Shown here: piece by piece, positions 1 to 64,000 of the stretch | Position numbering within the stretch: the first letter of the stretch is position 1 | Layout: each line of letters starts with the position of its first letter | Sequence record: OR538032.1 | DNA length: 64,000 nucleotides | Direction: 5' to 3' (one strand) | Position numbers and translations under genes: made by a program | Notes under the pieces: model-generated | Database searches by the model: none | What the model saw: only the letters and a program-made list of their open reading frames with translations | Told to the model about the DNA's origin: nothing

Positions 1-1
1 G

Positions 2-127
2 CCAGAAATCGGTTACTTAAAGTACGAAACTCACAGTTTAGCACTTGCTTATGTGAATCGTATGTTGAGAGAACGCGGTTCTGAACACATGATATTGACG
101 ATAATTGATTGGAGACGTAAGGCATGA
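2..127 (+). CDS. 3' end of a hypothetical protein (partial)
   Basis: Open frame from the window edge to TGA at 125-127, overlapping the next ATG (ATGA). Confidence 0.6.
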   Translation, partial: PEIGYLKYETHSLALAYVNRMLRERGSEHMILTIIDWRRKA

Positions 128-387
128 TTATGAAAGCCGAAGAAGCACGAGCCCGCAGCATCAAAGTAATGGAAGAGAAATTTCCAGTTGACGATCTAGA
201 ACATCTAGATGAGCGCATTGCACAAGCAACCGACGAAATGCGTTTTGGTATCAATATTCGAATTCGCGACGAAATGCCGGGTATCAATAGCCACAGTCTG
301 AAACGACTATTGATTGAATATCTGCGTTTGCACAATTACAACGCATTTTATGTTGATGACATCTTGGAGATTCGATGGCAAATTTAA
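124..387 (+). CDS. hypothetical protein
   Basis: ORF coupled to both neighbours. Confidence 0.75.
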   Translation: MIMKAEEARARSIKVMEEKFPVDDLEHLDERIAQATDEMRFGINIRIRDEMPGINSHSLKRLLIEYLRLHNYNAFYVDDILEIRWQI

Positions 388-1103
388 AGGTTTATTACTG
401 TAGTGATATTCATAACGATTATCACGATGAAAACGCGCTAGAACGCATTACAGGCGACAAAGACGCTGTATTGGTAGTAGCGGGTGACATTAACAGCAAA
501 GGGCGAACAGTGCGCGACTTAGAAGCTGTCGCAGACCGTTGGCGTGCTGTTATCGCAGTGCCGGGAAATCACGATTGGTGGGGTCTTGCGATTCACGAGC
601 GACACAAATTTGAAACTTCGGTTGACAATGTTCACGTATTGCTTGAAGATACAGTTCAGATTGACGACGTGACATTCTGCGGGACTACGCTGTGGCACGA
701 AGTCAATGACTGGTTTGAAGGTCAACGCTGGAAAGAAAACATGAACGACCGTCGTAAGATTCGCGGCCCTCAATGGCGACCTTTGTATGGTGAAGATGTT
801 CACGCGCTTCATTGCCAATCAGTAAAATTTATCGAGAAATGTCGCGAGATTGAAGGTAAGAAAGTGTTAATAACACATCACGCCCCGTCTCTGAAGAGCA
901 TTTCATCTTACTATGCGTACTCAAGTACGAATAGTTTTTATTGCACTGACCTTGAGCATTTGCTTGAAGGGTTCAACTTTGCAATTCACGGTCATGTTCA
1001 TCAAGAATTTGACTATCACGTAAACGACTGTAATGTACTGTGTAACCCACGTGCATACGGCTCAGAAAACCCGGATTACGGGCTTAGGATTTTCGACATA
1101 TGA
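375..1103 (+). CDS. calcineurin-like metallophosphoesterase
   Basis: Motifs SDIH, AGDI, GNHD, THH, GHVH. Confidence 0.9.
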   Translation: MANLKVYYCSDIHNDYHDENALERITGDKDAVLVVAGDINSKGRTVRDLEAVADRWRAVIAVPGNHDWWGLAIHERHKFETSVDNVHVLLEDTVQIDDVTFCGTTLWHEVNDWFEGQRWKENMNDRRKIRGPQWRPLYGEDVHALHCQSVKFIEKCREIEGKKVLITHHAPSLKSISSYYAYSSTNSFYCTDLEHLLEGFNFAIHGHVHQEFDYHVNDCNVLCNPRAYGSENPDYGLRIFDI

Positions 1104-1288
1104 CTTTTTTTCTTGGTTACTTACTAATCGGTGCTTTGCTTACTATTGCTATCAACCCTCAATTGAGTAAGCACTTTAAGCAAATGGGTGGCGAAAGCAT
1201 CATTCTTATGAATGTAGCATCGGTAGTACTATCGCCATTATTCGTAGTTATCCTGCTGATTAAAAAGCTGTTTGGTAAACTAAAATAA
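1100..1288 (+). CDS. small membrane protein
   Basis: Two hydrophobic segments; ATGA overlap. Confidence 0.7.
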   Translation: MTFFLGYLLIGALLTIAINPQLSKHFKQMGGESIILMNVASVVLSPLFVVILLIKKLFGKLK

Positions 1289-1333
1289 CGTATTAAATAC
1301 GTGCGTCTAATAATAACGTAAAAGGTAATACAA

Positions 1334-1579
1334 ATGACGCACGATTTGAATATGCTTCTTGAGCAGTACAACCTCGCGAATTACGATTGCGACGGTGATT
1401 TTGAAGACTATTACTGGTCGGTGGCAGAATGGATTGGTCAGACTGTCTTCAGTCACGGTACAATTCGTAAACACGATATTCTTGAGCTGCTTTGCGATTT
1501 ACTTGAAATCTCTGAAGACCAAATCAACGTAGATGACGTTGACGATTTTCTAACCGAAGTTTATGAGGTGATTGAATAA
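1334..1579 (+). CDS. acidic hypothetical protein
   Basis: SD AAGG; ORF. Confidence 0.75.
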   Translation: MTHDLNMLLEQYNLANYDCDGDFEDYYWSVAEWIGQTVFSHGTIRKHDILELLCDLLEISEDQINVDDVDDFLTEVYEVIE

Positions 1580-1639
1580 TGAAGAAAATTCATCGTAAGG
1601 AGCTGTTTCACTGAGTAATTTAACTCGGAGAAACAGCAA

Positions 1640-2152
1640 ATGACTGAAGTCAAAAAATACAAAGGCGTAAAAGAAAACGAACTACCAATCTACAATTCTC
1701 GTGAAATGCGCTACAGATACATTTACAAGGTAGATGAAGGTTCATGGGTACCTGAATGGGCTAGAACATACGTTCGTTACGAACGTTTCTGGACGATGCG
1801 TCTAGAAGTCGGGTTTTACATTGCCGACGAAGCAAGTCGCAAACTAGATCTGATTCGCAAAGCCGAACGTCTTGCATCATACAAAGGTAACTACGTTTTC
1901 CGTTACACGCCAGTGCCACATACAGGTGGCTACAAGAACTGGGTATCAACCATTCGAGGGAAAGGGTTGATGTCTGAGATCCATCACAATAAGATTTGCA
2001 AAGACGAAATTGAGCCAGAATACGGTAATGTCGTACGCAAAAAGCGTGATAAACTAGTGCGCTGTCTTAGAGATTGGGATGGTCTAGAGTCGTATCATTC
2101 ACAGCAACGCGGTTGGAAACGTTCTAAGAAGCGTAAGCAGTGGATGAAATAA
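1640..2152 (+). CDS. basic hypothetical protein
   Basis: SD GGAG; K/R/W-rich C-terminus. Confidence 0.75.
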   Translation: MTEVKKYKGVKENELPIYNSREMRYRYIYKVDEGSWVPEWARTYVRYERFWTMRLEVGFYIADEASRKLDLIRKAERLASYKGNYVFRYTPVPHTGGYKNWVSTIRGKGLMSEIHHNKICKDEIEPEYGNVVRKKRDKLVRCLRDWDGLESYHSQQRGWKRSKKRKQWMK

Positions 2153-2164
2153 TGAAGAAAAGGG

Positions 2165-2193
2165 TTGCAATTCGCAGCCCTTTTTAGTATCAT
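2165..2193 (+). promoter_or_regulatory. class I sigma70-type promoter inside a terminator hairpin
   Basis: TTGCAA-N17-TATCAT within AAAAGGGTTGC..GCAGCCCTTTTT. Confidence 0.7.
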
Positions 2194-2221
2194 ACAGTAG
2201 ATTCACATTGAGAGATATATT

Positions 2222-2818
2222 ATGACTGATAAGAAACAAAAACCAACTCTAATTTTTGACGTGGATGGTGTTCTAATTGATTGGGCAAGCCAGCTACCGT
2301 TATTCTGCAAACGCTGCGGAATCGACCCTGTTCGTGCGCTGAAGCATTTCACAGCGAAAGAACACGTTGACGTACGCGACCTATTCGGCGTTGAACAACG
2401 CTCAATTGCATTCGATTTGCTTGAGAAATACAATCTCGAACATGGCAAATACATGACTGCTTTCCCAGATGCTGTCGAGCACGTACACAAAATCGCCAAA
2501 GAGTACAATCTAGTCGCATTGACTAAATTCGGTGACACTACAGATCACTGGCTAGTTCGCAAGTTTAATCTTGAGACGTTCTTCCCTGGGTGTTTCAGTG
2601 AGTTGATCACAATTCGCGGTGATGAGAGCAAAGTCGGGTATGTTGCTGCATTACAAGCAGATCATAATGTAGTTGGTTTTATCGACGACCAGCTTGAGAA
2701 TATTCAAGCAATCGGTCGAGCAACGAATCTAAAAACGATTCATCTAAACCGCTACGATGAACGCGCTGATGTTCATCACATGTCGAAGCTATTAGACTTT
2801 CTTCACGAAAAAGTTTAA
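2222..2818 (+). CDS. 30.2: HAD-family hydrolase, T4 gp30.2-like
   Basis: PTLIFDVDGVLIDW motif I and FIDD motif IV; upstream of ligase. Confidence 0.75.
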   Translation: MTDKKQKPTLIFDVDGVLIDWASQLPLFCKRCGIDPVRALKHFTAKEHVDVRDLFGVEQRSIAFDLLEKYNLEHGKYMTAFPDAVEHVHKIAKEYNLVALTKFGDTTDHWLVRKFNLETFFPGCFSELITIRGDESKVGYVAALQADHNVVGFIDDQLENIQAIGRATNLKTIHLNRYDERADVHHMSKLLDFLHEKV

Positions 2819-2842
2819 TACAGCAATAACTCATCGTATAAT
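2813..2842 (+). promoter_or_regulatory. class II promoter (GTTTA box)
   Basis: G-TTTAAT-N17-TATAAT. Confidence 0.65.
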
Positions 2843-2863
2843 AAAGCTCCGTTTGGGGCTTTT

Positions 2864-3175
2864 TTGGATTCGAAGATGATTAAACGAGCTTATATTATTC
2901 ACGCAGATAGCGCACTTGCAAAACGCGCAGTCGCGCTTGACAAACGAGAAGCAAAAGGTAAACCGTTCTTCACTAGTAAAGAAGAGTGGGAAGCTGAACT
3001 GCAAACGGATTGGCAAGAATGGAACAAGGAAGCATGTGATTACATCGTTCACATATACGGCGATCATATCGCTGGGAAAACATTCTTAGTTACAATTCAA
3101 GACGGCAACGTATATTTTGAGGAAAATGATGTTTGCTATACTAATGAAAAGCAACCAAGAAGTGGCGATTATTGA
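2864..3175 (+). CDS. hypothetical protein (start may be ATG 2876)
   Basis: ORF. Confidence 0.65.
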   Translation: MDSKMIKRAYIIHADSALAKRAVALDKREAKGKPFFTSKEEWEAELQTDWQEWNKEACDYIVHIYGDHIAGKTFLVTIQDGNVYFEENDVCYTNEKQPRSGDY

Positions 3176-3347
3176 TCTCGGTGATGTTACAATGCCTGCA
3201 TTGTACATGAAAGAAGATGACGCGCTTCGAGTGTTGTACAAAAATGATTTACACGACCGTTGCTTTGTTGCACGTGTTCGTCCTGAAATTTATATAGAGG
3301 GTCCAGATGATTCTACCGATTCTAAACAAACTAGCAGCAACGACTAA
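3126..3347 (+). CDS. hypothetical protein
   Basis: SD GAGG before ATG 3126; overlaps the ligase start. Confidence 0.65.
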   Translation: MMFAILMKSNQEVAIIDLGDVTMPALYMKEDDALRVLYKNDLHDRCFVARVRPEIYIEGPDDSTDSKQTSSND

Positions 3348-4650
3348 ACGTACTGAAAAAGAGAAGATTTTGAAGTCTGAAGCAAGCAACGAATTGCTGA
3401 AGCGAGTCTTCCAACTTGCGTACACGCCAACATATCAGTACAACATGAAAAAACTGCCTGAAGTTTGTCATGAAACTGCTGCTCTACACGTCGATTGCTA
3501 TCTTCCGCTTGAAGAAGCACTTGAGCATGTGTTTGATGCGCTAGTGACTAAACAAACTCGCGGTCAAGCTGCTCAGACTGTTGTCTCTAACATCTTGAAG
3601 CAAGTAACTGCTGATGATGCTGAGGTGATTCGTCGTGTGATTCTACGCGATTTGCGCACTGGTTGTACTGGCAGCACTGCTAACAAAGTGTGGAAGAAAC
3701 TGATTCCTGAGCAGCCACAAATGCTTGCAAGTGCGCATAACGAAAAGCTAATCGACGCGATTCTGACTAAAATCGCATACGCGGAACTAAAAGCAGACGG
3801 CGCACGCTGTTTCGCTCACGTTGATCTTGACGGTAATATTACGCTGACATCGAGAAACGGCAAACCGTATCTTGGTTTACAGAAAGTCGAGAAAGCATTG
3901 ACTGCAATGGGCGTGAATGGCTTTGTAATTGACGGTGAGCTTGTCTATGCACCGAATGGTCTCCACGCAGTTGAAGACCGTTCAACTGGTAACGGCATCG
4001 TTAACAAAGCAAGCAAAGGCACGATTTCTCTAAAAGAGCAAGCTGACATCATCTTCCAAGTATGGGACATCATCCCAGAAGATGTGTACTTCGGCAAGTC
4101 AAACGAACTCAACATGGCGTACAGCAAGCGTAAGCGTGTTTTAGCAGATGTTGCGCTTAAAGCAAAGGGTGTCATTGAGCCTATTCCGTGGCAAACAGTT
4201 TCGACTAAAGAACAAGCGTCTGAAATCTACAATCAGTACGTTGCTCAGGGTCTAGAAGGAATCATCTTGAAAGATCCAGATGCGCTTTGGGAAAACAAGC
4301 GAAGCAAATCACTTGTGAAGTACAAAGAAGTGCATGACGGTGATCTTGAGATCATTGAAGTCATCGAAGGCGACAAGAAGAATAAAGGCAAGATGGGTGC
4401 TCTTCTATTGCGTTCAGCTTGCGGTAAGTTGATTACTAAAGTTGGTAGCGGGTTCACGGACAAAGATCGCGAAGAAATTTGGGCGCGTCGTGATGAAGTT
4501 ATCGGCATGATTGTAGAAATCAACTACAACGCGATTACTCGCGCAAGAAACAAAGACACGTGGTCATGCTTCTTGCCGATTTTCGTGCAATTCCGTGACG
4601 ACAAAGACGTTGCGAACACGCTTGAAGAAATGAGCGGGTTCAAGGGTTAA
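3307..4650 (+). CDS. 30: ATP-dependent DNA ligase gp30
   Basis: ELKADGAR (motif I), IDGELV, EGIILK, LVKYK, KVGSGF. Confidence 0.97.
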   Translation: MILPILNKLAATTKRTEKEKILKSEASNELLKRVFQLAYTPTYQYNMKKLPEVCHETAALHVDCYLPLEEALEHVFDALVTKQTRGQAAQTVVSNILKQVTADDAEVIRRVILRDLRTGCTGSTANKVWKKLIPEQPQMLASAHNEKLIDAILTKIAYAELKADGARCFAHVDLDGNITLTSRNGKPYLGLQKVEKALTAMGVNGFVIDGELVYAPNGLHAVEDRSTGNGIVNKASKGTISLKEQADIIFQVWDIIPEDVYFGKSNELNMAYSKRKRVLADVALKAKGVIEPIPWQTVSTKEQASEIYNQYVAQGLEGIILKDPDALWENKRSKSLVKYKEVHDGDLEIIEVIEGDKKNKGKMGALLLRSACGKLITKVGSGFTDKDREEIWARRDEVIGMIVEINYNAITRARNKDTWSCFLPIFVQFRDDKDVANTLEEMSGFKG

Positions 4651-4651
4651 T

Positions 4652-4675
4652 AAAAGGGGCGAAAGCCCCTTTTTT
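4652..4675 (+). terminator. intrinsic terminator
   Basis: AAAAGGGGC-GAAA-GCCCCTTTTTT. Confidence 0.9.
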
Positions 4676-4677
4676 CG

Positions 4678-4685
4678 TATAAATA
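4678..4685 (+). promoter_or_regulatory. T4-type late promoter
   Basis: Exact TATAAATA. Confidence 0.85.
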
Positions 4686-4708
4686 CTTTCATTTAGAGAG
4701 AACCGAAA

Positions 4709-5590
4709 ATGATTATATTCGAAGATATTAATCCGCTGTGTGAAGCATTTGATCGCCCAGCACCATACAAATGGGATTCTATGTACAACGAAGCCCGATT
4801 TACGGTTGGGAACGTGCAGTATGTTGCGTTTATCAAAGATAATGACACAGCAAGAGGTTTAAGTCTGTATGTGGCATTTCAGCGTCGTGATAACGCAACT
4901 GGTCAATGGACTCACTCACTTGCTAAAGGCTCGCCGAAAGACGCAATGACGGTATTGAGCACAATACTGGCAGCAACATTTGACAAGGCATCAAAAGTTG
5001 AACCGAATGAAATTACATTCAGTGCATTTCGTGACGCAGAGGACGAAGACGCAAATAAGCGTTTTAGACTGTACAAGCGTATGGCTGAGCGATACGCAAA
5101 GCAAATGAATTACACAGTTCATATCACTGGTAATAGCTTCACACTAACAAACAACAATCCACCTAAGATCAGACGACTGCACAATGACGGCATTCACAAA
5201 GAAGATGAACTTACATACGTAAATTTCCCTGCTTGTAATGCATTCACATGGGCGAAGATTTTCTGGCTCGACAATGACGGCGATTACATCAAACTTACAT
5301 TGCCTCACGGTCGTATTCACATTGTGAGAAAATCAAGTGACGTGATTGAAATCGAAGCAATTACACCGAAAGGTCGTTTTGACAATCTAGATTCAGATGA
5401 GATTTGGATGTCGATGTTATCTGATATTAAAGTGAAAGCTAGAGGCGGAAGCACATTTACTATATCAGAGAAAGGCGCGATTTTAGATGCCGGTGATATG
5501 ATTTTGTGTGAGCAAGGTACGTTTTATTACCTAAGTTCTGAAGATGATTTCAAAGAAATCTGGGGATATGAAATCGACTCGATTGAATAA
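4709..5590 (+). CDS. putative internal head protein, paralog family member A
   Basis: Late promoter; N-terminus MIIFEDINPLCE; shares SLAKG..KDAMTV and KRFRLYKRMAER with 40523. Confidence 0.75.
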   Translation: MIIFEDINPLCEAFDRPAPYKWDSMYNEARFTVGNVQYVAFIKDNDTARGLSLYVAFQRRDNATGQWTHSLAKGSPKDAMTVLSTILAATFDKASKVEPNEITFSAFRDAEDEDANKRFRLYKRMAERYAKQMNYTVHITGNSFTLTNNNPPKIRRLHNDGIHKEDELTYVNFPACNAFTWAKIFWLDNDGDYIKLTLPHGRIHIVRKSSDVIEIEAITPKGRFDNLDSDEIWMSMLSDIKVKARGGSTFTISEKGAILDAGDMILCEQGTFYYLSSEDDFKEIWGYEIDSIE

Positions 5591-5591
5591 G

Positions 5592-5618
5592 AAAAGGGAG
5601 CAATTTGCTCCCTTTTTT
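5592..5618. terminator. bidirectional terminator
   Basis: AAAAGGGAGC-AATTT-GCTCCCTTTTTT between convergent genes. Confidence 0.9.
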
Positions 5619-5620
5619 GA

Positions 5621-7285
5621 TCATGGTGTCAGAGGACTACGTTCTTTCACTTTGCGGTCTTCGTCGATTTCAATATCAACAACTCGCATGAAGTTAGCAA
5701 CTTGCGCTAACTCACTCAAACGTTCCTGCTTTTTGTAAGCAGACAGGACGCCGCTTTTCGATGAATTGTCTTTGGCTTTCAAGCGAATCACCGCATCGAA
5801 TTCTGATAATTGAACAACGTCGGCTTCGAACATCGTATTACGGTTGATGATGAAATCACAATCGCCTTTCTTCCCGTATTTGCCTGGTGCTAAAACAGGT
5901 AACCCGTCAGACTCAATAACAAACACAACGTTCAGTTTTCTGTCAGATTCGAGCATATCACGCATAATTGATTTGCTATTCTTGCTCGTCGCGTTGACGA
6001 TTGTTTTCGCGCTAGATTCAACAAAGTCACATACAACAAATGGATCAGTTGATGATGTGATGAACGCAGTTGAAACGAACGCGCCAGATTCAAGAATCGA
6101 GCCGACACGTTTGCTAGACATTTCACAACCACGATATAGCGTAACGCCATTCGACACCTTACCAGCTTCATAGAAAGCTCGGTCTAAGCGAGAAATTGCA
6201 TCCCTAACCTTTTCATCACCTGCGCCGTGAACTAACTCTTCATTGACCTTCCACGAATAACGAGACGCAGAATAGCGAGAAATTGCAGCTTGAGTAAGAG
6301 AAGATAGACCAGCATATGAATCTTCTTGCATCATTTGCAACGATAATTGGTCATATTGCTTCTCAAACGCACGTGAACGGGCTTTTAACAGTGCGCCGCA
6401 TACTTCGCTAATCAAGTTAGCTTTAACGCCCTCAGAGCGTGCAGCGTCGATATATGGGTTCATTCGTTCTGCTACATCAACAAGGTCGATGTTCATATCA
6501 ACAATTGCTTGAGCAGCGTTAGCCAATTTCGTTAGACCGTCAGTTGCTGCCGCTTCTGTTAATTGCTGCTTGATAGATGCACTGACCCGCGCTTCCATTT
6601 GTGGCATTTGTAGAATTTGATTTGGGACGCGAACGGCAGGGTTTTCTTCTACCCATTGACCTAGAACATCATCTTCATAATCATCATAGCCAGCATCGGC
6701 AGTCACGATGATTGTTTTCTTGCTTGAAATGTCAGTCTCTTTCGCCATTTTAGCAGCAAGAATATTGATTGTTTCTTCGGTTGCTTCGACGAGTTTATCA
6801 GCGTCATAGCCGGGTTTCGTGATCACGAAGAAGCTGAAATCTTCAGCCATTTCATTATCACCGACGTTCATGATTTTAGTCGTTTCGCAGCCGTATCGAA
6901 GTTTCTTGAACAGCGTTTTAACACGCATGTCGAACATTTTACCGCTACCGATCTTTTGAATACGCATAGACACAGCGTTGGCACGTGTTTTCAACATGAA
7001 ACTTTGGATCAATTTAACCAATGTTTCTTGAAACTTTTCTTGGTCTCCCATGTCACGGATGGTTAATCCGCCTTTTTTGCCTCGCATTGCTGAGACAGTA
7101 CAGAACCACGAACGTTTTCCACGATTTCCGATGTCTGATTTTGTTTTAGTTGTGAACGAAACTACAACGTCACGAGCTTCGCCTTTCATATCGATCACAA
7201 AGAATTTGTTTTCTTTGGTCGAGCGAGCCGGATAGTAGTCGTACGTTGCGCTCATGTTTTCAGTTAATTGTTGAAATCCAATCAT
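5621..7285 (-). CDS. alt: Alt-like ADP-ribosyltransferase-fold protein
   Basis: C-terminal ART motifs TLYRG, FITSS, PG...DCDFIINRN; next to g30 and antisense, as for T4 alt. Confidence 0.75.
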   Translation of the reverse strand: MIGFQQLTENMSATYDYYPARSTKENKFFVIDMKGEARDVVVSFTTKTKSDIGNRGKRSWFCTVSAMRGKKGGLTIRDMGDQEKFQETLVKLIQSFMLKTRANAVSMRIQKIGSGKMFDMRVKTLFKKLRYGCETTKIMNVGDNEMAEDFSFFVITKPGYDADKLVEATEETINILAAKMAKETDISSKKTIIVTADAGYDDYEDDVLGQWVEENPAVRVPNQILQMPQMEARVSASIKQQLTEAAATDGLTKLANAAQAIVDMNIDLVDVAERMNPYIDAARSEGVKANLISEVCGALLKARSRAFEKQYDQLSLQMMQEDSYAGLSSLTQAAISRYSASRYSWKVNEELVHGAGDEKVRDAISRLDRAFYEAGKVSNGVTLYRGCEMSSKRVGSILESGAFVSTAFITSSTDPFVVCDFVESSAKTIVNATSKNSKSIMRDMLESDRKLNVVFVIESDGLPVLAPGKYGKKGDCDFIINRNTMFEADVVQLSEFDAVIRLKAKDNSSKSGVLSAYKKQERLSELAQVANFMRVVDIEIDEDRKVKERSPLTP

Positions 7286-7318
7286 TTTTATAGACTCACC
7301 CTTTAGAAAATATATGAG

Positions 7319-7326
7319 TATTTATG
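7319..7326 (-). promoter_or_regulatory. late promoter variant
   Basis: CATAAATA on - strand upstream of alt-like. Confidence 0.6.
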
Positions 7327-7376
7327 ATGCACATAACACCCGTTGAAAATATTTTAAACTTTTTCGCAAAAAAAGG

Positions 7377-7406
7377 TTGCACAACGATAGTGTTGTCTCC
7401 TATTAT
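7377..7406 (+). promoter_or_regulatory. class I promoter
   Basis: TTGCAC-N18-TATTAT, then ATCGAAACGA. Confidence 0.7.
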
Positions 7407-7446
7407 TATCTCATCGAAACGAATTAACAAACAAGAGAGAATAATT

Positions 7447-7950
7447 ATGAATGCACAATCAATGACTAACGCTCAAATCGCTGAACTATTCGACATGACA
7501 GTTGACGCAAACGGTTTTCAAGCAGTTGATGCGAAAGGTCGTCGTCATTACCTGACCGACTTACGTCAAAAAGCAATGAAAGCTGCTAAGACGAAGAAAG
7601 CACGTAAAGTACGCGCTGAAGCACAACCTAAAGCAACTGCCGAAGAACTACTTGCAGAACTACAAAGCGAGTCGTCAGATTTCTGGGAAATTCGCGAATC
7701 TCAGCCAGGGATGGACTCTGAAGAACACGGTCTGAACGTGTACGTGACTGCTGGTCTGCCTGATCGTCACCGCGTAATGATTCGCTCAAGTGTTTTAACA
7801 AACAAAGAGCTTGATCGTGAACTCGGCTACCTGAATCCATCAAAGCAGAAAGAAGAACAGCGTCGCAAAAAATCGACAATTATTTTCTCAAACCGTTCAG
7901 CGAAAGAAATCGTTGAAATCATTGAAAAAGTGAAGTCAATTAGTGAATAA
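7447..7950 (+). CDS. early hypothetical protein
   Basis: AGAGAG RBS before ATG 7447; the longer ORF call runs through the promoter. Confidence 0.75.
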   Translation: MNAQSMTNAQIAELFDMTVDANGFQAVDAKGRRHYLTDLRQKAMKAAKTKKARKVRAEAQPKATAEELLAELQSESSDFWEIRESQPGMDSEEHGLNVYVTAGLPDRHRVMIRSSVLTNKELDRELGYLNPSKQKEEQRRKKSTIIFSNRSAKEIVEIIEKVKSISE

Positions 7951-7985
7951 TGTGAACTAACTCACGAAAAAGTAGTTTTCGGGTA

Positions 7986-8014
7986 TTGACAATAACACAT
8001 CAATACCCGATAAT
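7986..8014 (+). promoter_or_regulatory. class I promoter inside an inverted repeat
   Basis: TTGACA-N17-GATAAT; IR CGGGTATTGA/TCAATACCCG. Confidence 0.7.
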
Positions 8015-8058
8015 AAACACATCAAGACGAGATACGAACTACTTAAAGAGAGAACATT

Positions 8059-8871
8059 ATGACAATCACTAAAGCAGAAATGAAAGCAATCGCACTTGAC
8101 CTAATGAGCGGTAACAATCTAATGCAACGCGATTTGATTGCTGAAGGTTGGTCTTTCGAATTCTCAACTCGCAAAGCTGCACTTGGTGACTGTAACTACC
8201 GTACTAAAGTACTACGTCTTTCTGAAGTGTACTTGAATGCTCGTACTAAAGAAGAGCAAATCAACACAATCACTCACGAAATGGCTCACGCAATCGCGTA
8301 CACTGATTTCAACGAACGTGGTCACGGTGCTATCTGGAAGCGTGTGCATCGTCAACTAGGTGGTACTGCTGAACGTTGTTCAACTGTTTCAAATCCTGAA
8401 GCCGTAGACAGCAAGTACGTTGTTTTCTTCGAAAACGCTCAAGGTGAACTAGAAGTAGTTCAAAAAATGGATCGCATGACTAAGCGTTTTCAACCAGTAC
8501 ACATCAAGTCTCTATACTTGAAAGGTCGCAAAGCTGAAACTGAAGGTCAACTTCGTTGTGTTTCTTCAGCGACGTTCAAAGCTATCAAAGCTGATTTAGA
8601 AGCTAAGAAAGCTGATAACGCTGAAGCATCAAAACCAGTTGCACCTAAAGCTAAGAAAGCTGAAACACCTAAAGCTAAGAAAGTTTCAGCACGCGGTCAA
8701 GCTGCTCGTGACGCAATCGCAGAAATCGTGATGACTACTACTCATAAAGGTTGTAAGTCAGTGTCTTTCGAACAGCGTGGCAAATACAAAGACTGGTACA
8801 TCATGATTGAACTAGAAGCTCACACAATCGAACAGCGTCTAGACACTTTCAAAAAGAAACACAGCCTGTAA
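8059..8871 (+). CDS. SprT-like zinc metalloprotease domain protein
   Basis: LGDCNY...ITHEMAHA...GHGAIWK; K/A/P-rich linker with a 17-bp direct repeat. Confidence 0.8.
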   Translation: MTITKAEMKAIALDLMSGNNLMQRDLIAEGWSFEFSTRKAALGDCNYRTKVLRLSEVYLNARTKEEQINTITHEMAHAIAYTDFNERGHGAIWKRVHRQLGGTAERCSTVSNPEAVDSKYVVFFENAQGELEVVQKMDRMTKRFQPVHIKSLYLKGRKAETEGQLRCVSSATFKAIKADLEAKKADNAEASKPVAPKAKKAETPKAKKVSARGQAARDAIAEIVMTTTHKGCKSVSFEQRGKYKDWYIMIELEAHTIEQRLDTFKKKHSL

Positions 8872-8881
8872 TCTCTCATTT

Positions 8882-8902
8882 AGCCCCGAAAGGGGCTTTT
8901 TT
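8882..8902 (+). terminator. intrinsic terminator
   Basis: AGCCCC-GAAA-GGGGCT-TTTT. Confidence 0.9.
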
Positions 8903-8907
8903 AGGTT

Positions 8908-8975
8908 TGAGCCGGAAAAATTCCGTCTCATCTTAGTAGAATTAGTGCTTTTAGTAATATTAGAAGTATTAGTAA
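8908..8975 (+). repeat. hairpin plus 5x TTAG at 9-bp period (copy 1)
   Basis: TGAGcCGGAA-AAA-TTCCGtCTCA; TTAG at 8933, 8942, 8951, 8960, 8969. Confidence 0.9.
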
Positions 8976-8980
8976 GATTT

Positions 8981-9010
8981 GTTTAACAAACACCTTGACA
9001 GCCGTATAAT
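8981..9010 (+). promoter_or_regulatory. class II promoter
   Basis: G-TTTAAC-N17-TATAAT. Confidence 0.65.
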
Positions 9011-9028
9011 ACACGTCGAGGTGATGAA

Positions 9029-9268
9029 ATGATAACGATATACACAATTCCTAACTGTGACGGTTGTCGTCACGCTATCGCCCTCTGTAAGTTCAAACAC
9101 GTCCCGTATACTGTAATCGAGTTACAGTCACAGACTGACATCGACCAATTACATCAAAAGCTTGGTGGCAATCGCAATATTCGCGTTCCTCTGGCTATGC
9201 ATGGTGACACATACATCGGTCACCTGCCTGAATTGAAGAAATGGGTTGATGAACAGACGTATAAATAA
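9029..9268 (+). CDS. glutaredoxin
   Basis: IYTIPNCDGC active site; VP motif; YIG. Confidence 0.9.
   Translation: MITIYTIPNCDGCRHAIALCKFKHVPYTVIELQSQTDIDQLHQKLGGNRNIRVPLAMHGDTYIGHLPELKKWVDEQTYK
9260..9267 (+). promoter_or_regulatory. T4-type late promoter
   Basis: Exact TATAAATA. Confidence 0.85.
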
Positions 9269-9326
9269 AAGAAATTACGTACATTCTCTCCGCTGAAATG
9301 CGGCAATAAATTAAAGGAATCAAACA

Positions 9327-10223
9327 ATGACTGTATCTAATAGTAACGGTTTACCAGACATTGTTACTGTTCAAAAACGACTATATCCGCTGATCTTCAC
9401 GGAAATCGTTTCTGAACAGCCAACAAAGCAACCCGTTGCAACTGCTTACGGCTTTAAAGCTGTACCTGAAGCTGATGACGGCAGCGGCTGGACACAATTT
9501 GGGTTTAGACTTGATCGTTGGTATGCTCAAGTTGAATCTTCAAAAATGAAGACTGAAATCTCTCTTGAAACGCTGCAAGATATGCAAGCACTTGGTGTTA
9601 GTAATTCAGTGATCGTAGACTCACTAGCTGACCAAATTGCTGATGAAATCAATACGTCGATTATCGGTGCGTTGAATAGCATTTCAACTGTTGGTGCTGC
9701 ACTAACTCTGACGGGTAATACTGATTTTGAAAAAGGTCAAGATCTTTATACGAAAGTACACCTAGCAGCGTCTGAAATTGAAAAAACAACTGGTTGTAAA
9801 GGCACATATGTCGTTGCGGGCGGTAAATGTTTCGGTTATTTGACTGGTTGTGGTGTTGTACAGCGAGTTGGCGAATCGGACGTTTACAAAGCATGGTCTG
9901 GTTTATACATCGTACACGACAAATACGCAACAAGCGATTACGTGACTGTAGGTGTTAAGAAAGACATGGGTGATTATGAAATCTCAAGTCTAGTATTCAG
10001 CCCGTATCAATTCGACCAAGCGAATGACGGTGCGATTGCTTATCAATACAAGGGCACTGACCCGAAATCATTCCACCCTGTGTATGGTGTTATTGCTCGT
10101 TACGCACTAACTGTTCCGCCACTAGAAGACAATCAGACTGGTGCAGTTGAGATTGATTGGTCGAACTTAGGTGCGCTTGCTAATAGCTCAAAGCTTTCAT
10201 ACACATACGCAGTAACAGTATAA
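9327..10223 (+). CDS. 24: gp23/gp24-family capsid protein, probably head vertex gp24
   Basis: Segments resembling gp23/24 (IVSEQPTKQP; ISLETLQDMQAL; LADQIADEIN); late promoter. Confidence 0.7.
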   Translation: MTVSNSNGLPDIVTVQKRLYPLIFTEIVSEQPTKQPVATAYGFKAVPEADDGSGWTQFGFRLDRWYAQVESSKMKTEISLETLQDMQALGVSNSVIVDSLADQIADEINTSIIGALNSISTVGAALTLTGNTDFEKGQDLYTKVHLAASEIEKTTGCKGTYVVAGGKCFGYLTGCGVVQRVGESDVYKAWSGLYIVHDKYATSDYVTVGVKKDMGDYEISSLVFSPYQFDQANDGAIAYQYKGTDPKSFHPVYGVIARYALTVPPLEDNQTGAVEIDWSNLGALANSSKLSYTYAVTV

Positions 10224-10231
10224 GGTGTGAC

Positions 10232-10744
10232 ATGAAAAATCATTATGTAGATAATAAAGCTCTATACGCATCACTATGCGAATGGAAAGACGAAATGAAT
10301 AAGAATCCTGATGCGACAATCCCAGTACCTGATGTGGTCGCGATTAGCATCATGAAGATTAGCGAGAACCTGTCTCGCCGTTACAACTTTAGTGGTTACA
10401 CTGCTACGTGGAAAGAAGAAATGATTGGTGACGCAATCGAACATTGCTTGCGTTACATCAAAAATTTCGATACTGATAAGTACAATAATCCACACGCTTA
10501 CATCACTCGTATCTGTTTCAATGCGTTCGTGCAACGCATTAAGAAAGAAAGAAAAGATACAGCGATTAAATATAAAGTATTCTTATGTGATTCGTCTAAC
10601 TACACAGTTGAAGGCGAAGAGACTGATTTCGAGTTTCTTCAGCAAATGTTAGAGCGTGTCAATTCTTACGAGTCTGGCAAAACGGCTAAAGCTCAACCAG
10701 ATGAACAGAAAGAACCACTTAACTTACAGAAATTTTACGATTAA
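10232..10744 (+). CDS. 55: late transcription sigma factor gp55
   Basis: HYVDNKALY, FSGYTATWKEEMIGDAIE, NPHAYITRICFNAFVQRIKKE. Confidence 0.97.
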   Translation: MKNHYVDNKALYASLCEWKDEMNKNPDATIPVPDVVAISIMKISENLSRRYNFSGYTATWKEEMIGDAIEHCLRYIKNFDTDKYNNPHAYITRICFNAFVQRIKKERKDTAIKYKVFLCDSSNYTVEGEETDFEFLQQMLERVNSYESGKTAKAQPDEQKEPLNLQKFYD

Positions 10745-10753
10745 GGAATTAAC

Positions 10754-12199
10754 ATGTTAGGTAACTTTGACTCATTTCTGAGTGAAAATCGCCGTCAAAC
10801 TCAGGGTGGAAAAATCTACCCTAAGTTTGGTCAAGTTATTGTTGAGCTAGGCACTGCATCTACTGAGTTCAGCAAAGGCAAAGGCGTTGAAACAACTATC
10901 GGCATGATGGAGAAGGCAAATGAGCTTAAATCTATCATGAACAATAAACTGGCTGAAGATAAAAACGTCGATGAGAAACATTTCGACATCAATCTGAGCG
11001 AGAACGTAAGCACGGTTAACCTGCTTATGGAAAACGAATTCTTGGCGCTGCCAGCTCATGAGCTACAGCAAGTCAAATCAATGATCATGTGTACTGAAGC
11101 ACGTCTTCCTAGCATCGTGATTAAAGGCGGTTCATTGGATCAAGTTGTAGCTGAAGCAACGAAACTAGGCTACAAGAAAAGTGACATTCACGTTGTTTTC
11201 CCGATGCGTGAAATGAAAATCAATCTTGCTGACTCTGACAAGCTTGTTATTGAATCTCTATCAATTGACGACAATTCAGCGTCTGAGATTCTTTCAATGG
11301 CTGAAAACATCGAGCTTGGTGACGTTTATGTGACTGTAGAATCGGTTGATTCTAAGGCTGAACTGTCTGAAATCACTGAACTGAAGATTAAATCTGGTAA
11401 AAATGCGCTGACACTAGCTGCACTTAACCGCAAGATCATGGATCAGTTTATCGTGAAAGAAGCGAAAGAAGTTTCATATGCACGTGAGCGTAAAGAAGAC
11501 ACTGGTCTCCCAATGCTTGAAGGGTTCAAGGCATACGATCTGAAACAGAACATCACCATGATTGAACATGCTCAGAACGCATTCACAAAAGAGATTACAG
11601 TAGCTCCGCTATCTTCGACTGCGTGGCAAAATCTTGTTGATGTTAAAGAAGCTTACTTCGATAACGGTTGGAAACTGAAGCACAACAATACAAGCATCGT
11701 TCTAACAAACGCTGAACACGCAATGCGTGCTGGTCGTGTTTGTGAAGAATATCGAGTCGAGCTATCTGAAGCAGGTTATCCTCTTCTTGATATGATCGCA
11801 ATGATGGAAAGCAAAGGCATGACTCGCTTTGATTGTAAATCATTTGCTGAATCAATGATGAAATTCGACGGCTGTGTTACGCCAGAGCGCCAGACTGTGA
11901 CTGCATTTGTTACTGAATCTGCTAGTAATCGCGTATTTCACCCGAATATTATGTCAAGCCTACGTCCTGTGACCGAAATGGTTGATGATGTTGACGGTCT
12001 AATTCGTGCGCTTGCTAATGATCAGTTCAGTACGTTCAAAATCGGACAATCATTCTCTGAATCAATGCTTGACCAAGAAACGCTATACTCTATGATGGAA
12101 AGCATTGTTTCTGATGGTGTTGATGTATCAGTGGACGGGACTTTGATTGAATTCAAAGTGAATGCAACCAATTACCTAATCAATATCGACATCAAATAA
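10754..12199 (+). CDS. hypothetical protein, putative internal head protein
   Basis: N-terminus MLGNFDSFLSE; downstream of the late promoter. Confidence 0.7.
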   Translation: MLGNFDSFLSENRRQTQGGKIYPKFGQVIVELGTASTEFSKGKGVETTIGMMEKANELKSIMNNKLAEDKNVDEKHFDINLSENVSTVNLLMENEFLALPAHELQQVKSMIMCTEARLPSIVIKGGSLDQVVAEATKLGYKKSDIHVVFPMREMKINLADSDKLVIESLSIDDNSASEILSMAENIELGDVYVTVESVDSKAELSEITELKIKSGKNALTLAALNRKIMDQFIVKEAKEVSYARERKEDTGLPMLEGFKAYDLKQNITMIEHAQNAFTKEITVAPLSSTAWQNLVDVKEAYFDNGWKLKHNNTSIVLTNAEHAMRAGRVCEEYRVELSEAGYPLLDMIAMMESKGMTRFDCKSFAESMMKFDGCVTPERQTVTAFVTESASNRVFHPNIMSSLRPVTEMVDDVDGLIRALANDQFSTFKIGQSFSESMLDQETLYSMMESIVSDGVDVSVDGTLIEFKVNATNYLINIDIK

Positions 12200-12207
12200 G
12201 GTGAATC

Positions 12208-12855
12208 ATGAAACAATTTTGTAATTTTTTAGCTGAAGTTCAGAAATACAGTTCAGCGGCTACGTCGATTCGCGGCAAAGAAGTTGCTGCATTGGTTAAA
12301 TTGTTCAAGTCAGGCATGTTCGTGCCTGGCGGAACAGCACTTGACTACGGCGCGGGCAAATACGGTCGTAATGCTGAATTTCTTCGCAGTGAAGGCATTC
12401 GCACTTACGCATACGACAAATTCAATGGGACATCGGCTGATGGTTGGAACGCAGTTAGCTTAACTATCCCAAATGGTGAGACATTCGATACCGGCTTCAC
12501 GTCATACGTATTGAACGTTGTTCCTGAAGAAATCGAAGCAGAAATCATCCGTGATGTTGAGTCTCGTACACGCGGTAAAGTGTTCCATATTACACGCGGT
12601 ACTGACATCACTCAGACTGTATTCAACGTAATCAGCGGTAAGAGCAAGAATGACGTAATGATGCAATTCATTGCTCAAGAATATCCAGAGATTTACGGTC
12701 AGATTGTCGCGAACGGTGGGACGAAAGAATTGGCTAAAGAGATTGCAACCCGTGGAGTTGTAACAGCTAAAGACAGTTTCCAACGTATTCCAGACCTATC
12801 GAAATACGGTTACAAGAAATCTGGTTCAGGTGCTTCGGTAGTGTGGACAAAATAA
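12208..12855 (+). CDS. class I SAM-dependent methyltransferase, putatively virion-packaged
   Basis: ALDYGAGKYGRN, AYD, SYVLNVV; N-terminus MKQFCNFLAE. Confidence 0.8.
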   Translation: MKQFCNFLAEVQKYSSAATSIRGKEVAALVKLFKSGMFVPGGTALDYGAGKYGRNAEFLRSEGIRTYAYDKFNGTSADGWNAVSLTIPNGETFDTGFTSYVLNVVPEEIEAEIIRDVESRTRGKVFHITRGTDITQTVFNVISGKSKNDVMMQFIAQEYPEIYGQIVANGGTKELAKEIATRGVVTAKDSFQRIPDLSKYGYKKSGSGASVVWTK

Positions 12856-12879
12856 TTTTAATTTATTTGAATAAAAGGG

Positions 12880-12908
12880 TTGCTTCGGCAACCCTTTTTG
12901 CGTATTAT
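12880..12908 (+). promoter_or_regulatory. class I promoter fused to a UUCG terminator
   Basis: TTGCTT-N17-TATTAT within AAAAGGGTTGC-TTCG-GCAACCCTTTTT. Confidence 0.8.
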
Positions 12909-12943
12909 AGCTACATCGAAACGAGATACAAAGAGAGAACGTT

Positions 12944-13204
12944 ATGATGATTACTGAATACCTACGCAATAATACAGTTCGCGAAATGCTAGATTGCCCT
13001 GCTACTTCGCTTGCATTCTGGTCACAGGAATTCATGATCATCCCTGATGAAGATCTAACTTTTGTTGAAAACGATGAAAACGTTCTAATCAAGATGAACG
13101 AAATCGAAGTTGTTGTGCCGTACAATATGACGCTTGAAGTTCTTGAGCAAATGTTCGGTGACGCACTAAGTGAACATGTTAGAAAGATTAAAGAACGTGT
13201 TTAA
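12944..13204 (+). CDS. early hypothetical protein
   Basis: AGAGAG RBS. Confidence 0.75.
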   Translation: MMITEYLRNNTVREMLDCPATSLAFWSQEFMIIPDEDLTFVENDENVLIKMNEIEVVVPYNMTLEVLEQMFGDALSEHVRKIKERV

Positions 13205-13228
13205 CATCGGTTTATCTCATCCTATAAT
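13199..13228 (+). promoter_or_regulatory. class II promoter
   Basis: G-TTTAAC-N17-TATAAT. Confidence 0.65.
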
Positions 13229-13251
13229 AATCAAACATTGAAGGAAATATT

Positions 13252-13710
13252 ATGATCTACATTGAAACAAGCAACATCCTTTCTGATGACACTCTCGGCT
13301 TTGCAATGGCTGCCGCGCCTCAAGTTGATAAACTTGAGAAAAAAGAGCGTGACAATGTGCTTAACAAAGCTGTTGAAGTCAAGCTATACGAACGTCTTCC
13401 ATCGACTGCTGTACTTGATTTTCTCTTGAATCAAAAAATTCCCTTCATCGCCGTACTGAGCAAAGTAGAAGTTATTGCTGAACAGCAACGTGCGTGGTTT
13501 GATGCAATTGGCAAGCACTTGAATATTGATGTGATGTACACAGATTTTCAAGAAGTCGAGCACAATCTCGATACGCTGTTGATTGCTGAAGATCGACATG
13601 AACTGAAACGTCACGCTCAAAATAACGGTAGAATTCTACCATTCACAACTGAAACACAATTTCAATTCATTATCGATCATTTATCTTCGGTCGACAATAA
13701 GGAGCAGTAA
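13252..13710 (+). CDS. hypothetical protein
   Basis: SD AAGGA. Confidence 0.75.
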   Translation: MIYIETSNILSDDTLGFAMAAAPQVDKLEKKERDNVLNKAVEVKLYERLPSTAVLDFLLNQKIPFIAVLSKVEVIAEQQRAWFDAIGKHLNIDVMYTDFQEVEHNLDTLLIAEDRHELKRHAQNNGRILPFTTETQFQFIIDHLSSVDNKEQ

Positions 13711-14060
13711 TGCAAGAGAAGCCAGATTTACTCAAAGACGACGAAATTGTTGATGTAGTCGAAGATCAAGAAGTTCTTGACTATCTTGATGAACTGCAAG
13801 CTCAACGTCGTGCGCTTGTTGAGAAAGAAGCACATCGTCGTATCAAGAAAAACTCGCGTGAGATTAAACGTCTGCGTAAACATGCTGAAAAGTGTCTAAT
13901 CGAAGGTAACAAAGCGGGTTACGTCTACGCAATCGGCAAACTTCGTTCTATTACTGGTCAGACCGTGGGTGACGATGTACTTGAAACGCTATGGGAAACG
14001 AGTCGTGAGCAAGTACTAACAATCGCACGCTCATTTGCAGAAGCGAAAGCAGGTCAATAA
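13710..14060 (+). CDS. a-gt.4: T4 a-gt.4-like protein
   Basis: IKKNSREIKRLRKHAE...YVYAIGKLR...ETLWETSR resembles T4 a-gt.4. Confidence 0.7.
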   Translation: MQEKPDLLKDDEIVDVVEDQEVLDYLDELQAQRRALVEKEAHRRIKKNSREIKRLRKHAEKCLIEGNKAGYVYAIGKLRSITGQTVGDDVLETLWETSREQVLTIARSFAEAKAGQ

Positions 14061-14524
14061 TGGACATTAAATCAGGCGCTGGTTATCCAGCCAGTGCGCT
14101 GTCAAACTTTGCGCCTCACGCATTCGTTGTGCGTGGTGTTGAGTGTGCTTCTATGGAAGGGTTTCTTCAGTCGTTGAAGTTCAAAAACCCAGAAATGCAA
14201 CGTGAAGTCTGCAAACTCGTGGGTAAAGTTGCTAAAGCACGCGGTTCAAAGAAAAATTGGCAACGCACTCAGACACTTTATTGGCAAGGTGAGCCGATTC
14301 AGCGTGCTTCGGTTGGGTATCAAACGTTGCTCGATGACGCATACGCTGCATTAGCTCAGAACGTCAAATTTCAAAAGGCACTGCTTGCTACCGGTAAAGC
14401 TACCCTTACACATTCAATCGGGCGTAAGAAGCAGGCAGAGACGGTTTTAACTGTACAAGAATTCTGTAGCCGATTGACAGTGATTCGGGAACATTTGCAG
14501 AATGAAGCTGATGAATGTAGTTAA
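14060..14524 (+). CDS. 30.3: NADAR-family protein, T4 gp30.3-like
   Basis: ALSNFAPHAF, EGFLQSLK, TLYWQG, FQKALLAT, ETVLT. Confidence 0.8.
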   Translation: MDIKSGAGYPASALSNFAPHAFVVRGVECASMEGFLQSLKFKNPEMQREVCKLVGKVAKARGSKKNWQRTQTLYWQGEPIQRASVGYQTLLDDAYAALAQNVKFQKALLATGKATLTHSIGRKKQAETVLTVQEFCSRLTVIREHLQNEADECS

Positions 14525-15014
14525 ATTAATGATTCGTGCGATTGCTCGTGCGAAGAAAACAGACAAGCCTATCGTATACATTGACATGGACAACGTGCTG
14601 GTCGACTTTCAGAGTGGAATAGATTCTCTTTCTATCTGGGAAAAGAATCAGTATGAGGGTCGATATGACGAATGTCCGGGTATTTTCGCTCATATGAAGC
14701 CGATGAAAGGTGCGATTGCTGCATTTGAAGTGTTGAACAAACACTTTGATTGCTATATACTGTCTACCGCCCCGTGGGATAATCCTGGGTCATGGCAAGA
14801 TAAGCGTCTGTGGGTTGAACGCTACTTAGGCAAAGGTGCTTACAAGCGACTGATCTTGTCACATCACAAGCAGTTAAACTTCGGTCATTATCTCATCGAC
14901 GACCGCACGAAAAACGGTGCAGGTGAGTTCATGGGCGAACACATTCACTTTGGCACAGACGAATTCCCTGACTGGTTTTCGGTTGTGACTTATCTTACGA
15001 GTGAGAACAAATGA
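14502..15014 (+). CDS. 5'(3')-deoxyribonucleotidase (NT5C, HAD)
   Basis: IDMDNVLVDF, ILSTAPW, LIDDR. Confidence 0.9.
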   Translation: MKLMNVVKLMIRAIARAKKTDKPIVYIDMDNVLVDFQSGIDSLSIWEKNQYEGRYDECPGIFAHMKPMKGAIAAFEVLNKHFDCYILSTAPWDNPGSWQDKRLWVERYLGKGAYKRLILSHHKQLNFGHYLIDDRTKNGAGEFMGEHIHFGTDEFPDWFSVVTYLTSENK

Positions 15015-16051
15015 AAGTAGCATTGCTAGGTGACTTACATATCGGCATCAAAGATGACGACATGTGGGTACAAAATTACCAGCGCAAGTTCTTCGACTTT
15101 ATGTTCGCAGAACTAGAAGAGCGCGGTGTAAAAGAAATAATTCAACTCGGTGACTGGTTTGACGTACGTCGAGGAGCAACGCAAGAAACACTGATGTTTC
15201 AGCGAACGTATCTGAATGGCATGTTGAAAGGTCACAATACACACGTTCTAGTGGGTAACCATGACATGCACTTGCGTGAATGCATTGTACCGAATACTCC
15301 GTATGAAGTATTGAGCGTTGTACCAGACGTTACAATCTACGAGCACCCGACGACTGTTGAGTTTGATGGTGTTAAAATTGACATAATTCCGTGGATTTGT
15401 AAAGAAAATGCAGTCGAAATCGACGAATTCATTAAAAATTCAACGTCTGAATACTGTGTCGGTCACTTTGAGTTGAACGGGTTTGAATTTCATAAAGGTC
15501 AAAAAGCAACTGGCTGTCTTGATGCTGGTTTCTTGAAGAAATACAAACAAGTTTGGTCTGGACACTTTCATACTCAGTCTGAAGCGGGCAATATCAAGTA
15601 TCTCGGTACGCCGTATACATTGACTCTTGCAGATGCTGATGATAAACGTGGTTTTTGGTTGTTTGATACTGAAACACACGAAATGGAGTTCATTGAGAAC
15701 CCCGATTGTTGGCACACCAAGCTGTATTTTGACGCTGAAACGTTTGACGCGAAAACAATCCCGTCATATGAAAATCGCAACGTCAAGATTATCGTTGAAC
15801 GTCGTTCAAGTGACAAGCGTGAAATCTCTTTTGATGTAGTCGAAGATCGCATTGCGCAAATTGCACATGCGTGTCAGACTCTCGATGAGCTAGACATCAA
15901 AAAAGACGTAGCAGATGACATCAAATCTATTAAAGATATTGATGATTATGTTGCTGAATATGCAGATACTCTAGACGAATCGACTGAAGTCAAGTCAAAA
16001 GTCAAAGCAATCTTCTCGGCGCTTCGTGCTGAAGCTCAGGAGAATGCGTGA
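15011..16051 (+). CDS. 47: recombination nuclease gp47 (Mre11/SbcD-like)
   Basis: GDLHIG, GDWFD, GNHD, GHFE, SGHFH. Confidence 0.95.
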   Translation: MKVALLGDLHIGIKDDDMWVQNYQRKFFDFMFAELEERGVKEIIQLGDWFDVRRGATQETLMFQRTYLNGMLKGHNTHVLVGNHDMHLRECIVPNTPYEVLSVVPDVTIYEHPTTVEFDGVKIDIIPWICKENAVEIDEFIKNSTSEYCVGHFELNGFEFHKGQKATGCLDAGFLKKYKQVWSGHFHTQSEAGNIKYLGTPYTLTLADADDKRGFWLFDTETHEMEFIENPDCWHTKLYFDAETFDAKTIPSYENRNVKIIVERRSSDKREISFDVVEDRIAQIAHACQTLDELDIKKDVADDIKSIKDIDDYVAEYADTLDESTEVKSKVKAIFSALRAEAQENA

Positions 16052-16275
16052 TGGAACGTGATTTGGTTAGTCCTTGTAAAATATGCGGTAAACTCCCGTT
16101 CATTCATAAGTCGCCAGTAATGGCGAATGGTTGTTCATTCACAGCTTGGATTGTTGAGTGTGACAATGACGACGATGATCAGCGCACTCCACCTTTTGTT
16201 GAACATAGTCTAGTAGTCTATGGTGCTACAAAAGAAGAAGCAATTGACCGATGGGATGAAATAGCGAATGATTAA
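16048..16275 (+). CDS. Lar-like (restriction alleviation) zinc-ribbon protein
   Basis: PCKICG...IVECD...TKEEAIDRWD. Confidence 0.5.
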   Translation: MMERDLVSPCKICGKLPFIHKSPVMANGCSFTAWIVECDNDDDDQRTPPFVEHSLVVYGATKEEAIDRWDEIAND

Positions 16276-18505
16276 GTTCAAAGAAGTGACGTATAGCAAT
16301 ATCATGTCGGTTGGTAATACGCCGATTACGATTAAGCTAGACGAATTTAACAAAACGTTGATTACTGGCACGAATGGTGCTGGTAAATCAACGTACATCG
16401 AGGCAATCTGTTTCGCACTGTATGGAAAACCATTCCGTAACATCAAGAAAACACAGATTGTCAATGCTGTGAACAAGAAAAAGCTATTGGTTGAAATTAC
16501 GTTTCAAGACAATAAGCACGTGTACAAGATTGTTCGCGGTATCAAACCAAACAAGTTCGAGATTTACAAAGACGATGAACTGATTCCGCAAGAAGCCGCG
16601 GTTGCTGATTACCAAGACATGCTTGAAAAGAACATCTTGAAGATGAATCTGAGCACGTTTAAGCAAATCGCTGTTCTCGGCACTGCGGGTTACACGCCGT
16701 TTATGTTGCTTCCGGCTGCGAAACGTCGTGAAATCGTCGAAGACTTGCTTGATATTGGTATTTTCAGTGACATGGCAGCGTTAAACAAAGTCGCACTGAA
16801 GCAACTCAATGAGCAGATCAAAGACACCGAAGCGGATATCGAACGTCGAATGGGCGAATTGAAGTTGCACATTCAGTTCCAAAAAGAACAGCAAGATAAT
16901 CGCGACGGCGATTTGGCACAGCTTGAAGCACGTAAATCAGAAGCTGAAGCTGAACTCGCACCACTTTCATTCGAAATTTCTCAACTTGAATCGCAGATCA
17001 GCGAAGATAGCAAGAAATTGCGTGACTTGAAAGAAAAATTGGCATTCGAGTTGTCTGCGGCTGAAGAAGAGCAAGCAACTGAACTGATTGCACTTGATGC
17101 TGAACATCAAGCAAACATCGAAAAGATTGAAGCTGAACAAAAAGCTGAAATCGACGCGCTAAAAGCCAAGCAAACGAGTGAGCAGAACGTCATTGATGAA
17201 CTCAATGAACAGGCGGTGTTAGATCTCGATAAAGATCATTCACAGGCTCTAATTGATTTTGACGCTGAGACTAAACTGAACACGCCGGAAGCACCGGATG
17301 CTGATGAGATTGCTGCTGACACCTCTACGGTTTTGAGCAACAAGAAAGAAATCACGAAACTCAAAGAGAATAAAGAATTCTTTGAGAAGAACGGTGACTG
17401 CGAGTGTTCGACGTGTAAGCAAACAATCTCGTCTGATTTTGCGCAAAGTGTCATTGATATGGCAGACGCACAGATCGCAACGCTGACTGAAGAAACGAAA
17501 GTTCTGGCTGAGAAGATACGTGCAGCGCAAGCGCAATCTAAAGCACGTAGTGAGTATCTTAGCACTCGCGCTAGTGAACGTTCAGCTTTAGAAGAAAAAC
17601 AGCGTACAGAGCGTTCTACGCTCATTAAAACGCAATCAACTGAACGTATGCGAGTCGTAGATGCGCAGCGTGAAGCAATGTCGAGCTTAACAAGCACATT
17701 CAATGAGGCTCTTTCTCTATTGCGCAATACGCAATCGAAAGCTCGTTCTGAACTTGTATCGCAACATGCGACGATTAATGCTGAGTTGACGAAGAAAGGT
17801 GCGAGTGAGCGTGAAACGCTGACTGAAAACATTGGCAAATATCAAGCTGATCTAGCGAAGATTTTGGCTGATGAAAAGAACCTGACGTCCAAGATCGCAA
17901 CGGTTGAATCAGATATTGCTGATGTTAAAGCAAAAGCTGCAACTGAAGATCGTACGGACTTAATCAAGAAATTGACGGCTGAAGTTCGTGATGTTAAGAA
18001 AGGCTTACAAACTGACATGCAGACTAAGCATTGTCGTACCATTGTCGGCACGCTGTTGAAAGATGACGGTGTGAAATCAATGATTGTTCGCCAATACATC
18101 CCGATGATCAACAAGTACATCAATGATTACTTGAAGACCATGAATGCGAACTACAACTTCGTGCTCGATGAAGAATTCAACGAGACTATCAAATCTCGTG
18201 GTCGTGATGACTTTAGTTACACGTCATTCTCTCAAGGTGAGCGTTGTCGTATCGACTTGGCATTGCTGTTTGCTTTCCGTGATTTGGTTAGCGCACGTAC
18301 TGGCTCAATGACTAACTTGTTGGTTCTTGATGAGGTATTTGATTCAGCGGCTGACTCTGACGGTGTTGATTCTATCAACCAGATTCTAAGCAGCATTAAA
18401 GACAACGTGTTTATTATCTCACACAGCGAGAAGCACGAACAAAGCATGTTTGATAAGCATATTAAATTTGCGAAAAAAGGCAACTTCACAAGAGAGGTCA
18501 AATGA
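16268..18505 (+). CDS. 46: recombination ATPase gp46 (Rad50/SbcC-like) with extended coiled coil
   Basis: GTNGAGKST, zinc hook CSTC, FSQGE, LVLDEVFD, SH. Confidence 0.97.
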   Translation: MIKFKEVTYSNIMSVGNTPITIKLDEFNKTLITGTNGAGKSTYIEAICFALYGKPFRNIKKTQIVNAVNKKKLLVEITFQDNKHVYKIVRGIKPNKFEIYKDDELIPQEAAVADYQDMLEKNILKMNLSTFKQIAVLGTAGYTPFMLLPAAKRREIVEDLLDIGIFSDMAALNKVALKQLNEQIKDTEADIERRMGELKLHIQFQKEQQDNRDGDLAQLEARKSEAEAELAPLSFEISQLESQISEDSKKLRDLKEKLAFELSAAEEEQATELIALDAEHQANIEKIEAEQKAEIDALKAKQTSEQNVIDELNEQAVLDLDKDHSQALIDFDAETKLNTPEAPDADEIAADTSTVLSNKKEITKLKENKEFFEKNGDCECSTCKQTISSDFAQSVIDMADAQIATLTEETKVLAEKIRAAQAQSKARSEYLSTRASERSALEEKQRTERSTLIKTQSTERMRVVDAQREAMSSLTSTFNEALSLLRNTQSKARSELVSQHATINAELTKKGASERETLTENIGKYQADLAKILADEKNLTSKIATVESDIADVKAKAATEDRTDLIKKLTAEVRDVKKGLQTDMQTKHCRTIVGTLLKDDGVKSMIVRQYIPMINKYINDYLKTMNANYNFVLDEEFNETIKSRGRDDFSYTSFSQGERCRIDLALLFAFRDLVSARTGSMTNLLVLDEVFDSAADSDGVDSINQILSSIKDNVFIISHSEKHEQSMFDKHIKFAKKGNFTREVK

Positions 18506-18966
18506 AACTCGTACCGATGACGGTCGATTACAGTGAGGATATTTACACGATGTGTAAGTATCTTCTACTTAACGACGCACACCCAGACTGTCCAGAAACT
18601 AAGATCGGGCGCTTTATGCTCGGTCGTGCAACTGGTCACACAACTTCGATGGTAAAGGCGGCAGAACGTCTACGTCGTGAAGGCTACAACGTCCTTGAAG
18701 TCTATTACAACGAAGCAAATCGCGCAATGAATCGCCGTGGTTGGAATCATGATATGGCAACGACTTATGATAAGATCGTGCGTGATGGATTCTATCACAA
18801 CGCATTTGTAGGTCGTGGCAACGCGAACATGCCAGACATCATCTTGTTTGACACATATTCGTTTGCTGAACAACGCATTCGCGGTGTATCTACGAAAGTA
18901 GATGAACTGATGCATATTTTGCATCGTGAGTTTAACAAGAAAACTGCGTTTTTCTTCATTCAATAG
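18502..18966 (+). CDS. hypothetical protein with degenerate P-loop
   Basis: GRATGHTT and IILFDT. Confidence 0.65.
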   Translation: MKLVPMTVDYSEDIYTMCKYLLLNDAHPDCPETKIGRFMLGRATGHTTSMVKAAERLRREGYNVLEVYYNEANRAMNRRGWNHDMATTYDKIVRDGFYHNAFVGRGNANMPDIILFDTYSFAEQRIRGVSTKVDELMHILHREFNKKTAFFFIQ

Positions 18967-18967
18967 T

Positions 18968-18997
18968 GTTTAGACCGATAAATAGCTGTGCTAATAT
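18968..18997 (+). promoter_or_regulatory. class II promoter with a nested late-type GATAAATA (18977-18984)
   Basis: G-TTTAGA-N17-TAATAT. Confidence 0.5.
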
Positions 18998-19022
18998 GAG
19001 CGCAGCTATTGAGGAAATACAC

Positions 19023-19232
19023 ATGAACTTAGACAATCACTTATCAATGCCAGAGATAAAGCACTGGGTCATCATTGACAGCTTCACTGGCCAAGAAAAA
19101 ATTCTCCCTGAAACTCAACTGCTTGAAGCGTTTGGTCAAGAACGTTGGCAGAAAATCACTTCTGGGATTGACGACTACTTTACAGCTTACGAGTATAACT
19201 TTGAATATACTGAACGTGGCTTTAAACTGTAA
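19023..19232 (+). CDS. small protein, possibly gp45.2-like
   Basis: SD GAGG before ATG 19023; lies between g46 and g45. Confidence 0.6.
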   Translation: MNLDNHLSMPEIKHWVIIDSFTGQEKILPETQLLEAFGQERWQKITSGIDDYFTAYEYNFEYTERGFKL

Positions 19233-19266
19233 TTGAAGACTATATCATAATTTTGAAGGTAAAAGA

Positions 19267-19932
19267 ATGAAACTTAACAAATCTACAATCGAAGTACTGA
19301 AGAACTTTGCAGGCATCAACAACGGTATGGTTATTCATGCTGGTTCACGTATTCGAACTCAAGACAACTTGAACAAGCAAATCGCTTATGCTGACATCGA
19401 AGATTCGTTCCCTGTAGAATTCGCAGTGTACGATCTGGGTGAGTTTCTGAGCGCATTGAATCTTCTTGACAATGCTGAACTTGATTTCCAAGAAAAATTC
19501 GTTGTTGTTACTGGCGACGGTGGCACTAAGCTGACTTTCCAATACGCAAACGCTGAGTTCGTGACCGAAGCTCCTGAAAAAGTGAACTTCCCAACTGAAC
19601 TAGACGGCGGTGCTGAATTCGACCTTAAAGGTGAAGATCTACAGCGCGTTAAGAAAGCGTCTGCGACTCTTGGTCTGTCTGACATTTGTGTACGCACTGA
19701 AGCGGGTAGCACTGCAATCACGCTGTCAGCTACTGACGCACAAGGTTCCAGCAAGCACACGTTCGAAATCAACGTTGGCGAAGCTGATGTTGACACTGAA
19801 TTCAAATTCTTCTTCAAATCAGAGCGTTTGAACATTGTCGACCAAGACTACAAAGTTTCGATTCACCCAGCGGGTATTTCTCGATTCCTTGGTCTTTCAC
19901 TTGAGTACTTCATTGCAACTGAAGCACTGTAA
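19267..19932 (+). CDS. 45: sliding clamp gp45
   Basis: MKLNKSTIEVLKNFAGIN, AVYDLGEFL, LEYFIATE; synteny. Confidence 0.95.
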   Translation: MKLNKSTIEVLKNFAGINNGMVIHAGSRIRTQDNLNKQIAYADIEDSFPVEFAVYDLGEFLSALNLLDNAELDFQEKFVVVTGDGGTKLTFQYANAEFVTEAPEKVNFPTELDGGAEFDLKGEDLQRVKKASATLGLSDICVRTEAGSTAITLSATDAQGSSKHTFEINVGEADVDTEFKFFFKSERLNIVDQDYKVSIHPAGISRFLGLSLEYFIATEAL

Positions 19933-19953
19933 GAGCTAGATTTTGTAAGTTAC

Positions 19954-19976
19954 GGGGCGTAACAGCCCCTTTTTTT
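19954..19976 (+). terminator. intrinsic terminator
   Basis: GGGGC-GTAACA-GCCCC-T7. Confidence 0.8.
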
Positions 19977-20003
19977 GAATATTTTATTATGGGAAACGAC
20001 TAA

Positions 20004-20960
20004 ATGGCAATTCAATCAGTAGCAAATGAACTTCTTTGGGAACAAAAATACCGTCCGCAATCAATCAAAGATTGTGTACTGCCTGAACGTGTTCGTAAAC
20101 TGTTTCAGAAAATGGTAGACGACAATCAAATCCCAAACATGCTGCTATGTAGCTCTTCACCGGGTACTGGTAAAACGACTGTTGCTCGTGCAGTACTTGC
20201 AGATATGGGTTATGAAGTTCTATTTGTTAACGCATCATCAAGCCGTGGTATTGGTCTTGTTCAAAACGACTTACCGGCATTTTGCTCAACTGTTTCATTC
20301 TCTGGTAATCCAAAAGCGGTTATTCTCGATGAGGCAGACAACTTAACTCCAGACGCTCAAAAAGCTCTACGTGGTTTGATTGAACAGTACAGCAAAAACG
20401 TTCGATTCGTTCTAACGTGTAACTATGCTCAGAAAATCTTGACACCGATTCGTTCACGTCTGCAAGAATTTGAATTCGTGTACAACAAAGAAGAACAGCT
20501 ATCTTGCGTTAAGCAAATGATTGTTCGCTCTATGCAAATCTGTAAACAAGAAGGTGTATCGGTTACTAACGCTGCTGTTCTCAAAGAGCTTGTGAAGCGT
20601 AACTACCCAGATAATCGCAAAACCATCGTTTCATTGCAAAACTACGCACGAAACGGCGTGATTGACGAAGGTATTCTGTCTGAAATCACCGCAAATGACG
20701 ATATTTCTGAAATGCTCGACGCATTGAAATCGAAAGACTTCAAAACTGTGCGTAGTTTGATTCCGAAATACTCTGGTGACATTGCATCGTTTCTGCATAA
20801 TCTTTACAAAGCAGCATACACGCATTTAGACGGCAATAGCATCCCTGTTTTCATCCAAATTGTCGGCGAAGCAAACAACAACGCGACCACTTGTGTCGAT
20901 ACTGAAATACTACTAGCGTACACATTGGTTCAGATCATGCTTGAATGTACTTTCGCATAA
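20004..20960 (+). CDS. 44: clamp loader ATPase gp44
   Basis: WEQKYRP, SSSPGTGKTT, ILDEAD, LTCN, IRSR. Confidence 0.97.
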   Translation: MAIQSVANELLWEQKYRPQSIKDCVLPERVRKLFQKMVDDNQIPNMLLCSSSPGTGKTTVARAVLADMGYEVLFVNASSSRGIGLVQNDLPAFCSTVSFSGNPKAVILDEADNLTPDAQKALRGLIEQYSKNVRFVLTCNYAQKILTPIRSRLQEFEFVYNKEEQLSCVKQMIVRSMQICKQEGVSVTNAAVLKELVKRNYPDNRKTIVSLQNYARNGVIDEGILSEITANDDISEMLDALKSKDFKTVRSLIPKYSGDIASFLHNLYKAAYTHLDGNSIPVFIQIVGEANNNATTCVDTEILLAYTLVQIMLECTFA

Positions 20961-20969
20961 GGGGGTTTG

Positions 20970-21458
20970 ATGGACATTTTTGAACTACTCGCGAAAGGTG
21001 AAGAAGCTGAGAAAGCAGCGCAGAACGAACAGGCTGAGTTCGAAGCTGAAATGAAGGCGGCGAAAGTCAAAAAACTCTCGCCATTTGACTTTCTCAATAG
21101 CTTGTACATGAAAGACTACATCATGAACGATGATGTGAAGAGTCAATATCAAGCATTCATGGTGAATCGCGGCATGTCGAATGGCATCGACACAGTGGTT
21201 CATGCGTACATCATGGATCAAGTCGGTAGTAAACTGCCACCTGATATGCAATATGATTACTATTATCATGCAGTTCGAAAAGGTAAGCGATACAACTCGT
21301 GGGCGAAAGAAACGAAATACGAAGCAGTTGATATGATCATGGAAATCTATCAAATCAACAAGCAAAAAGCTATTGATGTGCTTCATCGTCTGACCGCTGA
21401 TGAGCTTGAGCAGTTGACTACATGGTTTGAATCCCGAACAGGGGGCTTAACACGCTAA
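20970..21458 (+). CDS. 62: clamp loader subunit gp62
   Basis: SPFDFLNS, FMVNRGMS, KGKRYNSWAK; synteny. Confidence 0.9.
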   Translation: MDIFELLAKGEEAEKAAQNEQAEFEAEMKAAKVKKLSPFDFLNSLYMKDYIMNDDVKSQYQAFMVNRGMSNGIDTVVHAYIMDQVGSKLPPDMQYDYYYHAVRKGKRYNSWAKETKYEAVDMIMEIYQINKQKAIDVLHRLTADELEQLTTWFESRTGGLTR

Positions 21459-21492
21459 TAAATATGTTTTTATTATGCTGTTGAGATTAATC

Positions 21493-21873
21493 ATGGACAT
21501 TATTAACAAACTTGAAATTCAATTACCAGATGACGATGCCTTTCTAAAGATTCGCGAGACTCTAACGCGAATTGGCATCGCCAATAACAAAACAAACACT
21601 CTGTACCAGTCATGTCATATTCTTCAGAAGCGTGGCGTTTACTTTCTGGTACACTTCAAAGAGCTTTTAGCACTTGACGGTCGTTGTGTGGAAATCACTG
21701 CTGAAGACATTGAACGACGCAACAACATCGCCAAGTTACTCGAAGATTGGAACTTGTGTAAGATTGCTCATCCTGAGTCACATGAATTCACTGGTGACAA
21801 TAAGTTCCGCGTAATTTCGTTCCGCGATTCTAAAAACTGGAATCTAAGGTACAAATACAAAATCGGTGGCTAA
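21493..21873 (+). CDS. regA: translational repressor RegA
   Basis: FLKIRETLTRIGIAN, LYQSCHILQKRG, HFKELL. Confidence 0.97.
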   Translation: MDIINKLEIQLPDDDAFLKIRETLTRIGIANNKTNTLYQSCHILQKRGVYFLVHFKELLALDGRCVEITAEDIERRNNIAKLLEDWNLCKIAHPESHEFTGDNKFRVISFRDSKNWNLRYKYKIGG

Positions 21874-21906
21874 TATGCGCAGAGAAGAAGACTGGTTTTA
21901 ATGAAT

Positions 21907-21926
21907 AAGGGGCATTCGCCCCTTTT
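21907..21926 (+). terminator. intrinsic terminator
   Basis: GGGGC-ATTC-GCCCC-TTTT. Confidence 0.8.
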
Positions 21927-21942
21927 ATTTGAGGAATACACT

Positions 21943-22461
21943 ATGAACAACGAACGTTTTCAAGAACTACTACAATTCGGCGGCGAATTCGAAGCTGCTG
22001 TTGAGCCTAAGATAGCAAGAGTGTTCTGTCACGCTGACCCAGACGCAATGCTAATCAATACGGCAACATCCAAAACAGACCAGAAACATAAGCGCGGTCA
22101 ACGCCTCATGTACTGTCAAGACACATCCGCAAGCTTTATGCTACCTGACGTGTTTGTTTTCACAAAAGGCAAACAATTCTGCGTAGAAATCAAATGCAAG
22201 AAACGCTTTTACCGACACACTGATGGTAAATTATATGGCGTAATCGACACCTACAAAGTTCAAGAGTATCGCGACGCAGTTCGCCACATGGGATTTGATG
22301 GTATTTTCTATGTGTTCGGTGATGAAGAAACACGCTCGGTTTATTTTGCAAAAGACGACCCGATTGACATCAAAATACCTGCGTTTCGCGAATACAAAAA
22401 CAAAAAAGGCGAGTTTAAAGCCTGGCTAATCGACGATTTGCACTTTTTAGGGAAATGGTAG
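21943..22461 (+). CDS. putative PD-(D/E)XK nuclease
   Basis: LPDVFVF...CVEIKCK; SD GAGGA before ATG 21943. Confidence 0.6.
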   Translation: MNNERFQELLQFGGEFEAAVEPKIARVFCHADPDAMLINTATSKTDQKHKRGQRLMYCQDTSASFMLPDVFVFTKGKQFCVEIKCKKRFYRHTDGKLYGVIDTYKVQEYRDAVRHMGFDGIFYVFGDEETRSVYFAKDDPIDIKIPAFREYKNKKGEFKAWLIDDLHFLGKW

Positions 22462-22490
22462 TTTAGAACTGCATTTTTCTCTGATAGCAT
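22461..22490 (+). promoter_or_regulatory. class II promoter for g43
   Basis: G-TTTAGA-N17-TAGCAT. Confidence 0.55.
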
Positions 22491-22521
22491 AACAGCACGT
22501 AACAACTTGTGAAGGAATAAC

Positions 22522-25074
22522 ATGACAATCTATACATCAATTGAACGAATCGGCTCTAATCTTTGCGAACGCTACATCGACGACGACGGTTTTGAGCATA
22601 TGCGCAAAGTGAAATACGAACCGACGTTGTTCATTCACTGCAATGAAGAAACTGGATACAAAGACATTTACGGTCGCAACTGTCGCCCTAAGATGTTTGA
22701 CACAATGGGCGAAGCGAGTAAGTACATCAAAGAAACGAAGCAGTTCAACGAAGTGCTTGGTATGGATGATTTCATCGTTACGTATATCTCAGATGTGTAT
22801 AAGCAGCGTGAATTCGATATGTCTCGCATTCGCATTGCTAACATAGATATTGAAACTCCGTCTGTGGAGTTCCCTGAAGCAGCACATGCGCCAGTGCCAA
22901 TCACGTCAATTGGTCACTATGACAACATCGACGATAAATTCTACGTTTACGGTATCCCGTCAAACACTGAGTGGAAACGCGAAAGCAGCATCGTTAAGCC
23001 AGAGCTTCTAGAAAAGACTGTTTACATTCGATGTGCTACAGAAAAAGAGCTACTTGTTAAGTATCTTCAATTCTGGCGTGAGAAAACACCAGCAATCGTA
23101 ACAGGTTGGAACATTGAATCGTTCGATATGCCGTACATCGTCAACCGATACAAGAATCTGTTTGGCGAGAAAGTGATGAACAGCTTGTCACCATGGGGTA
23201 AAGTTCAAGTATCAACTACAGTCAACGATTACGGTCAAGAAATATGTAAAGTGAATATTCTCGGCGTATCTGAACTCGATTATCTTCAACTTTACAAGAA
23301 ATTCACGTATGTGACACGACCATCATATCGTCTAGATTACATCGGTGAAGTTGAGCTTGATGAGAAAAAGGTCGAGTTCGAACAAGCGAACTACCTTGAG
23401 TTCTATGAGCAAGATTATCAGAACTTCATTGACTACCAGATTCAAGACGTTAACTTGGTTAAGCGTCTAGATGAGAAGCTTCAGCTAATGCTTTTGACTA
23501 TCTCTCTAGCGTACTACGCGGGTATCAACTATCAAACGGTATTAGGCACAATCAAACCGTGGGATGCAATCATCTTTAACAGCTTGAAAGCTGAGAAGAA
23601 GGTTGTTCCGATGATGCGTTCACACGAAGGTGGACGATTCATGGGTGCGTTTGTTAAAGCGCCTCAAGTGGGTTATCATCGTGGAATTGGCTCATTCGAC
23701 TTGACATCACTATACCCGTCGATTATTCGCGAATGTAACATTTCACCAGAAACAATCGTTGGTCAGCTTGACTACGAAGGGTCTCTTGAAGATCGTATCG
23801 ACAAGATTGTTGAAGGGTTGATCACGTTCCCTGCTGATGAGTTATCAAACAGCGCGAACGGTATGCAGTATCGCAAAGACGTACGCGGCGTGATTCCAGT
23901 TGAAATTGAGAAAGTTTTCTTCCAGCGTAAAGCGAATAAGAAGAAAGCATTCGAATACGAGCAACAAGCAATCGACATCCAGAAACAGATGGATGAACAA
24001 GGTGAAACGCCTGAACTGCGTGCAGCGTATGAAGAAGCGAAACATCAAGCGAAGATCTACGACGTACAGCAAATGGCTCGTAAGATTCTTATCAACTCAC
24101 TCTATGGTGCGTTAGGTAACGAATACTTCCGATTCTATGACTTGCGTAACGCTGAAGCAGTAACAGCTTATGGTCAGCTTGCAATCAAGTGGGTAGCGCG
24201 TGATGTGAACATTTGGTTGAACAAAGTTTGTAAGACAACTGACAAAGACTACGTGATTTACGGTGATACCGACTCAATCTACGTTAACTTCGATCCGTTG
24301 CTTGAACTGACAGGCATCAACAAGCTTGAGGGTGACGACTACACAGACAAATTCGCTAAAGTATGTGAGACTGTTGAAACGAAAGTTATCAACCCGTCAT
24401 ACGAAGCACTTCACAAGTACATGAACACGTACGAGCGTCAAATGTTCATGGATCGTGAGGTACTGGCACGTACTGGCTTCTTTATCGCGAAAAAGCGTTA
24501 TGCACTTGACGTACAAGATAACGAAGGCATTCGTAAACCGAAGCTGAAAATCATGGGTATTGAGACTCAACGTAGTTCAACACCACCACTTTGCCAAAAA
24601 GGTCTTAAAGAAGCAATTCGATTGATTCTGCAAGAAGGCGAAGCGAAGCTTCAAGAATTTGTAAAGGGGTATGAGAAAGAGTTCAAGGCAGCTCCGTATC
24701 AAGAAGTGTCATTTGTATCTAGTGCAAACAACATGAACAAATACTCTGATGATAAAGGCAATCCAGGTAAGGGATGCCCAGGTCACGTGAAAGGCGCGCT
24801 GTACTACAACAAGCTTGCTGAAGAGCACGGGTTCGACAAGATCAACGAGGGTGACAAAATCGCTGTTGTGTTCTTGACTCGAAACAAGCACGGTATTGAC
24901 CGTATTGCTTACCCGTCTGGTGGCAAACTGCCTGAAGCAATCTCATACTTGATTGATCACGTTGATTACAATCGTCTGTATGAAGATAAGTTCATCAAAC
25001 CGTTGAGCGCGATTTCTGAAGCAATCAAGTTCGACTACAAGAAAACTATCACATTGGAGAGTTTCTTTGGCTAA
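22522..25074 (+). CDS. 43: family B DNA polymerase gp43
   Basis: DIET (Exo I), [31 protein letters not shown]. Confidence 0.99.
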
Positions 25075-25375
25075 TGTAGATAAATTTGCAATCGGGGGCG
25101 CAGAAATGCGCCCTGAGATTGGCGACGTGTGTCGTGACCACTTTCCGACTTCGAGAAATTGGCATGAGGATTGGAACACGACTGCGATTAATTACGTGAA
25201 ATACGAGAATGATATTCACCTCGACATTTCATCTTGGTACGTAGATGCAGAGAACAATGTTCTGTCAATCACGTTGAAAAATGAAGAGCCGTCGATTCAC
25301 GGGATGATTGTTCCACCTCGTGTTTGCCTTGACCTGACTAAGGTCAGAGAAATAATCACAGAAATCTTGAAATAA
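25067..25375 (+). CDS. hypothetical protein
   Basis: TTG start overlapping the g43 end. Confidence 0.6.
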
Positions 25376-25379
25376 GACG

Positions 25380-25408
25380 TTGACAGTGTGCATGAACTCG
25401 TGTACACT
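25380..25408 (+). promoter_or_regulatory. sigma70-type promoter inside an inverted repeat
   Basis: TTGACA-N17-TACACT; IR ACAGTGTGCA/TGTACACTGT. Confidence 0.65.
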
Positions 25409-25438
25409 GTTAAAAGACTATTTTGAGAGGAAAAGACA

Positions 25439-26584
25439 ATGACTACACAAGAACTATACAATCATTTGATGACACTGACCGAAGACGCCGAAGGCAAGTT
25501 CTTCTTTGCTGATCACATTTCACCGCTCGGTGAGAAACTTCGCGTGTTTAGCTATCACATTGCGTCGTACTCTGACTGGCTGCTGCCGGGTGCTCTTGAA
25601 GCGCGTGGTATCATGTTCCAGCTTGACGAACAAGATAAGATGGTTCGTATCGTGTCTCGCCCGATGGAGAAGTTCTTCAATCTGAACGAGAATCCCTTTA
25701 CGATGGATCTTGACTTGACGACTACTGTTCAGCTAATGGACAAAGCTGATGGTTCTTTAATCAGTACGTATCTGACTGGTGAGAACTTCGCGCTGAAGTC
25801 AAAAACAAGCATCTTCTCTGAGCAAGCCGTTGCAGCGAATCGCTACATCAAATTGCCAGAGAATCGCGACTTGTGGGAATTCTGTGACGACTTAACTCAA
25901 GCAGGTTGTACAGTCAACATGGAATGGTGCGCGCCAAATAACCGTATTGTTCTTGAGTATCCAGAAGCGAAGCTGGTCATCTTGAATATTCGTGACAACG
26001 AAACAGGTGATTACGTGAGCTTTGACGACATCCCGCTACCTGCGTTGATGCGTGTCAAGAAGTGGTTAGTCGATGAGTATGACCCTGAAACTGCACACGT
26101 AGACGATTTCGTTGAGAAATTGCGTGCGACTAAAGGCATCGAAGGCATGATCTTGCGCCTAGCAAACGGTCAATCGGTGAAAATCAAGACTCAGTGGTAT
26201 GTCGATCTGCACTCGCAAAAAGACTCTGTGAACGTTCCGAAGAAGTTGGTGACAACTATCTTGAACAATAATCACGATGACCTGTACGCGCTGTTTGCCG
26301 ACGACAAGCCGACAATCGACCGCATTCGTGAGTTCGATTCTCACGTATCGAAGACTGTATCTGCATCGTTCCACGCTGTAAGTCAGTTTTACGTGAAAAA
26401 TCGACATATGTCGCGCAAAGATTATGCAATCGCAGGTCAGAAAGCACTTAAACCGTGGGAATTTGGCGTAGCAATGATCGCGTATCAGAAGAAAACCGTC
26501 GAAGGCGTGTACGAAGCTTTAGTCGGTGCGTATCTGAAGCGACCAGAACTACTCATTCCTGAGAAGTATCTGAATGAGGCATAA
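25439..26584 (+). CDS. rnlA: RNA ligase 1 (gp63)
   Basis: ARGIMF, EKFFNLNE, KADGSLI, EGMIL, KIKTQWY. Confidence 0.95.
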   Translation: MTTQELYNHLMTLTEDAEGKFFFADHISPLGEKLRVFSYHIASYSDWLLPGALEARGIMFQLDEQDKMVRIVSRPMEKFFNLNENPFTMDLDLTTTVQLMDKADGSLISTYLTGENFALKSKTSIFSEQAVAANRYIKLPENRDLWEFCDDLTQAGCTVNMEWCAPNNRIVLEYPEAKLVILNIRDNETGDYVSFDDIPLPALMRVKKWLVDEYDPETAHVDDFVEKLRATKGIEGMILRLANGQSVKIKTQWYVDLHSQKDSVNVPKKLVTTILNNNHDDLYALFADDKPTIDRIREFDSHVSKTVSASFHAVSQFYVKNRHMSRKDYAIAGQKALKPWEFGVAMIAYQKKTVEGVYEALVGAYLKRPELLIPEKYLNEA

Positions 26585-26857
26585 ATGCACCACTTTGTAT
26601 TTCAAAACGGGGAGCCGATGCGAGTCGGCAACCCACAAGAGTTCATAGAAAAATTCAACAAATATTTCCTACCAGAGCTGCAAAAACGATTAGATGACGA
26701 CCCGAAAACTCGCGGTGGTCGAATCGTGTATGCGGGCCCTTCTAAAACAGACACTATTCAAGGCATTGATGTTCAAATAATGGACAAAGATGGTATCGTG
26801 TCTACGTTTTACGTGAATGTCTTCACACAGACGTTCAGTCCTGTCTTCTACCAGTGA
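26585..26857 (+). CDS. hypothetical protein
   Basis: Coupled ORF. Confidence 0.7.
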   Translation: MHHFVFQNGEPMRVGNPQEFIEKFNKYFLPELQKRLDDDPKTRGGRIVYAGPSKTDTIQGIDVQIMDKDGIVSTFYVNVFTQTFSPVFYQ

Positions 26858-26863
26858 TAAATA
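26856..26863 (+). promoter_or_regulatory. late promoter variant for the spanins
   Basis: GATAAATA upstream of the spanin pair. Confidence 0.65.
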
Positions 26864-26893
26864 CTCCCGTATGAATAATATGGGAGTAATATC

Positions 26894-27277
26894 ATGTTCG
26901 CACAATACAAAATCTATGTGCTATTGGCTATTGCTGCTGTGTTCATTGGGTCTATTGGTTATCTGAAGTATGAGAATGTTAGTCTTGAGAAAGAACTAGT
27001 CACTCAAATTGCTGAAGTCGAACGACTGACTGGTGATAATGAACGCTTGCACGCGACTGTTGAAAGCAAAGACCGCACAATCGAGAACTGGCGTTCAGTT
27101 TACAACGAGCAAGAGCAGTATCGAAGCAAACTTCAGAAAGATCTAGACGAACTAACCGCAACTATAGACACGTATAAGTCACGTCAAGACATCGTGTTTA
27201 AAAAGCCAGGTCTAGTTCAGATTAAAGAGCAGAAGGCTCTTGATAAGTTCTTTGATGAGGTGCGTAATGGTCAATAA
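26894..27277 (+). CDS. pseT.3: inner-membrane spanin (Rz-like)
   Basis: N-terminal TM, coiled coil, KPGLV motif; position near pseT. Confidence 0.85.
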   Translation: MFAQYKIYVLLAIAAVFIGSIGYLKYENVSLEKELVTQIAEVERLTGDNERLHATVESKDRTIENWRSVYNEQEQYRSKLQKDLDELTATIDTYKSRQDIVFKKPGLVQIKEQKALDKFFDEVRNGQ

Positions 27278-27596
27278 AATCATAGCTATTGCTCTATGCT
27301 TAACGCTGGTTGGGTGTATCGGTACACCAAAAGAGCCAGTACCAGAGCCGCCAAAGAATGAAATCGTTCATCCGAACATACCGACCCCGCCGCCAAATCC
27401 CGGTGTTAAAATATTGGTCATTACGACGGACACTATCAAAGCTAATACAGCTTACGTGGGGTTTGAGTACGACGAGTGGCTAGATTTCGCGAAATGGATG
27501 CACTCGTACAAGTCATATAACCAAGATTTGCTTGAAGTTATTCGACTGTATAAAGAGCAAGATCCGAACATTCAGAAAAAAGTTGAAAATAATTAA
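27267..27596 (+). CDS. pseT.2: outer-membrane lipoprotein spanin (Rz1-like)
   Basis: Lipobox LVGC; Pro-rich region. Confidence 0.85.
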   Translation: MVNKIIAIALCLTLVGCIGTPKEPVPEPPKNEIVHPNIPTPPPNPGVKILVITTDTIKANTAYVGFEYDEWLDFAKWMHSYKSYNQDLLEVIRLYKEQDPNIQKKVENN

Positions 27597-27605
27597 AGAA
27601 AAGGG

Positions 27606-27634
27606 TTGCTTCGGCAGCCCTTTTCTCGTATTAT
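27606..27634 (+). promoter_or_regulatory. class I promoter fused to a UUCG terminator
   Basis: TTGCTT-N17-TATTAT, ATCGAAACGA at 27641. Confidence 0.8.
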
Positions 27635-27675
27635 AGCTTTATCGAAACGACATCGACTAACAAAGAGAGCATATT

Positions 27676-27975
27676 ATGATTCAATTCAAACGCAGAAATC
27701 TTGTACCTGACAATCAATCTCCACTATGGGCATATGATTCAGTTGACGCGCTTAAAAGCGACGACTTGAATGAGCGTAACTTTTACAACAACGTAACAGG
27801 TGAAACTCACAACAAGCTGCGTATCACTCGCGGTCGATTCGACAAGAAATGGGTTCTTCGTGCTACGTCTAAAGACAACGACTTCAAATTGTTAGTTGTC
27901 GCTGATGACTTCAAAACGAAGAAAGAAGCAATTGAATACGTAAATGACGTTTACTTAAACACAAAAGGGCTGTAA
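27676..27975 (+). CDS. early hypothetical protein
   Basis: AGAGAG RBS. Confidence 0.75.
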   Translation: MIQFKRRNLVPDNQSPLWAYDSVDALKSDDLNERNFYNNVTGETHNKLRITRGRFDKKWVLRATSKDNDFKLLVVADDFKTKKEAIEYVNDVYLNTKGL

Positions 27976-27976
27976 G

Positions 27977-28210
27977 ATGAACGAACTTATTGATGCAACA
28001 AACGAAGCGCGTACTCAATACGAACAGTATGGTGCATGTAGTGCTTTTCAAATTGAAAGTCTACTCGCTGAACTCGAAAAGCACGCTTCTGACAACGCTG
28101 TTGTGAAGTCTGCACGCACTGAGTTCGACGATTACGATAATTTGACTGGTACACGTATTGATCAACTACTGACAGTCGCTGAAGTCACCATCTTTAAAAC
28201 AAACAAGTGA
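27977..28210 (+). CDS. hypothetical protein
   Basis: Coupled ORF. Confidence 0.7.
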   Translation: MNELIDATNEARTQYEQYGACSAFQIESLLAELEKHASDNAVVKSARTEFDDYDNLTGTRIDQLLTVAEVTIFKTNK

Positions 28211-28220
28211 GAAAAGCTTA

Positions 28221-29138
28221 ATGAAACTGATTGTAACCGTCGGTGTGCCTGCGTCCGGCAAAACTACGTGGGCTGAGAAATTCTGTGCAAACGGAAAAGC
28301 AGTAAATGTCAATCGCGACGACACTCGTCAAGAACTGTTCGGTCCTTTCAAGTGGGGCGAATACAGCTTCAAGAAGCAGAACGAAGAACTTGTGACGAAA
28401 GTCAACAAAGACAAAGCTATGCTTGCCCTACGTTCTGGTAAAGACGTTGTAATCTCTGATACTAACCTTGTGCCAGAGCGTCGTGAAGAGTGGCGTAATA
28501 TCGCTAAACAGCTTGGTGCTGAATACGAAGAGAAGTTGTTTCATATCTCTTTCGATGAAGCATTTGCACGCGATAAAGCTCGTGAAATGTCAGTTGGTGG
28601 TAAAGTTCTAACAACTATGTTCCAGAACTACCACAAAAACAACCGCGATTTGATTATCGCGCACTTCAAATCACTGCTTGAGCCTCTTTGGGAAGCAGGT
28701 ACTGAGTTGTGCGTATTGTCTGACATCGACGGCACAGTTGCTGAAATGCACAAAGGTGTTAAAGGTCGTCGTAGCCCATTTGAATGGCTACGTGTTGAAG
28801 AAGACTCACCGCGTGACACCGTAATCGAAATGCTAGATCTTCTAAGCGCCCACTATCCAATCATTTTCATGAGCGGTCGTGATGGTGTTTGTGAAGAGCA
28901 TACACGCCGTTGGCTATTGAAGCATATGCCATTCGCGTATTCAAGTGGGTTTGACTTGGTCATGCGTGGTAAAGGCGATTCACGCCCAGACTGGGTAATC
29001 AAACTAGAATTGCTACTAGAATTAGCAAAACGTGGTTATCGTCGTCCTATCGTGATGTTCGATGATCGTGATCAAGTAGTCAATACTCTACGTGAAGTAG
29101 GTGTTGAAGTGTTCCAAGTACAACCAGGTAACTTTTAA
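28221..29138 (+). CDS. pseT: polynucleotide 5'-kinase/3'-phosphatase
   Basis: GVPASGKTTW, NRDD, DIDGT, SGR, RPD..IK, FDDR. Confidence 0.96.
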   Translation: MKLIVTVGVPASGKTTWAEKFCANGKAVNVNRDDTRQELFGPFKWGEYSFKKQNEELVTKVNKDKAMLALRSGKDVVISDTNLVPERREEWRNIAKQLGAEYEEKLFHISFDEAFARDKAREMSVGGKVLTTMFQNYHKNNRDLIIAHFKSLLEPLWEAGTELCVLSDIDGTVAEMHKGVKGRRSPFEWLRVEEDSPRDTVIEMLDLLSAHYPIIFMSGRDGVCEEHTRRWLLKHMPFAYSSGFDLVMRGKGDSRPDWVIKLELLLELAKRGYRRPIVMFDDRDQVVNTLREVGVEVFQVQPGNF

Positions 29139-29147
29139 GGCAAAATT

Positions 29148-29693
29148 ATGACTGAAGTATTAATCACAATCGCTGCAATTGCATTTGTAGCACTCGTAGT
29201 AACACTGATCGTACGTGCTCGTACCAAGCAAAAAGAAGAAGCTGCGAATGCATTGTCAATGCGTGAAGCTGCGGCTAATCGCACACGTGAACAACTCGAA
29301 TCAATCAGCGCAATGAGTAACGGTGCTTCTCGTATGAAGCCTAAAGCTCCATCACGACCTGCGAGTTCTTCTCGACATAGCGCACCATCACGTTCTCGTA
29401 CGCGACGTGACGACGATGACATCATCACGAACCCGCTGCACCCGTTAAATCCGATTACTGACCCGGTCGGTCTGTATGAACGCGATGAACCGGTACGTGA
29501 AACACGCTCAGAACCAAGCTACTCTGCACCTGAGCCGAGTTACAGTGAGCCAGAACGTAGTCCGAGCGTATCAAGCCCAGGCAGCTACTCATTCGGTGGT
29601 AGTTCGGATAGCGGCTCAAGCTACTCAAGCTCAAGTGACAGTGGTTCAAGTTACTCAAGCAGCGATAGTAGTTCAGGTGGGAGCTTCGACTAA
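29148..29693 (+). CDS. membrane-anchored protein with Ser-rich low-complexity tail
   Basis: N-terminal TM; SSDSGSSYSSS repeats. Confidence 0.75.
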   Translation: MTEVLITIAAIAFVALVVTLIVRARTKQKEEAANALSMREAAANRTREQLESISAMSNGASRMKPKAPSRPASSSRHSAPSRSRTRRDDDDIITNPLHPLNPITDPVGLYERDEPVRETRSEPSYSAPEPSYSEPERSPSVSSPGSYSFGGSSDSGSSYSSSSDSGSSYSSSDSSSGGSFD

Positions 29694-30205
29694 TGATTGT
29701 ATCTGAAATTCGTGGCGACTTGGTCGCCACCCTTGCTCAAGCAATTGAAAATCCGAATCATCAACGTACGTTTATCATGGGGCAGGGTTGTAACTGCTTT
29801 ATCAGACAAGGTTCTGGCATTGCAGGTCAGCTACGGCGTTTCCCTGAAGTATATCAAGCTGATATTGACTACGGTCGTGAAGGCGATCCGTTGAAACTTG
29901 GTGAATTCTCTGTTGCATTGTTCGACAAACACGGAACTGTTCCACAAGCTGCTGTGTTCAACCTGTACACGCAGTTTAGTATGGGGACTCGTGAGCGTCA
30001 TGCTGAATATTCAGCAATCAAAGAAGGCGTTCGCGCTATGGTTCGCTACCTTGAAGACAATGACGACAAGATCTACTTGCCATTAATCGGTGCTGGATTA
30101 GCTGGCGGCGATTGGGAAATCATTCGCCATATCATCGACAAATCAAGTGGAAATAAAGAAATTGTCATTGTACATTTCGAAGAAGGCACACTAATCGACT
30201 GGTGA
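29693..30205 (+). CDS. tk.4: macrodomain ADP-ribose hydrolase, T4 tk.4-like
   Basis: GCNCF..QGSGIA, NLYTQF, PLIGAGLAGGDW. Confidence 0.88.
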   Translation: MIVSEIRGDLVATLAQAIENPNHQRTFIMGQGCNCFIRQGSGIAGQLRRFPEVYQADIDYGREGDPLKLGEFSVALFDKHGTVPQAAVFNLYTQFSMGTRERHAEYSAIKEGVRAMVRYLEDNDDKIYLPLIGAGLAGGDWEIIRHIIDKSSGNKEIVIVHFEEGTLIDW

Positions 30206-30208
30206 TTT

Positions 30209-30379
30209 ATGTTTACCTCAGCATTTGTGTATAACGCACTGATTTTTCTCGCTATTCTATCTGTTGGTGCTATTTTTGCATATTTTATCGCGAAAATGCT
30301 TGACAAGAGTGAGGAGAAACGTGTTAAACTACGTCACAAGCTCATAAGACAACGAGCGAGAAAGAGACTACCGAAATGA
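30209..30379 (+). CDS. 56-aa single-TM protein (not in ORF track)
   Basis: MFTSAFVYNALIFLAILSVGAIFAYFIAK; ATGA overlap with next gene. Confidence 0.65.
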   Translation: MFTSAFVYNALIFLAILSVGAIFAYFIAKMLDKSEEKRVKLRHKLIRQRARKRLPK

Positions 30380-30606
30380 GTTTTGAAACAAACAAAAAGC
30401 TTGCCGAAGCATTTGACTCATGGCGTGTAGTGCCTAGAATTTTAGTTGCACTGTACTGTTACTTACTGTATACTACAGCAATATGGTTCATGGCACTGCC
30501 TGATCCGTCAGCAACTCAATCAGCATTCGTATCGACAATTGTCGGTGCGGGTGCTGCAATCTTCGGCTTATACACTAATTCTGGAAAAGGAAAGACTAAT
30601 GGCTAA
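30376..30606 (+). CDS. two-TM small membrane protein
   Basis: DSWRVVPR followed by two TM helices. Confidence 0.7.
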   Translation: MSFETNKKLAEAFDSWRVVPRILVALYCYLLYTTAIWFMALPDPSATQSAFVSTIVGAGAAIFGLYTNSGKGKTNG

Positions 30607-30790
30607 ACGACTATACCCACATGAAGTTGATCACGAACTACAGCGTCGCGACGTTTGGTTGAAAGCGTGGTGTCATACTGCTAACGCTAATGACTGTAAA
30701 GAAACATCAACTGCAACAAGCTATGCTGATGCGTGTCTGGCTGCATTTGACCGTCGTTTTGAAGCTATCGAGGTAATTAAACATGACTGA
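30599..30790 (+). CDS. hypothetical protein
   Basis: SD before ATG 30599. Confidence 0.65.
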   Translation: MAKRLYPHEVDHELQRRDVWLKAWCHTANANDCKETSTATSYADACLAAFDRRFEAIEVIKHD

Positions 30791-31181
30791 TTTTGATATT
30801 GCACTACTTAACCCGACTATCATCAAGTCAACTGAAATCGCAGGTCATAACTTCGGTAACAAAGTTATCGAGATTGTGAGTGATCACATTGACGGCGATG
30901 ACATGGATAACTTCATTGAATTCATCGTTGAAGCTGAAGCACGAGAGCGTGAGCACCCATATGTGGGTCATTTCTACGGTGATTTGTTAGTCATGAGCTT
31001 GTCTGAAGACCGTCATCACTTCGAAGCACGTATGTCTGACGAAGACATTGCGAATCTGACAATCGCGATTGATGATGCATTCATTCAATACACAAATGAG
31101 TTTATTGAATGGTACAAGCAGAAAGCGCGAGAGTTCTTCGATGACGATGAATTGGAATTCATCATTGAAAACGAAATCTAA
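30783..31181 (+). CDS. acidic hypothetical protein
   Basis: SD GAGG. Confidence 0.75.
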   Translation: MTDFDIALLNPTIIKSTEIAGHNFGNKVIEIVSDHIDGDDMDNFIEFIVEAEAREREHPYVGHFYGDLLVMSLSEDRHHFEARMSDEDIANLTIAIDDAFIQYTNEFIEWYKQKAREFFDDDELEFIIENEI

Positions 31182-31182
31182 C

Positions 31183-31210
31183 AAAATCCCGTCTTAATGG
31201 CGGGATTTTT
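31183..31210 (+). terminator. intrinsic terminator
   Basis: AAAATCCCGTC-TTAAT-GGCGGGATTTTT. Confidence 0.85.
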
Positions 31211-31218
31211 AGTTTTCA

Positions 31219-31226
31219 TCTAAATA
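31219..31226 (+). promoter_or_regulatory. late promoter variant
   Basis: TCTAAATA directly after the terminator. Confidence 0.6.
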
Positions 31227-31253
31227 GAAGAAACAACACAAAAAGGTATCATA

Positions 31254-32708
31254 ATGAAACTGTTTACTGAATTTTATCAAGAAGTTCGTCTTGACGAAAT
31301 CTCAGATCGTGCGAATATCGACATTGATTGGGATTGGGGTCATGAGAACGGGACGGGAGAAACCTCGGCGAGATTTGATGCAGCCGGTGAGAAATTTCAA
31401 GTTAGCGTTGACGAGAGTAACCCGGGTTATTTCACGATCACATTCCAGAACTCTAGTGGCTATTCTCAGACTGGTAGAGCGGGACACTCTGCGGCTGCTG
31501 TATTCTCTGGCGTATTGACGACTTTACGTGAATTCACCGAAACGTACGAAGAAGAAATGGGCATGAAACCATATGAATATGACTTCAGCGCAGCGTACGA
31601 ACTACCGCGAAATCACGACTATTACTCATTGGTTAACAATCGTCGCGAGGCAACTCGTTTAGATGAAGAAAGCAAGAAAAAGCTATTGAAAGACTTGATT
31701 TCTCGCCCTATGCTTTACTACGCACTATCGTTGACTTTTGGTAAAGAATACGGCTATTCAACTGAAATTAGCGACCGCTGGCTTGCTCGTCTTGCAGGGG
31801 GCGCGAATGATTTCCGTTCCGTTCGTAAGAACGTGACTCGAAGCATTCTGTCGATGAATGACAACGACGTTAACCAAGCGTTGATGAACATGAGCGGTTC
31901 TGTTTCGTTCACTCTTACCAACGAAAACGAACGTCCTAGCAGCTACGACACAGCATTCGGTGGCGGTCCGTCTCTTGAAGACTACGTTGATGAAGCAGAC
32001 CAGTACCAAATCGAAGCGTGGATCAATGATGGTCGTGAAGATGAAATCATCGAACATGCTGATTGGCAAACTCTAGTTCGCATTGCGGAATGGGGTCTGA
32101 TGCACGATGAACTGATTTTCCATGATGATGAAGACGTTCGAAACGCGGTAATCCGCACAGACTACGAAATGGGCGAGAAACTAGCCGAATCGCCTGAGTG
32201 GGAACATCGTAAACAAGCTGCTGAAAATGGTTTTGGCATTTGGGATCTTGTTCTTGACTCTGACGAAGACGTGCGCGAAGCTGCATGGGACTGGTCGTTT
32301 GAAAATGACGATGCTGATACTCGAATCACATACGCGAAACGCTACGAAGGCAACTTCGGTCGCGCAATGGCTGAAGACGTGTGGGATCGCATGATCGACG
32401 ATTCAGATGACTATGAAGAGCGTCAATACGTAGCTGAACAAGGTTATCGTCTTGAAGAACTTCTAGCAGACCATGACGAAGACGTGCGTTCTTCTGCAAT
32501 CAATGCTGTATTCACGGTAATGGGTCTGGATGGTCGAGAAGCGGCTGAGTTCTTGATGGAAAACTCTGAACCTTACCAAGAAGAAGTGTTTGAATACGCG
32601 ATTAACGGTAACTTCGGTCCATCTTTCGATGAAGCACTAATCGAAATTGCTGAAGAAAACGGCGTTGATGTTTCTGAGTACAAAGAAGACGAAGACGAAG
32701 ACGAATAA
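31254..32708 (+). CDS. putative internal head protein, family member B, with acidic HEAT-like repeats
   Basis: MKLFTEFYQEVRLDE; repeats L..D.DEDVR..A. Confidence 0.75.
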   Translation: MKLFTEFYQEVRLDEISDRANIDIDWDWGHENGTGETSARFDAAGEKFQVSVDESNPGYFTITFQNSSGYSQTGRAGHSAAAVFSGVLTTLREFTETYEEEMGMKPYEYDFSAAYELPRNHDYYSLVNNRREATRLDEESKKKLLKDLISRPMLYYALSLTFGKEYGYSTEISDRWLARLAGGANDFRSVRKNVTRSILSMNDNDVNQALMNMSGSVSFTLTNENERPSSYDTAFGGGPSLEDYVDEADQYQIEAWINDGREDEIIEHADWQTLVRIAEWGLMHDELIFHDDEDVRNAVIRTDYEMGEKLAESPEWEHRKQAAENGFGIWDLVLDSDEDVREAAWDWSFENDDADTRITYAKRYEGNFGRAMAEDVWDRMIDDSDDYEERQYVAEQGYRLEELLADHDEDVRSSAINAVFTVMGLDGREAAEFLMENSEPYQEEVFEYAINGNFGPSFDEALIEIAEENGVDVSEYKEDEDEDE

Positions 32709-32719
32709 TGAAAAAAGGG

Positions 32720-32749
32720 TTGACAGATGTCAGCCCTTTCGTGTATTCT
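32720..32749 (+). promoter_or_regulatory. class I promoter fused to a terminator
   Basis: TTGACA-N18-TATTCT within AAAAAAGGGTTGAC..GTCAGCCCTTT. Confidence 0.7.
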
Positions 32750-32776
32750 ACGTATAAGAAATCAACGGAGAGTAAT

Positions 32777-33040
32777 ATGAACATCCAAGACTTAACTGAA
32801 ATCTTTATCAATTTTCATGACGAAAATTATGAAGTTGATGCAACACTTGACCGAATTGAAGACGTAATCGACCGAGAAGACGTGCATGGCGTAATGCTGC
32901 CATTTTCTCAAGGCGTGAGCATCTTTATTGAAAAGGTCGACAATACCGATCTTACCATTGCTGAATATGAAGCATTCGTTGTTGAAAAACTTGAAGAAGA
33001 GTTCAACGACGAAATTGGCGAAATCGAATTCATTTACTAA
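32777..33040 (+). CDS. acidic early hypothetical protein
   Basis: SD GGAG before ATG 32777. Confidence 0.75.
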   Translation: MNIQDLTEIFINFHDENYEVDATLDRIEDVIDREDVHGVMLPFSQGVSIFIEKVDNTDLTIAEYEAFVVEKLEEEFNDEIGEIEFIY

Positions 33041-33050
33041 GAGAGAAAAC

Positions 33051-33674
33051 ATGCTTCTAGCTGACTACATCAAACACGCAATGCAAGAATATCACACGAT
33101 TTTCCCGACACGATTTTCTGTGCTTGAACACCTTTTCGCTACGAATGGGAATGGAATCACGCTCAAAAACGGTTATATTTATGATCGCGAGACCCGTGAC
33201 GTAAAGCAAAAGCCCTTGCTATCGCGTGAAGACATCATTCTAGAAGTGAAAGACGCTTCTGAGCATTCTCTAGGCATGTGGGCTCGGTTTGTCAAAGAAC
33301 TCGGTGATGAACACCCAGAGCTAGTCGAAAAATTCAAGAAGAAGATCGACGCACAGCTTGAAGAAGATGAACGCACGGTCGAAAGACTATGTAACATCGA
33401 CGAAGCATACAAAATTCATCCAGATTTAACCAATCTGCATGTATATGCATGGGGCGGGGATCGTCGATACATTCCAATGTATGACTTCGAAAACTCGAAG
33501 TACGATGACACAATCGAGCAACTTGAGTACTTCAGAGATTGCATTGCCAACGCAACTGTACGCGAAGTCACAGAAGACGACTCACAAACCGATCAGTTCT
33601 ACGCTCGTGGACTCGTATCGTGGAAAGAAAACATCGGTGAAATCGACAAAATCATAGAGAAGCTTCGTAAGTAA
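33051..33674 (+). CDS. hypothetical protein
   Basis: AGAGAG RBS before ATG 33051. Confidence 0.75.
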   Translation: MLLADYIKHAMQEYHTIFPTRFSVLEHLFATNGNGITLKNGYIYDRETRDVKQKPLLSREDIILEVKDASEHSLGMWARFVKELGDEHPELVEKFKKKIDAQLEEDERTVERLCNIDEAYKIHPDLTNLHVYAWGGDRRYIPMYDFENSKYDDTIEQLEYFRDCIANATVREVTEDDSQTDQFYARGLVSWKENIGEIDKIIEKLRK

Positions 33675-33675
33675 T

Positions 33676-33705
33676 GTTTAATCTCTCTTGTTTATTGACT
33701 ATAAT
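33676..33705 (+). promoter_or_regulatory. class II promoter
   Basis: G-TTTAAT-N17-TATAAT. Confidence 0.65.
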
Positions 33706-33731
33706 TTAAGCATAACAAGAGAGGTGAACAA

Positions 33732-33947
33732 ATGGGACATTACGATTGCAAAGAATGCGGCACTTTTGGTTGTTTCGGTGAGTGTCAAGAGCCAGCAAAC
33801 GTCGAGCGAGAAAAGCAACGTGTAGAGCGTCAAGCACGTGCTGACAAATACGCTGCGATTCTTGAAGCTGAAGAGAGACGAGTACGCGACTTAGAAAAAG
33901 CACGCGCATTCTTCTTGGTGCACGATAGAAAAGGGAATCCGATTTAA
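33732..33947 (+). CDS. small Cys-rich protein
   Basis: CKECG.FGC..EC; SD GAGG. Confidence 0.7.
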   Translation: MGHYDCKECGTFGCFGECQEPANVEREKQRVERQARADKYAAILEAEERRVRDLEKARAFFLVHDRKGNPI

Positions 33948-34324
33948 TGCTGCACAAGTATTCAACAAATCGTTTCATGAACATGGTTAATTACATGAGT
34001 TCTCAGTTCGTACAAGGTACGATTTTCTTGGGATTCATGCCGATTACAGCGCCTGACGATTCTTGGGGAATGAACGTACCTGAGAGTGACCATCGTTGGT
34101 GCGCTGTCCATTTATTCGATTCTGAGCAACAAGCTACACGCTCAGATGAAGAAGAACGCGAACAGAAGCGAATCAATAAAGGTTATGAGTGGTTGGTCGT
34201 GCTTTATGGAACTGACAACACATCGTACATGAAACGCTTTAAACGTCGCGAAGACGCAATCGCGTGGTTCTTCAATGAAGAATCGGTAAAAACACTAGAT
34301 GGGCTATTTTTCTACAATAGTTGA
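33947..34324 (+). CDS. hypothetical protein
   Basis: TAATG coupling. Confidence 0.7.
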   Translation: MLHKYSTNRFMNMVNYMSSQFVQGTIFLGFMPITAPDDSWGMNVPESDHRWCAVHLFDSEQQATRSDEEEREQKRINKGYEWLVVLYGTDNTSYMKRFKRREDAIAWFFNEESVKTLDGLFFYNS

Positions 34325-34334
34325 ATAAAAAGGG

Positions 34335-34363
34335 TTGCACTGTGCAGCCCTTTTCTATATCAT
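34335..34363 (+). promoter_or_regulatory. class I promoter fused to a terminator
   Basis: TTGCAC-N17-TATCAT within AAAAAGGGTTGCAC..GTGCAGCCCTTTT. Confidence 0.75.
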
Positions 34364-34392
34364 GAGCACATCAAAACGAAAGAGAGACGATT

Positions 34393-35013
34393 ATGAACGT
34401 TGAACAAACACTACGTGAATTGAATATCACCAACAACCAAGTTTACACACGAATCGTAAATGAAGTAATGAAACCGAACATTCTTTCAATTTATGAACAC
34501 ATGAGATTGAAAATCGGATATAATCAAGAAATTTGGTATGGTGATGCTGATGTGTATGTATCAATCGAGCCTGCATTCGAGAAATACAGAGAACAGCATG
34601 ACGTTTTGATCATCAACAACGTTGTATCGTGCTTTGATCGAGCAATTGTCATTGCAATTATCAACAAAGAGACTGGCGACATACCATTGTGTAAATGTGT
34701 CGAGGGTCAAGGTGTGAAACACGAGGGTTGGAATTTCGGTGATCATCGTGATTGGAAGATTGAAGGTCTCGATACGCTTCGCGAACACAAGTGGAGATTT
34801 GGTTACGAGGATTTGCGCGACGACTCGCTTGTATTTCAGCTAGATTCGATTTGGGCTGATATTCGACCAGATAAGCCGTATAACGGCTGGCATCGTTCGT
34901 CTTATGGTTGTGGGTTTCATGTTGAGAATCTACTGTACGCAGAACGCGAAATCAGATGGGCATTCAGTTCTGTTGTTGAAGAAGAAGCATATACAATTTG
35001 CGAAAAAGAATAA
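34393..35013 (+). CDS. early hypothetical protein
   Basis: AGAGAG RBS. Confidence 0.75.
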   Translation: MNVEQTLRELNITNNQVYTRIVNEVMKPNILSIYEHMRLKIGYNQEIWYGDADVYVSIEPAFEKYREQHDVLIINNVVSCFDRAIVIAIINKETGDIPLCKCVEGQGVKHEGWNFGDHRDWKIEGLDTLREHKWRFGYEDLRDDSLVFQLDSIWADIRPDKPYNGWHRSSYGCGFHVENLLYAEREIRWAFSSVVEEEAYTICEKE

Positions 35014-35039
35014 AAAAAGGGGCGAATGCCCCTTTTTTT
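35012..35039. terminator. bidirectional terminator
   Basis: A7-GGGGC-GAAT-GCCCC-T7 between convergent genes. Confidence 0.9.
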
Positions 35040-36093
35040 ATGGTCTGTAGATCATGTGATTTGAACCCATTCGTTCCCATGTACCTAGATTCATGCGATT
35101 TTTCATTTCAACGAAGAATGCGGGGTTTGCTCTAATGTCATCAAGTGGCAGTGCAACAACACCTTCAGTTTTATGCGCCAATAGCTCTAGTTTATCAAGC
35201 AAATCAGACGTTGTACGACCGTCATATTTGAATTGACTGAACCAATAACCAATCTTACTGAATTTCGTATCTCTTGTGTATTTCACATCAAAGCCTTTCA
35301 GAGCATACGCTAAGTTACTTTCTTTACCGTGAAACGGCTTGCGATATGCGCTATGTTCAGCACCAGCACGAGCAAGCAATCTCTTCTTAGCTGCGTCTGG
35401 TAGATTGAACCACCCATCAAAGTTTTTCTTGAAGTTCAACATCCATGCTTCTGGCGTAGCTGGTGAGCCTTTGAAGTATGCTTTCGTATCAGCAATGGCT
35501 TGTGCATAGCGTGCGTTAATCTCATGAGAATAGTTCTGATATTCGTCGTGAGACGCTTCGTGACCGCTTTTAGCGTGACGGATGAACTCTTTATCAATGT
35601 ATCCGCGTTTACGCCCTGAGTGTTGATACACGCCCTCTGCGTCGCTTGTCTCGAAGTCTTCAATGTCACCAGAACGATAGTTGTCGTAAGCGTGTTGCAG
35701 TTCATGTAATGCAGTGCTATACAACTGTGGTTTCTGCAATCTGAATTTCGCCATGATTTGACTAACTGCTGTTACTCCAGTTATATCCACGACAAGCTTG
35801 AGATACCCTGCTTCTGTGATCGAGTCGTCATGTAATTTGCCATTCCAAACACCGAGTTCGGTTGGGTTATTATTGTCTAACTTCAGATATGCTAGAATAC
35901 CTTCAGCTAGTAATGCATCGAACTCACTCTCACCAGTTCTGATATTCAGAGTTTTTGTGTTGACGGATAGTTTATTTGGATCCCATGGTGCTTTACTTAG
36001 AGCGCCTTCTAACTGGCGTTCCAATGTATCGACGATGGTTTTTGACGCTTGTTCTAATGCGCGTTGTGATTGTACGTTTTCAAAAATAATCAT
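35038..36093 (-). CDS. zincin-like metallopeptidase, putative internal head protein
   Basis: LHELQHAYD...SHEINAR; N-terminus MIIFENVQ; CCTAAATA at 36126-36133 (-). Confidence 0.7.
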   Translation of the reverse strand: MIIFENVQSQRALEQASKTIVDTLERQLEGALSKAPWDPNKLSVNTKTLNIRTGESEFDALLAEGILAYLKLDNNNPTELGVWNGKLHDDSITEAGYLKLVVDITGVTAVSQIMAKFRLQKPQLYSTALHELQHAYDNYRSGDIEDFETSDAEGVYQHSGRKRGYIDKEFIRHAKSGHEASHDEYQNYSHEINARYAQAIADTKAYFKGSPATPEAWMLNFKKNFDGWFNLPDAAKKRLLARAGAEHSAYRKPFHGKESNLAYALKGFDVKYTRDTKFSKIGYWFSQFKYDGRTTSDLLDKLELLAHKTEGVVALPLDDIRANPAFFVEMKNRMNLGTWERMGSNHMIYRP

Positions 36094-36111
36094 CTTTTTT
36101 CTCGAATTCGG

Positions 36112-36140
36112 TTGACTGTATTACTTATTTAGGTTAATAT
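36112..36140 (+). promoter_or_regulatory. class I promoter overlapping a divergent late-type box
   Basis: TTGACT-N17-TAATAT, ATCGAAACGA at 36148. Confidence 0.7.
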
Positions 36141-36170
36141 CTCTCTCATCGAAACGAAAGAGAGAACATT

Positions 36171-36866
36171 ATGACTAATGCAGCACGCAAATATGTATAC
36201 GACATCTTCCATGATGAGCTTCAAAAGCCGGTTGTGAATCTAGACGTATTTAAAATCAAGGGTTCAGATGGTAAGCCAGTGATTAACTATCTATCGAACC
36301 CGCACCTACGCAAACAACGCTTTATTATGTTCGTGAATAAACGACATAACATCAAGTATGGACGTTCTTTTTGGTCGCATGATATTCGTGATGATTGTGA
36401 CAAAATCGAAGGTACTTGGTCGAGCGTGGCTAAGGAAATCATCAAACGCAAAGCCGAATACGCAAATTACGTGACTAAGACGTATCTTGATTACGACTAT
36501 GGTGTTGAAGAGCCGACCCTTGCAATCATCGACAAGATGCTGAACAAGCCGAAGCGTTTTCACGTTGCAAAGTACATCAATAATGAACTGTGTGTCAGTT
36601 CGACGAACAATTCAACTGTGCTAATTGATCGTGATACTGGTGTGAAATTCGTTGCGAAGATGCAAGATTATCGCCATACTAGTGATATAATGCGACTTGC
36701 AACACCTGAAAAAGTGTTTACACCTAACGAAGAAAAAGCACTTTGCAGTGCAATTACACATCTTGTAAATTCTCGCATCAACGATATTCGTGCTAAGAAA
36801 CGTGCGAAAGAAGAGAAACGCCGCCAAGCAAAACGTCAACAACTAATCGAAGCATACGGGGCATAA
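36171..36866 (+). CDS. early hypothetical protein
   Basis: AGAGAG RBS. Confidence 0.75.
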   Translation: MTNAARKYVYDIFHDELQKPVVNLDVFKIKGSDGKPVINYLSNPHLRKQRFIMFVNKRHNIKYGRSFWSHDIRDDCDKIEGTWSSVAKEIIKRKAEYANYVTKTYLDYDYGVEEPTLAIIDKMLNKPKRFHVAKYINNELCVSSTNNSTVLIDRDTGVKFVAKMQDYRHTSDIMRLATPEKVFTPNEEKALCSAITHLVNSRINDIRAKKRAKEEKRRQAKRQQLIEAYGA

Positions 36867-36868
36867 TC

Positions 36869-37261
36869 ATGGCATACGAAGTAATCAACGGCAAATTGCG
36901 TAAAGTAAAGAAAAACAAGCCACGCGACTATGATAAAGAATGGTCAAAGATGCACGAATCTGCCAAGAAGCAAGTCGAAATCATGGATCGTATTCATGAA
37001 CGTGAGCGCATTGACCGTCTAGGTACTCGTGAGCGTCACGAAGCAATGATTGACCTTGCTAAACGCAATGAGCGTAAAGGTAAGAAAGGCGGTGACTGTA
37101 ACGTAACTCAGTGTCAAAAGCCAGGCGCAAGCTCTTACAACACTGCAATGAGAGCGTATTACTGCGAGTCTTGTGCTCACGATATTTGGCAAGCAGGTCA
37201 ACGCGACGGTCGTGACTTCATTCGACCAACACCAGATTACACATACAAGTACGAGGGTTAA
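36869..37261 (+). CDS. hypothetical protein with CxxxxC/CxxC zinc finger
   Basis: CNVTQC...CESC. Confidence 0.7.
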   Translation: MAYEVINGKLRKVKKNKPRDYDKEWSKMHESAKKQVEIMDRIHERERIDRLGTRERHEAMIDLAKRNERKGKKGGDCNVTQCQKPGASSYNTAMRAYYCESCAHDIWQAGQRDGRDFIRPTPDYTYKYEG

Positions 37262-37265
37262 TCTC

Positions 37266-37505
37266 ATGGGCGATTTTCTATTGGCAATGTTTATCTTCTC
37301 GTTCGTAATGGCAAACATCGGTTCGATTTTCATTTGCTTGTATGCGGCATTCAATCGCCAATACAACGTACCGATGATCTTAGTTGCACTGTACGGGTTC
37401 ATGGGTACATTTGTTGTCGGCATCGTGTTCTTTCTGCTGTTCATCTTTGCCAAAATCGAAGAAACGAAATTCTGGCAAAAACTGTCTAAAATGAGGGAAT
37501 TCTAA
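37266..37505 (+). CDS. two-TM membrane protein
   Basis: Hydrophobic; SD GAGG before ATG 37266. Confidence 0.7.
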   Translation: MGDFLLAMFIFSFVMANIGSIFICLYAAFNRQYNVPMILVALYGFMGTFVVGIVFFLLFIFAKIEETKFWQKLSKMREF

Positions 37506-37837
37506 TGCAACAAACTGTATTATTCATCGACTTCCGCAACCCACACACTGCGATTGTCGCCAACACGACATTACGAGACAAAAACTTCGATTTGTCGGGT
37601 ATGGGATTGCGTCGAGCTTGTCAGTCGAACTATATTGCACTTGAGAAGCAAGGCAAATGGCGTTTAGTGAAATGTCGTTACATGTTTGGGTTCGAATCTA
37701 TGGAATTCAACACGCTCGATGGTGTTGTTGCATTCATCAACGCGATTAACATCGACAACAATCAACCATTGATTCGTGAAGTTGTTGTTGAAGAAGTCGC
37801 ACCCGTGTACACTAACATTAAAGTACGAGGTTTATAA
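37505..37837 (+). CDS. hypothetical protein
   Basis: TAATG coupling. Confidence 0.7.
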   Translation: MQQTVLFIDFRNPHTAIVANTTLRDKNFDLSGMGLRRACQSNYIALEKQGKWRLVKCRYMFGFESMEFNTLDGVVAFINAINIDNNQPLIREVVVEEVAPVYTNIKVRGL

Positions 37838-38118
37838 TGGGATTTGAAACAAAAATTATCTGCTATGCAGCGCACGTAACTGAATTTGAGCCAGGATGGG
37901 GAACTCGACCAGATGGTTACATCATTGCCAAGACTGAAGCTGATGTTCTGGCAAAAGGCGAGCACATGCGAGAGATCGCTAAACAATCCAAACACGGCTA
38001 TGAGTATATCGGTGAAGTCTTTAAGTTCGAACCGACTCAGAAAGCTATTGATGAATTAACCGACCGTGACTATATCTGGACTGGTCGAAACTTTGATGAA
38101 TGGGGTACTGTACTATGA
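37837..38118 (+). CDS. hypothetical protein
   Basis: TAATG coupling. Confidence 0.7.
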   Translation: MGFETKIICYAAHVTEFEPGWGTRPDGYIIAKTEADVLAKGEHMREIAKQSKHGYEYIGEVFKFEPTQKAIDELTDRDYIWTGRNFDEWGTVL

Positions 38119-38348
38119 CAATCTTTCTGCTTGTATCATTCTTTCTAGGCGCTTATTTCATGAGCGAACTGCCACCAGAATTGCGATACAAAACAACATC
38201 GCCTAAGAAACTATGGGCTTCTGCATCACGACTGCAACAAATTGCACTTGTTGTCGGGTTTGTCGGCGTGCTGTTCTTCTACTTGATTCTAGCTATCCTA
38301 ATTGGATGGACTAAAGTTAAAGAATCTGACTGGAATCGCAAGGCATGA
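38115..38348 (+). CDS. two-TM membrane protein
   Basis: Hydrophobic; ATGA overlap. Confidence 0.7.
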   Translation: MTIFLLVSFFLGAYFMSELPPELRYKTTSPKKLWASASRLQQIALVVGFVGVLFFYLILAILIGWTKVKESDWNRKA

Positions 38349-38515
38349 TAGTTCTTCAGCACGAGACTGACGGGTATATCGTCCAAATTGGATGTGACAT
38401 TTGTTGCACCCCTGACATTGACAAAGCATCCATGTTCGAAACTGTTGGTGTCGCACAAGAATTCAAAGATCAATGGGACTTATGGGACTGGGAAGTTAGA
38501 GAGGTCGGCTTATGA
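38345..38515 (+). CDS. 56-aa hypothetical protein (not in ORF track)
   Basis: MIVLQHETDGY...; ATGA overlaps at both ends. Confidence 0.65.
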   Translation: MIVLQHETDGYIVQIGCDICCTPDIDKASMFETVGVAQEFKDQWDLWDWEVREVGL

Positions 38516-38700
38516 TGCGTAGGCATGAAATTCAAGAACTAGTTGAGCGTCGCGGGTTTGAATTTCGCGAAGCAATCAATGAATACAGCGAATCACGTTG
38601 GCAAGTCATCGACAATGGTACAGTGGTCTACGAATCATACAATGAATACTGCATTGAAGCATTCTTGCTTGGCGTAGATTACATCACAGACGCAATTTAA
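38512..38700 (+). CDS. hypothetical protein
   Basis: Coupled ORF. Confidence 0.7.
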   Translation: MMRRHEIQELVERRGFEFREAINEYSESRWQVIDNGTVVYESYNEYCIEAFLLGVDYITDAI

Positions 38701-38720
38701 GCCGCATTTCGCGGCTTTTT
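38700..38720 (+). terminator. intrinsic terminator
   Basis: AGCCGC-ATTTC-GCGGCT-TTTT. Confidence 0.8.
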
Positions 38721-38729
38721 GAGGTTCAT

Positions 38730-39032
38730 ATGAAGAAACAAATATTAAACATTCAGCGCGACGATGCGAAATTCGAGCTATATCGTCAAGGTCAAGCTGC
38801 ACGTCATGCACGTGCTGAAATCATCCGACACGTTGCGAAGAATCATAACCCATTTCTAGTTGGTCAATACACGCTTTACAAAGAGCACGACGTGAAAATC
38901 GTTCGTCAGTTGCTGCGTTATGCTGAGATAGATGCTGATGTGCGAGTTGTCCCTACGATTGGTCGTTTACCAGACTGTTTGAACGAAATTCACGGAATCG
39001 GGTTCGAGGTAACGCTAAATAATGATAGTTAA
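38730..39032 (+). CDS. hypothetical protein
   Basis: SD GAGG. Confidence 0.7.
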   Translation: MKKQILNIQRDDAKFELYRQGQAARHARAEIIRHVAKNHNPFLVGQYTLYKEHDVKIVRQLLRYAEIDADVRVVPTIGRLPDCLNEIHGIGFEVTLNNDS

Positions 39033-39306
39033 CATTGCTCATCATTCTTTTGATGTGTACATTGGTCGCGGCACACCGTTCGGAAATCCATTCAAAGCAG
39101 GGATCGACGGCACTCGGAGCGAAGTTATTGAGCTTTATCGAGAGTGGTTGCGCATTCAATTACAAGACGACGAATTTAAAAAGCAGTTTATGCAACTAAA
39201 AGGAAAGATTCTCGGCTGTCATTGTAAGCCAAAAGCGTGCCATGGCGATGTAATTCTCGAAGAACTTGATAGATTGAGCAGCCCACTAAACAATTTTATA
39301 GGTTAA
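39022..39306 (+). CDS. DUF4326-like protein
   Basis: DVYIGRGTPFGNPF, LKGKILGCHCKPKACHGDVI. Confidence 0.8.
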   Translation: MIVNIAHHSFDVYIGRGTPFGNPFKAGIDGTRSEVIELYREWLRIQLQDDEFKKQFMQLKGKILGCHCKPKACHGDVILEELDRLSSPLNNFIG

Positions 39307-39309
39307 TCT

Positions 39310-39603
39310 ATGAGAGAAGCAATTGCATTATTAAGCAACACGAGAATGGGATATACTGACATTAGCGCATTTGGCGATCCAGTATTATATGTTCATGCGG
39401 GACATGAGACGGTATTAAAAGTGCAATACACTGAAGATTGCTACTCATTTTACGACTACAGAAGCAAGTATCTTTATACAGAGCAGTCCATCGACGACTT
39501 AGAGATACATTTGAAATCAATAGATGTCGGGTTAGACGATGATCTACCGTTAAATGGGAACATCGACAAAGACACGATACCAGACGGGGAATTTTTAGAA
39601 TGA
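39310..39603 (+). CDS. hypothetical protein
   Basis: ORF. Confidence 0.65.
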   Translation: MREAIALLSNTRMGYTDISAFGDPVLYVHAGHETVLKVQYTEDCYSFYDYRSKYLYTEQSIDDLEIHLKSIDVGLDDDLPLNGNIDKDTIPDGEFLE

Positions 39604-40520
39604 AGTTTAGTGAATATCAAAGAATAAACGAATCTCTGGATCGCCCTGCCAATTATAAACTGGTTAGAGAACTCCCAAACTTAAACGTGTATGCGTTTCA
39701 AGTTGATGGTGTTTATTATGAAATAGACATTCAGAAATCAAACATACGAGAGCCTAATGGGATGCAGTCAATGAAAGCTGAAGTCTCATTCAAAGCACTC
39801 GACGGTAGTGGTTATCAACTAACCAAAAAAGACGATAAAACGGCACGAATTGTACTATCAACCGTAGTTGATGCTATCTTCAGCTTCGTACGCGAATACA
39901 ATCCTGCTCAAATATTATATTCTGCATTCAACGATGCTGATCCGTCAGATGCGGCTAAACGACTTCGTTTATATCAGATCATGACTAAAGCAAAACTGCG
40001 TGAATTCCCCGAATATGATTTCCGAAACGTTGGGCGTGATTTCATCGTATACGATGTCAATTACCAAAAACGAGTCGAGGAATTTTCAAGAAGAGCACGT
40101 AGACCAGTGGGATATGAAGAAAGATCAGACCACGTTGAAGTGAATTTATCACATGCCAACGCCTTTGCGTTTATACGAGCGTTTGGGGTAAATGAAGGCG
40201 ACTCGAAGAGCGGCGTACTAGGTAAAGGTCGAGCTTTCGTAGGAGCAACAAACGAAATTAAAGCACGTCTGAGAGTAGATCGTGTGGTGTATGAAATGTC
40301 TGACAGAGAAGGGTGGCTTGCGGCTCTTCAGCACCCTATTTTTGACTATGGCGAGGGTCCTGAAGTTGATCGAACATATCTAGTCGGGGCATTTAAAAAC
40401 TTCTATATCGTGTTGACTAGTCAAACAAGTCTAAAAATATACACCGATGATGCTGCGTTTACAAAATATGTGAATGCTTTCGACGCGCCATGGTTAAACC
40501 CAGAAATAATGGAATCTTAA
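39600..40520 (+). CDS. putative internal head protein, family member C
   Basis: MKFSEYQRINESLDRPA; YSAFND.D..DA.KRLRLY. Confidence 0.75.
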   Translation: MKFSEYQRINESLDRPANYKLVRELPNLNVYAFQVDGVYYEIDIQKSNIREPNGMQSMKAEVSFKALDGSGYQLTKKDDKTARIVLSTVVDAIFSFVREYNPAQILYSAFNDADPSDAAKRLRLYQIMTKAKLREFPEYDFRNVGRDFIVYDVNYQKRVEEFSRRARRPVGYEERSDHVEVNLSHANAFAFIRAFGVNEGDSKSGVLGKGRAFVGATNEIKARLRVDRVVYEMSDREGWLAALQHPIFDYGEGPEVDRTYLVGAFKNFYIVLTSQTSLKIYTDDAAFTKYVNAFDAPWLNPEIMES

Positions 40521-40522
40521 AA

Positions 40523-41374
40523 ATGAAATTTAGCGAATATCAAAACGAGCTAACGGAAGCATTTGATCGACCTGCACAGATCACAGCACGTCGTGGCAAT
40601 CAGAGTTTTTTCATGATTGGTGACACTGAGTACATGGTCGGGTTGTATTACGACGACTCGAAAAAATCACTCGGAGTTGACTTCATGCATAAGCCAGGTG
40701 ATTCAGCAACGTACCACTACAGCTTAGCCAAAGGCAACTCAAAAGACGCCATGACTGTTTTTGCAACCGTGATTGCAGAAATCAAGCGACTTATGAACGA
40801 CAAACCGGTCAATCGAATCAGCTTCAGTGCGTTTCAAGACTCTGACAGTTCAGATGCTAAAAAGCGTTTTCGATTGTACAAGCGCATGGCAGAACGCTTC
40901 AGCAAAGAACTCGGGTTCAGAATGACCACTTATGGTGATTCTTTCGTATTGACACGTGTAAACCCTGTTGCAGTCAACGTAGAAGAACCAACTGGTTATG
41001 ATACAGCGTGGGGTACTGAAATGCTCGATCTGCGTGAAGTCAACGACGCTGCAATTGCCAAAGTCACAGAAGGTGATGGTGAATGGCGTTTGAATAACTG
41101 GAACAAGCTGATTGTTCGCAACGGAAAAGTAACGCTAACATCGGGTCCAATTCGAATGTCAGACGCTTGGTACGATGCGTTTTACGACTTAGAATGGTAT
41201 CACGATGAAGAAGGCGAACAATGGTTCGATGATGAACAGAAGATCGCGATCATCAATGGTAAAGTTTGGGTCGTCAATGACATGGAAATTACTATTTGGC
41301 CAAGTATTGAGAAATTAGAATTGCAAAGTGACTCGGAATTATCAAGCGGGACACGTCAATTGCTTGGATATTAA
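40523..41374 (+). CDS. putative internal head protein, family member D
   Basis: MKFSEYQNELTEAFDRPA; FSAFQD.D..DAKKRFRLYKRMAER. Confidence 0.75.
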   Translation: MKFSEYQNELTEAFDRPAQITARRGNQSFFMIGDTEYMVGLYYDDSKKSLGVDFMHKPGDSATYHYSLAKGNSKDAMTVFATVIAEIKRLMNDKPVNRISFSAFQDSDSSDAKKRFRLYKRMAERFSKELGFRMTTYGDSFVLTRVNPVAVNVEEPTGYDTAWGTEMLDLREVNDAAIAKVTEGDGEWRLNNWNKLIVRNGKVTLTSGPIRMSDAWYDAFYDLEWYHDEEGEQWFDDEQKIAIINGKVWVVNDMEITIWPSIEKLELQSDSELSSGTRQLLGY

Positions 41375-41378
41375 TCAG

Positions 41379-41403
41379 AAAGGTAGCTTCGGCTACCTTT
41401 TTT
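41379..41403 (+). terminator. intrinsic terminator
   Basis: AAAGGTAGC-TTCG-GCTACCTTTTTT. Confidence 0.9.
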
Positions 41404-41424
41404 CGTTTTCAGAGCAAAAAACGG

Positions 41425-41453
41425 TTGCATGAAATGCTCAAAACCCCTATTAT
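41425..41453 (+). promoter_or_regulatory. class I promoter
   Basis: TTGCAT-N17-TATTAT, ATCGAAACGA at 41460. Confidence 0.75.
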
Positions 41454-41483
41454 AGCTTCATCGAAACGAAAGAGGAAAACGAA

Positions 41484-41783
41484 ATGGATGTAACATCAAA
41501 ACTTGAATTGTCGATGAAAGAATTCGTTGACGTTCCATACAACGAGCACAAAACTCATTCTCTTGTTGGTCAAGCAAGTGAGCACATTAACTCGTACTAC
41601 AATAATCCGGGTGAAATCGTGACTTCAAACGTCATGTACGTTGAAATCAACGGTGGTATTGTGTATGCTGTAACGCACTCTAAGAGTCGCTACCAGCTAA
41701 CCAATGTGTCTCATGATGAGATTGCACAAATGGTTAAAGCCGCAAGCGAACGCGGGATTAATATTCCGCTTTACAAAAACTAG
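41484..41783 (+). CDS. early hypothetical protein
   Basis: SD GAGG. Confidence 0.75.
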   Translation: MDVTSKLELSMKEFVDVPYNEHKTHSLVGQASEHINSYYNNPGEIVTSNVMYVEINGGIVYAVTHSKSRYQLTNVSHDEIAQMVKAASERGINIPLYKN

Positions 41784-41843
41784 AAAAATTGCTTTAATAC
41801 AAACTGATTCACTACTTTTGATTACTTTTGAGAGAAATATATT

Positions 41844-42158
41844 ATGACTACTATCGTAAACTTCACTGCTGCAATCGAACTAACTACTAAAGCTCTTGTT
41901 GAAACTAACCGTATCGAGGGTCGTTTCTACAACTCACGCATCGGTCACGAGCAAGGTGAGCAAGCGAAAACTGACGCAGTTCGAGCGTTCAAAGTAATCG
42001 ACAACAAAGTATATGCTGAAACTCGCAACTGCGTGTTCCATCTTCGCAATCTGTCTGCTCTTGCCCTAGCTGACTTCAATACTATCAACGCACCAGTGTA
42101 CATGAAGAAAGCCGATGCTGAGTTCGACGAAATGGTTAAATCAGCCCTGTTCTCGTAA
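41844..42158 (+). CDS. hypothetical protein
   Basis: GAGAG RBS. Confidence 0.75.
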   Translation: MTTIVNFTAAIELTTKALVETNRIEGRFYNSRIGHEQGEQAKTDAVRAFKVIDNKVYAETRNCVFHLRNLSALALADFNTINAPVYMKKADAEFDEMVKSALFS

Positions 42159-42610
42159 TGTACCCGAAGAATAAAAGCTATTATGACTTGGTGTATCTTG
42201 ACATCGCCAAGTCATTTGCTAAGAAAAGCACCTGCAAACAGAAGCAAGTAGGTGCTGTCATCGTCAAGAATGATCGCATTATCTCACACGGTTACAATGG
42301 TACGCCGTCAGGCATGCTTCACTGTAAAGATACCGCTGACTTCGGTGATCTAACTCACCGTCAATGGTCAGAAATTCACGAGATTCATGCTGAACAAAAC
42401 GCGATTTGCTACGCTGCACGCGCTGGCATATCTACTGAAGGCGCGACTATGTACGTCACAGCGTCGCCGTGTCATAACTGTGCCAAGCTGATAGTCGCGG
42501 CTGGTATCAAAATTCTCATTGTAGGTTCGATTTACAGCGGTTCGCAACCCGATTGGTGGCACTGGCTACGTGATCGCGGTGTGAAAGTTATTATGTTCGA
42601 AGACGAATAA
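42158..42610 (+). CDS. cd: dCMP deaminase
   Basis: QVGAVIV, GYNG, HAEQNAI, SPCHNC. Confidence 0.93.
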   Translation: MYPKNKSYYDLVYLDIAKSFAKKSTCKQKQVGAVIVKNDRIISHGYNGTPSGMLHCKDTADFGDLTHRQWSEIHEIHAEQNAICYAARAGISTEGATMYVTASPCHNCAKLIVAAGIKILIVGSIYSGSQPDWWHWLRDRGVKVIMFEDE

Positions 42611-42611
42611 T

Positions 42612-42640
42612 GTTTAATATAAGTAATTCGGACTTATAAT
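42612..42640 (+). promoter_or_regulatory. class II promoter
   Basis: G-TTTAAT-N16-TATAAT. Confidence 0.6.
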
Positions 42641-42664
42641 AGAGCTTTAACAAGAGAGAAACAT

Positions 42665-43591
42665 ATGAAAAGTACAATGTTTTTGAACAACATCACATGC
42701 ATCGACCATGCATGGGTTGATGATATGGGTGAAATGAATGGTAATAGCTACAATCTATGTGTAGAAATTACCGGTGAAGTTGACGAGACTGAACAAGTTG
42801 TTATTGATTTCAGTGGTTGTAAGAAAGCAATCAAACATCTTGTGGATGATTCTGAATTCGCCATTGATCATCGTCTAGTCGTCGTTGACGGGTTTAGTGA
42901 TGCAGTTCTTTCTCAAGTCGAAGATCGACTACGCATTCAAATCGACACGCCGGTCTTTCATGCAGTGTCCACGGTTGACGACTGGTATCAAGTCATCAAG
43001 CCGAGCGAATTGATTGAAGCCGACTTTAAAATCCCTAGCGATTCTCTGTACATGTCGTATGTTACTGAGTATCTTGAAGATATGCTGCTTGAACAGCTAC
43101 GCAAGCAAGGTTATCCCGTTACACACGTCGCTGTAGAGCTTTCAGAGTCGTTTGACTTACCATCATGGGCAAACAGTCACGTTGAATTCAATTACGCTCA
43201 CGGACTGCGTTCAAGCACATCATACGGATGTCAGAACATTGCACACGGTCATCGTTCATTCATTGCAGTAGATCAGCATTTGAACAGTAACGGTCGCAAG
43301 GTGCTGAAGCGCATTGCTAAAGAAATGAGCGGTTATATTGCTTGGTCAGAAAACATTCGCAAAGAAGATGAAGTGTCTTACACTTCAAAACGCGGCAACT
43401 TCTACTTGAGACACAGCAATATCAAAGTAATCCCGACGGAAACTACAGTCGAAAATCTAGCCAATTACATTGCAACTACATACGAAGAAGAGTTCCAACG
43501 AATGGGAGTTCAGCGTGTGTGGGTATCTGAGGGTCTATCAAAAGGCTCGGTTGTAGACATCAAAATCAACAAAGAATTGCTCTATAAGTAA
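42665..43591 (+). CDS. queD: 6-carboxytetrahydropterin synthase-like, tandem T-fold
   Basis: VIDFSGCKK, IDH, CQNIAHGH, TTVENLA; cluster context. Confidence 0.8.
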   Translation: MKSTMFLNNITCIDHAWVDDMGEMNGNSYNLCVEITGEVDETEQVVIDFSGCKKAIKHLVDDSEFAIDHRLVVVDGFSDAVLSQVEDRLRIQIDTPVFHAVSTVDDWYQVIKPSELIEADFKIPSDSLYMSYVTEYLEDMLLEQLRKQGYPVTHVAVELSESFDLPSWANSHVEFNYAHGLRSSTSYGCQNIAHGHRSFIAVDQHLNSNGRKVLKRIAKEMSGYIAWSENIRKEDEVSYTSKRGNFYLRHSNIKVIPTETTVENLANYIATTYEEEFQRMGVQRVWVSEGLSKGSVVDIKINKELLYK

Positions 43592-43604
43592 TCAACAAAT
43601 TAAT

Positions 43605-43634
43605 GTTTAGTAGCACGTCTCGGCGTGCTATTAT
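43605..43634 (+). promoter_or_regulatory. class II promoter with internal hairpin
   Basis: G-TTTAGT-N17-TATTAT; IR TAGCACG/CGTGCTA. Confidence 0.6.
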
Positions 43635-43659
43635 TGTTTTCTATCAATGAGGAAATAGA

Positions 43660-44328
43660 ATGTTAGACAAAAATAAAGTAGATCCAGTACTTGGACAAAA
43701 AGTTGAAGCGCATCTTCGTAAAATCGGGATGCACACGCCGACTGTTGAAAACGGTCTAACTGATGATGAAAAGAAAGCTATTCTTGAAGATCGTTTCACT
43801 GACATCATGCAAGCTCTTGGTCTTGACTTATCAGACGATTCATTAGTTGATACTCCGAAGCGTTGGGCTAAGATGATGGTGAATGAGCTTATGAGCGGTC
43901 TATCGCCAGATATGTTCCCGAAATGTACTGCTGTAGACAACAAGATGAACTACGATCAGATGGTTTGTGAAAAAGGAATTACTGTTCTTTCTCAGTGTGA
44001 GCATCACATCGTAACAATCGACGGCTTTGCCACTGTCGCATACATTCCGAAGAACAAAGTTCTTGGTCTGTCGAAAATGAATCGCATCGTTGAGTACTTC
44101 GCTCGTCGTCCGCAGATTCAAGAACGTCTGACTGTTCAAATCGCTGAAGCACTGAAGTTCATTCTTGAAACTGAAGACGTAGCGGTATTGATCGACGCCA
44201 AACACTATTGCGTGAAAGCACGCGGTGTTGAAGATAACAACTCAAGCACAGTGACTAGCCACTTATCTGGTGCTTTCCGTAACGAACCAGAGGCTCGCGC
44301 TGAGTTTATGTCACTTGCACGAGGGTAA
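43660..44328 (+). CDS. folE: GTP cyclohydrolase I
   Basis: DTPKRWAKM, SQCEHH, GLSKMNR, RPQIQERLT, HYCVKARG. Confidence 0.97.
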   Translation: MLDKNKVDPVLGQKVEAHLRKIGMHTPTVENGLTDDEKKAILEDRFTDIMQALGLDLSDDSLVDTPKRWAKMMVNELMSGLSPDMFPKCTAVDNKMNYDQMVCEKGITVLSQCEHHIVTIDGFATVAYIPKNKVLGLSKMNRIVEYFARRPQIQERLTVQIAEALKFILETEDVAVLIDAKHYCVKARGVEDNNSSTVTSHLSGAFRNEPEARAEFMSLARG

Positions 44329-44331
44329 TTG

Positions 44332-45708
44332 ATGATAATTGAATACGTTATGTCTGCGACGGGTCATGCTCGTCTCGGCGCAGCACATAAGCTAATGGAC
44401 GTGGTTGACACGTCCTATTTGCGCGACATTTTAAATGCAGCGCAAGATCTCGACGGCGTTCACAAAATCAGTATGCTGTACAATGCATATACTGAAAAGA
44501 AAGTCGGTCATCAAATCAATGACTTGTTCGGTGATTCTGTATACAAGGTACACGTCGATTCGGGTGGTCTACAGATAGTCAACTTGGGTTTAGAGAACAC
44601 GCCCGAACTTCGCAAAGCAGTATACGAGAATCAAGCAGAATCTGGTGATATTGGCATGTGTTTTGACGAAATCCCATTGCACAACGAAGCAAAGGGTGGT
44701 GGCGCTGCTCGTATCAACACGAAAGACAAGGTCTTCATGTATGATCTAGCGTACAAGTACGGCGTCAAAACAGGTAAGAACATTCGCGCACAAATCGAAA
44801 CTTATATCGAGAAGGGTAGCAAATGCAAACCGTATATCATCTTACAAGGCAACTCAGACGACGACTTTAAAGCATTCAGTGACGGGATTATGTCTCAACT
44901 CGAAGGCGTTGAAGATCACATTGCTGGTTGTGCTGCTGCCGATACATGCATTGGTAATGGCGTACGTGAGTCTATCGACATGATGAGCGTCATTCCGAAA
45001 CTCAACATCCCAGAGAAAGCAAAGAAATCAGTGCATATGCTGGGAGTTGGCTCAGTTAAACGTCTATTGCCTGCTGTAGCACTTATCAGAAGTGGTTATT
45101 TTGGTGATGACTTTCATATCAGCTATGACTCATCAACGCATACTGGATGTCTGACTAACCGAGAATACACAGACAAGCTTGGTCGCCGTCGTAAAATCTC
45201 AGGTCACGGAATTATGAAAGATGGTAAGAAATTGCCTTCTCGTGAGCTTGATGAAATGCTAGATGAAGTGTGGGGTCGATTCGGTCATACTCTACCGCGT
45301 AGCAAAGAAGAGTTCAAGGAATTCGCGACACGTCTGTGGTTGAAAGAACTCGACAAAGAAACAATGACTGACGAAGATATTGTGTTTGAAGTTGCTTGCA
45401 ACTTGTGTATAATCTTATCACAAGTCAACAACTTTCAAGCGATTATCTCTGAAACGTTTGACTTGAATACGCCAAAAGCTGCTGATTTGTCAGCGTTCTT
45501 CGGTGGTTCTATTGAGAAAAAAGAGCCGCAAGAGGGATTCAAGAAGTGGTCAGCGATTCGTCGTCTTGATGTTCTTGATAAACTACTTGACGTTAAAACT
45601 ATCGAAGCATATGATCGCTGGCACAGTAGCTATGTTGATAGACTACCGTCAATGCGCATTCGTCGCGGCACAACTGCTGAATTCCCAGCTTTCAAAGAAC
45701 AAGAATAG
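44332..45708 (+). CDS. TGT-fold guanine transglycosylase (DpdA-like)
   Basis: VDSGGLQ, MCFDEIP, ILQGN, VHMLGVG, YDSSTH; embedded in the que cluster. Confidence 0.75.
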   Translation: MIIEYVMSATGHARLGAAHKLMDVVDTSYLRDILNAAQDLDGVHKISMLYNAYTEKKVGHQINDLFGDSVYKVHVDSGGLQIVNLGLENTPELRKAVYENQAESGDIGMCFDEIPLHNEAKGGGAARINTKDKVFMYDLAYKYGVKTGKNIRAQIETYIEKGSKCKPYIILQGNSDDDFKAFSDGIMSQLEGVEDHIAGCAAADTCIGNGVRESIDMMSVIPKLNIPEKAKKSVHMLGVGSVKRLLPAVALIRSGYFGDDFHISYDSSTHTGCLTNREYTDKLGRRRKISGHGIMKDGKKLPSRELDEMLDEVWGRFGHTLPRSKEEFKEFATRLWLKELDKETMTDEDIVFEVACNLCIILSQVNNFQAIISETFDLNTPKAADLSAFFGGSIEKKEPQEGFKKWSAIRRLDVLDKLLDVKTIEAYDRWHSSYVDRLPSMRIRRGTTAEFPAFKEQE

Positions 45709-45726
45709 CGCCTTCGGGCGCTCTTT
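45708..45726 (+). terminator. weak UUCG terminator inside the que cluster
   Basis: GCGCC-TTCG-GGCGC-TCTTT. Confidence 0.55.
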
Positions 45727-45737
45727 ATGAGGTAAAC

Positions 45738-46646
45738 ATGAGCAATTATGATCAAGTTTCAGCTATTGCTGCTGAACATTTAGGTAAAAAAGCTGGCGAT
45801 TACAGCGATTTCGTTGACATCGTAGAAGTTCGCCCTGATTTACTCGTGCCAATCCCGCGTGAACTGAATCGAACTGACTACGGTATCACAAATGAAGACT
45901 TTGCAGGGTTTGATACGTGGCATGGCTTCGAAGTTTCTGCACTGACTGAACAAGGTCTGCCTGTATCAGGCATGGCTAAAGTAGTGTATCCGAGTGATTC
46001 ACCGAACATCGTTGAAAGTAAATCAATGAAACTGTACTGGAACAGCTTCAACATGGCTAAAGTCGCTGCGACTCGTGCTGAAGTGAAAGATGCAATTGAA
46101 GCAATCGCGTCGCGTGATCTATCTGAAGTCATCGGTGCGCCTGTTCAAGTAAGTTTCTTCACTGAAAAACTAACTCAACCGCATGGTATGACTGGCTTTG
46201 CTGAACTCGACAAATATGTTTCTGAATCGACTGTGTTTGACTCTGAGAGTGGTGCTGACGCTGATCTATTGCAAGAGTCGCACATCAAGAAACTGAAAGT
46301 GTTCACGCCTAATCTGCGTTCAAACTGTCGCGTTACACATCAACCCGACTTCGGTGATTTGTACGTATACATGAGCGGCGAAAAGACTCCGACTGTTGAT
46401 AGTCTGATGCAATACATCGTTTCTTTCCGCAAAGAGAATCATTTCCATGAAGAATGCGTTGAAATGATTTACAAAGCGTTGCTTGACAAGTTCGACCCGA
46501 CTGAACTGATGGTCACAGCGTTATACACACGTCGCGGTGGATGGAATATCTGTCCAGCACGAGCGACACACGAAGAGCTATTGCCAGAAGCACTTGGTAG
46601 TAAATCTGTCTCGCACACTAACGGAAGTTGTTTATTCCGTCAGTAA
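45738..46646 (+). CDS. queF: preQ0 nitrile reductase, class II (two-domain) QueF
   Basis: ESKSMKLYWNSF (QueF motif), RSNCRVTHQPDFG, FHEECVE, YTRRGG. Confidence 0.93.
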   Translation: MSNYDQVSAIAAEHLGKKAGDYSDFVDIVEVRPDLLVPIPRELNRTDYGITNEDFAGFDTWHGFEVSALTEQGLPVSGMAKVVYPSDSPNIVESKSMKLYWNSFNMAKVAATRAEVKDAIEAIASRDLSEVIGAPVQVSFFTEKLTQPHGMTGFAELDKYVSESTVFDSESGADADLLQESHIKKLKVFTPNLRSNCRVTHQPDFGDLYVYMSGEKTPTVDSLMQYIVSFRKENHFHEECVEMIYKALLDKFDPTELMVTALYTRRGGWNICPARATHEELLPEALGSKSVSHTNGSCLFRQ

Positions 46647-46701
46647 TAAGAGCTATGATGAGTGTTCAATTGTGAGCACTCATATACTTGAGAGGTTAAA
46701 A

Positions 46702-47418
46702 ATGAAAGTAGTATCTGTTCTAAGCGGTGGCTTGGACTCAACAATCCTTACGTACAAACTAGTTGACGAATTCGGCAAAGACAATGTGTTTGCATTATCG
46801 TTCTACTACGGTCAAAAACAGTCGATTGAGCTAGAAAAAGCTAAATTGACTTGTCAAAAGCTCGGCATCGAGCATCGTCTAATTGACATTTCATTCTTAG
46901 GTGAAGTCGTCGCGCCAGTCTGTGCGAATATCGCTGGTTCAGATGTTGCTATGCCAACTATTCAAGATGTTCTCGGTGACCCTCAGCCACCAACTGAAGT
47001 TCCATATCGTAACATGCTATTGAACACAATCGCGTTCTCATTCGCACAAGCAAATGGTTGTTCAGCGGTGTTTACGGGTATTCAAGTGCATGACGCATAT
47101 GGTTATTGGGACTGCACGCAAGATTTTCTTGACGGTATGAACAAAATTTCAGCACTGAATCGTCAACACGAAATCACATTACATGCGCCGTTCGCTCAAA
47201 TGTCAAAAGCTGATGAAATCGCTATCGGTGTTGAGCTTGGTGTGCCGTTCGAGGATAGTCTGACTTGTTACGACCCGAACGAAGCTGGCGAAAGCTGTGG
47301 TAAATGTCCGTCGTGTGCTGAACGCATCATGAACTTCGGCAAAGCTGGTATAGTCGATCCTGCGCCTTACTCAATTGACATCCCGTGGAAGCAAGTATTT
47401 GCTAAGGCAGGTCATTAA
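46702..47418 (+). CDS. queC: 7-cyano-7-deazaguanine synthase
   Basis: SGGLDS, YGQK..EL, VPYRN, YWDC, CY...CGKCPSC. Confidence 0.95.
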   Translation: MKVVSVLSGGLDSTILTYKLVDEFGKDNVFALSFYYGQKQSIELEKAKLTCQKLGIEHRLIDISFLGEVVAPVCANIAGSDVAMPTIQDVLGDPQPPTEVPYRNMLLNTIAFSFAQANGCSAVFTGIQVHDAYGYWDCTQDFLDGMNKISALNRQHEITLHAPFAQMSKADEIAIGVELGVPFEDSLTCYDPNEAGESCGKCPSCAERIMNFGKAGIVDPAPYSIDIPWKQVFAKAGH

Positions 47419-48026
47419 TGTGTGGATTATTTGCTGCTAGAAGCAAGCAAGAGCTTATTGAATTGTCAAAAAGCAACATTCATCGTGGTTCGCGTACTCA
47501 CTCTGTGAGTACGTTTAAGAACGGTCACGTGACGATTCATAAGTTTACAGGCGCGTTTGACGCGACGAATGTTCCCGATAGTGCAGATTTTTATATTTGT
47601 CACGTACAAGCACCGACGGGAACAAGTGCTCAAGCACATCCCGCTATTGTGACAATCGAAGAGAATGGCCAATTACACGATTCACACGTGTGGCACAATG
47701 GCATTCTTAAAGATCATTACATGAAAAAGCAGTCTCAAGATTGGGATACTGCACACATTGCCGAAGCAATTTGCTACGGAAAACTAAACGAACTTGACGG
47801 TACATTTGCTTGTTTTCACTTCATAAACGGTCATTTGCGTGTATTTCGCAATGAAATCAGCCCGCTGTTCATGAGTGAAGACGGGACATCGTTTAGCAGC
47901 ACGCGAACGATTCTCACGCCAGAGCATGTTGAGCCGAATAAAGTGTTTAACATCGACTTGAAGACGTTTAAAATGTCAATCGTAAACGAGTTCAAGACTC
48001 TAGAAAACCCCTATTTCTTTATGTGA
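47418..48026 (+). CDS. class II (Ntn) glutamine amidotransferase
   Basis: N-terminal MCGLF, RG, HP, HNG, LDGTFA, RN..PL. Confidence 0.8.
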   Translation: MCGLFAARSKQELIELSKSNIHRGSRTHSVSTFKNGHVTIHKFTGAFDATNVPDSADFYICHVQAPTGTSAQAHPAIVTIEENGQLHDSHVWHNGILKDHYMKKQSQDWDTAHIAEAICYGKLNELDGTFACFHFINGHLRVFRNEISPLFMSEDGTSFSSTRTILTPEHVEPNKVFNIDLKTFKMSIVNEFKTLENPYFFM

Positions 48027-48034
48027 GGTAAAAC

Positions 48035-48310
48035 ATGATTGAAGTGAATATCGACGACTTGCTTAAAAACGGCAAAGTCACATTTGAATTTGAGAAAGCA
48101 GACGGTACTATCAAGACAGTGACTGGTACGCGCAATCTCGATTTCATCCCTGCTGAGTTTCACCCGAAAGAAAAGCCTTTAGCTGAAGGCGAGACGAAGC
48201 CAGAGAAAACAGAAAAGCAAAAAGCAACATGCGGTTATTTCGATCTTGAAGCTAACGGCTGGCGCTCATTCAAACGTGCAAATCTTCGCGAAGTAAAATC
48301 GTTTGTATAA
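48035..48310 (+). CDS. WYL/SH3-like beta-barrel protein (DUF2693-like)
   Basis: TFEFEKADGTIK..GTRN; YFDLEANGWRSF. Confidence 0.7.
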   Translation: MIEVNIDDLLKNGKVTFEFEKADGTIKTVTGTRNLDFIPAEFHPKEKPLAEGETKPEKTEKQKATCGYFDLEANGWRSFKRANLREVKSFV

Positions 48311-48503
48311 CGACCCGTTTGCTGAACAATTGCGCGTCGGACAGTGGATTCTTCACAAGAAGACGGGTAATGTGTATATAGTAACGAGTAAAGGCAAACT
48401 CAAGTTCGACGGTAAATGGTATAATTCTGTCACTTACACGAGCGAACTAGGCGACGTATATACAAGAACATACGACGACTTCCGCGGGTTTGAACTAGCA
48501 TAA
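48303..48503 (+). CDS. DUF1653-like small protein
   Basis: HKKTGNVY, VTY...VYTR. Confidence 0.55.
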   Translation: MYNDPFAEQLRVGQWILHKKTGNVYIVTSKGKLKFDGKWYNSVTYTSELGDVYTRTYDDFRGFELA

Positions 48504-48608
48504 GTCCGCACTGAGAGACGGTCGCAGTGCGCTGATAAAACAGCGATCAACAAATAGGAGTGATGGGCCCTAACTCATCAATTCATCAACTTTCGTGAGA
48601 TCTATATA

Positions 48609-48815
48609 ATGGCTACAGATAAAGAATTACTCAATGACGTAAACAACTTCTGGATTGGTTGGGATCAACGCGGTCCCGAGAGTCGAGATTACGATGTTGA
48701 GCACGGTAATATGCGCAAGAAATGTCGTGAGTTTGAAGAGCGTAAGAAAGCTACAGACGAACGCATTGCAGCATTTGAAGAAACACGAAGCAAATACAAA
48801 AGACGAGAGAAATAA
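48609..48815 (+). CDS. hypothetical protein
   Basis: ORF. Confidence 0.65.
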   Translation: MATDKELLNDVNNFWIGWDQRGPESRDYDVEHGNMRKKCREFEERKKATDERIAAFEETRSKYKRREK

Positions 48816-49153
48816 TGACACTTAAAGCATACGCAATGGGCGAACAAATCATCATCGACACAAAAGCTGTTAAAGAAGGTGAAGAAATCAAATCCGAAGG
48901 CGGCATCGTTCTAGGACGTGCAACACAAGGTGAAGTTCCGCTACACGGTATCGTAATTTCTGTCGGTGAAGACGTTGACCAAAACGTCATCAAAGTCGGT
49001 GATAAAGTTCTATTACCACAAGGCAATATGAAAAACGTTCCAGATCCACGCATTATCGCAGGTATCATGAAGCCAGATGATCAAGACCGCGCACTCTGGG
49101 TACACACTCACTACAAAAATATCGCGGCTGTGTATCGCGACGACGAGGAATAA
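48815..49153 (+). CDS. 31: GroES-like co-chaperonin gp31
   Basis: Mobile loop SEGGIVLG, VISVGEDV, KVGDKVLLP, VPDP, HYKNI. Confidence 0.92.
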   Translation: MTLKAYAMGEQIIIDTKAVKEGEEIKSEGGIVLGRATQGEVPLHGIVISVGEDVDQNVIKVGDKVLLPQGNMKNVPDPRIIAGIMKPDDQDRALWVHTHYKNIAAVYRDDEE

Positions 49154-49154
49154 G

Positions 49155-49544
49155 ATGAACGACAACTTACGAATGATTGAAGTTTCAGCAACTGGTTACT
49201 ACAGCAACGCTACAGCGGCACATACTTGTTGGGTGACTGCTGAATTCGTTGAGAAGTACGAAGACGAAATCAGAAAGTTCGATTTCTACTTCAGCGACCT
49301 TGATGGTAAGCATTCTGAAACTCATGCTGATATTGAAATCTACTCTGACCAACGTGATATGGCATTGGCGTGGAGCGAATCTCAAGGTGAAGATTGGTCA
49401 ATTACTGAAATCATGTTCGACCAAGATGTGTTTGAAGATGCTGATATTGAAGAAATGATCAGCTTGAACGAAGACATGAACAACACGATTGAAGTCAAGA
49501 CACAAACAGTCATCACAATCGGTACTGAAACTATCGTTGTATAA
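49155..49544 (+). CDS. acidic hypothetical protein
   Basis: SD GAGGA before ATG 49155. Confidence 0.7.
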   Translation: MNDNLRMIEVSATGYYSNATAAHTCWVTAEFVEKYEDEIRKFDFYFSDLDGKHSETHADIEIYSDQRDMALAWSESQGEDWSITEIMFDQDVFEDADIEEMISLNEDMNNTIEVKTQTVITIGTETIVV

Positions 49545-49573
49545 TTCAGCGAAAAGTGAAAGTATAGTTACAC

Positions 49574-49599
49574 AAAAGGGAGCTAATTGCTCCCTTTTT
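49574..49599. terminator. bidirectional terminator
   Basis: AAAAGGGAGC-TAATT-GCTCCCTTTTT. Confidence 0.85.
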
Positions 49600-49600
49600 G

Positions 49601-50110
49601 CTATTCATCATCTTCGGCGTAACCATACTTGTTGTTATCAAAGTCACAACGCGGGTTATGCAAGAAACTCTTTCTATAAATCTTCTCTAAATCACTCTTC
49701 TTAGCGTTGTCTGGGTACTTAATACCAAGACTGTCCAGGTGTTCCTTTTGCTCTTGTAGCTTCAAACGACTGAAGATCTTAGTTTGGTCTTTCGGATGTT
49801 GTGGATGATAATCATTATCTGAGTAATCGGCTTCTAGGTAATCAACGAGATTACGCAACCACTGAACGTAATTGATTCCACGACCCTTCAAACCAGAGCG
49901 AGTGAACTTGTGAATAACAACACCTTCGTAAGTGTTGCACGCACGACAAAGAACGCCACGGATATGCCCAGTATTATGGTCATGATCAGTATGCGGTGTG
50001 CTCTTCTCTTCACTCAGTTTCGTCCCACATAACACACAACGGTCAAGTTGGCTCATGATGAGTTCGTTGCGGCATTCGGTCAGTTCTGATTGTTTTAATT
50101 GCTTGCTCAT
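49601..50110 (-). CDS. 49: recombination endonuclease VII
   Basis: CVLC, HTDHDH, IRGVLCRACN..EG, KFTRSGLKG. Confidence 0.93.
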   Translation of the reverse strand: MSKQLKQSELTECRNELIMSQLDRCVLCGTKLSEEKSTPHTDHDHNTGHIRGVLCRACNTYEGVVIHKFTRSGLKGRGINYVQWLRNLVDYLEADYSDNDYHPQHPKDQTKIFSRLKLQEQKEHLDSLGIKYPDNAKKSDLEKIYRKSFLHNPRCDFDNNKYGYAEDDE

Positions 50111-50130
50111 GTATTTTTCTCAAAAAGTTA

Positions 50131-50159
50131 TTGACTATACTCTTGTTTATATGTACAAT
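50131..50159 (+). promoter_or_regulatory. sigma70-type promoter with a divergent TATAAACA (-, 50144-50151) in its spacer
   Basis: TTGACT-N17-TACAAT. Confidence 0.7.
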
Positions 50160-50189
50160 GAGAAGGCAAATTCGTATAAGGAATATAAC

Positions 50190-50444
50190 ATGGCAGCAAG
50201 ACTATTAAGACAACGACTTGAAACACTCGCGTTGTGTGAGTTTAGTCAAGTTGAAGTGCGATACTTCGAAAACGGTAGCGAACGCTACAAAACACCCGAA
50301 CTGACATTCGATGTAGATGCGAATTCAGCAATCATTGTAATGTCAGACTCAGCCGGTCGAGTTGAATACTCAGACACTGAGATTGAAAAACAAATCGCGA
50401 GTCTTGAAGAACTCGCACATCGTGAACGCTTTTTAGGAATTTAA
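50190..50444 (+). CDS. hypothetical protein
   Basis: SD AAGGA before ATG 50190. Confidence 0.7.
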   Translation: MAARLLRQRLETLALCEFSQVEVRYFENGSERYKTPELTFDVDANSAIIVMSDSAGRVEYSDTEIEKQIASLEELAHRERFLGI

Positions 50445-50453
50445 GGTAAATTT

Positions 50454-51461
50454 ATGAGCTTTGTGAAATACACATCATTAGAAAACAGCTACCGTCAAGC
50501 ATTCGTAGACAAATGCGACATGCTTGGCGTTCGCGAGTGGGTAGCACTTGAGAAGATTCATGGTGCAAACTTCAGTTTCATCGTCGAGTTCAAGCCGAAT
50601 GAAGCACAAGACGGCGCAGAATTCACTGTAACGCCCGCTAAACGCACTTCTACTATCGGTGCTAACGTTATGGGCGATTACGACTTCTACGGCTGTACGA
50701 GCGTTGTAGAAGCTCACACAGCGAAGATGGAAGCAATCTCAAACTGGCTGTGGGCGCGTGGGATCATCAATGTAGGTGAAACAATCATCGTCTACGGTGA
50801 ACTTGCAGGCAAAGGCGTTCAGAAAGAAGTGAACTACGGTGATAAAGACTTCTGGGCTTACGACATCTTGCTGCCTGAAACAGGCAAGTTTCTAGATTGG
50901 GATGTCGTGCTCGAAGCGTGTGAGTTTGCAAAAGTCAAGACGACTCACGAAATTGCTCGTGGCACACTCGATGAACTACTTCGAATTGACCCCCTCTTCA
51001 GAAGCTTTCACACGCCCGCTGACGTTGACGGTGATAATGTAGCAGAAGGGTTCGTTGTTAAGCAATTACGCAATGAGAAACGCTTACACAACGGTTCTCG
51101 TGCAATTCTGAAGGTCAAGAACGATAAGTTCAAAGAGAAAAAGAACAAAGCAGGTAAAACTCCGCGTGCTGCTGTTGTTCTTACTGAAGAGCAAGAGAAA
51201 CTACACGCTGCGTTTAGCTGCTACTTAACGGAAAACCGTTTACGCAACGTGCTAAGTAAGCTTGAGACTGTGACACAAAAGCAGTTCGGGATGATCAGCG
51301 GTTTATTCATCAAAGACGCCAAAGATGAGTTTGAGCGTGACGAACTCAACGAAACGGCAATTGCTCGTGATGATTGGGACGTGATCAAGCGTTCACTGAC
51401 GAATATCGCCAATGAAATTTTACGCAAGAACTGGCTGGATATTCTAGACGGGAATTTCTAA
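50454..51461 (+). CDS. rnlB: RNA ligase 2
   Basis: EKIHGANFSF, YGEL.G, EGFVVK, LKVKNDKFKE. Confidence 0.95.
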   Translation: MSFVKYTSLENSYRQAFVDKCDMLGVREWVALEKIHGANFSFIVEFKPNEAQDGAEFTVTPAKRTSTIGANVMGDYDFYGCTSVVEAHTAKMEAISNWLWARGIINVGETIIVYGELAGKGVQKEVNYGDKDFWAYDILLPETGKFLDWDVVLEACEFAKVKTTHEIARGTLDELLRIDPLFRSFHTPADVDGDNVAEGFVVKQLRNEKRLHNGSRAILKVKNDKFKEKKNKAGKTPRAAVVLTEEQEKLHAAFSCYLTENRLRNVLSKLETVTQKQFGMISGLFIKDAKDEFERDELNETAIARDDWDVIKRSLTNIANEILRKNWLDILDGNF

Positions 51462-51463
51462 AC

Positions 51464-51658
51464 TTGAAAAAGCGTGCGTGGTTCTTTGTATTTTGCGGAA
51501 TCGGTGCTATAAGCTACTTCGGTGGCTTATTCTTAGCGTCGCTGCTTATCTCGAAGTCAATCGAAGCATCTATAATGTTCATCGGAATCGTGTTTCTAGC
51601 CCTCTTAAATACAATCAGAGCGGGCATCGAAGAAGATGAAAACAACAAAGCCCCTTAA
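51464..51658 (+). CDS. two-TM membrane protein
   Basis: Hydrophobic; TTG start. Confidence 0.55.
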   Translation: MKKRAWFFVFCGIGAISYFGGLFLASLLISKSIEASIMFIGIVFLALLNTIRAGIEEDENNKAP

Positions 51659-51671
51659 TTGGGGCTTTTTT
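51647..51671 (+). terminator. intrinsic terminator
   Basis: AAAGCCCC-TTAATT-GGGGCTTTTT. Confidence 0.8.
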
Positions 51672-51685
51672 ATGGGTGAAAGAAA

Positions 51686-52234
51686 ATGGCATTTATGAAA
51701 AAAGAGAAAGACGCAAAAGACATTACCGAAGCAGATATGCAGTACGCAATTGCAGTACAAAGCGTATGGATTCACAAACGCTACACAGCGATTATTCCAA
51801 ACTGTTACACCAAATGGGATAATGAAGCTGATCTGTTTGCTATTCGTCCAAGTGGTCTTTGTGATGAGATTGAAATCAAAGTATCCAAAGCTGATTTTCG
51901 AATTGATGAGCAAAAATCAGTAAAGGTCATCGACGAAAGTACACCAAATCTACGATGGCATCGTTACGAAGACGTTCCAAAACGCACAGCATTGCAAGAT
52001 GGTAAAATGTCGAACTACTTCTGGTATGCATTCCCTAAAGGGCTTGTAGACCACTCTGAAGTCCCAGAATGGGCTGGTATAATCGAAGTGGATGGATTTC
52101 TGAACGCCAGAGAAGTAAGAATGCCAAAACGTCTGCATGGTGGCAAGATGACAATCGAAGAGCAACTAAAACAAATCAAGAAACTTGGCTATCGCTTCTG
52201 GAATCTGGTTAAAAAGAACAAAAAGGAACAGTGA
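51686..52234 (+). CDS. PD-(D/E)XK-fold protein, MmcB-like
   Basis: EADLFAI...EIEIKVSKADF..D; NYFWYAFP. Confidence 0.6.
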   Translation: MAFMKKEKDAKDITEADMQYAIAVQSVWIHKRYTAIIPNCYTKWDNEADLFAIRPSGLCDEIEIKVSKADFRIDEQKSVKVIDESTPNLRWHRYEDVPKRTALQDGKMSNYFWYAFPKGLVDHSEVPEWAGIIEVDGFLNAREVRMPKRLHGGKMTIEEQLKQIKKLGYRFWNLVKKNKKEQ

Positions 52235-52306
52235 GGCGGAAAAATTCCGCATCATCTTAGTAGAATTAGTAGTTTTAGTGAAGTTAGGGATATTAGTAGT
52301 ATTAGG
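52232..52306 (+). repeat. hairpin plus 6x TTAG at 9-bp period (copy 2)
   Basis: TGAgGCGGAA-AAA-TTCCGCaTCA; TTAG at 52257, 52266, 52275, 52284, 52293, 52302. Confidence 0.9.
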
Positions 52307-52332
52307 AGACTGTCAATGACTTGAAAAAGTTG

Positions 52333-52361
52333 TTGACAGTCTCCTTTTTTGATCGTACTAT
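52333..52361 (+). promoter_or_regulatory. sigma70-type promoter in the 3' arm of a 12-bp inverted repeat
   Basis: TTGACA-N17-TACTAT; IR GGAGACTGTCAA/TTGACAGTCTCC followed by T6. Confidence 0.7.
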
Positions 52362-52386
52362 ACAGTCCTTGAAACAAATTATGTGA

Positions 52387-52923
52387 GTGAAGACTATGAA
52401 CTTGAGTGAACGTGAAGAAGAGCTAAAAGCATTAGCGATTGACCATGTGTGTGACGATGAAGTTGCTGTCACCGTTTCATGCGCTGGTATGAGTAATTAC
52501 TACACTGTTTGCCCGTCAGAGTTCAAAGACTTTTTGGACAACCATGAGGGAACATCTTATGTAGCATTTGAATGGCACAACATCCCAGATGATTTACAAG
52601 ATGAAGAACTAGACTTCGATGGTCTACTTGCTTGGTTTAATCTAGATGAACATGAGCGTGAAATCTGCGAAGCATTGTATGATAATAACGTTTGTATGTC
52701 ATACGAAGATGCAGCCGAGAAAGTCAGTGACTGTTGGGTATTTGAAGGCACACGCGAAGACTATGCAAGACATGTAACGTCTGAATTAATGGGTATTCGC
52801 TTAGAAGATATGCCTGTCATTGTAAGCAGCAACATCAACTGGGGTGATGTATTCATCGACCTTGACGCAGAGGGTAGTATCTACGAGATTGGTCGCGACA
52901 AATACTTAACAGTACACGGTTAA
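52387..52923 (+). CDS. ArdA-like antirestriction (DNA mimic) protein
   Basis: Very acidic; EDYARHV...MP..VSSNINW..VFIDL resembles the ArdA C-terminus. Confidence 0.6.
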   Translation: MKTMNLSEREEELKALAIDHVCDDEVAVTVSCAGMSNYYTVCPSEFKDFLDNHEGTSYVAFEWHNIPDDLQDEELDFDGLLAWFNLDEHEREICEALYDNNVCMSYEDAAEKVSDCWVFEGTREDYARHVTSELMGIRLEDMPVIVSSNINWGDVFIDLDAEGSIYEIGRDKYLTVHG

Positions 52924-52924
52924 A

Positions 52925-53503
52925 ATGAGTAGCACAAAAGGTAACGTTAACAAAGACGATTACTACGCTACGCCAGACTGGATTGTTGAAGAGTTTCTTG
53001 AAAATTTCGAGAGACGTATACACACAACTCATCATTTGAGTATGTCTGCTATGCATGTTCTTGACCCATCATGTGGTGGTTGTTCTGAACACAAAGCAGC
53101 ATATCCAGTAGCTTACAAGAAATTGTATCATGTCGATATTGACACAATGGATATTCGTGAAGACAGTCACGCGCAAATTATCGCGAACTATCTCGAAACT
53201 GATGTTCAGAAGAATCATTACGACATGATCATGACGAACCCGCCGTTCAGCTTATCAGTTGATTTTGCTGAGAAAGCATTGAGTGAAATCAAGAACGGTG
53301 GTTATGTCGTCATGCTACAGCGTCTGAACTGGCTAGGTAGTATCAAAAGAAAGCCTTTCTGGGACACAATGCCCCTGAGAGCAGTGATGGTTCACCATCG
53401 TCGACCGTCATTCCATGGTACAAAAGGCACAGACTCGATTGAGTACGCGCACTTTGTATTTCAAAAAGGTTACGCAGGTAAAGCAGAGATTATAGTAATA
53501 TGA
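52925..53503 (+). CDS. amino (N6-adenine/N4-cytosine) DNA methyltransferase
   Basis: DDYYATP, VLDPSCGG, MTNPPF. Confidence 0.88.
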   Translation: MSSTKGNVNKDDYYATPDWIVEEFLENFERRIHTTHHLSMSAMHVLDPSCGGCSEHKAAYPVAYKKLYHVDIDTMDIREDSHAQIIANYLETDVQKNHYDMIMTNPPFSLSVDFAEKALSEIKNGGYVVMLQRLNWLGSIKRKPFWDTMPLRAVMVHHRRPSFHGTKGTDSIEYAHFVFQKGYAGKAEIIVI

Positions 53504-53709
53504 TTACTTCAGTTGAAACTTATGAAGGTCTACTAGACACATTCGAAAAACCACAACCAATGAAAATTGTGACTGGTGAGATTCACTATTCATTATTTGG
53601 CATTCCGTTGCTTCGTCGCAAATGCGAACTATTGCTAGAGACTTACTTAGTTTCAACTGACTCTATGCTCGGTGATGTTTACATGTGGGACGTGGCAAAA
53701 CGTTTATGA
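53500..53709 (+). CDS. hypothetical protein
   Basis: Coupled ORF. Confidence 0.65.
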   Translation: MITSVETYEGLLDTFEKPQPMKIVTGEIHYSLFGIPLLRRKCELLLETYLVSTDSMLGDVYMWDVAKRL

Positions 53710-54083
53710 GAAAATTATTAAGGGAACTTATGTCCAATTTCAAAGCAAATCTAAAAAGTCGCAGTACAATTAAGATCAATGGTACTGAGTATCACGGTAC
53801 AAGTGTGACGATCAAAAACGGCAAAGTCGTCGTTGACGGTCGTTTGCAAGGTGACATTGATGATCGCGTGGTGAACGTGTACATTGATGGTGACTGTACG
53901 CTTGTTCAGAACGAGAACGGCAATATTGCATGTCGTAACGTACAAGGTGACGTGTCAACGACTAATGGCGATATTGAATGTGACGATGTTAACGGTTCAG
54001 TATCATCAACGAACGGCGACATTAAATGCTGTGATGTTGGCGGGAACGTAAGCACAACCAACGGGGATATTATCCGAAAATGA
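53706..54083 (+). CDS. beta-strand repeat protein (DUF4097-like)
   Basis: Repeats V.G.V(S)TTNGDI.C. Confidence 0.7.
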   Translation: MRKLLRELMSNFKANLKSRSTIKINGTEYHGTSVTIKNGKVVVDGRLQGDIDDRVVNVYIDGDCTLVQNENGNIACRNVQGDVSTTNGDIECDDVNGSVSSTNGDIKCCDVGGNVSTTNGDIIRK

Positions 54084-54352
54084 AAGATCAAACTCGAATC
54101 AAAGAAGTAATTGACGGCGCGATTGAGAAAATTGAATCACAATCGACACAAAGTTTCAGCGTGCAAGAATTTACGCCATGTGATGTTGTCAATTACTTGC
54201 AGGAAATCGGCTACGAAGCTCATGAACTTGAGACAAACGGTTGGCAAGTTGACTTCTGGCAAGATTTCAGCAAAGACGGCTGCAAGACACTTACCTTTTC
54301 AGGTAGCTGGTACTTTGGTCAAGCAACCTTGAGTGAGGCATACAATGACTAA
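54080..54352 (+). CDS. hypothetical protein
   Basis: ATGA overlap. Confidence 0.7.
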   Translation: MKDQTRIKEVIDGAIEKIESQSTQSFSVQEFTPCDVVNYLQEIGYEAHELETNGWQVDFWQDFSKDGCKTLTFSGSWYFGQATLSEAYND

Positions 54353-54647
54353 GCAAACAGATTTCTTTGATCGTGAAATCAAAGATGGTGACTTTGTTCT
54401 GCGTGCTAAGAACTCAGGTCGTACATATACTATGAGCGTGCTTCATGTTGTTGACTTGCCAGACGGTAAGCGCAAGTATCTTGAGCTAAGTCGTTGGGGT
54501 GGCAGCGGGATCAGTCGTAATGCTAAATTGCCTTGCGGTAGTTCATCTACTATCGTTGAAGCGTCGATTGTTGAAAGAAAATACCCTGAAGCGTATCGCG
54601 CTGCATTACAAGAAGCTGAACTTCTTCGCATGCCAATCCCGCAATAA
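54345..54647 (+). CDS. hypothetical protein
   Basis: SD GAGG; DFFDREIKDGDFV. Confidence 0.7.
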   Translation: MTKQTDFFDREIKDGDFVLRAKNSGRTYTMSVLHVVDLPDGKRKYLELSRWGGSGISRNAKLPCGSSSTIVEASIVERKYPEAYRAALQEAELLRMPIPQ

Positions 54648-54650
54648 TGC

Positions 54651-54678
54651 TTGACACGTGTTGTCAGTCGTGTATAAT
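54651..54678 (+). promoter_or_regulatory. sigma70-type promoter for the rII operon
   Basis: TTGACA-N16-TATAAT. Confidence 0.7.
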
Positions 54679-54702
54679 TCTCTGTAAACATAGGAGAGCA
54701 AT

Positions 54703-54840
54703 ATGATTGACAACATGATAAAAGACATGATCGAGTCAGAAATTGATGTTAACGACATCGTTGATTGTCTAGTTAACCAGTACAACGTATCTCACGATGA
54801 AGCACTCGAAGCGATTCACGAGGTACTTAACGAAATGTGA
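54703..54840 (+). CDS. 45-aa acidic protein (not in ORF track)
   Basis: SD AGGAG; MIDNMIKDMIESEIDVND... Confidence 0.65.
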   Translation: MIDNMIKDMIESEIDVNDIVDCLVNQYNVSHDEALEAIHEVLNEM

Positions 54841-54847
54841 GAAATAT

Positions 54848-56917
54848 ATGATTATCCATACCCCTGATAGCACAGTACAAACATCTGGCAAGATGCGCAC
54901 TGCTGGATTTAATATGAAAGCAAGCGCAAAAGGATTCCGCATCATTTCAACAACCCTATACAAAGATCCAATTCTAGCCATTGTACGCGAATTGACGTGT
55001 AATGGTTGGGATGCGCATCAAATGAACAAAAATCTCGATACTCCGATTCAAGTACACTTACCGAATCAGTTCGAGCCGTGGTTTAGCGTGAAAGACTTCG
55101 GTTGTGGCATGAGCGACGATGAAATCTTTGGTGTGTACACGACTGTGTTTGATTCAACGAAAGATGACTCAAACGACGTGATTGGTGCAATGGGTCTAGG
55201 CTCAAAGACGCCATTCAGCTACAACAACGGTCAGTCGTTCACTGTTAAGTCAACGAAGAATGGTCTGAAGGCTGTTTACTCGGCGTATCTAGACAAAGGT
55301 GAACCTGCAATCACATGTATGTCAGAGCCTGCGCCGACTGATGAACCAGACGGTGTTGAAGTCATCGTGCCAGTGCGTAAAGAAGACTTCAGTCGCTTTA
55401 AAGAAGCTGCAAATCAAGTAATGCCGTACTTTAAAGCACCTGCTGTTGAGACGAACATCACGCTTTCTGAGCGTAAATTCACTCACATGGACGGTTATTT
55501 CACTGAAAATAAGAAGAATTCATGGCGTTCTGGTGATGTCTATGCAGTAATGGGCAACGTTTGTTATCCGTTGAGCGAAAGTCACATCAAAGACATTCAG
55601 CTTGTGCGTAATTACTTCAAGAACTCTGACCTCTTCATTGAGTTTCCGATTGGTGAGCTAGATGTAAGTGCGTCTCGTGAAGAACTTCACTATGACGATT
55701 ACACAATTGAAAACATCAACAAGCGTGTGAACTTAATCAACACGAAGTTCCTCGATGAAGCACAGAAATGGGTCGATGACCAGAAATTCTCGCACATCGG
55801 TGATGCGTACCGCGCTTGTGACAATCGCTTCAATGATGTTGTAATGAAGAAGCTGACATTTAATGGCGTGTCTGTAATGACTTACTCGCAAAATATGCTG
55901 AAAGATTTTGCGATTCTAGGTAAAGTTGTTCAACTTCGCCCTGAATACAGCAACAAAGAAGGTGTTCAGCGTCGTACTAACTTTGCTCGTCCGTATGATC
56001 TTGTGAACCCTCGCAATGAATACGCGAAAAGTCCAATTCATATTATTGTCGATGATATGAAATCAGGTGGTGTTGCTATCGCGAAAGAATACGTTCGTGA
56101 AGAAGGTCAAGTGGTGTTTTATCATCACGACGATAAGCCGTCAACGACTGCTGCTCTTGCATTCTTCAAAGAACGTCTGCGCGATTGCGAATACAAAGTG
56201 TTGAAGACTTCTGAACTGAAAGCTAATTACACGCCACAGAAGAAGACTGTCAAGAAAAAGCCAGTCTCACCGACTATTCGCTTGTATGAAATGCGAATCA
56301 ACGAAGACGGTGTTCGTACAGTTCAAGCGTCTGACGTGAAGCGCGAAGTGCTGAAGAACGACGAACTGTATTACGTGAGTTTGTTCCGCGATTACATTGA
56401 GAAAACGCCAGAGTGTGGTCATGGTCTAGATTACCATCGTTCTCTTGGAATGATCGAAGAGATTATGCGCATCAAAGGTCTTGATGTTGTGTACATTGCA
56501 CGTCGTCCAGAGTACGCACACATCAAAGACAATAAAAACGCTGTGAATATCTTCGATATTAAGTTTAACAAGCGTGAGTTGCGTAGTAAAATTGACTGGA
56601 AATCATACACAGTTGATAACAATCTGTACGGCTATCGCAGTTCGCTAGAGAACACGTGGGCTAACACTGCTGTTCGTGACCATTTCGGTTACCCGCAGTC
56701 TCGTAATACGTGCTGCCAGACGATTGATCGTCTATGTGATAACTTCCCTGCTGTTCGTGAAATTCGCAAAGCAGAGCAAGAAAAGCACTTGGAAAAGTTA
56801 CAAACTATCCAAACTGCTCCGAAATACAAGTTGCTGTTTGATTTGGTAAGTTCAAACACCAACACTGAATCAACGCAAAAACTAATTAAACTCTTGAGAG
56901 GAAAACGCAATGGTTAA
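54848..56917 (+). CDS. rIIA: rIIA protein
   Basis: GHKL-like N-domain: LYKDPILAIVREL..NGWDAH, VKDFGCGM, GAMGLGSKTPFSY. Confidence 0.93.
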   Translation: MIIHTPDSTVQTSGKMRTAGFNMKASAKGFRIISTTLYKDPILAIVRELTCNGWDAHQMNKNLDTPIQVHLPNQFEPWFSVKDFGCGMSDDEIFGVYTTVFDSTKDDSNDVIGAMGLGSKTPFSYNNGQSFTVKSTKNGLKAVYSAYLDKGEPAITCMSEPAPTDEPDGVEVIVPVRKEDFSRFKEAANQVMPYFKAPAVETNITLSERKFTHMDGYFTENKKNSWRSGDVYAVMGNVCYPLSESHIKDIQLVRNYFKNSDLFIEFPIGELDVSASREELHYDDYTIENINKRVNLINTKFLDEAQKWVDDQKFSHIGDAYRACDNRFNDVVMKKLTFNGVSVMTYSQNMLKDFAILGKVVQLRPEYSNKEGVQRRTNFARPYDLVNPRNEYAKSPIHIIVDDMKSGGVAIAKEYVREEGQVVFYHHDDKPSTTAALAFFKERLRDCEYKVLKTSELKANYTPQKKTVKKKPVSPTIRLYEMRINEDGVRTVQASDVKREVLKNDELYYVSLFRDYIEKTPECGHGLDYHRSLGMIEEIMRIKGLDVVYIARRPEYAHIKDNKNAVNIFDIKFNKRELRSKIDWKSYTVDNNLYGYRSSLENTWANTAVRDHFGYPQSRNTCCQTIDRLCDNFPAVREIRKAEQEKHLEKLQTIQTAPKYKLLFDLVSSNTNTESTQKLIKLLRGKRNG

Positions 56918-57947
56918 TTTGCCAATCGAAACAAAACAGTCAATCGTTAAAGCATCTGCAAACGGCATGACACAGAAAGACAACGCGGCGAAGCATGGTA
57001 CTTCGCCAACCACCCTGCGCCGTGTGCTTGCTGAACACCGTGAAGGCAAATTCAGCTTAAACACTGCGAAGCAAGTTGTTAAGCGCCCGGCTAAAGTGAA
57101 ATCACTTTCGACTGACTTCAAAGCGAATCTAGACGAGTTGCTAGACGCTACTGGCACTAAAGAAGAGCCAAAGACGAAAGCGCCTGAGCCTGAAAAGACT
57201 CTTGACCAGAAGCTAGACGAAGCGATTGAAGATTTCGCTTACGTGATTACGCCAGTTAACGTGTCATTCACGTTCAAAGGTCAGGCATTTTCTGCTGACA
57301 TCACAGCTCCGAACTACAGCAAAATCGTTGCTGCATTGCTAGACAACGACGGCGAGCTTGCAGTTTCATTGCTTGATGTTGCGAAAGGCATCGAAGAATT
57401 CATGCTTGGCAATGTAGTTGTTAAGGGTGGCGTGGTTAAGTACAAAGATCTCGACATCGACGGTGGTATGACTGGTCGTATTCTTGAAGCAATGGAAGCA
57501 GGTGACAAGTCTCAAGTGACTAAGCTTGTTAAGTTCTTCGAAAATCTCATCGAGAACCCATCACGTCGCGCTGTTGAAGAGCTTTACGGCTTCTTGGAAG
57601 CTGCTGACATCGAACTTACCGATGACGGTCACTTCCTAGCGTACAAAAAGATTCGCGACAACTACAAAGACATTCACAGTAACACTATGTGCAACAAGCC
57701 AGGCACTCGTGTGTGGATGCTACGTCACCAAGTGAACGACGACAAAGATCAAACGTGTTCGGCTGGTCTTCATGTATGTTCGAAAGGCTACTTGCCACAC
57801 TTTGGTGGTGCTGCTGGTAATCGTATCGTGCTTTGTAAAGTGAACCCACGTGATGTTGTGTCTGTACCTACTGACTACAACAACACCAAGCTTCGCTGTA
57901 GTGAATATCTGGTTCTGAAAGAGCTAGACAAAAATACTTTGAAATAA
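56910..57947 (+). CDS. rIIB: rIIB protein
   Basis: ENP....EELYGFL, DGHFLAYK, CSAGLHVC, KVNPRDVVSVPTDYN..KLRC. Confidence 0.95.
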   Translation: MVNLPIETKQSIVKASANGMTQKDNAAKHGTSPTTLRRVLAEHREGKFSLNTAKQVVKRPAKVKSLSTDFKANLDELLDATGTKEEPKTKAPEPEKTLDQKLDEAIEDFAYVITPVNVSFTFKGQAFSADITAPNYSKIVAALLDNDGELAVSLLDVAKGIEEFMLGNVVVKGGVVKYKDLDIDGGMTGRILEAMEAGDKSQVTKLVKFFENLIENPSRRAVEELYGFLEAADIELTDDGHFLAYKKIRDNYKDIHSNTMCNKPGTRVWMLRHQVNDDKDQTCSAGLHVCSKGYLPHFGGAAGNRIVLCKVNPRDVVSVPTDYNNTKLRCSEYLVLKELDKNTLK

Positions 57948-57960
57948 TGTAAAAAAAGGG

Positions 57961-57990
57961 TTGACTACGGTCAGCCCTTTCTTGTATTAT
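57961..57990 (+). promoter_or_regulatory. class I promoter fused to a terminator
   Basis: TTGACT-N18-TATTAT, ATCGAAACGA at 57997. Confidence 0.75.
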
Positions 57991-58027
57991 TCTCATATCG
58001 AAACGAAACACCGAAAGAGAGAATAAT

Positions 58028-58342
58028 ATGAAATCTGACCTACGCACTATCCAAACTCTAGTAGAACAAAAAGATGTAGCAATCGTTGTTAAAGAACAGT
58101 ATCGAAATGCACTTGCATTCGCATACGGCTGCATGACTGGCGTTCAGCGTCAAGTATACCGAGACTACCACATGAGCGTGCTGGTTGAGAGATTTGACCT
58201 TGAATTCTGTGAAGCAAACGAAGTTGTCTTACCTTACGGTGAGTTGAAGTCTGCAATCAAATTCATCAAAGATAGCTTGAGCGCGTCTGACTATGACGAA
58301 CTGAAAGCACTATTTCAATTCAACATTAAACTGCCAGAGTAA
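58028..58342 (+). CDS. early hypothetical protein
   Basis: AGAGAG RBS. Confidence 0.75.
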   Translation: MKSDLRTIQTLVEQKDVAIVVKEQYRNALAFAYGCMTGVQRQVYRDYHMSVLVERFDLEFCEANEVVLPYGELKSAIKFIKDSLSASDYDELKALFQFNIKLPE

Positions 58343-58347
58343 GAAGC

Positions 58348-59034
58348 ATGAAACGATTTAAGAAACACATTAAAAAGTATGACGAGCATGGCGTAGTTCA
58401 GTATAATATGCTGATGATATTCGCTTTGATAGTCACAATATCAATGTCAATCGCACTTGTTGCGTCAAATATTCTGTTTGCATTTGAGCTTTCAGCTAGT
58501 GACGCTAACATCAAAACACCCGGTGATGCATTCTGGACGGTTTGGATGGCTATGAGTACAATTGGATTTGGTGATCATTATCCCGTAACGACTGGTGGTA
58601 GATTTGTTATTGGTTCTATGTTTGTCGTTGGTGCGTCGCTTATTGGTCTTAACATCGGTATCGCGAATGCGTGGATTACATCTAAGTTCGACAAAAGCAT
58701 ACAGAATCGCGTGTTGAAGAGTCAAAACGATGCTCTATTGCAGAAATTAGATCGTCTTGAGACACATCTAGGCATCGGTCAAGAGGTGTTGTTTTCGAAA
58801 GATGCTCATGGTATAGATACAATGATTGACCAGTATTTTGACAGCAACGACAAAGCAGAGAGATTTGTTACACTCGGTCAAGATGATAGCGGTCGATATG
58901 TCGTGGCAATAAATCAGCAAATCATCGAAACACAAAAGACATCATTGAAATGGCACACGTTCATTAAAGAAGATGATGCGACGAAATTCTACAAAGACAC
59001 AAGTGAACTATTCCACACGGAGCTATTCATATGA
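58348..59034 (+). CDS. 2-TM potassium channel (KcsA-like) with C-terminal domain
   Basis: DAFWTVWMAMSTIGFGDHYPVTTGGR between two TM helices. Confidence 0.9.
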   Translation: MKRFKKHIKKYDEHGVVQYNMLMIFALIVTISMSIALVASNILFAFELSASDANIKTPGDAFWTVWMAMSTIGFGDHYPVTTGGRFVIGSMFVVGASLIGLNIGIANAWITSKFDKSIQNRVLKSQNDALLQKLDRLETHLGIGQEVLFSKDAHGIDTMIDQYFDSNDKAERFVTLGQDDSGRYVVAINQQIIETQKTSLKWHTFIKEDDATKFYKDTSELFHTELFI

Positions 59035-59528
59035 TTCGTAATATCTTATTTGCTGCTCTTGCAGCTATGACACTCGCAGCATGTGATAACAATTCTGCGA
59101 CATTAGACACAAATGCTTACTATGCTGAACAAGAACAGCTATTAGTTGAAGCACCGACGACTGAAATGTTTGATACACAGCCACCAGTTGTTCAACCTGT
59201 ACAACAACCTGTACAACAACCTGTGATTATTCAGCAAGACGACGGGTTTGATCTAGGTGACGCAGCGATTGGTTTTGTTGCTGCTGAATTGATAGATGAA
59301 GTTGGTGATGCTTTCGAATCTAAGCATAAGAAGACTTATGTCGCGCCAGTGAAACAGCCTGTAATTAAGAAAGTTACACCGTATCAAGCGCCTAAAAAGC
59401 CTGTAGTAGTTAAGCCAACTGTAGTCAAACCGAGCACAGTTGAGACGAAACCTGAGAAAAAAGAGGGTTTTTTCAAGAAAGCAGTCAAAAAGGTTAAAAA
59501 AGTTAAGCGTAGTAAACGCAGAAAATAA
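59031..59528 (+). CDS. lipoprotein with Q/P/V repeats and Lys-rich tail
   Basis: Lipobox LAAC; 12-bp tandem repeat CAACCTGTACAA at 59193-59225. Confidence 0.75.
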   Translation: MIRNILFAALAAMTLAACDNNSATLDTNAYYAEQEQLLVEAPTTEMFDTQPPVVQPVQQPVQQPVIIQQDDGFDLGDAAIGFVAAELIDEVGDAFESKHKKTYVAPVKQPVIKKVTPYQAPKKPVVVKPTVVKPSTVETKPEKKEGFFKKAVKKVKKVKRSKRRK

Positions 59529-59553
59529 AAAAGGGAGCATTCGCTCCCTTTTT
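59527..59553. terminator. bidirectional terminator
   Basis: AAAAAGGGAGC-ATTC-GCTCCCTTTTT. Confidence 0.9.
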
Positions 59554-59554
59554 G

Positions 59555-60097
59555 CTATTTGTTTTTTGATAAAACATCTAGAATTCTAGCTAATTCAGAT
59601 TCGATGTGCTCAAGCTCCATTAGATATTCATCCGATTGCTTGATGTCACTACGTAGAAGACCTTTTGAAGTCGCAATATCAACGTCGCTATCTAGACTAC
59701 CACGCAATTTACGTACCAAGAACAACGCACGATTCAAATCACGAGTGAATACGTTCACTGTCTTGTCAGTGATCTTGTCTTCTGGCATACTCTGATATTT
59801 GTTCAGTTTTCTCATGGTTTTCTTCAGTTCTTTGAAGTCTTTACGCGCTTGACCGCCAGCGAATAACACGCCACCAATCAAACCATTAAGTCCCATTGAG
59901 ATACCAGCCCATGCCGCTAATGGCAATGCGATAGAAAGCCCTGCTGTACCCGGTGCTGCTGCAATTGAAGCACTTGCCATACCTACAAAGCCACCCACTG
60001 CTGCGCCGATTGCAGCACTATTCTTAGCCCATTGACCGATAGTTGCTTCTTTCAACTCATCTGAATTCTTGAATTCATCAAATGTCTTTAGTTCCAT
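59555..60097 (-). CDS. putative internal head protein with Gly/Ala hydrophobic hairpin
   Basis: MELKTFDEFKNSDELKE; SD AAGGTGA before ATG 60097. Confidence 0.7.
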   Translation of the reverse strand: MELKTFDEFKNSDELKEATIGQWAKNSAAIGAAVGGFVGMASASIAAAPGTAGLSIALPLAAWAGISMGLNGLIGGVLFAGGQARKDFKELKKTMRKLNKYQSMPEDKITDKTVNVFTRDLNRALFLVRKLRGSLDSDVDIATSKGLLRSDIKQSDEYLMELEHIESELARILDVLSKNK

Positions 60098-60122
60098 TCT
60101 GTTCACCTTGATTCATGCTCAT

Positions 60123-60195
60123 AAAAAACGAGGGAGCGACTATAAGTGGAACCAATACTCGCAGTGACCAATGCGATACATAGTCACTACCCTCG
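60123..60195 (-). ncRNA. candidate structured late leader or small RNA
   Basis: 15-bp outer stem, inner TCGCA/TGCGA hairpin, U6 tract; TATAAACA (-) at 60209-60216. Confidence 0.45.
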
Positions 60196-60281
60196 AAACT
60201 GAGAAAAATGTTTATATGTTATATTTAGTGTTAGCTAGACACTCGTATAGCAATTATCTCTAAGAAAAGTAGAAAAAAATG

Positions 60282-60310
60282 TTGACTAAAGTGTAAAATA
60301 TCCTTATCAT
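60282..60310 (+). promoter_or_regulatory. sigma70-type promoter
   Basis: A-tract, then TTGACT-N17-TATCAT. Confidence 0.7.
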
Positions 60311-60358
60311 AGTGCATATTCTAATGAAACGTACAAAAATACAACAAAAGAGGTTAAC

Positions 60359-60826
60359 ATGACTCCAAAATCAATCATTCGTGCAGCAAATACTCGCGTT
60401 TCCGAGCTTCAAATCTTCAGTGGCGAGAACAGTACAGTCGTAGTTGGTGCACCAGGTAGTGGTAAAAACGCTATGCTGATGGGAATGCTCATGCAACGTG
60501 GTGTTGCTGACTGTACAATGATCGTTACAGAAATGCGTGCTAGTGACATGGCAGAGAAGCTAGGCACAGGTGCTCTTGTGGTCAATGGCGGTCTTGACCT
60601 CGAATCTCTTGTTGGCGCAGTTGCATTTGCGTGTACACAACCACGTTCTGACATCTTTATCGAACATGTGTCACCGATTCTCGGTCACAATATTGTTGAG
60701 ATTCTAGAGTCAATCGCTAAGCCATTCAACAAGCGAATCTACGTCGGTATGCAAGCTGCACGCAGTCATAGCGGTCTAGGTGATAACTATCAAACACAAA
60801 TGATGAATACATTGAAACTGGGGTGA
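60359..60826 (+). CDS. truncated, degenerate RecA/DnaB-like P-loop protein
   Basis: GAPGSGKN, IVTEM, IFIEH, YVGMQAAR. Confidence 0.5.
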   Translation: MTPKSIIRAANTRVSELQIFSGENSTVVVGAPGSGKNAMLMGMLMQRGVADCTMIVTEMRASDMAEKLGTGALVVNGGLDLESLVGAVAFACTQPRSDIFIEHVSPILGHNIVEILESIAKPFNKRIYVGMQAARSHSGLGDNYQTQMMNTLKLG

Positions 60827-61104
60827 TTATGAACTTCTTTCAAATAAGCATGAATCTAGCGACTGATTCATCAATTAACCCAGACGAAGCTTGGGCTGAT
60901 AAGCAATTGATTATTGCTTCTAGTCATGAAATGGCTCGAAAACTTGCCGACGCACGCGAGAAAGGTCGTCATGGTTGGCATGACCCTGATGTGTGCTCTA
61001 TCGACTATCTCTATGAGTTGCGCGATAAAGCACTTGAAGACAATGATCATGTCAGTGTGATGAACTACACTGCAATGATCGCTATGCGGGAGAGTGTACA
61101 ATGA
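60823..61104 (+). CDS. hypothetical protein
   Basis: KLADAREKGRHGW...VSVMNYTAM. Confidence 0.7.
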   Translation: MIMNFFQISMNLATDSSINPDEAWADKQLIIASSHEMARKLADAREKGRHGWHDPDVCSIDYLYELRDKALEDNDHVSVMNYTAMIAMRESVQ

Positions 61105-62141
61105 ACGTACTATTCACGAGTCTATTTGGCTCGAAACTATATGGCACAGACACGCCAGAGTCAGACACTGACTATAAAGCCGTCTATCTACCTGAGTTGC
61201 GAACGCTACTTCGTGGTGTTGCAATAAAGAACTCAGTGCATTCAACTGGCAAATCGTTCGAGAAGAACGGCGCAGACGATGAAGACTTCGAATACATCCC
61301 TGTTCAAGTGTTCATGCGTGACTTTCTGGGCGGTCAGTCATATGCAATCGAGTTAGCATTCAATGCACTACAGAACCCTGATGACTGTAAGCCAGAGTTC
61401 TACAACATGTGTAAAGAAATGACTCGCAAGTACTTGACATCAAACGTCAAAGCAATGACTGGCTATGCGCTTAACCAAGCACAGAAGTACGGCATCAAAG
61501 GTACTCGACTGAACAGCCTTATGCAATTTGCACGTGCTGTAGAGACGCACAACGTCGATCCTAAAGCGAAGTTGGGTTCGAGCCCTGAATTGTGTAAGCA
61601 ACTATGGGAACTGTGTGCAGAAGACGCTCACGTGCGTTTTCAGTGGTATCATGGGCCCAAGACTAAAGACGCAAGCGACTTGAAAGACCCTGCGTTCAGT
61701 GTGCTTGAGAAAGTATTCGGTCTTGAGATCACGTTTGAAGAAGCTGCCGGTCGTCTTGAGAAGATGATGAGCAAATACGGCGCTCGTGCATACCAAGCGC
61801 GTGCTGCAAGTGGCTCAGACTGGAAAGCAATCTCTCATGCTATGCGCGTGATCGATCAAGCAATCGACATACTGACAGTTGGTAAGCTTGAGTTTCCGTT
61901 GAAGCACGCTGCGTTCTATCGTGACGTGAAACAAGGTAAATACAAGTGGGAATACGTGTCTGAAGTGCTGCAAGAGCGCCTTGAATTGCTAGAAAAAGCA
62001 AAAGATACAACGTCACTTCCACATCACACGCCTGATTTGGTTGCGAGATTTTACATCTGGTACGATGATTACCTTGATGAGTTTTATTTCCCTTGTGAAA
62101 TGACTGATGAAGAAGTCAAACAAATGCTAGGCGCGTACTAG
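61101..62141 (+). CDS. pol-beta superfamily nucleotidyltransferase (T4 nrdC.11-like)
   Basis: FGSKLYGTDTPESDTDY (hGS...DxD); YGIKG.RL; WKAISHAMR. Confidence 0.8.
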   Translation: MNVLFTSLFGSKLYGTDTPESDTDYKAVYLPELRTLLRGVAIKNSVHSTGKSFEKNGADDEDFEYIPVQVFMRDFLGGQSYAIELAFNALQNPDDCKPEFYNMCKEMTRKYLTSNVKAMTGYALNQAQKYGIKGTRLNSLMQFARAVETHNVDPKAKLGSSPELCKQLWELCAEDAHVRFQWYHGPKTKDASDLKDPAFSVLEKVFGLEITFEEAAGRLEKMMSKYGARAYQARAASGSDWKAISHAMRVIDQAIDILTVGKLEFPLKHAAFYRDVKQGKYKWEYVSEVLQERLELLEKAKDTTSLPHHTPDLVARFYIWYDDYLDEFYFPCEMTDEEVKQMLGAY

Positions 62142-62142
62142 T

Positions 62143-62150
62143 TATAAATA
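62143..62150 (+). promoter_or_regulatory. T4-type late promoter
   Basis: Exact TATAAATA. Confidence 0.85.
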
Positions 62151-62174
62151 CGTTAAACAAACTAGGAGTTTAAC

Positions 62175-62435
62175 ATGAAAGGTTTTAAAGGTTTCAACGA
62201 TTATTTCAAGAAAGGTGAAGTCAAGCTGCAAGAAACTGAACAAGAGTTTCACGAGCGCGTTGTCAAGCATCGTAAAGTAGATGACAAACGTTATCCAGAC
62301 TTATCTAAGGCTGGACTAGAGGGTCCATACACTGACCTAAATGGTAAAGTGTATTACTATGACCCACGTGAAGGCATGTACTACGATCCAGACACTGACA
62401 TTTACATCACTGCAAAAGATTTACGTTTACCGTAA
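62175..62435 (+). CDS. small late protein with YYDP repeats
   Basis: LEGPY..NGKVYYYDPREGMYYDPDTDIY; MKGFKGFNDYF N-terminus. Confidence 0.75.
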   Translation: MKGFKGFNDYFKKGEVKLQETEQEFHERVVKHRKVDDKRYPDLSKAGLEGPYTDLNGKVYYYDPREGMYYDPDTDIYITAKDLRLP

Positions 62436-62438
62436 CAC

Positions 62439-62461
62439 AAAGCGCCTACGGGCGCTTTTTT
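62439..62461 (+). terminator. intrinsic terminator
   Basis: AAAGCGCC-TACG-GGCGCTTTTTT. Confidence 0.85.
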
Positions 62462-62475
62462 ATTGAGAAAAATAT

Positions 62476-62928
62476 ATGATTACACTAATTCAAGACCAAA
62501 ACTCTCTTCAATTCATGTTCAATGATGACGTGTTGCTGTCTGCAACATGGGAATCATACATCGATCAAAATTATCACTGTGAAGTTTTCCAAACTGCTAT
62601 TGTCGAAATTCCATCCATCGGCTGCACTGTCGTACGCGAAGAACACGAGGCACAGAATCTAATCGAAACGCTTCGTATGCAACGCACGCTATTCCACGAC
62701 GATTATGCTGTCATCACTGATCTATTTCCTCATGTTGTGCTTGAGCAAAAGCATCATTATTGGGAATGTGATTGCTGTGGCGGAGTACACGACGTATCAA
62801 CTACCATTTTCAACAAACATTCTCGCAAGCAATTAGAATATTATCACGAAGATCACTTCGGTAATAGCACTGCGCCCATGCCACATGAATTGCTTGAGTT
62901 CTGTCTATATGGGTGGCTCGTTGTTTAA
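62476..62928 (+). CDS. hypothetical protein
   Basis: ORF with CDCCG. Confidence 0.7.
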   Translation: MITLIQDQNSLQFMFNDDVLLSATWESYIDQNYHCEVFQTAIVEIPSIGCTVVREEHEAQNLIETLRMQRTLFHDDYAVITDLFPHVVLEQKHHYWECDCCGGVHDVSTTIFNKHSRKQLEYYHEDHFGNSTAPMPHELLEFCLYGWLVV

Positions 62929-63295
62929 TCCTCGCGTACTCGTTTGCGGCGGTCGCAAATTTAATGATCGAAAACTTGTTTATGCTGCGCTCGACAAGCT
63001 ATACAATAGCAATTATATCGGTCGAATGACTATTATCGAGGGCGGCGCATTAGGCGCGGATCGACTTGCGCAAGATTGGGCGAATCAAGCGCATATCGAC
63101 GTTGACTTAATAACATGCGAAGCCGAATGGGAAAAGTATGGCGATTCTGCGGGCTATCGACGCAACAAAGACATGGCTGATCTCAGACCAGACATTTGTT
63201 TGGCATTTAAAGGTGGTCGTGGCACTCAGAACATGATAGACATCTGTCGAGAACGTTCAATCAAAGTGCATACAATCAATTGGAAATATAGATGA
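62909..63295 (+). CDS. SLOG-family protein (YspA/DUF2493-like)
   Basis: RVLVCGGR, IIEGGALGAD, AGYRRNKDM, AFKGGRGTQNM. Confidence 0.85.
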   Translation: MGGSLFNPRVLVCGGRKFNDRKLVYAALDKLYNSNYIGRMTIIEGGALGADRLAQDWANQAHIDVDLITCEAEWEKYGDSAGYRRNKDMADLRPDICLAFKGGRGTQNMIDICRERSIKVHTINWKYR

Positions 63296-63306
63296 GGAAA
63301 AGATAA

Positions 63307-64000
63307 GTGGGTTTAACTAATTGCCAACAAGGCGCTATGGATGCATTTCTTGAATCAGACGGTCACATGACTATCTCTGGTCCCGCTGGCTCTGGTAAGA
63401 CATTCTTGATGAAATCAATTCTCGAAGCTCTTGAGTCGAAAGGGAAGAATGTCACAATGGTGACACCAACTCACCAAGCAAAGAACGTACTGCACAAAGC
63501 AACTGGTCAAGAAGTCTCGACTATTCATAGTTTGCTTAAAATTCACCCTGACACATACGAAGATCAAAAGCACTTCACACAATCAGGCGAAGTTGAAGGT
63601 CTAGACGAAATCGACGTGCTTGTTGTCGAAGAAGCAAGTATGGTTGATGAAGAGCTATTTCAAATCACTGGTAGAACAATGCCACGCAAGTGTCGCATTC
63701 TAGCAGTTGGTGACAAATATCAGCTTCAGCCAGTTAAGCACGACCCTGGTGTGATCTCACCATTCTTCACTAAGTTCACTACGTTTGAAATGAATGAAGT
63801 CGTGCGACAAGCGAAAGACAATCCGCTGATTCAAGTCGCAACTGAAGTACGAAACGGTCAATGGCTACGCACTAACTGGTCGAAAGAACGTCGTCAAGGC
63901 GTGCTGCACGTGCCAAACGTGAACAAAATGCTAGACACATACTTGAGCAAAGTGAACAGCCCTGAAGACCTGCTTGACTATCGCATTCTCGCGTACACAA
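63307..64000 (+). CDS. dda: Dda DNA helicase (5' part, truncated by window end)
   Basis: GTG start; GPAGSGKT, TPTHQAK, TIHS.LKI.P, VEEASM, GDKYQLQPV. Confidence 0.95.
   Translation, partial: MGLTNCQQGAMDAFLESDGHMTISGPAGSGKTFLMKSILEALESKGKNVTMVTPTHQAKNVLHKATGQEVSTIHSLLKIHPDTYEDQKHFTQSGEVEGLDEIDVLVVEEASMVDEELFQITGRTMPRKCRILAVGDKYQLQPVKHDPGVISPFFTKFTTFEMNEVVRQAKDNPLIQVATEVRNGQWLRTNWSKERRQGVLHVPNVNKMLDTYLSKVNSPEDLLDYRILAYT

What the first reader, a model, noticed from the sequence alone, without database searches (positions are those of the whole stretch)
52232..52361. Dispersed TTAG element, copy 2, gating an antirestriction operon
Seen: TGA-g-GCGGAA-AAA-TTCCGC-a-TCA (the first TGA is the upstream stop codon), then six TTAG at exact 9-bp spacing. 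The last repeat runs into a perfect 12-bp IR (GGAGACTGTCAA/TTGACAGTCTCC) plus T6 that holds a -35 box. A transcript entering from upstream would end just after the array, giving a defined 3' RNA module of hairpin, UAG array and terminator. All TAGs share one reading frame. Same orientation as copy 1, with unrelated flanking genes, so selection appears to act on the element itself.
Basis: partly seen in the sequence, partly recalled or inferred. Interest (0 to 1): 0.8.

Follow-up and report, generated by a model that had tools for sequence, protein, structure and literature searches.

The report
Six-copy hairpin plus phased TTAG repeat
This is one of six copies of a roughly 100-base non-coding element found only in KVP40-like Vibrio phages, a small conserved hairpin followed by TTAG boxes exactly nine bases apart, which is clearly under selection and appears undescribed, though what it does is still inferred.

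Summary
The window is Vibrio phage PG216, a KVP40-like, T4-type phage.

**What the element is**
- It has three parts: a hairpin, a fixed 6-nt linker, and 5-6 TTAG boxes in an unbroken 9-nt register.
- KVP40, VH7D and VS1 each carry six copies at the same six loci. F86 and D480 carry copies at five of those loci.
- It was found in no bacterial genome, and it matches no Rfam family.
- None of the 35 distinct copies has an indel in the array.
- The hairpin stem is kept through compensatory and G-U changes that work only on the gene-sense strand.
- The array is almost free of C and has no conserved fold.
- It is not coding.
- All six KVP40 copies point the same way as the neighbouring genes, at joints between transcription units.

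- The inverted repeat, T6 and -35 box downstream of copy 2 form an ordinary terminator/promoter cassette of the published PeSL type.
- This cassette is not part of the element, so the "hairpin-array-terminator RNA module" is special to this locus.
- The "antirestriction operon" label is unsupported.

**Best reading (about 0.35)**
The element acts as sense-strand RNA. The hairpin would be a nucleation structure and the unpaired UUAG tract a landing strip for a cooperative single-strand-binding protein. The closest known parallels are the T4 gene 32 and RegA operators.

**Rivals**
- A double-stranded DNA operator or iteron array.
- An origin-like single-stranded DNA signal.
- An RNA processing site.
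- A recombination cassette.

The parts
51686..52234 (+). Upstream ORF (182 aa, function unknown). Its TGA stop at 52232-52234 lies inside the 5' side of the element's hairpin.
   Evidence: phrog_2776; weak MmcB-like hit
52231..52255 (+). Element hairpin. The outer pairs are GTGA/TCAT around a 1x1 mismatch, the inner stem is GCGGAA/TTCCGC, and the loop is AAA.
   Evidence: -11.4 kcal/mol, z -4.4; 87-90% of cells paired, more than every one of 500 shuffles; two pairs change on both sides and G-U variants occur. RNAalifold predicts only this helix.
52251..52256 (+). Linker ATCATC between hairpin and array. Its last five bases are invariant in all 35 copies.
52257..52310 (+). Array of six 9-nt units, each beginning with TTAG. 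The tract lacks C up to 52309. The last unit, TTAGGAGAC, also forms the start of the terminator stem.
52304..52351 (+). Intrinsic-terminator-like hairpin (19 pairs, 4-nt loop) plus T-run. This is a PeSL-type stem-loop and not part of the repeated element. The stem co-varies between genomes.
52333..52361 (+). Sigma-70-like early promoter TTGACA-17-TACTAT. Its -35 box lies in the 3' arm of the terminator stem.
52396..52923 (+). First downstream gene. The ATG at 52396 is in frame with the GTG at 52387. Function is unknown and it is not recognisably an antirestriction protein.
52925..53503 (+). DNA methyltransferase gene, second in the downstream unit.
   Evidence: phrog_799
8882..8902 (+). Copy 1 context: an intrinsic terminator of the upstream SprT-like gene, placed before the element.
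8908..8981 (+). Copy 1 of the element. Hairpin 8908-8930, linker, five TTAG units from 8933, then one TTTG unit that runs into the -35 box.
   Evidence: -9.5 kcal/mol, z -3.2
8983..9010 (+). Copy 1 context: promoter TTAACA-16-TATAAT of the glutaredoxin (nrdH-like) gene 9029-9268.
21475..21873 (+). regA homologue (T4-type translational repressor that binds unstructured RNA). It is a candidate partner only; no link has been shown.
   Evidence: PF01818, E 1.9e-72

Best explanation
**What it is (well supported)**
- A non-coding cis element of about 100 nt, specific to one phage genus, with six copies per genome.
- It consists of a short hairpin, a fixed linker, and 5-6 TTAG boxes in a strict 9-nt register within a C-poor tract.
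- All six KVP40 copies point the same way as the neighbouring genes and sit at the joint between two transcription units.

**How it most likely works (inferred)**
- It acts on the gene-sense strand as RNA.
- The hairpin is a structured nucleation or end-protecting element.
- The unpaired UUAG tract is a landing strip that a single-strand-binding protein coats cooperatively in 9-nt steps. This would resemble gp32 on the T4 gene 32 leader, or RegA-type repressors on unstructured repeat-rich leaders.

**The outcome would depend on what lies next to the element**
- At locus 3 the last boxes carry the Shine-Dalgarno sequence and abut the start codon, so occupancy would set translation of the next gene.
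- At copy 2 the sixth box is the first half of the terminator stem. Occupancy would compete with terminator folding on transcripts coming from the upstream gene.
- At the other loci only transcripts that read through the upstream terminator would carry the element.

**Shown versus inferred**
- Shown: copy number, conserved spacing, hairpin covariation, the strand skew, that it is non-coding, and the genomic contexts.
- Inferred: that it acts as RNA, that a protein binds it, and the regulatory output.
For: **Distribution**
- KVP40 has six copies, all co-oriented with the local genes (with annotation).
- The same six loci are occupied in VH7D and VS1. F86 and D480 carry copies at five of those loci.
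- blastn finds 5-7 places per genome in 47 of the 51 matching phage records. The other four hold 1 or 4 places and are much shorter records.

**Hairpin**
- 87% of cells pair across 35 copies, more than every one of 500 shuffles and more than all slid controls.
- GG/CC is swapped to CC/GG at two pairs in four copies.
- G-U stands at one pair in 15 copies.
- In F86 locus 1 two further changes both give G-U pairs.
- F86 locus 4 has a re-paired outer stem.
- Mean RNA stability is -8.5 kcal/mol on the sense strand against -6.8 on the antisense strand. For the commonest variant it is -11.6 against -7.1.

**Array**
- There are no indels. TTAG is present in 26-27 of 27 copies at units 1-5.
- At the otherwise variable positions C appears 12 times and G 159 times. 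This one-strand skew is expected for a tract that must stay unpaired.
- RNAalifold leaves the array open.

**Evidence that it is in mRNA**
- At copy 2 and locus 3 the upstream ORF ends inside or against the element, so it is certainly transcribed there.
- At locus 3 in four phages, and seemingly in two metagenome contigs, the array runs into a start codon. At locus 3 there is no promoter or terminator.

**Precedents**
- PMC3014915 describes the T4 gene 32 operator as a pseudoknot followed by an unstructured A+U tract with short repeats reaching the ribosome-binding site.
- The same review reports that RegA binds unstructured repeat-rich RNA.
- A regA homologue lies in the window.
Against: - At four of the six loci an intrinsic terminator lies directly upstream of the element and a promoter directly downstream. 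That is the least transcribed spot of an intergenic region, and a classical position for promoter-upstream DNA sites.
- No binding protein is known, and no known single-strand binder has a 9-nt step.
- The covariation rests on few independent events, because copies exchange sequence by gene conversion.
- Three copies have a weakened stem: meta1, F86 locus 6 and D480 locus 6.
- No transcript data were found for these phages.
Confidence: 0.35

Rival explanations
1. Double-stranded DNA operator or iteron array. A phage or host DNA-binding protein oligomerises on the tandem 9-bp boxes next to a palindrome and controls the adjacent early promoter, or blocks read-through.
For: - Terminator-element-promoter order holds at four of the six loci. 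The sixth unit overlaps the -35 box at loci 1 and 6.
- The spacing is strictly conserved.
- From my own knowledge, tandem short boxes bound by small cooperative repressors upstream of promoters are known in plasmids.
Against: - Locus 3 has no promoter at all.
- The distance from the array to the -10 box varies from about 72 to 99 bp without helical phasing (read).
- The palindrome changes symmetrically, and through G-U-type changes. That fits base pairing rather than one protein reading one sequence.
- Depletion of C but not G at variable positions is a one-strand property.
Confidence: 0.2
2. RNA punctuation. The hairpin protects an RNA end, and the A/U-rich unpaired boxes are endonuclease cleavage sites that separate upstream from downstream messages on read-through transcripts.
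For: - The strand-specific features are the same as for the best explanation.
- The element sits between cistrons or transcription units.
- T4 mRNAs are processed at intergenic sites near structured leaders (PMC3014915).
Against: - Cleavage sites do not need an exact 9-nt register or an invariant TTAG.
- Upstream terminators already supply 3' hairpins at four loci.
Confidence: 0.15
3. Origin-like or other single-stranded DNA signal. The sense DNA strand, displaced in an R-loop or exposed at a fork, folds the hairpin and offers the phased boxes to a replication or recombination protein. The six copies would be the multiple origins of this phage.
For: - The six copies are spread round the genome at intervals of 26-54 kb.
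- One copy lies directly upstream of the uvsY promoter region.
- T4 uses at least five origins. [quoted passage not shown]
Against: - The adjacent promoters fire away from the array, not through it.
- Locus 3 serves as a ribosome-binding region.
- G-T pairs are weak in DNA.
- No replication data exist for these phages.
Confidence: 0.1
4. Recombination cassette with no other role. The element is a repeat that persists and spreads because it mediates exchange of neighbouring genes, as proposed for PeSLs.
For: - Gene conversion occurs between loci: VH7D loci 2 and 4 are 98.6% identical, and variant blocks are shuffled among loci.
- The flank upstream of copy 2 is replaced in VS1, with 0.23 identity.
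- 1.081.O carries a tandem duplication.
- PeSL model: PMC2839356, PMC4122927.
Against: - Orthologous copies are more alike than paralogous ones (91.6% against 85.8%), so each locus is kept separately.
- Homology-driven exchange does not explain an invariant TTAG register, stem covariation, or a fixed orientation.
Confidence: 0.1
5. Small membrane peptide gene. The TTA-Gxx-xxx frame reads Leu-x-x repeats, and some annotators call it as an ORF.
For: Gene callers annotate sense-strand ORFs of about 30-57 aa across the element in K566 and D480.
Against: - Most copies have no start codon, and an in-frame stop lies directly upstream at loci 3, 5 and 6.
- The third base of every TTA is nearly invariant, although TTA makes up only 10.6% of Leu codons in this phage.
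- The changes seen in that frame are radical (Val/Glu/Gly). Third-codon positions are not the most variable.
Confidence: 0.02

Closest known systems
PeSL (promoter-early stem-loop) cassettes of T4-type phages, described for nt-1/KVP40 (PMC4122927, PMC2839356)
   Same: Both are conserved intergenic modules found next to sigma-70-like early promoters and at joints where gene content differs between relatives. The inverted repeat, T6 and TTGACA at 52304-52361 fit the PeSL description.
   Different: The PeSL description is a stem-loop, a promoter, a Shine-Dalgarno sequence and a start codon. It includes no second hairpin and no phased TTAG array. The TTAG module has only six copies, is better conserved, lies between the stem-loop and the promoter at four loci, and occurs without any promoter at locus 3.
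T4 gene 32 translational operator (PMC3014915)
   Same: A 5' structured element is followed by an unstructured, strand-skewed, repeat-bearing tract that reaches the ribosome-binding site. The T4 tract is coated cooperatively by a single-strand-binding protein.
   Different: Here the structure is a simple hairpin, not a pseudoknot. The repeat has an exact 9-nt register. There are six dispersed copies rather than one autoregulatory site. Only one locus abuts a start codon. No binding has been shown.
RegA operators of T4/RB69 (PMC3014915)
   Same: Both are unstructured, A/U-rich RNA with short repeated triplets near the stop codon of one gene and the start of the next. A regA homologue is encoded in the window.
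   Different: RegA sites are short, overlap or directly precede the AUG, and have no hairpin and no fixed register.
Ring-protein attenuator sites of Bacillus (TRAP, HutP); from my own knowledge, motifs not written out
   Same: Regularly spaced short repeats ending in AG lie on an unpaired RNA next to a terminator, and are read by an oligomeric protein. Six boxes would suit a hexamer.
   Different: The spacing there is shorter. The hosts are Gram-positive. I looked for no homologue of either protein in these phages. Only copy 2 in one clade has a terminator after the array.
T4 oriE iteron cluster (PMC3016281)
   Same: Evenly spaced short direct repeats lie near an early promoter in a T4-type genome that uses several origins.
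   Different: The T4 repeats are 12 nt long and occur at one locus, with no function established. Here the unit is 9 nt, there are six loci, and a sense-strand hairpin and strand skew are present.

Membership tests
PeSL (promoter-early stem-loop) | Stem-loop directly upstream of, or overlapping, a sigma-70-like early promoter | tested here: met
   Met for 52304-52361 only: 19-pair stem, T-run, and TTGACA-17-TACTAT with the -35 box in the 3' arm. The TTAG module itself is outside this definition.
PeSL (promoter-early stem-loop) | Shine-Dalgarno sequence and start codon of the downstream gene at the 3' end of the cassette | tested here: met
   ATG at 52396, 35 nt after the -10 box
PeSL (promoter-early stem-loop) | The TTAG array and its hairpin are part of the published motif | tested here: not met
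   The text and figure legends of PMC4122927 describe only an AT-rich region, a stem-loop, the -35/-10 boxes, a Shine-Dalgarno sequence and a start codon. The figures themselves could not be read.
Gene 32-type RNA operator | 5' structured nucleation element (a pseudoknot in T4) | tested here: inconclusive
   A conserved hairpin with covariation is present. No pseudoknot was predicted or tested.
Gene 32-type RNA operator | Unstructured repeat-bearing tract 3' of the structure | tested here: met
   There is no consensus pairing in the array and no covariation for its possible self-pairing. The tract is C-poor.
Gene 32-type RNA operator | The tract overlaps the ribosome-binding site of the regulated gene | tested here: not met
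   Not met at the two window copies, where a promoter lies between the array and the gene. Met at locus 3 of KVP40, VH7D, VS1 and K566.
Gene 32-type RNA operator | Cooperative binding by the cognate protein | not testable with these tools
   No binding data are available.
Iteron-type replication origin | Evenly spaced direct repeats | tested here: met
   Exact 9-bp register in 35 copies
Iteron-type replication origin | Initiator protein and replication start at the site | not testable with these tools
   No replication or binding data are available.
Protein-coding small ORF | Start codon, and a codon-like substitution pattern | tested here: not met
Any Rfam family | Covariance-model match | tested here: not met
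   Best hit scores 19.9 bits against a gathering score of 42.8; all hits are chance-level.
   No Pfam hit, PHROG of unknown function, no PDB relative

The most novel reading that the evidence does not exclude
The six copies are the operators of a phage-wide post-transcriptional regulon. An oligomeric RNA-binding protein, ring-shaped or filament-forming, would nucleate at the hairpin and read six UUAG boxes at a 9-nt step. That would be a Gram-negative phage counterpart of the repeat-reading attenuator proteins known from Bacillus. It would couple translation or read-through of nucleotide-metabolism and recombination genes (nrdH, gene 1, uvsY) to one sensor.
Probability: 0.12. Interest if true: 0.8.

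Novelty: new variant of a known kind. Interest (0 to 1): 0.6.

Why it matters
KVP40-type phages are a long-studied branch of the T4 family, and their regulation after the early phase is unclear. They encode AsiA but no recognisable MotA (PMC2988021).

This element is about 100 nt long, has six copies per genome, carries a co-varying hairpin and an exact 9-nt register, and is not in Rfam. I found no description of it. It is therefore a concrete handle on a regulatory or replication function that is shared across the genus and has not yet been named.

It also explains small "hypothetical protein" ORFs that annotation pipelines call across it, which are likely spurious. And it marks sites where neighbouring genes are exchanged between relatives.

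Tried and rejected
1. **Coding.** Rejected for all three sense frames and the antisense ATG frame. Start codons are missing, in-frame stops occur, TTA is invariant although it is a rare Leu codon, and only eight antisense codons are shared before the flanks diverge.
2. **Rfam.** Nothing above chance.
3. **Scan of viral contigs for five TTAG boxes at 9 bp.** Too unspecific.
4. **Host origin.** No match in representatives of 185,579 species.
5. **Helical phasing between array and promoter.** -10 offsets of about 72-99 bp show no period (read).
6. **Array folding on itself through UUAG/UUAG wobble pairing.** 91.6% of cells can pair, but this equals the shuffles, shows no covariation, and the folds differ between copies.
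7. **The upstream AGCGAAGCG box as a special mini-hairpin.** Its 7-nt core occurs 60 times in the KVP40 genome, and the box is absent from loci 1 and 2.
8. **The element as its own promoter,** with the TAG[A/T]AT of unit 1 as a -10 box. There is no -35 box, and a transcription start there would leave the co-varying hairpin untranscribed.
9. **The palindrome used elsewhere.** It occurs only in the six copies.
10. **Link to the 7-deazaguanine DNA modification of this genus.** The low level in nt-1 is of the same order as the G count of six elements, but a relative has 15% of its G modified. I treat this as numerology.
11. **Literature.** Two searches for transcript data or for the motif gave nothing usable. 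The KVP40 genome paper is not held.

Full report
**Identity of the window.** The region 51000-54000 is 100% identical to Vibrio phage PG216 and 98.7% identical to KVP40, a T4-type phage of the genus Schizotequatrovirus. The window corresponds to PG216 180028-244027.

**The observation.**
- The TGA at 52232-52234 ends ORF 51686-52234.
- GCGGAA-AAA-TTCCGC is flanked by TGA...TCA.
- Six TTAG boxes start at 52257, 52266, 52275, 52284, 52293 and 52302.
- The 12-bp inverted repeat extends to 19 pairs with a 4-nt loop and a T-run.
- TTGACA-17-TACTAT has its -35 box in the 3' arm of that stem.
- Runs of four phased TTAG boxes occur only in the two copies, and in none of 100 shuffles.
- The 53-nt C-free run is unique in the window.

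**Copy number and distribution.**
- A profile built from four copies, used only to locate further copies, finds six in KVP40. They lie upstream of nrdH, upstream of the ORF that follows KVP40.0135, against the start codon of KVP40.0252, between genes 3 and 1, between gene 12 and wac, and between gene 35 and uvsY.
- All six point the same way as the local genes, including the two on the minus strand.
- They are spaced 26-54 kb apart around the genome.
- VH7D and VS1 have copies at the same six loci. F86 and D480 have copies at five of those loci.
- blastn reports 5-7 places per genome in 47 of the 51 matching phage records, all from Vibrio phages. The other four hold 1 or 4 places and are much shorter records.
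- An exact-pattern scan found only KVP40 and VH7D in IMG/VR, three metagenome contigs, and nothing in representatives of 185,579 bacterial and archaeal species.
- There is no Rfam match.

**Anatomy across 35 distinct copies.**
- The 95-column alignment needs no gaps.
- TTAG is present in 26-27 of 27 copies at units 1-5 and in 21 of 27 at unit 6. The eight copies added later from F86 and D480 have all six.
- Within a unit, positions 1-4 are invariant, positions 5-7 vary most, and positions 8-9 are partly conserved.
- The last five linker bases and the whole of unit 1, apart from one A/T position, are invariant.
- Units keep their own identity between loci. The whole module was therefore duplicated as a unit; the arrays did not arise separately.
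- A further box, AGCGAAGCG, lies 10-20 nt upstream at loci 3-6 only.

**Selection versus homogenisation.**
- Orthologous copies are 91.6% identical and paralogous copies 85.8%.
- The 73-nt core is 92% identical between KVP40, VH7D and VS1, against 76% and 83% for the flanks.
- Gene conversion does occur. VH7D loci 2 and 4 are 98.6% identical, and three variant blocks are distributed without regard to orthology.
- In VS1 the flank upstream of copy 2 is unrelated, so the element sits at a gene-replacement joint.

**The hairpin.**
- The 9-pair model pairs 87% of cells, more than every one of 500 shuffles and far more than any slid control.
- Two adjacent pairs are swapped from G-C to C-G in four copies.
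- One pair is G-U in 15 copies and G-C in 16.
- F86 locus 1 carries two more changes, both giving G-U pairs.
- F86 locus 4 has changed the inner A-T pairs on both sides and gained an inner hairpin.
- These changes keep the helix only on the gene-sense strand. Mean RNA energy is -8.5 kcal/mol sense against -6.8 antisense, and -11.6 against -7.1 for the commonest variant.
- Three copies have a weakened stem.
- The events are few, and conversion spreads them between loci. The support is real but not overwhelming.

**The array.**
- RNAalifold predicts only the hairpin and leaves the array open.
- UUAG can wobble-pair with itself, which gives 91.6% pairable cells for a long A-U/G-U hairpin. This equals the shuffles, shows no covariation, and the minimum-energy folds differ from copy to copy.
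- At the variable positions C appears 12 times and G 159 times. This skew belongs to one strand.

**Not coding.**
- The TTA-frame reads Leu-x-x repeats, and gene callers annotate it in K566 and D480.
- Most copies lack a start codon, and loci 3, 5 and 6 have an in-frame stop directly upstream.
- TTA makes up 10.6% of Leu codons in 34 long ORFs, yet its third base is nearly invariant.
- The replacements seen in that frame are radical.

**Context.**
- At loci 1, 4, 5 and 6 the order is intrinsic terminator, element, sigma-70-like promoter, gene. At locus 6 the terminator is visible in the sequence but was not flagged by the scan.
- At locus 3 there is neither promoter nor terminator, and the last boxes provide the Shine-Dalgarno sequence and abut the start codon. 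The same holds in VH7D, VS1 and K566, and seemingly in two metagenome contigs.
- At copy 2 the upstream ORF's stop codon lies in the hairpin. The sixth box is the first half of a terminator whose stem co-varies between genomes.
- D480 and F86 show no terminator after the array at that locus.

**What is already known.**
- The inverted repeat, T6 and -35 box fit the published PeSL cassettes of nt-1/KVP40 (PMC4122927, PMC2839356). The text of those papers does not mention the TTAG module.
- The downstream genes are an ORF of unknown function and a DNA methyltransferase. They are not a recognisable antirestriction operon.

**Mechanism.**
- Several features point to the sense strand acting in single-stranded form: the sense-strand hairpin, the one-strand skew, the fixed orientation, and the loci where the element is certainly within an mRNA.
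- The closest precedents in T4-type phages are two. One is the gene 32 operator, a structured element followed by an unstructured repeat-bearing tract that reaches the ribosome-binding site and is coated cooperatively. The other is RegA binding to unstructured repeats (PMC3014915).
- A regA homologue is encoded in the window.
- I therefore favour an RNA landing-strip model at about 0.35.
- The main argument against it is the position of four loci between a terminator and a promoter. That position keeps a double-stranded DNA operator reading alive at 0.2.
- An RNA-processing role (0.15), an origin-like single-stranded DNA signal (0.1; T4 oriE has evenly spaced repeats, PMC3016281), a pure recombination cassette (0.1) and a small ORF (0.02) follow.

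Noticed in passing
L002:2195-2255 (KVP40 gene 32 leader; outside the window): The leader of gene 32 is a G-free tract with a repeated 6-nt motif running to the start codon. This is a second strand-skewed, repeat-bearing leader in this phage group, and may be the local counterpart of the T4 gene 32 operator.
   Followed up: no
L142:295-384; L154:5369-5530; L155:5353-5454; L156:9515-9634; L157:5466-5639: The annotations of K566 and D480 call small sense-strand "hypothetical protein" ORFs across the element. They correspond to the TTA-frame reading, or appear to, and are probably spurious.
   Followed up: partly
L141:126-384 (Vibrio phage 1.081.O, upstream of gene 1): Two tandem copies of the element lie 164 nt apart, the first carrying seven TTAG boxes.
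   Followed up: partly
window 52396-52923 / NC_005083.2 79213-79904: The KVP40 RefSeq record lists no CDS here, and locus tag 0136 is missing, while the window has an intact 175-178-aa ORF of PHROG 15771.
   Followed up: no
window about 42700-48000 (by synteny with KVP40.0120-0125): A 7-deazaguanine (preQ0/archaeosine-type) DNA-modification gene cluster. The relative nt-1 carries about 0.17% modified G, and another genus member 15% (PMC6884629, PMC12028318).
   Followed up: partly
window 59193-59224 and 33338-33383: A perfect 12-nt tandem repeat (2.7 copies) and a 22-nt tandem repeat (2.1 copies) reported by Tandem Repeats Finder.
   Followed up: no
L150:24357-24500 (VS1, copy 2 locus) against window 52150-52230: The sequence directly upstream of copy 2 is unrelated in VS1. 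The megablast match of VS1, VS2 and QD01 to the window is split into two pieces there, so a gene replacement appears to end at the element's 5' edge.
   Followed up: partly
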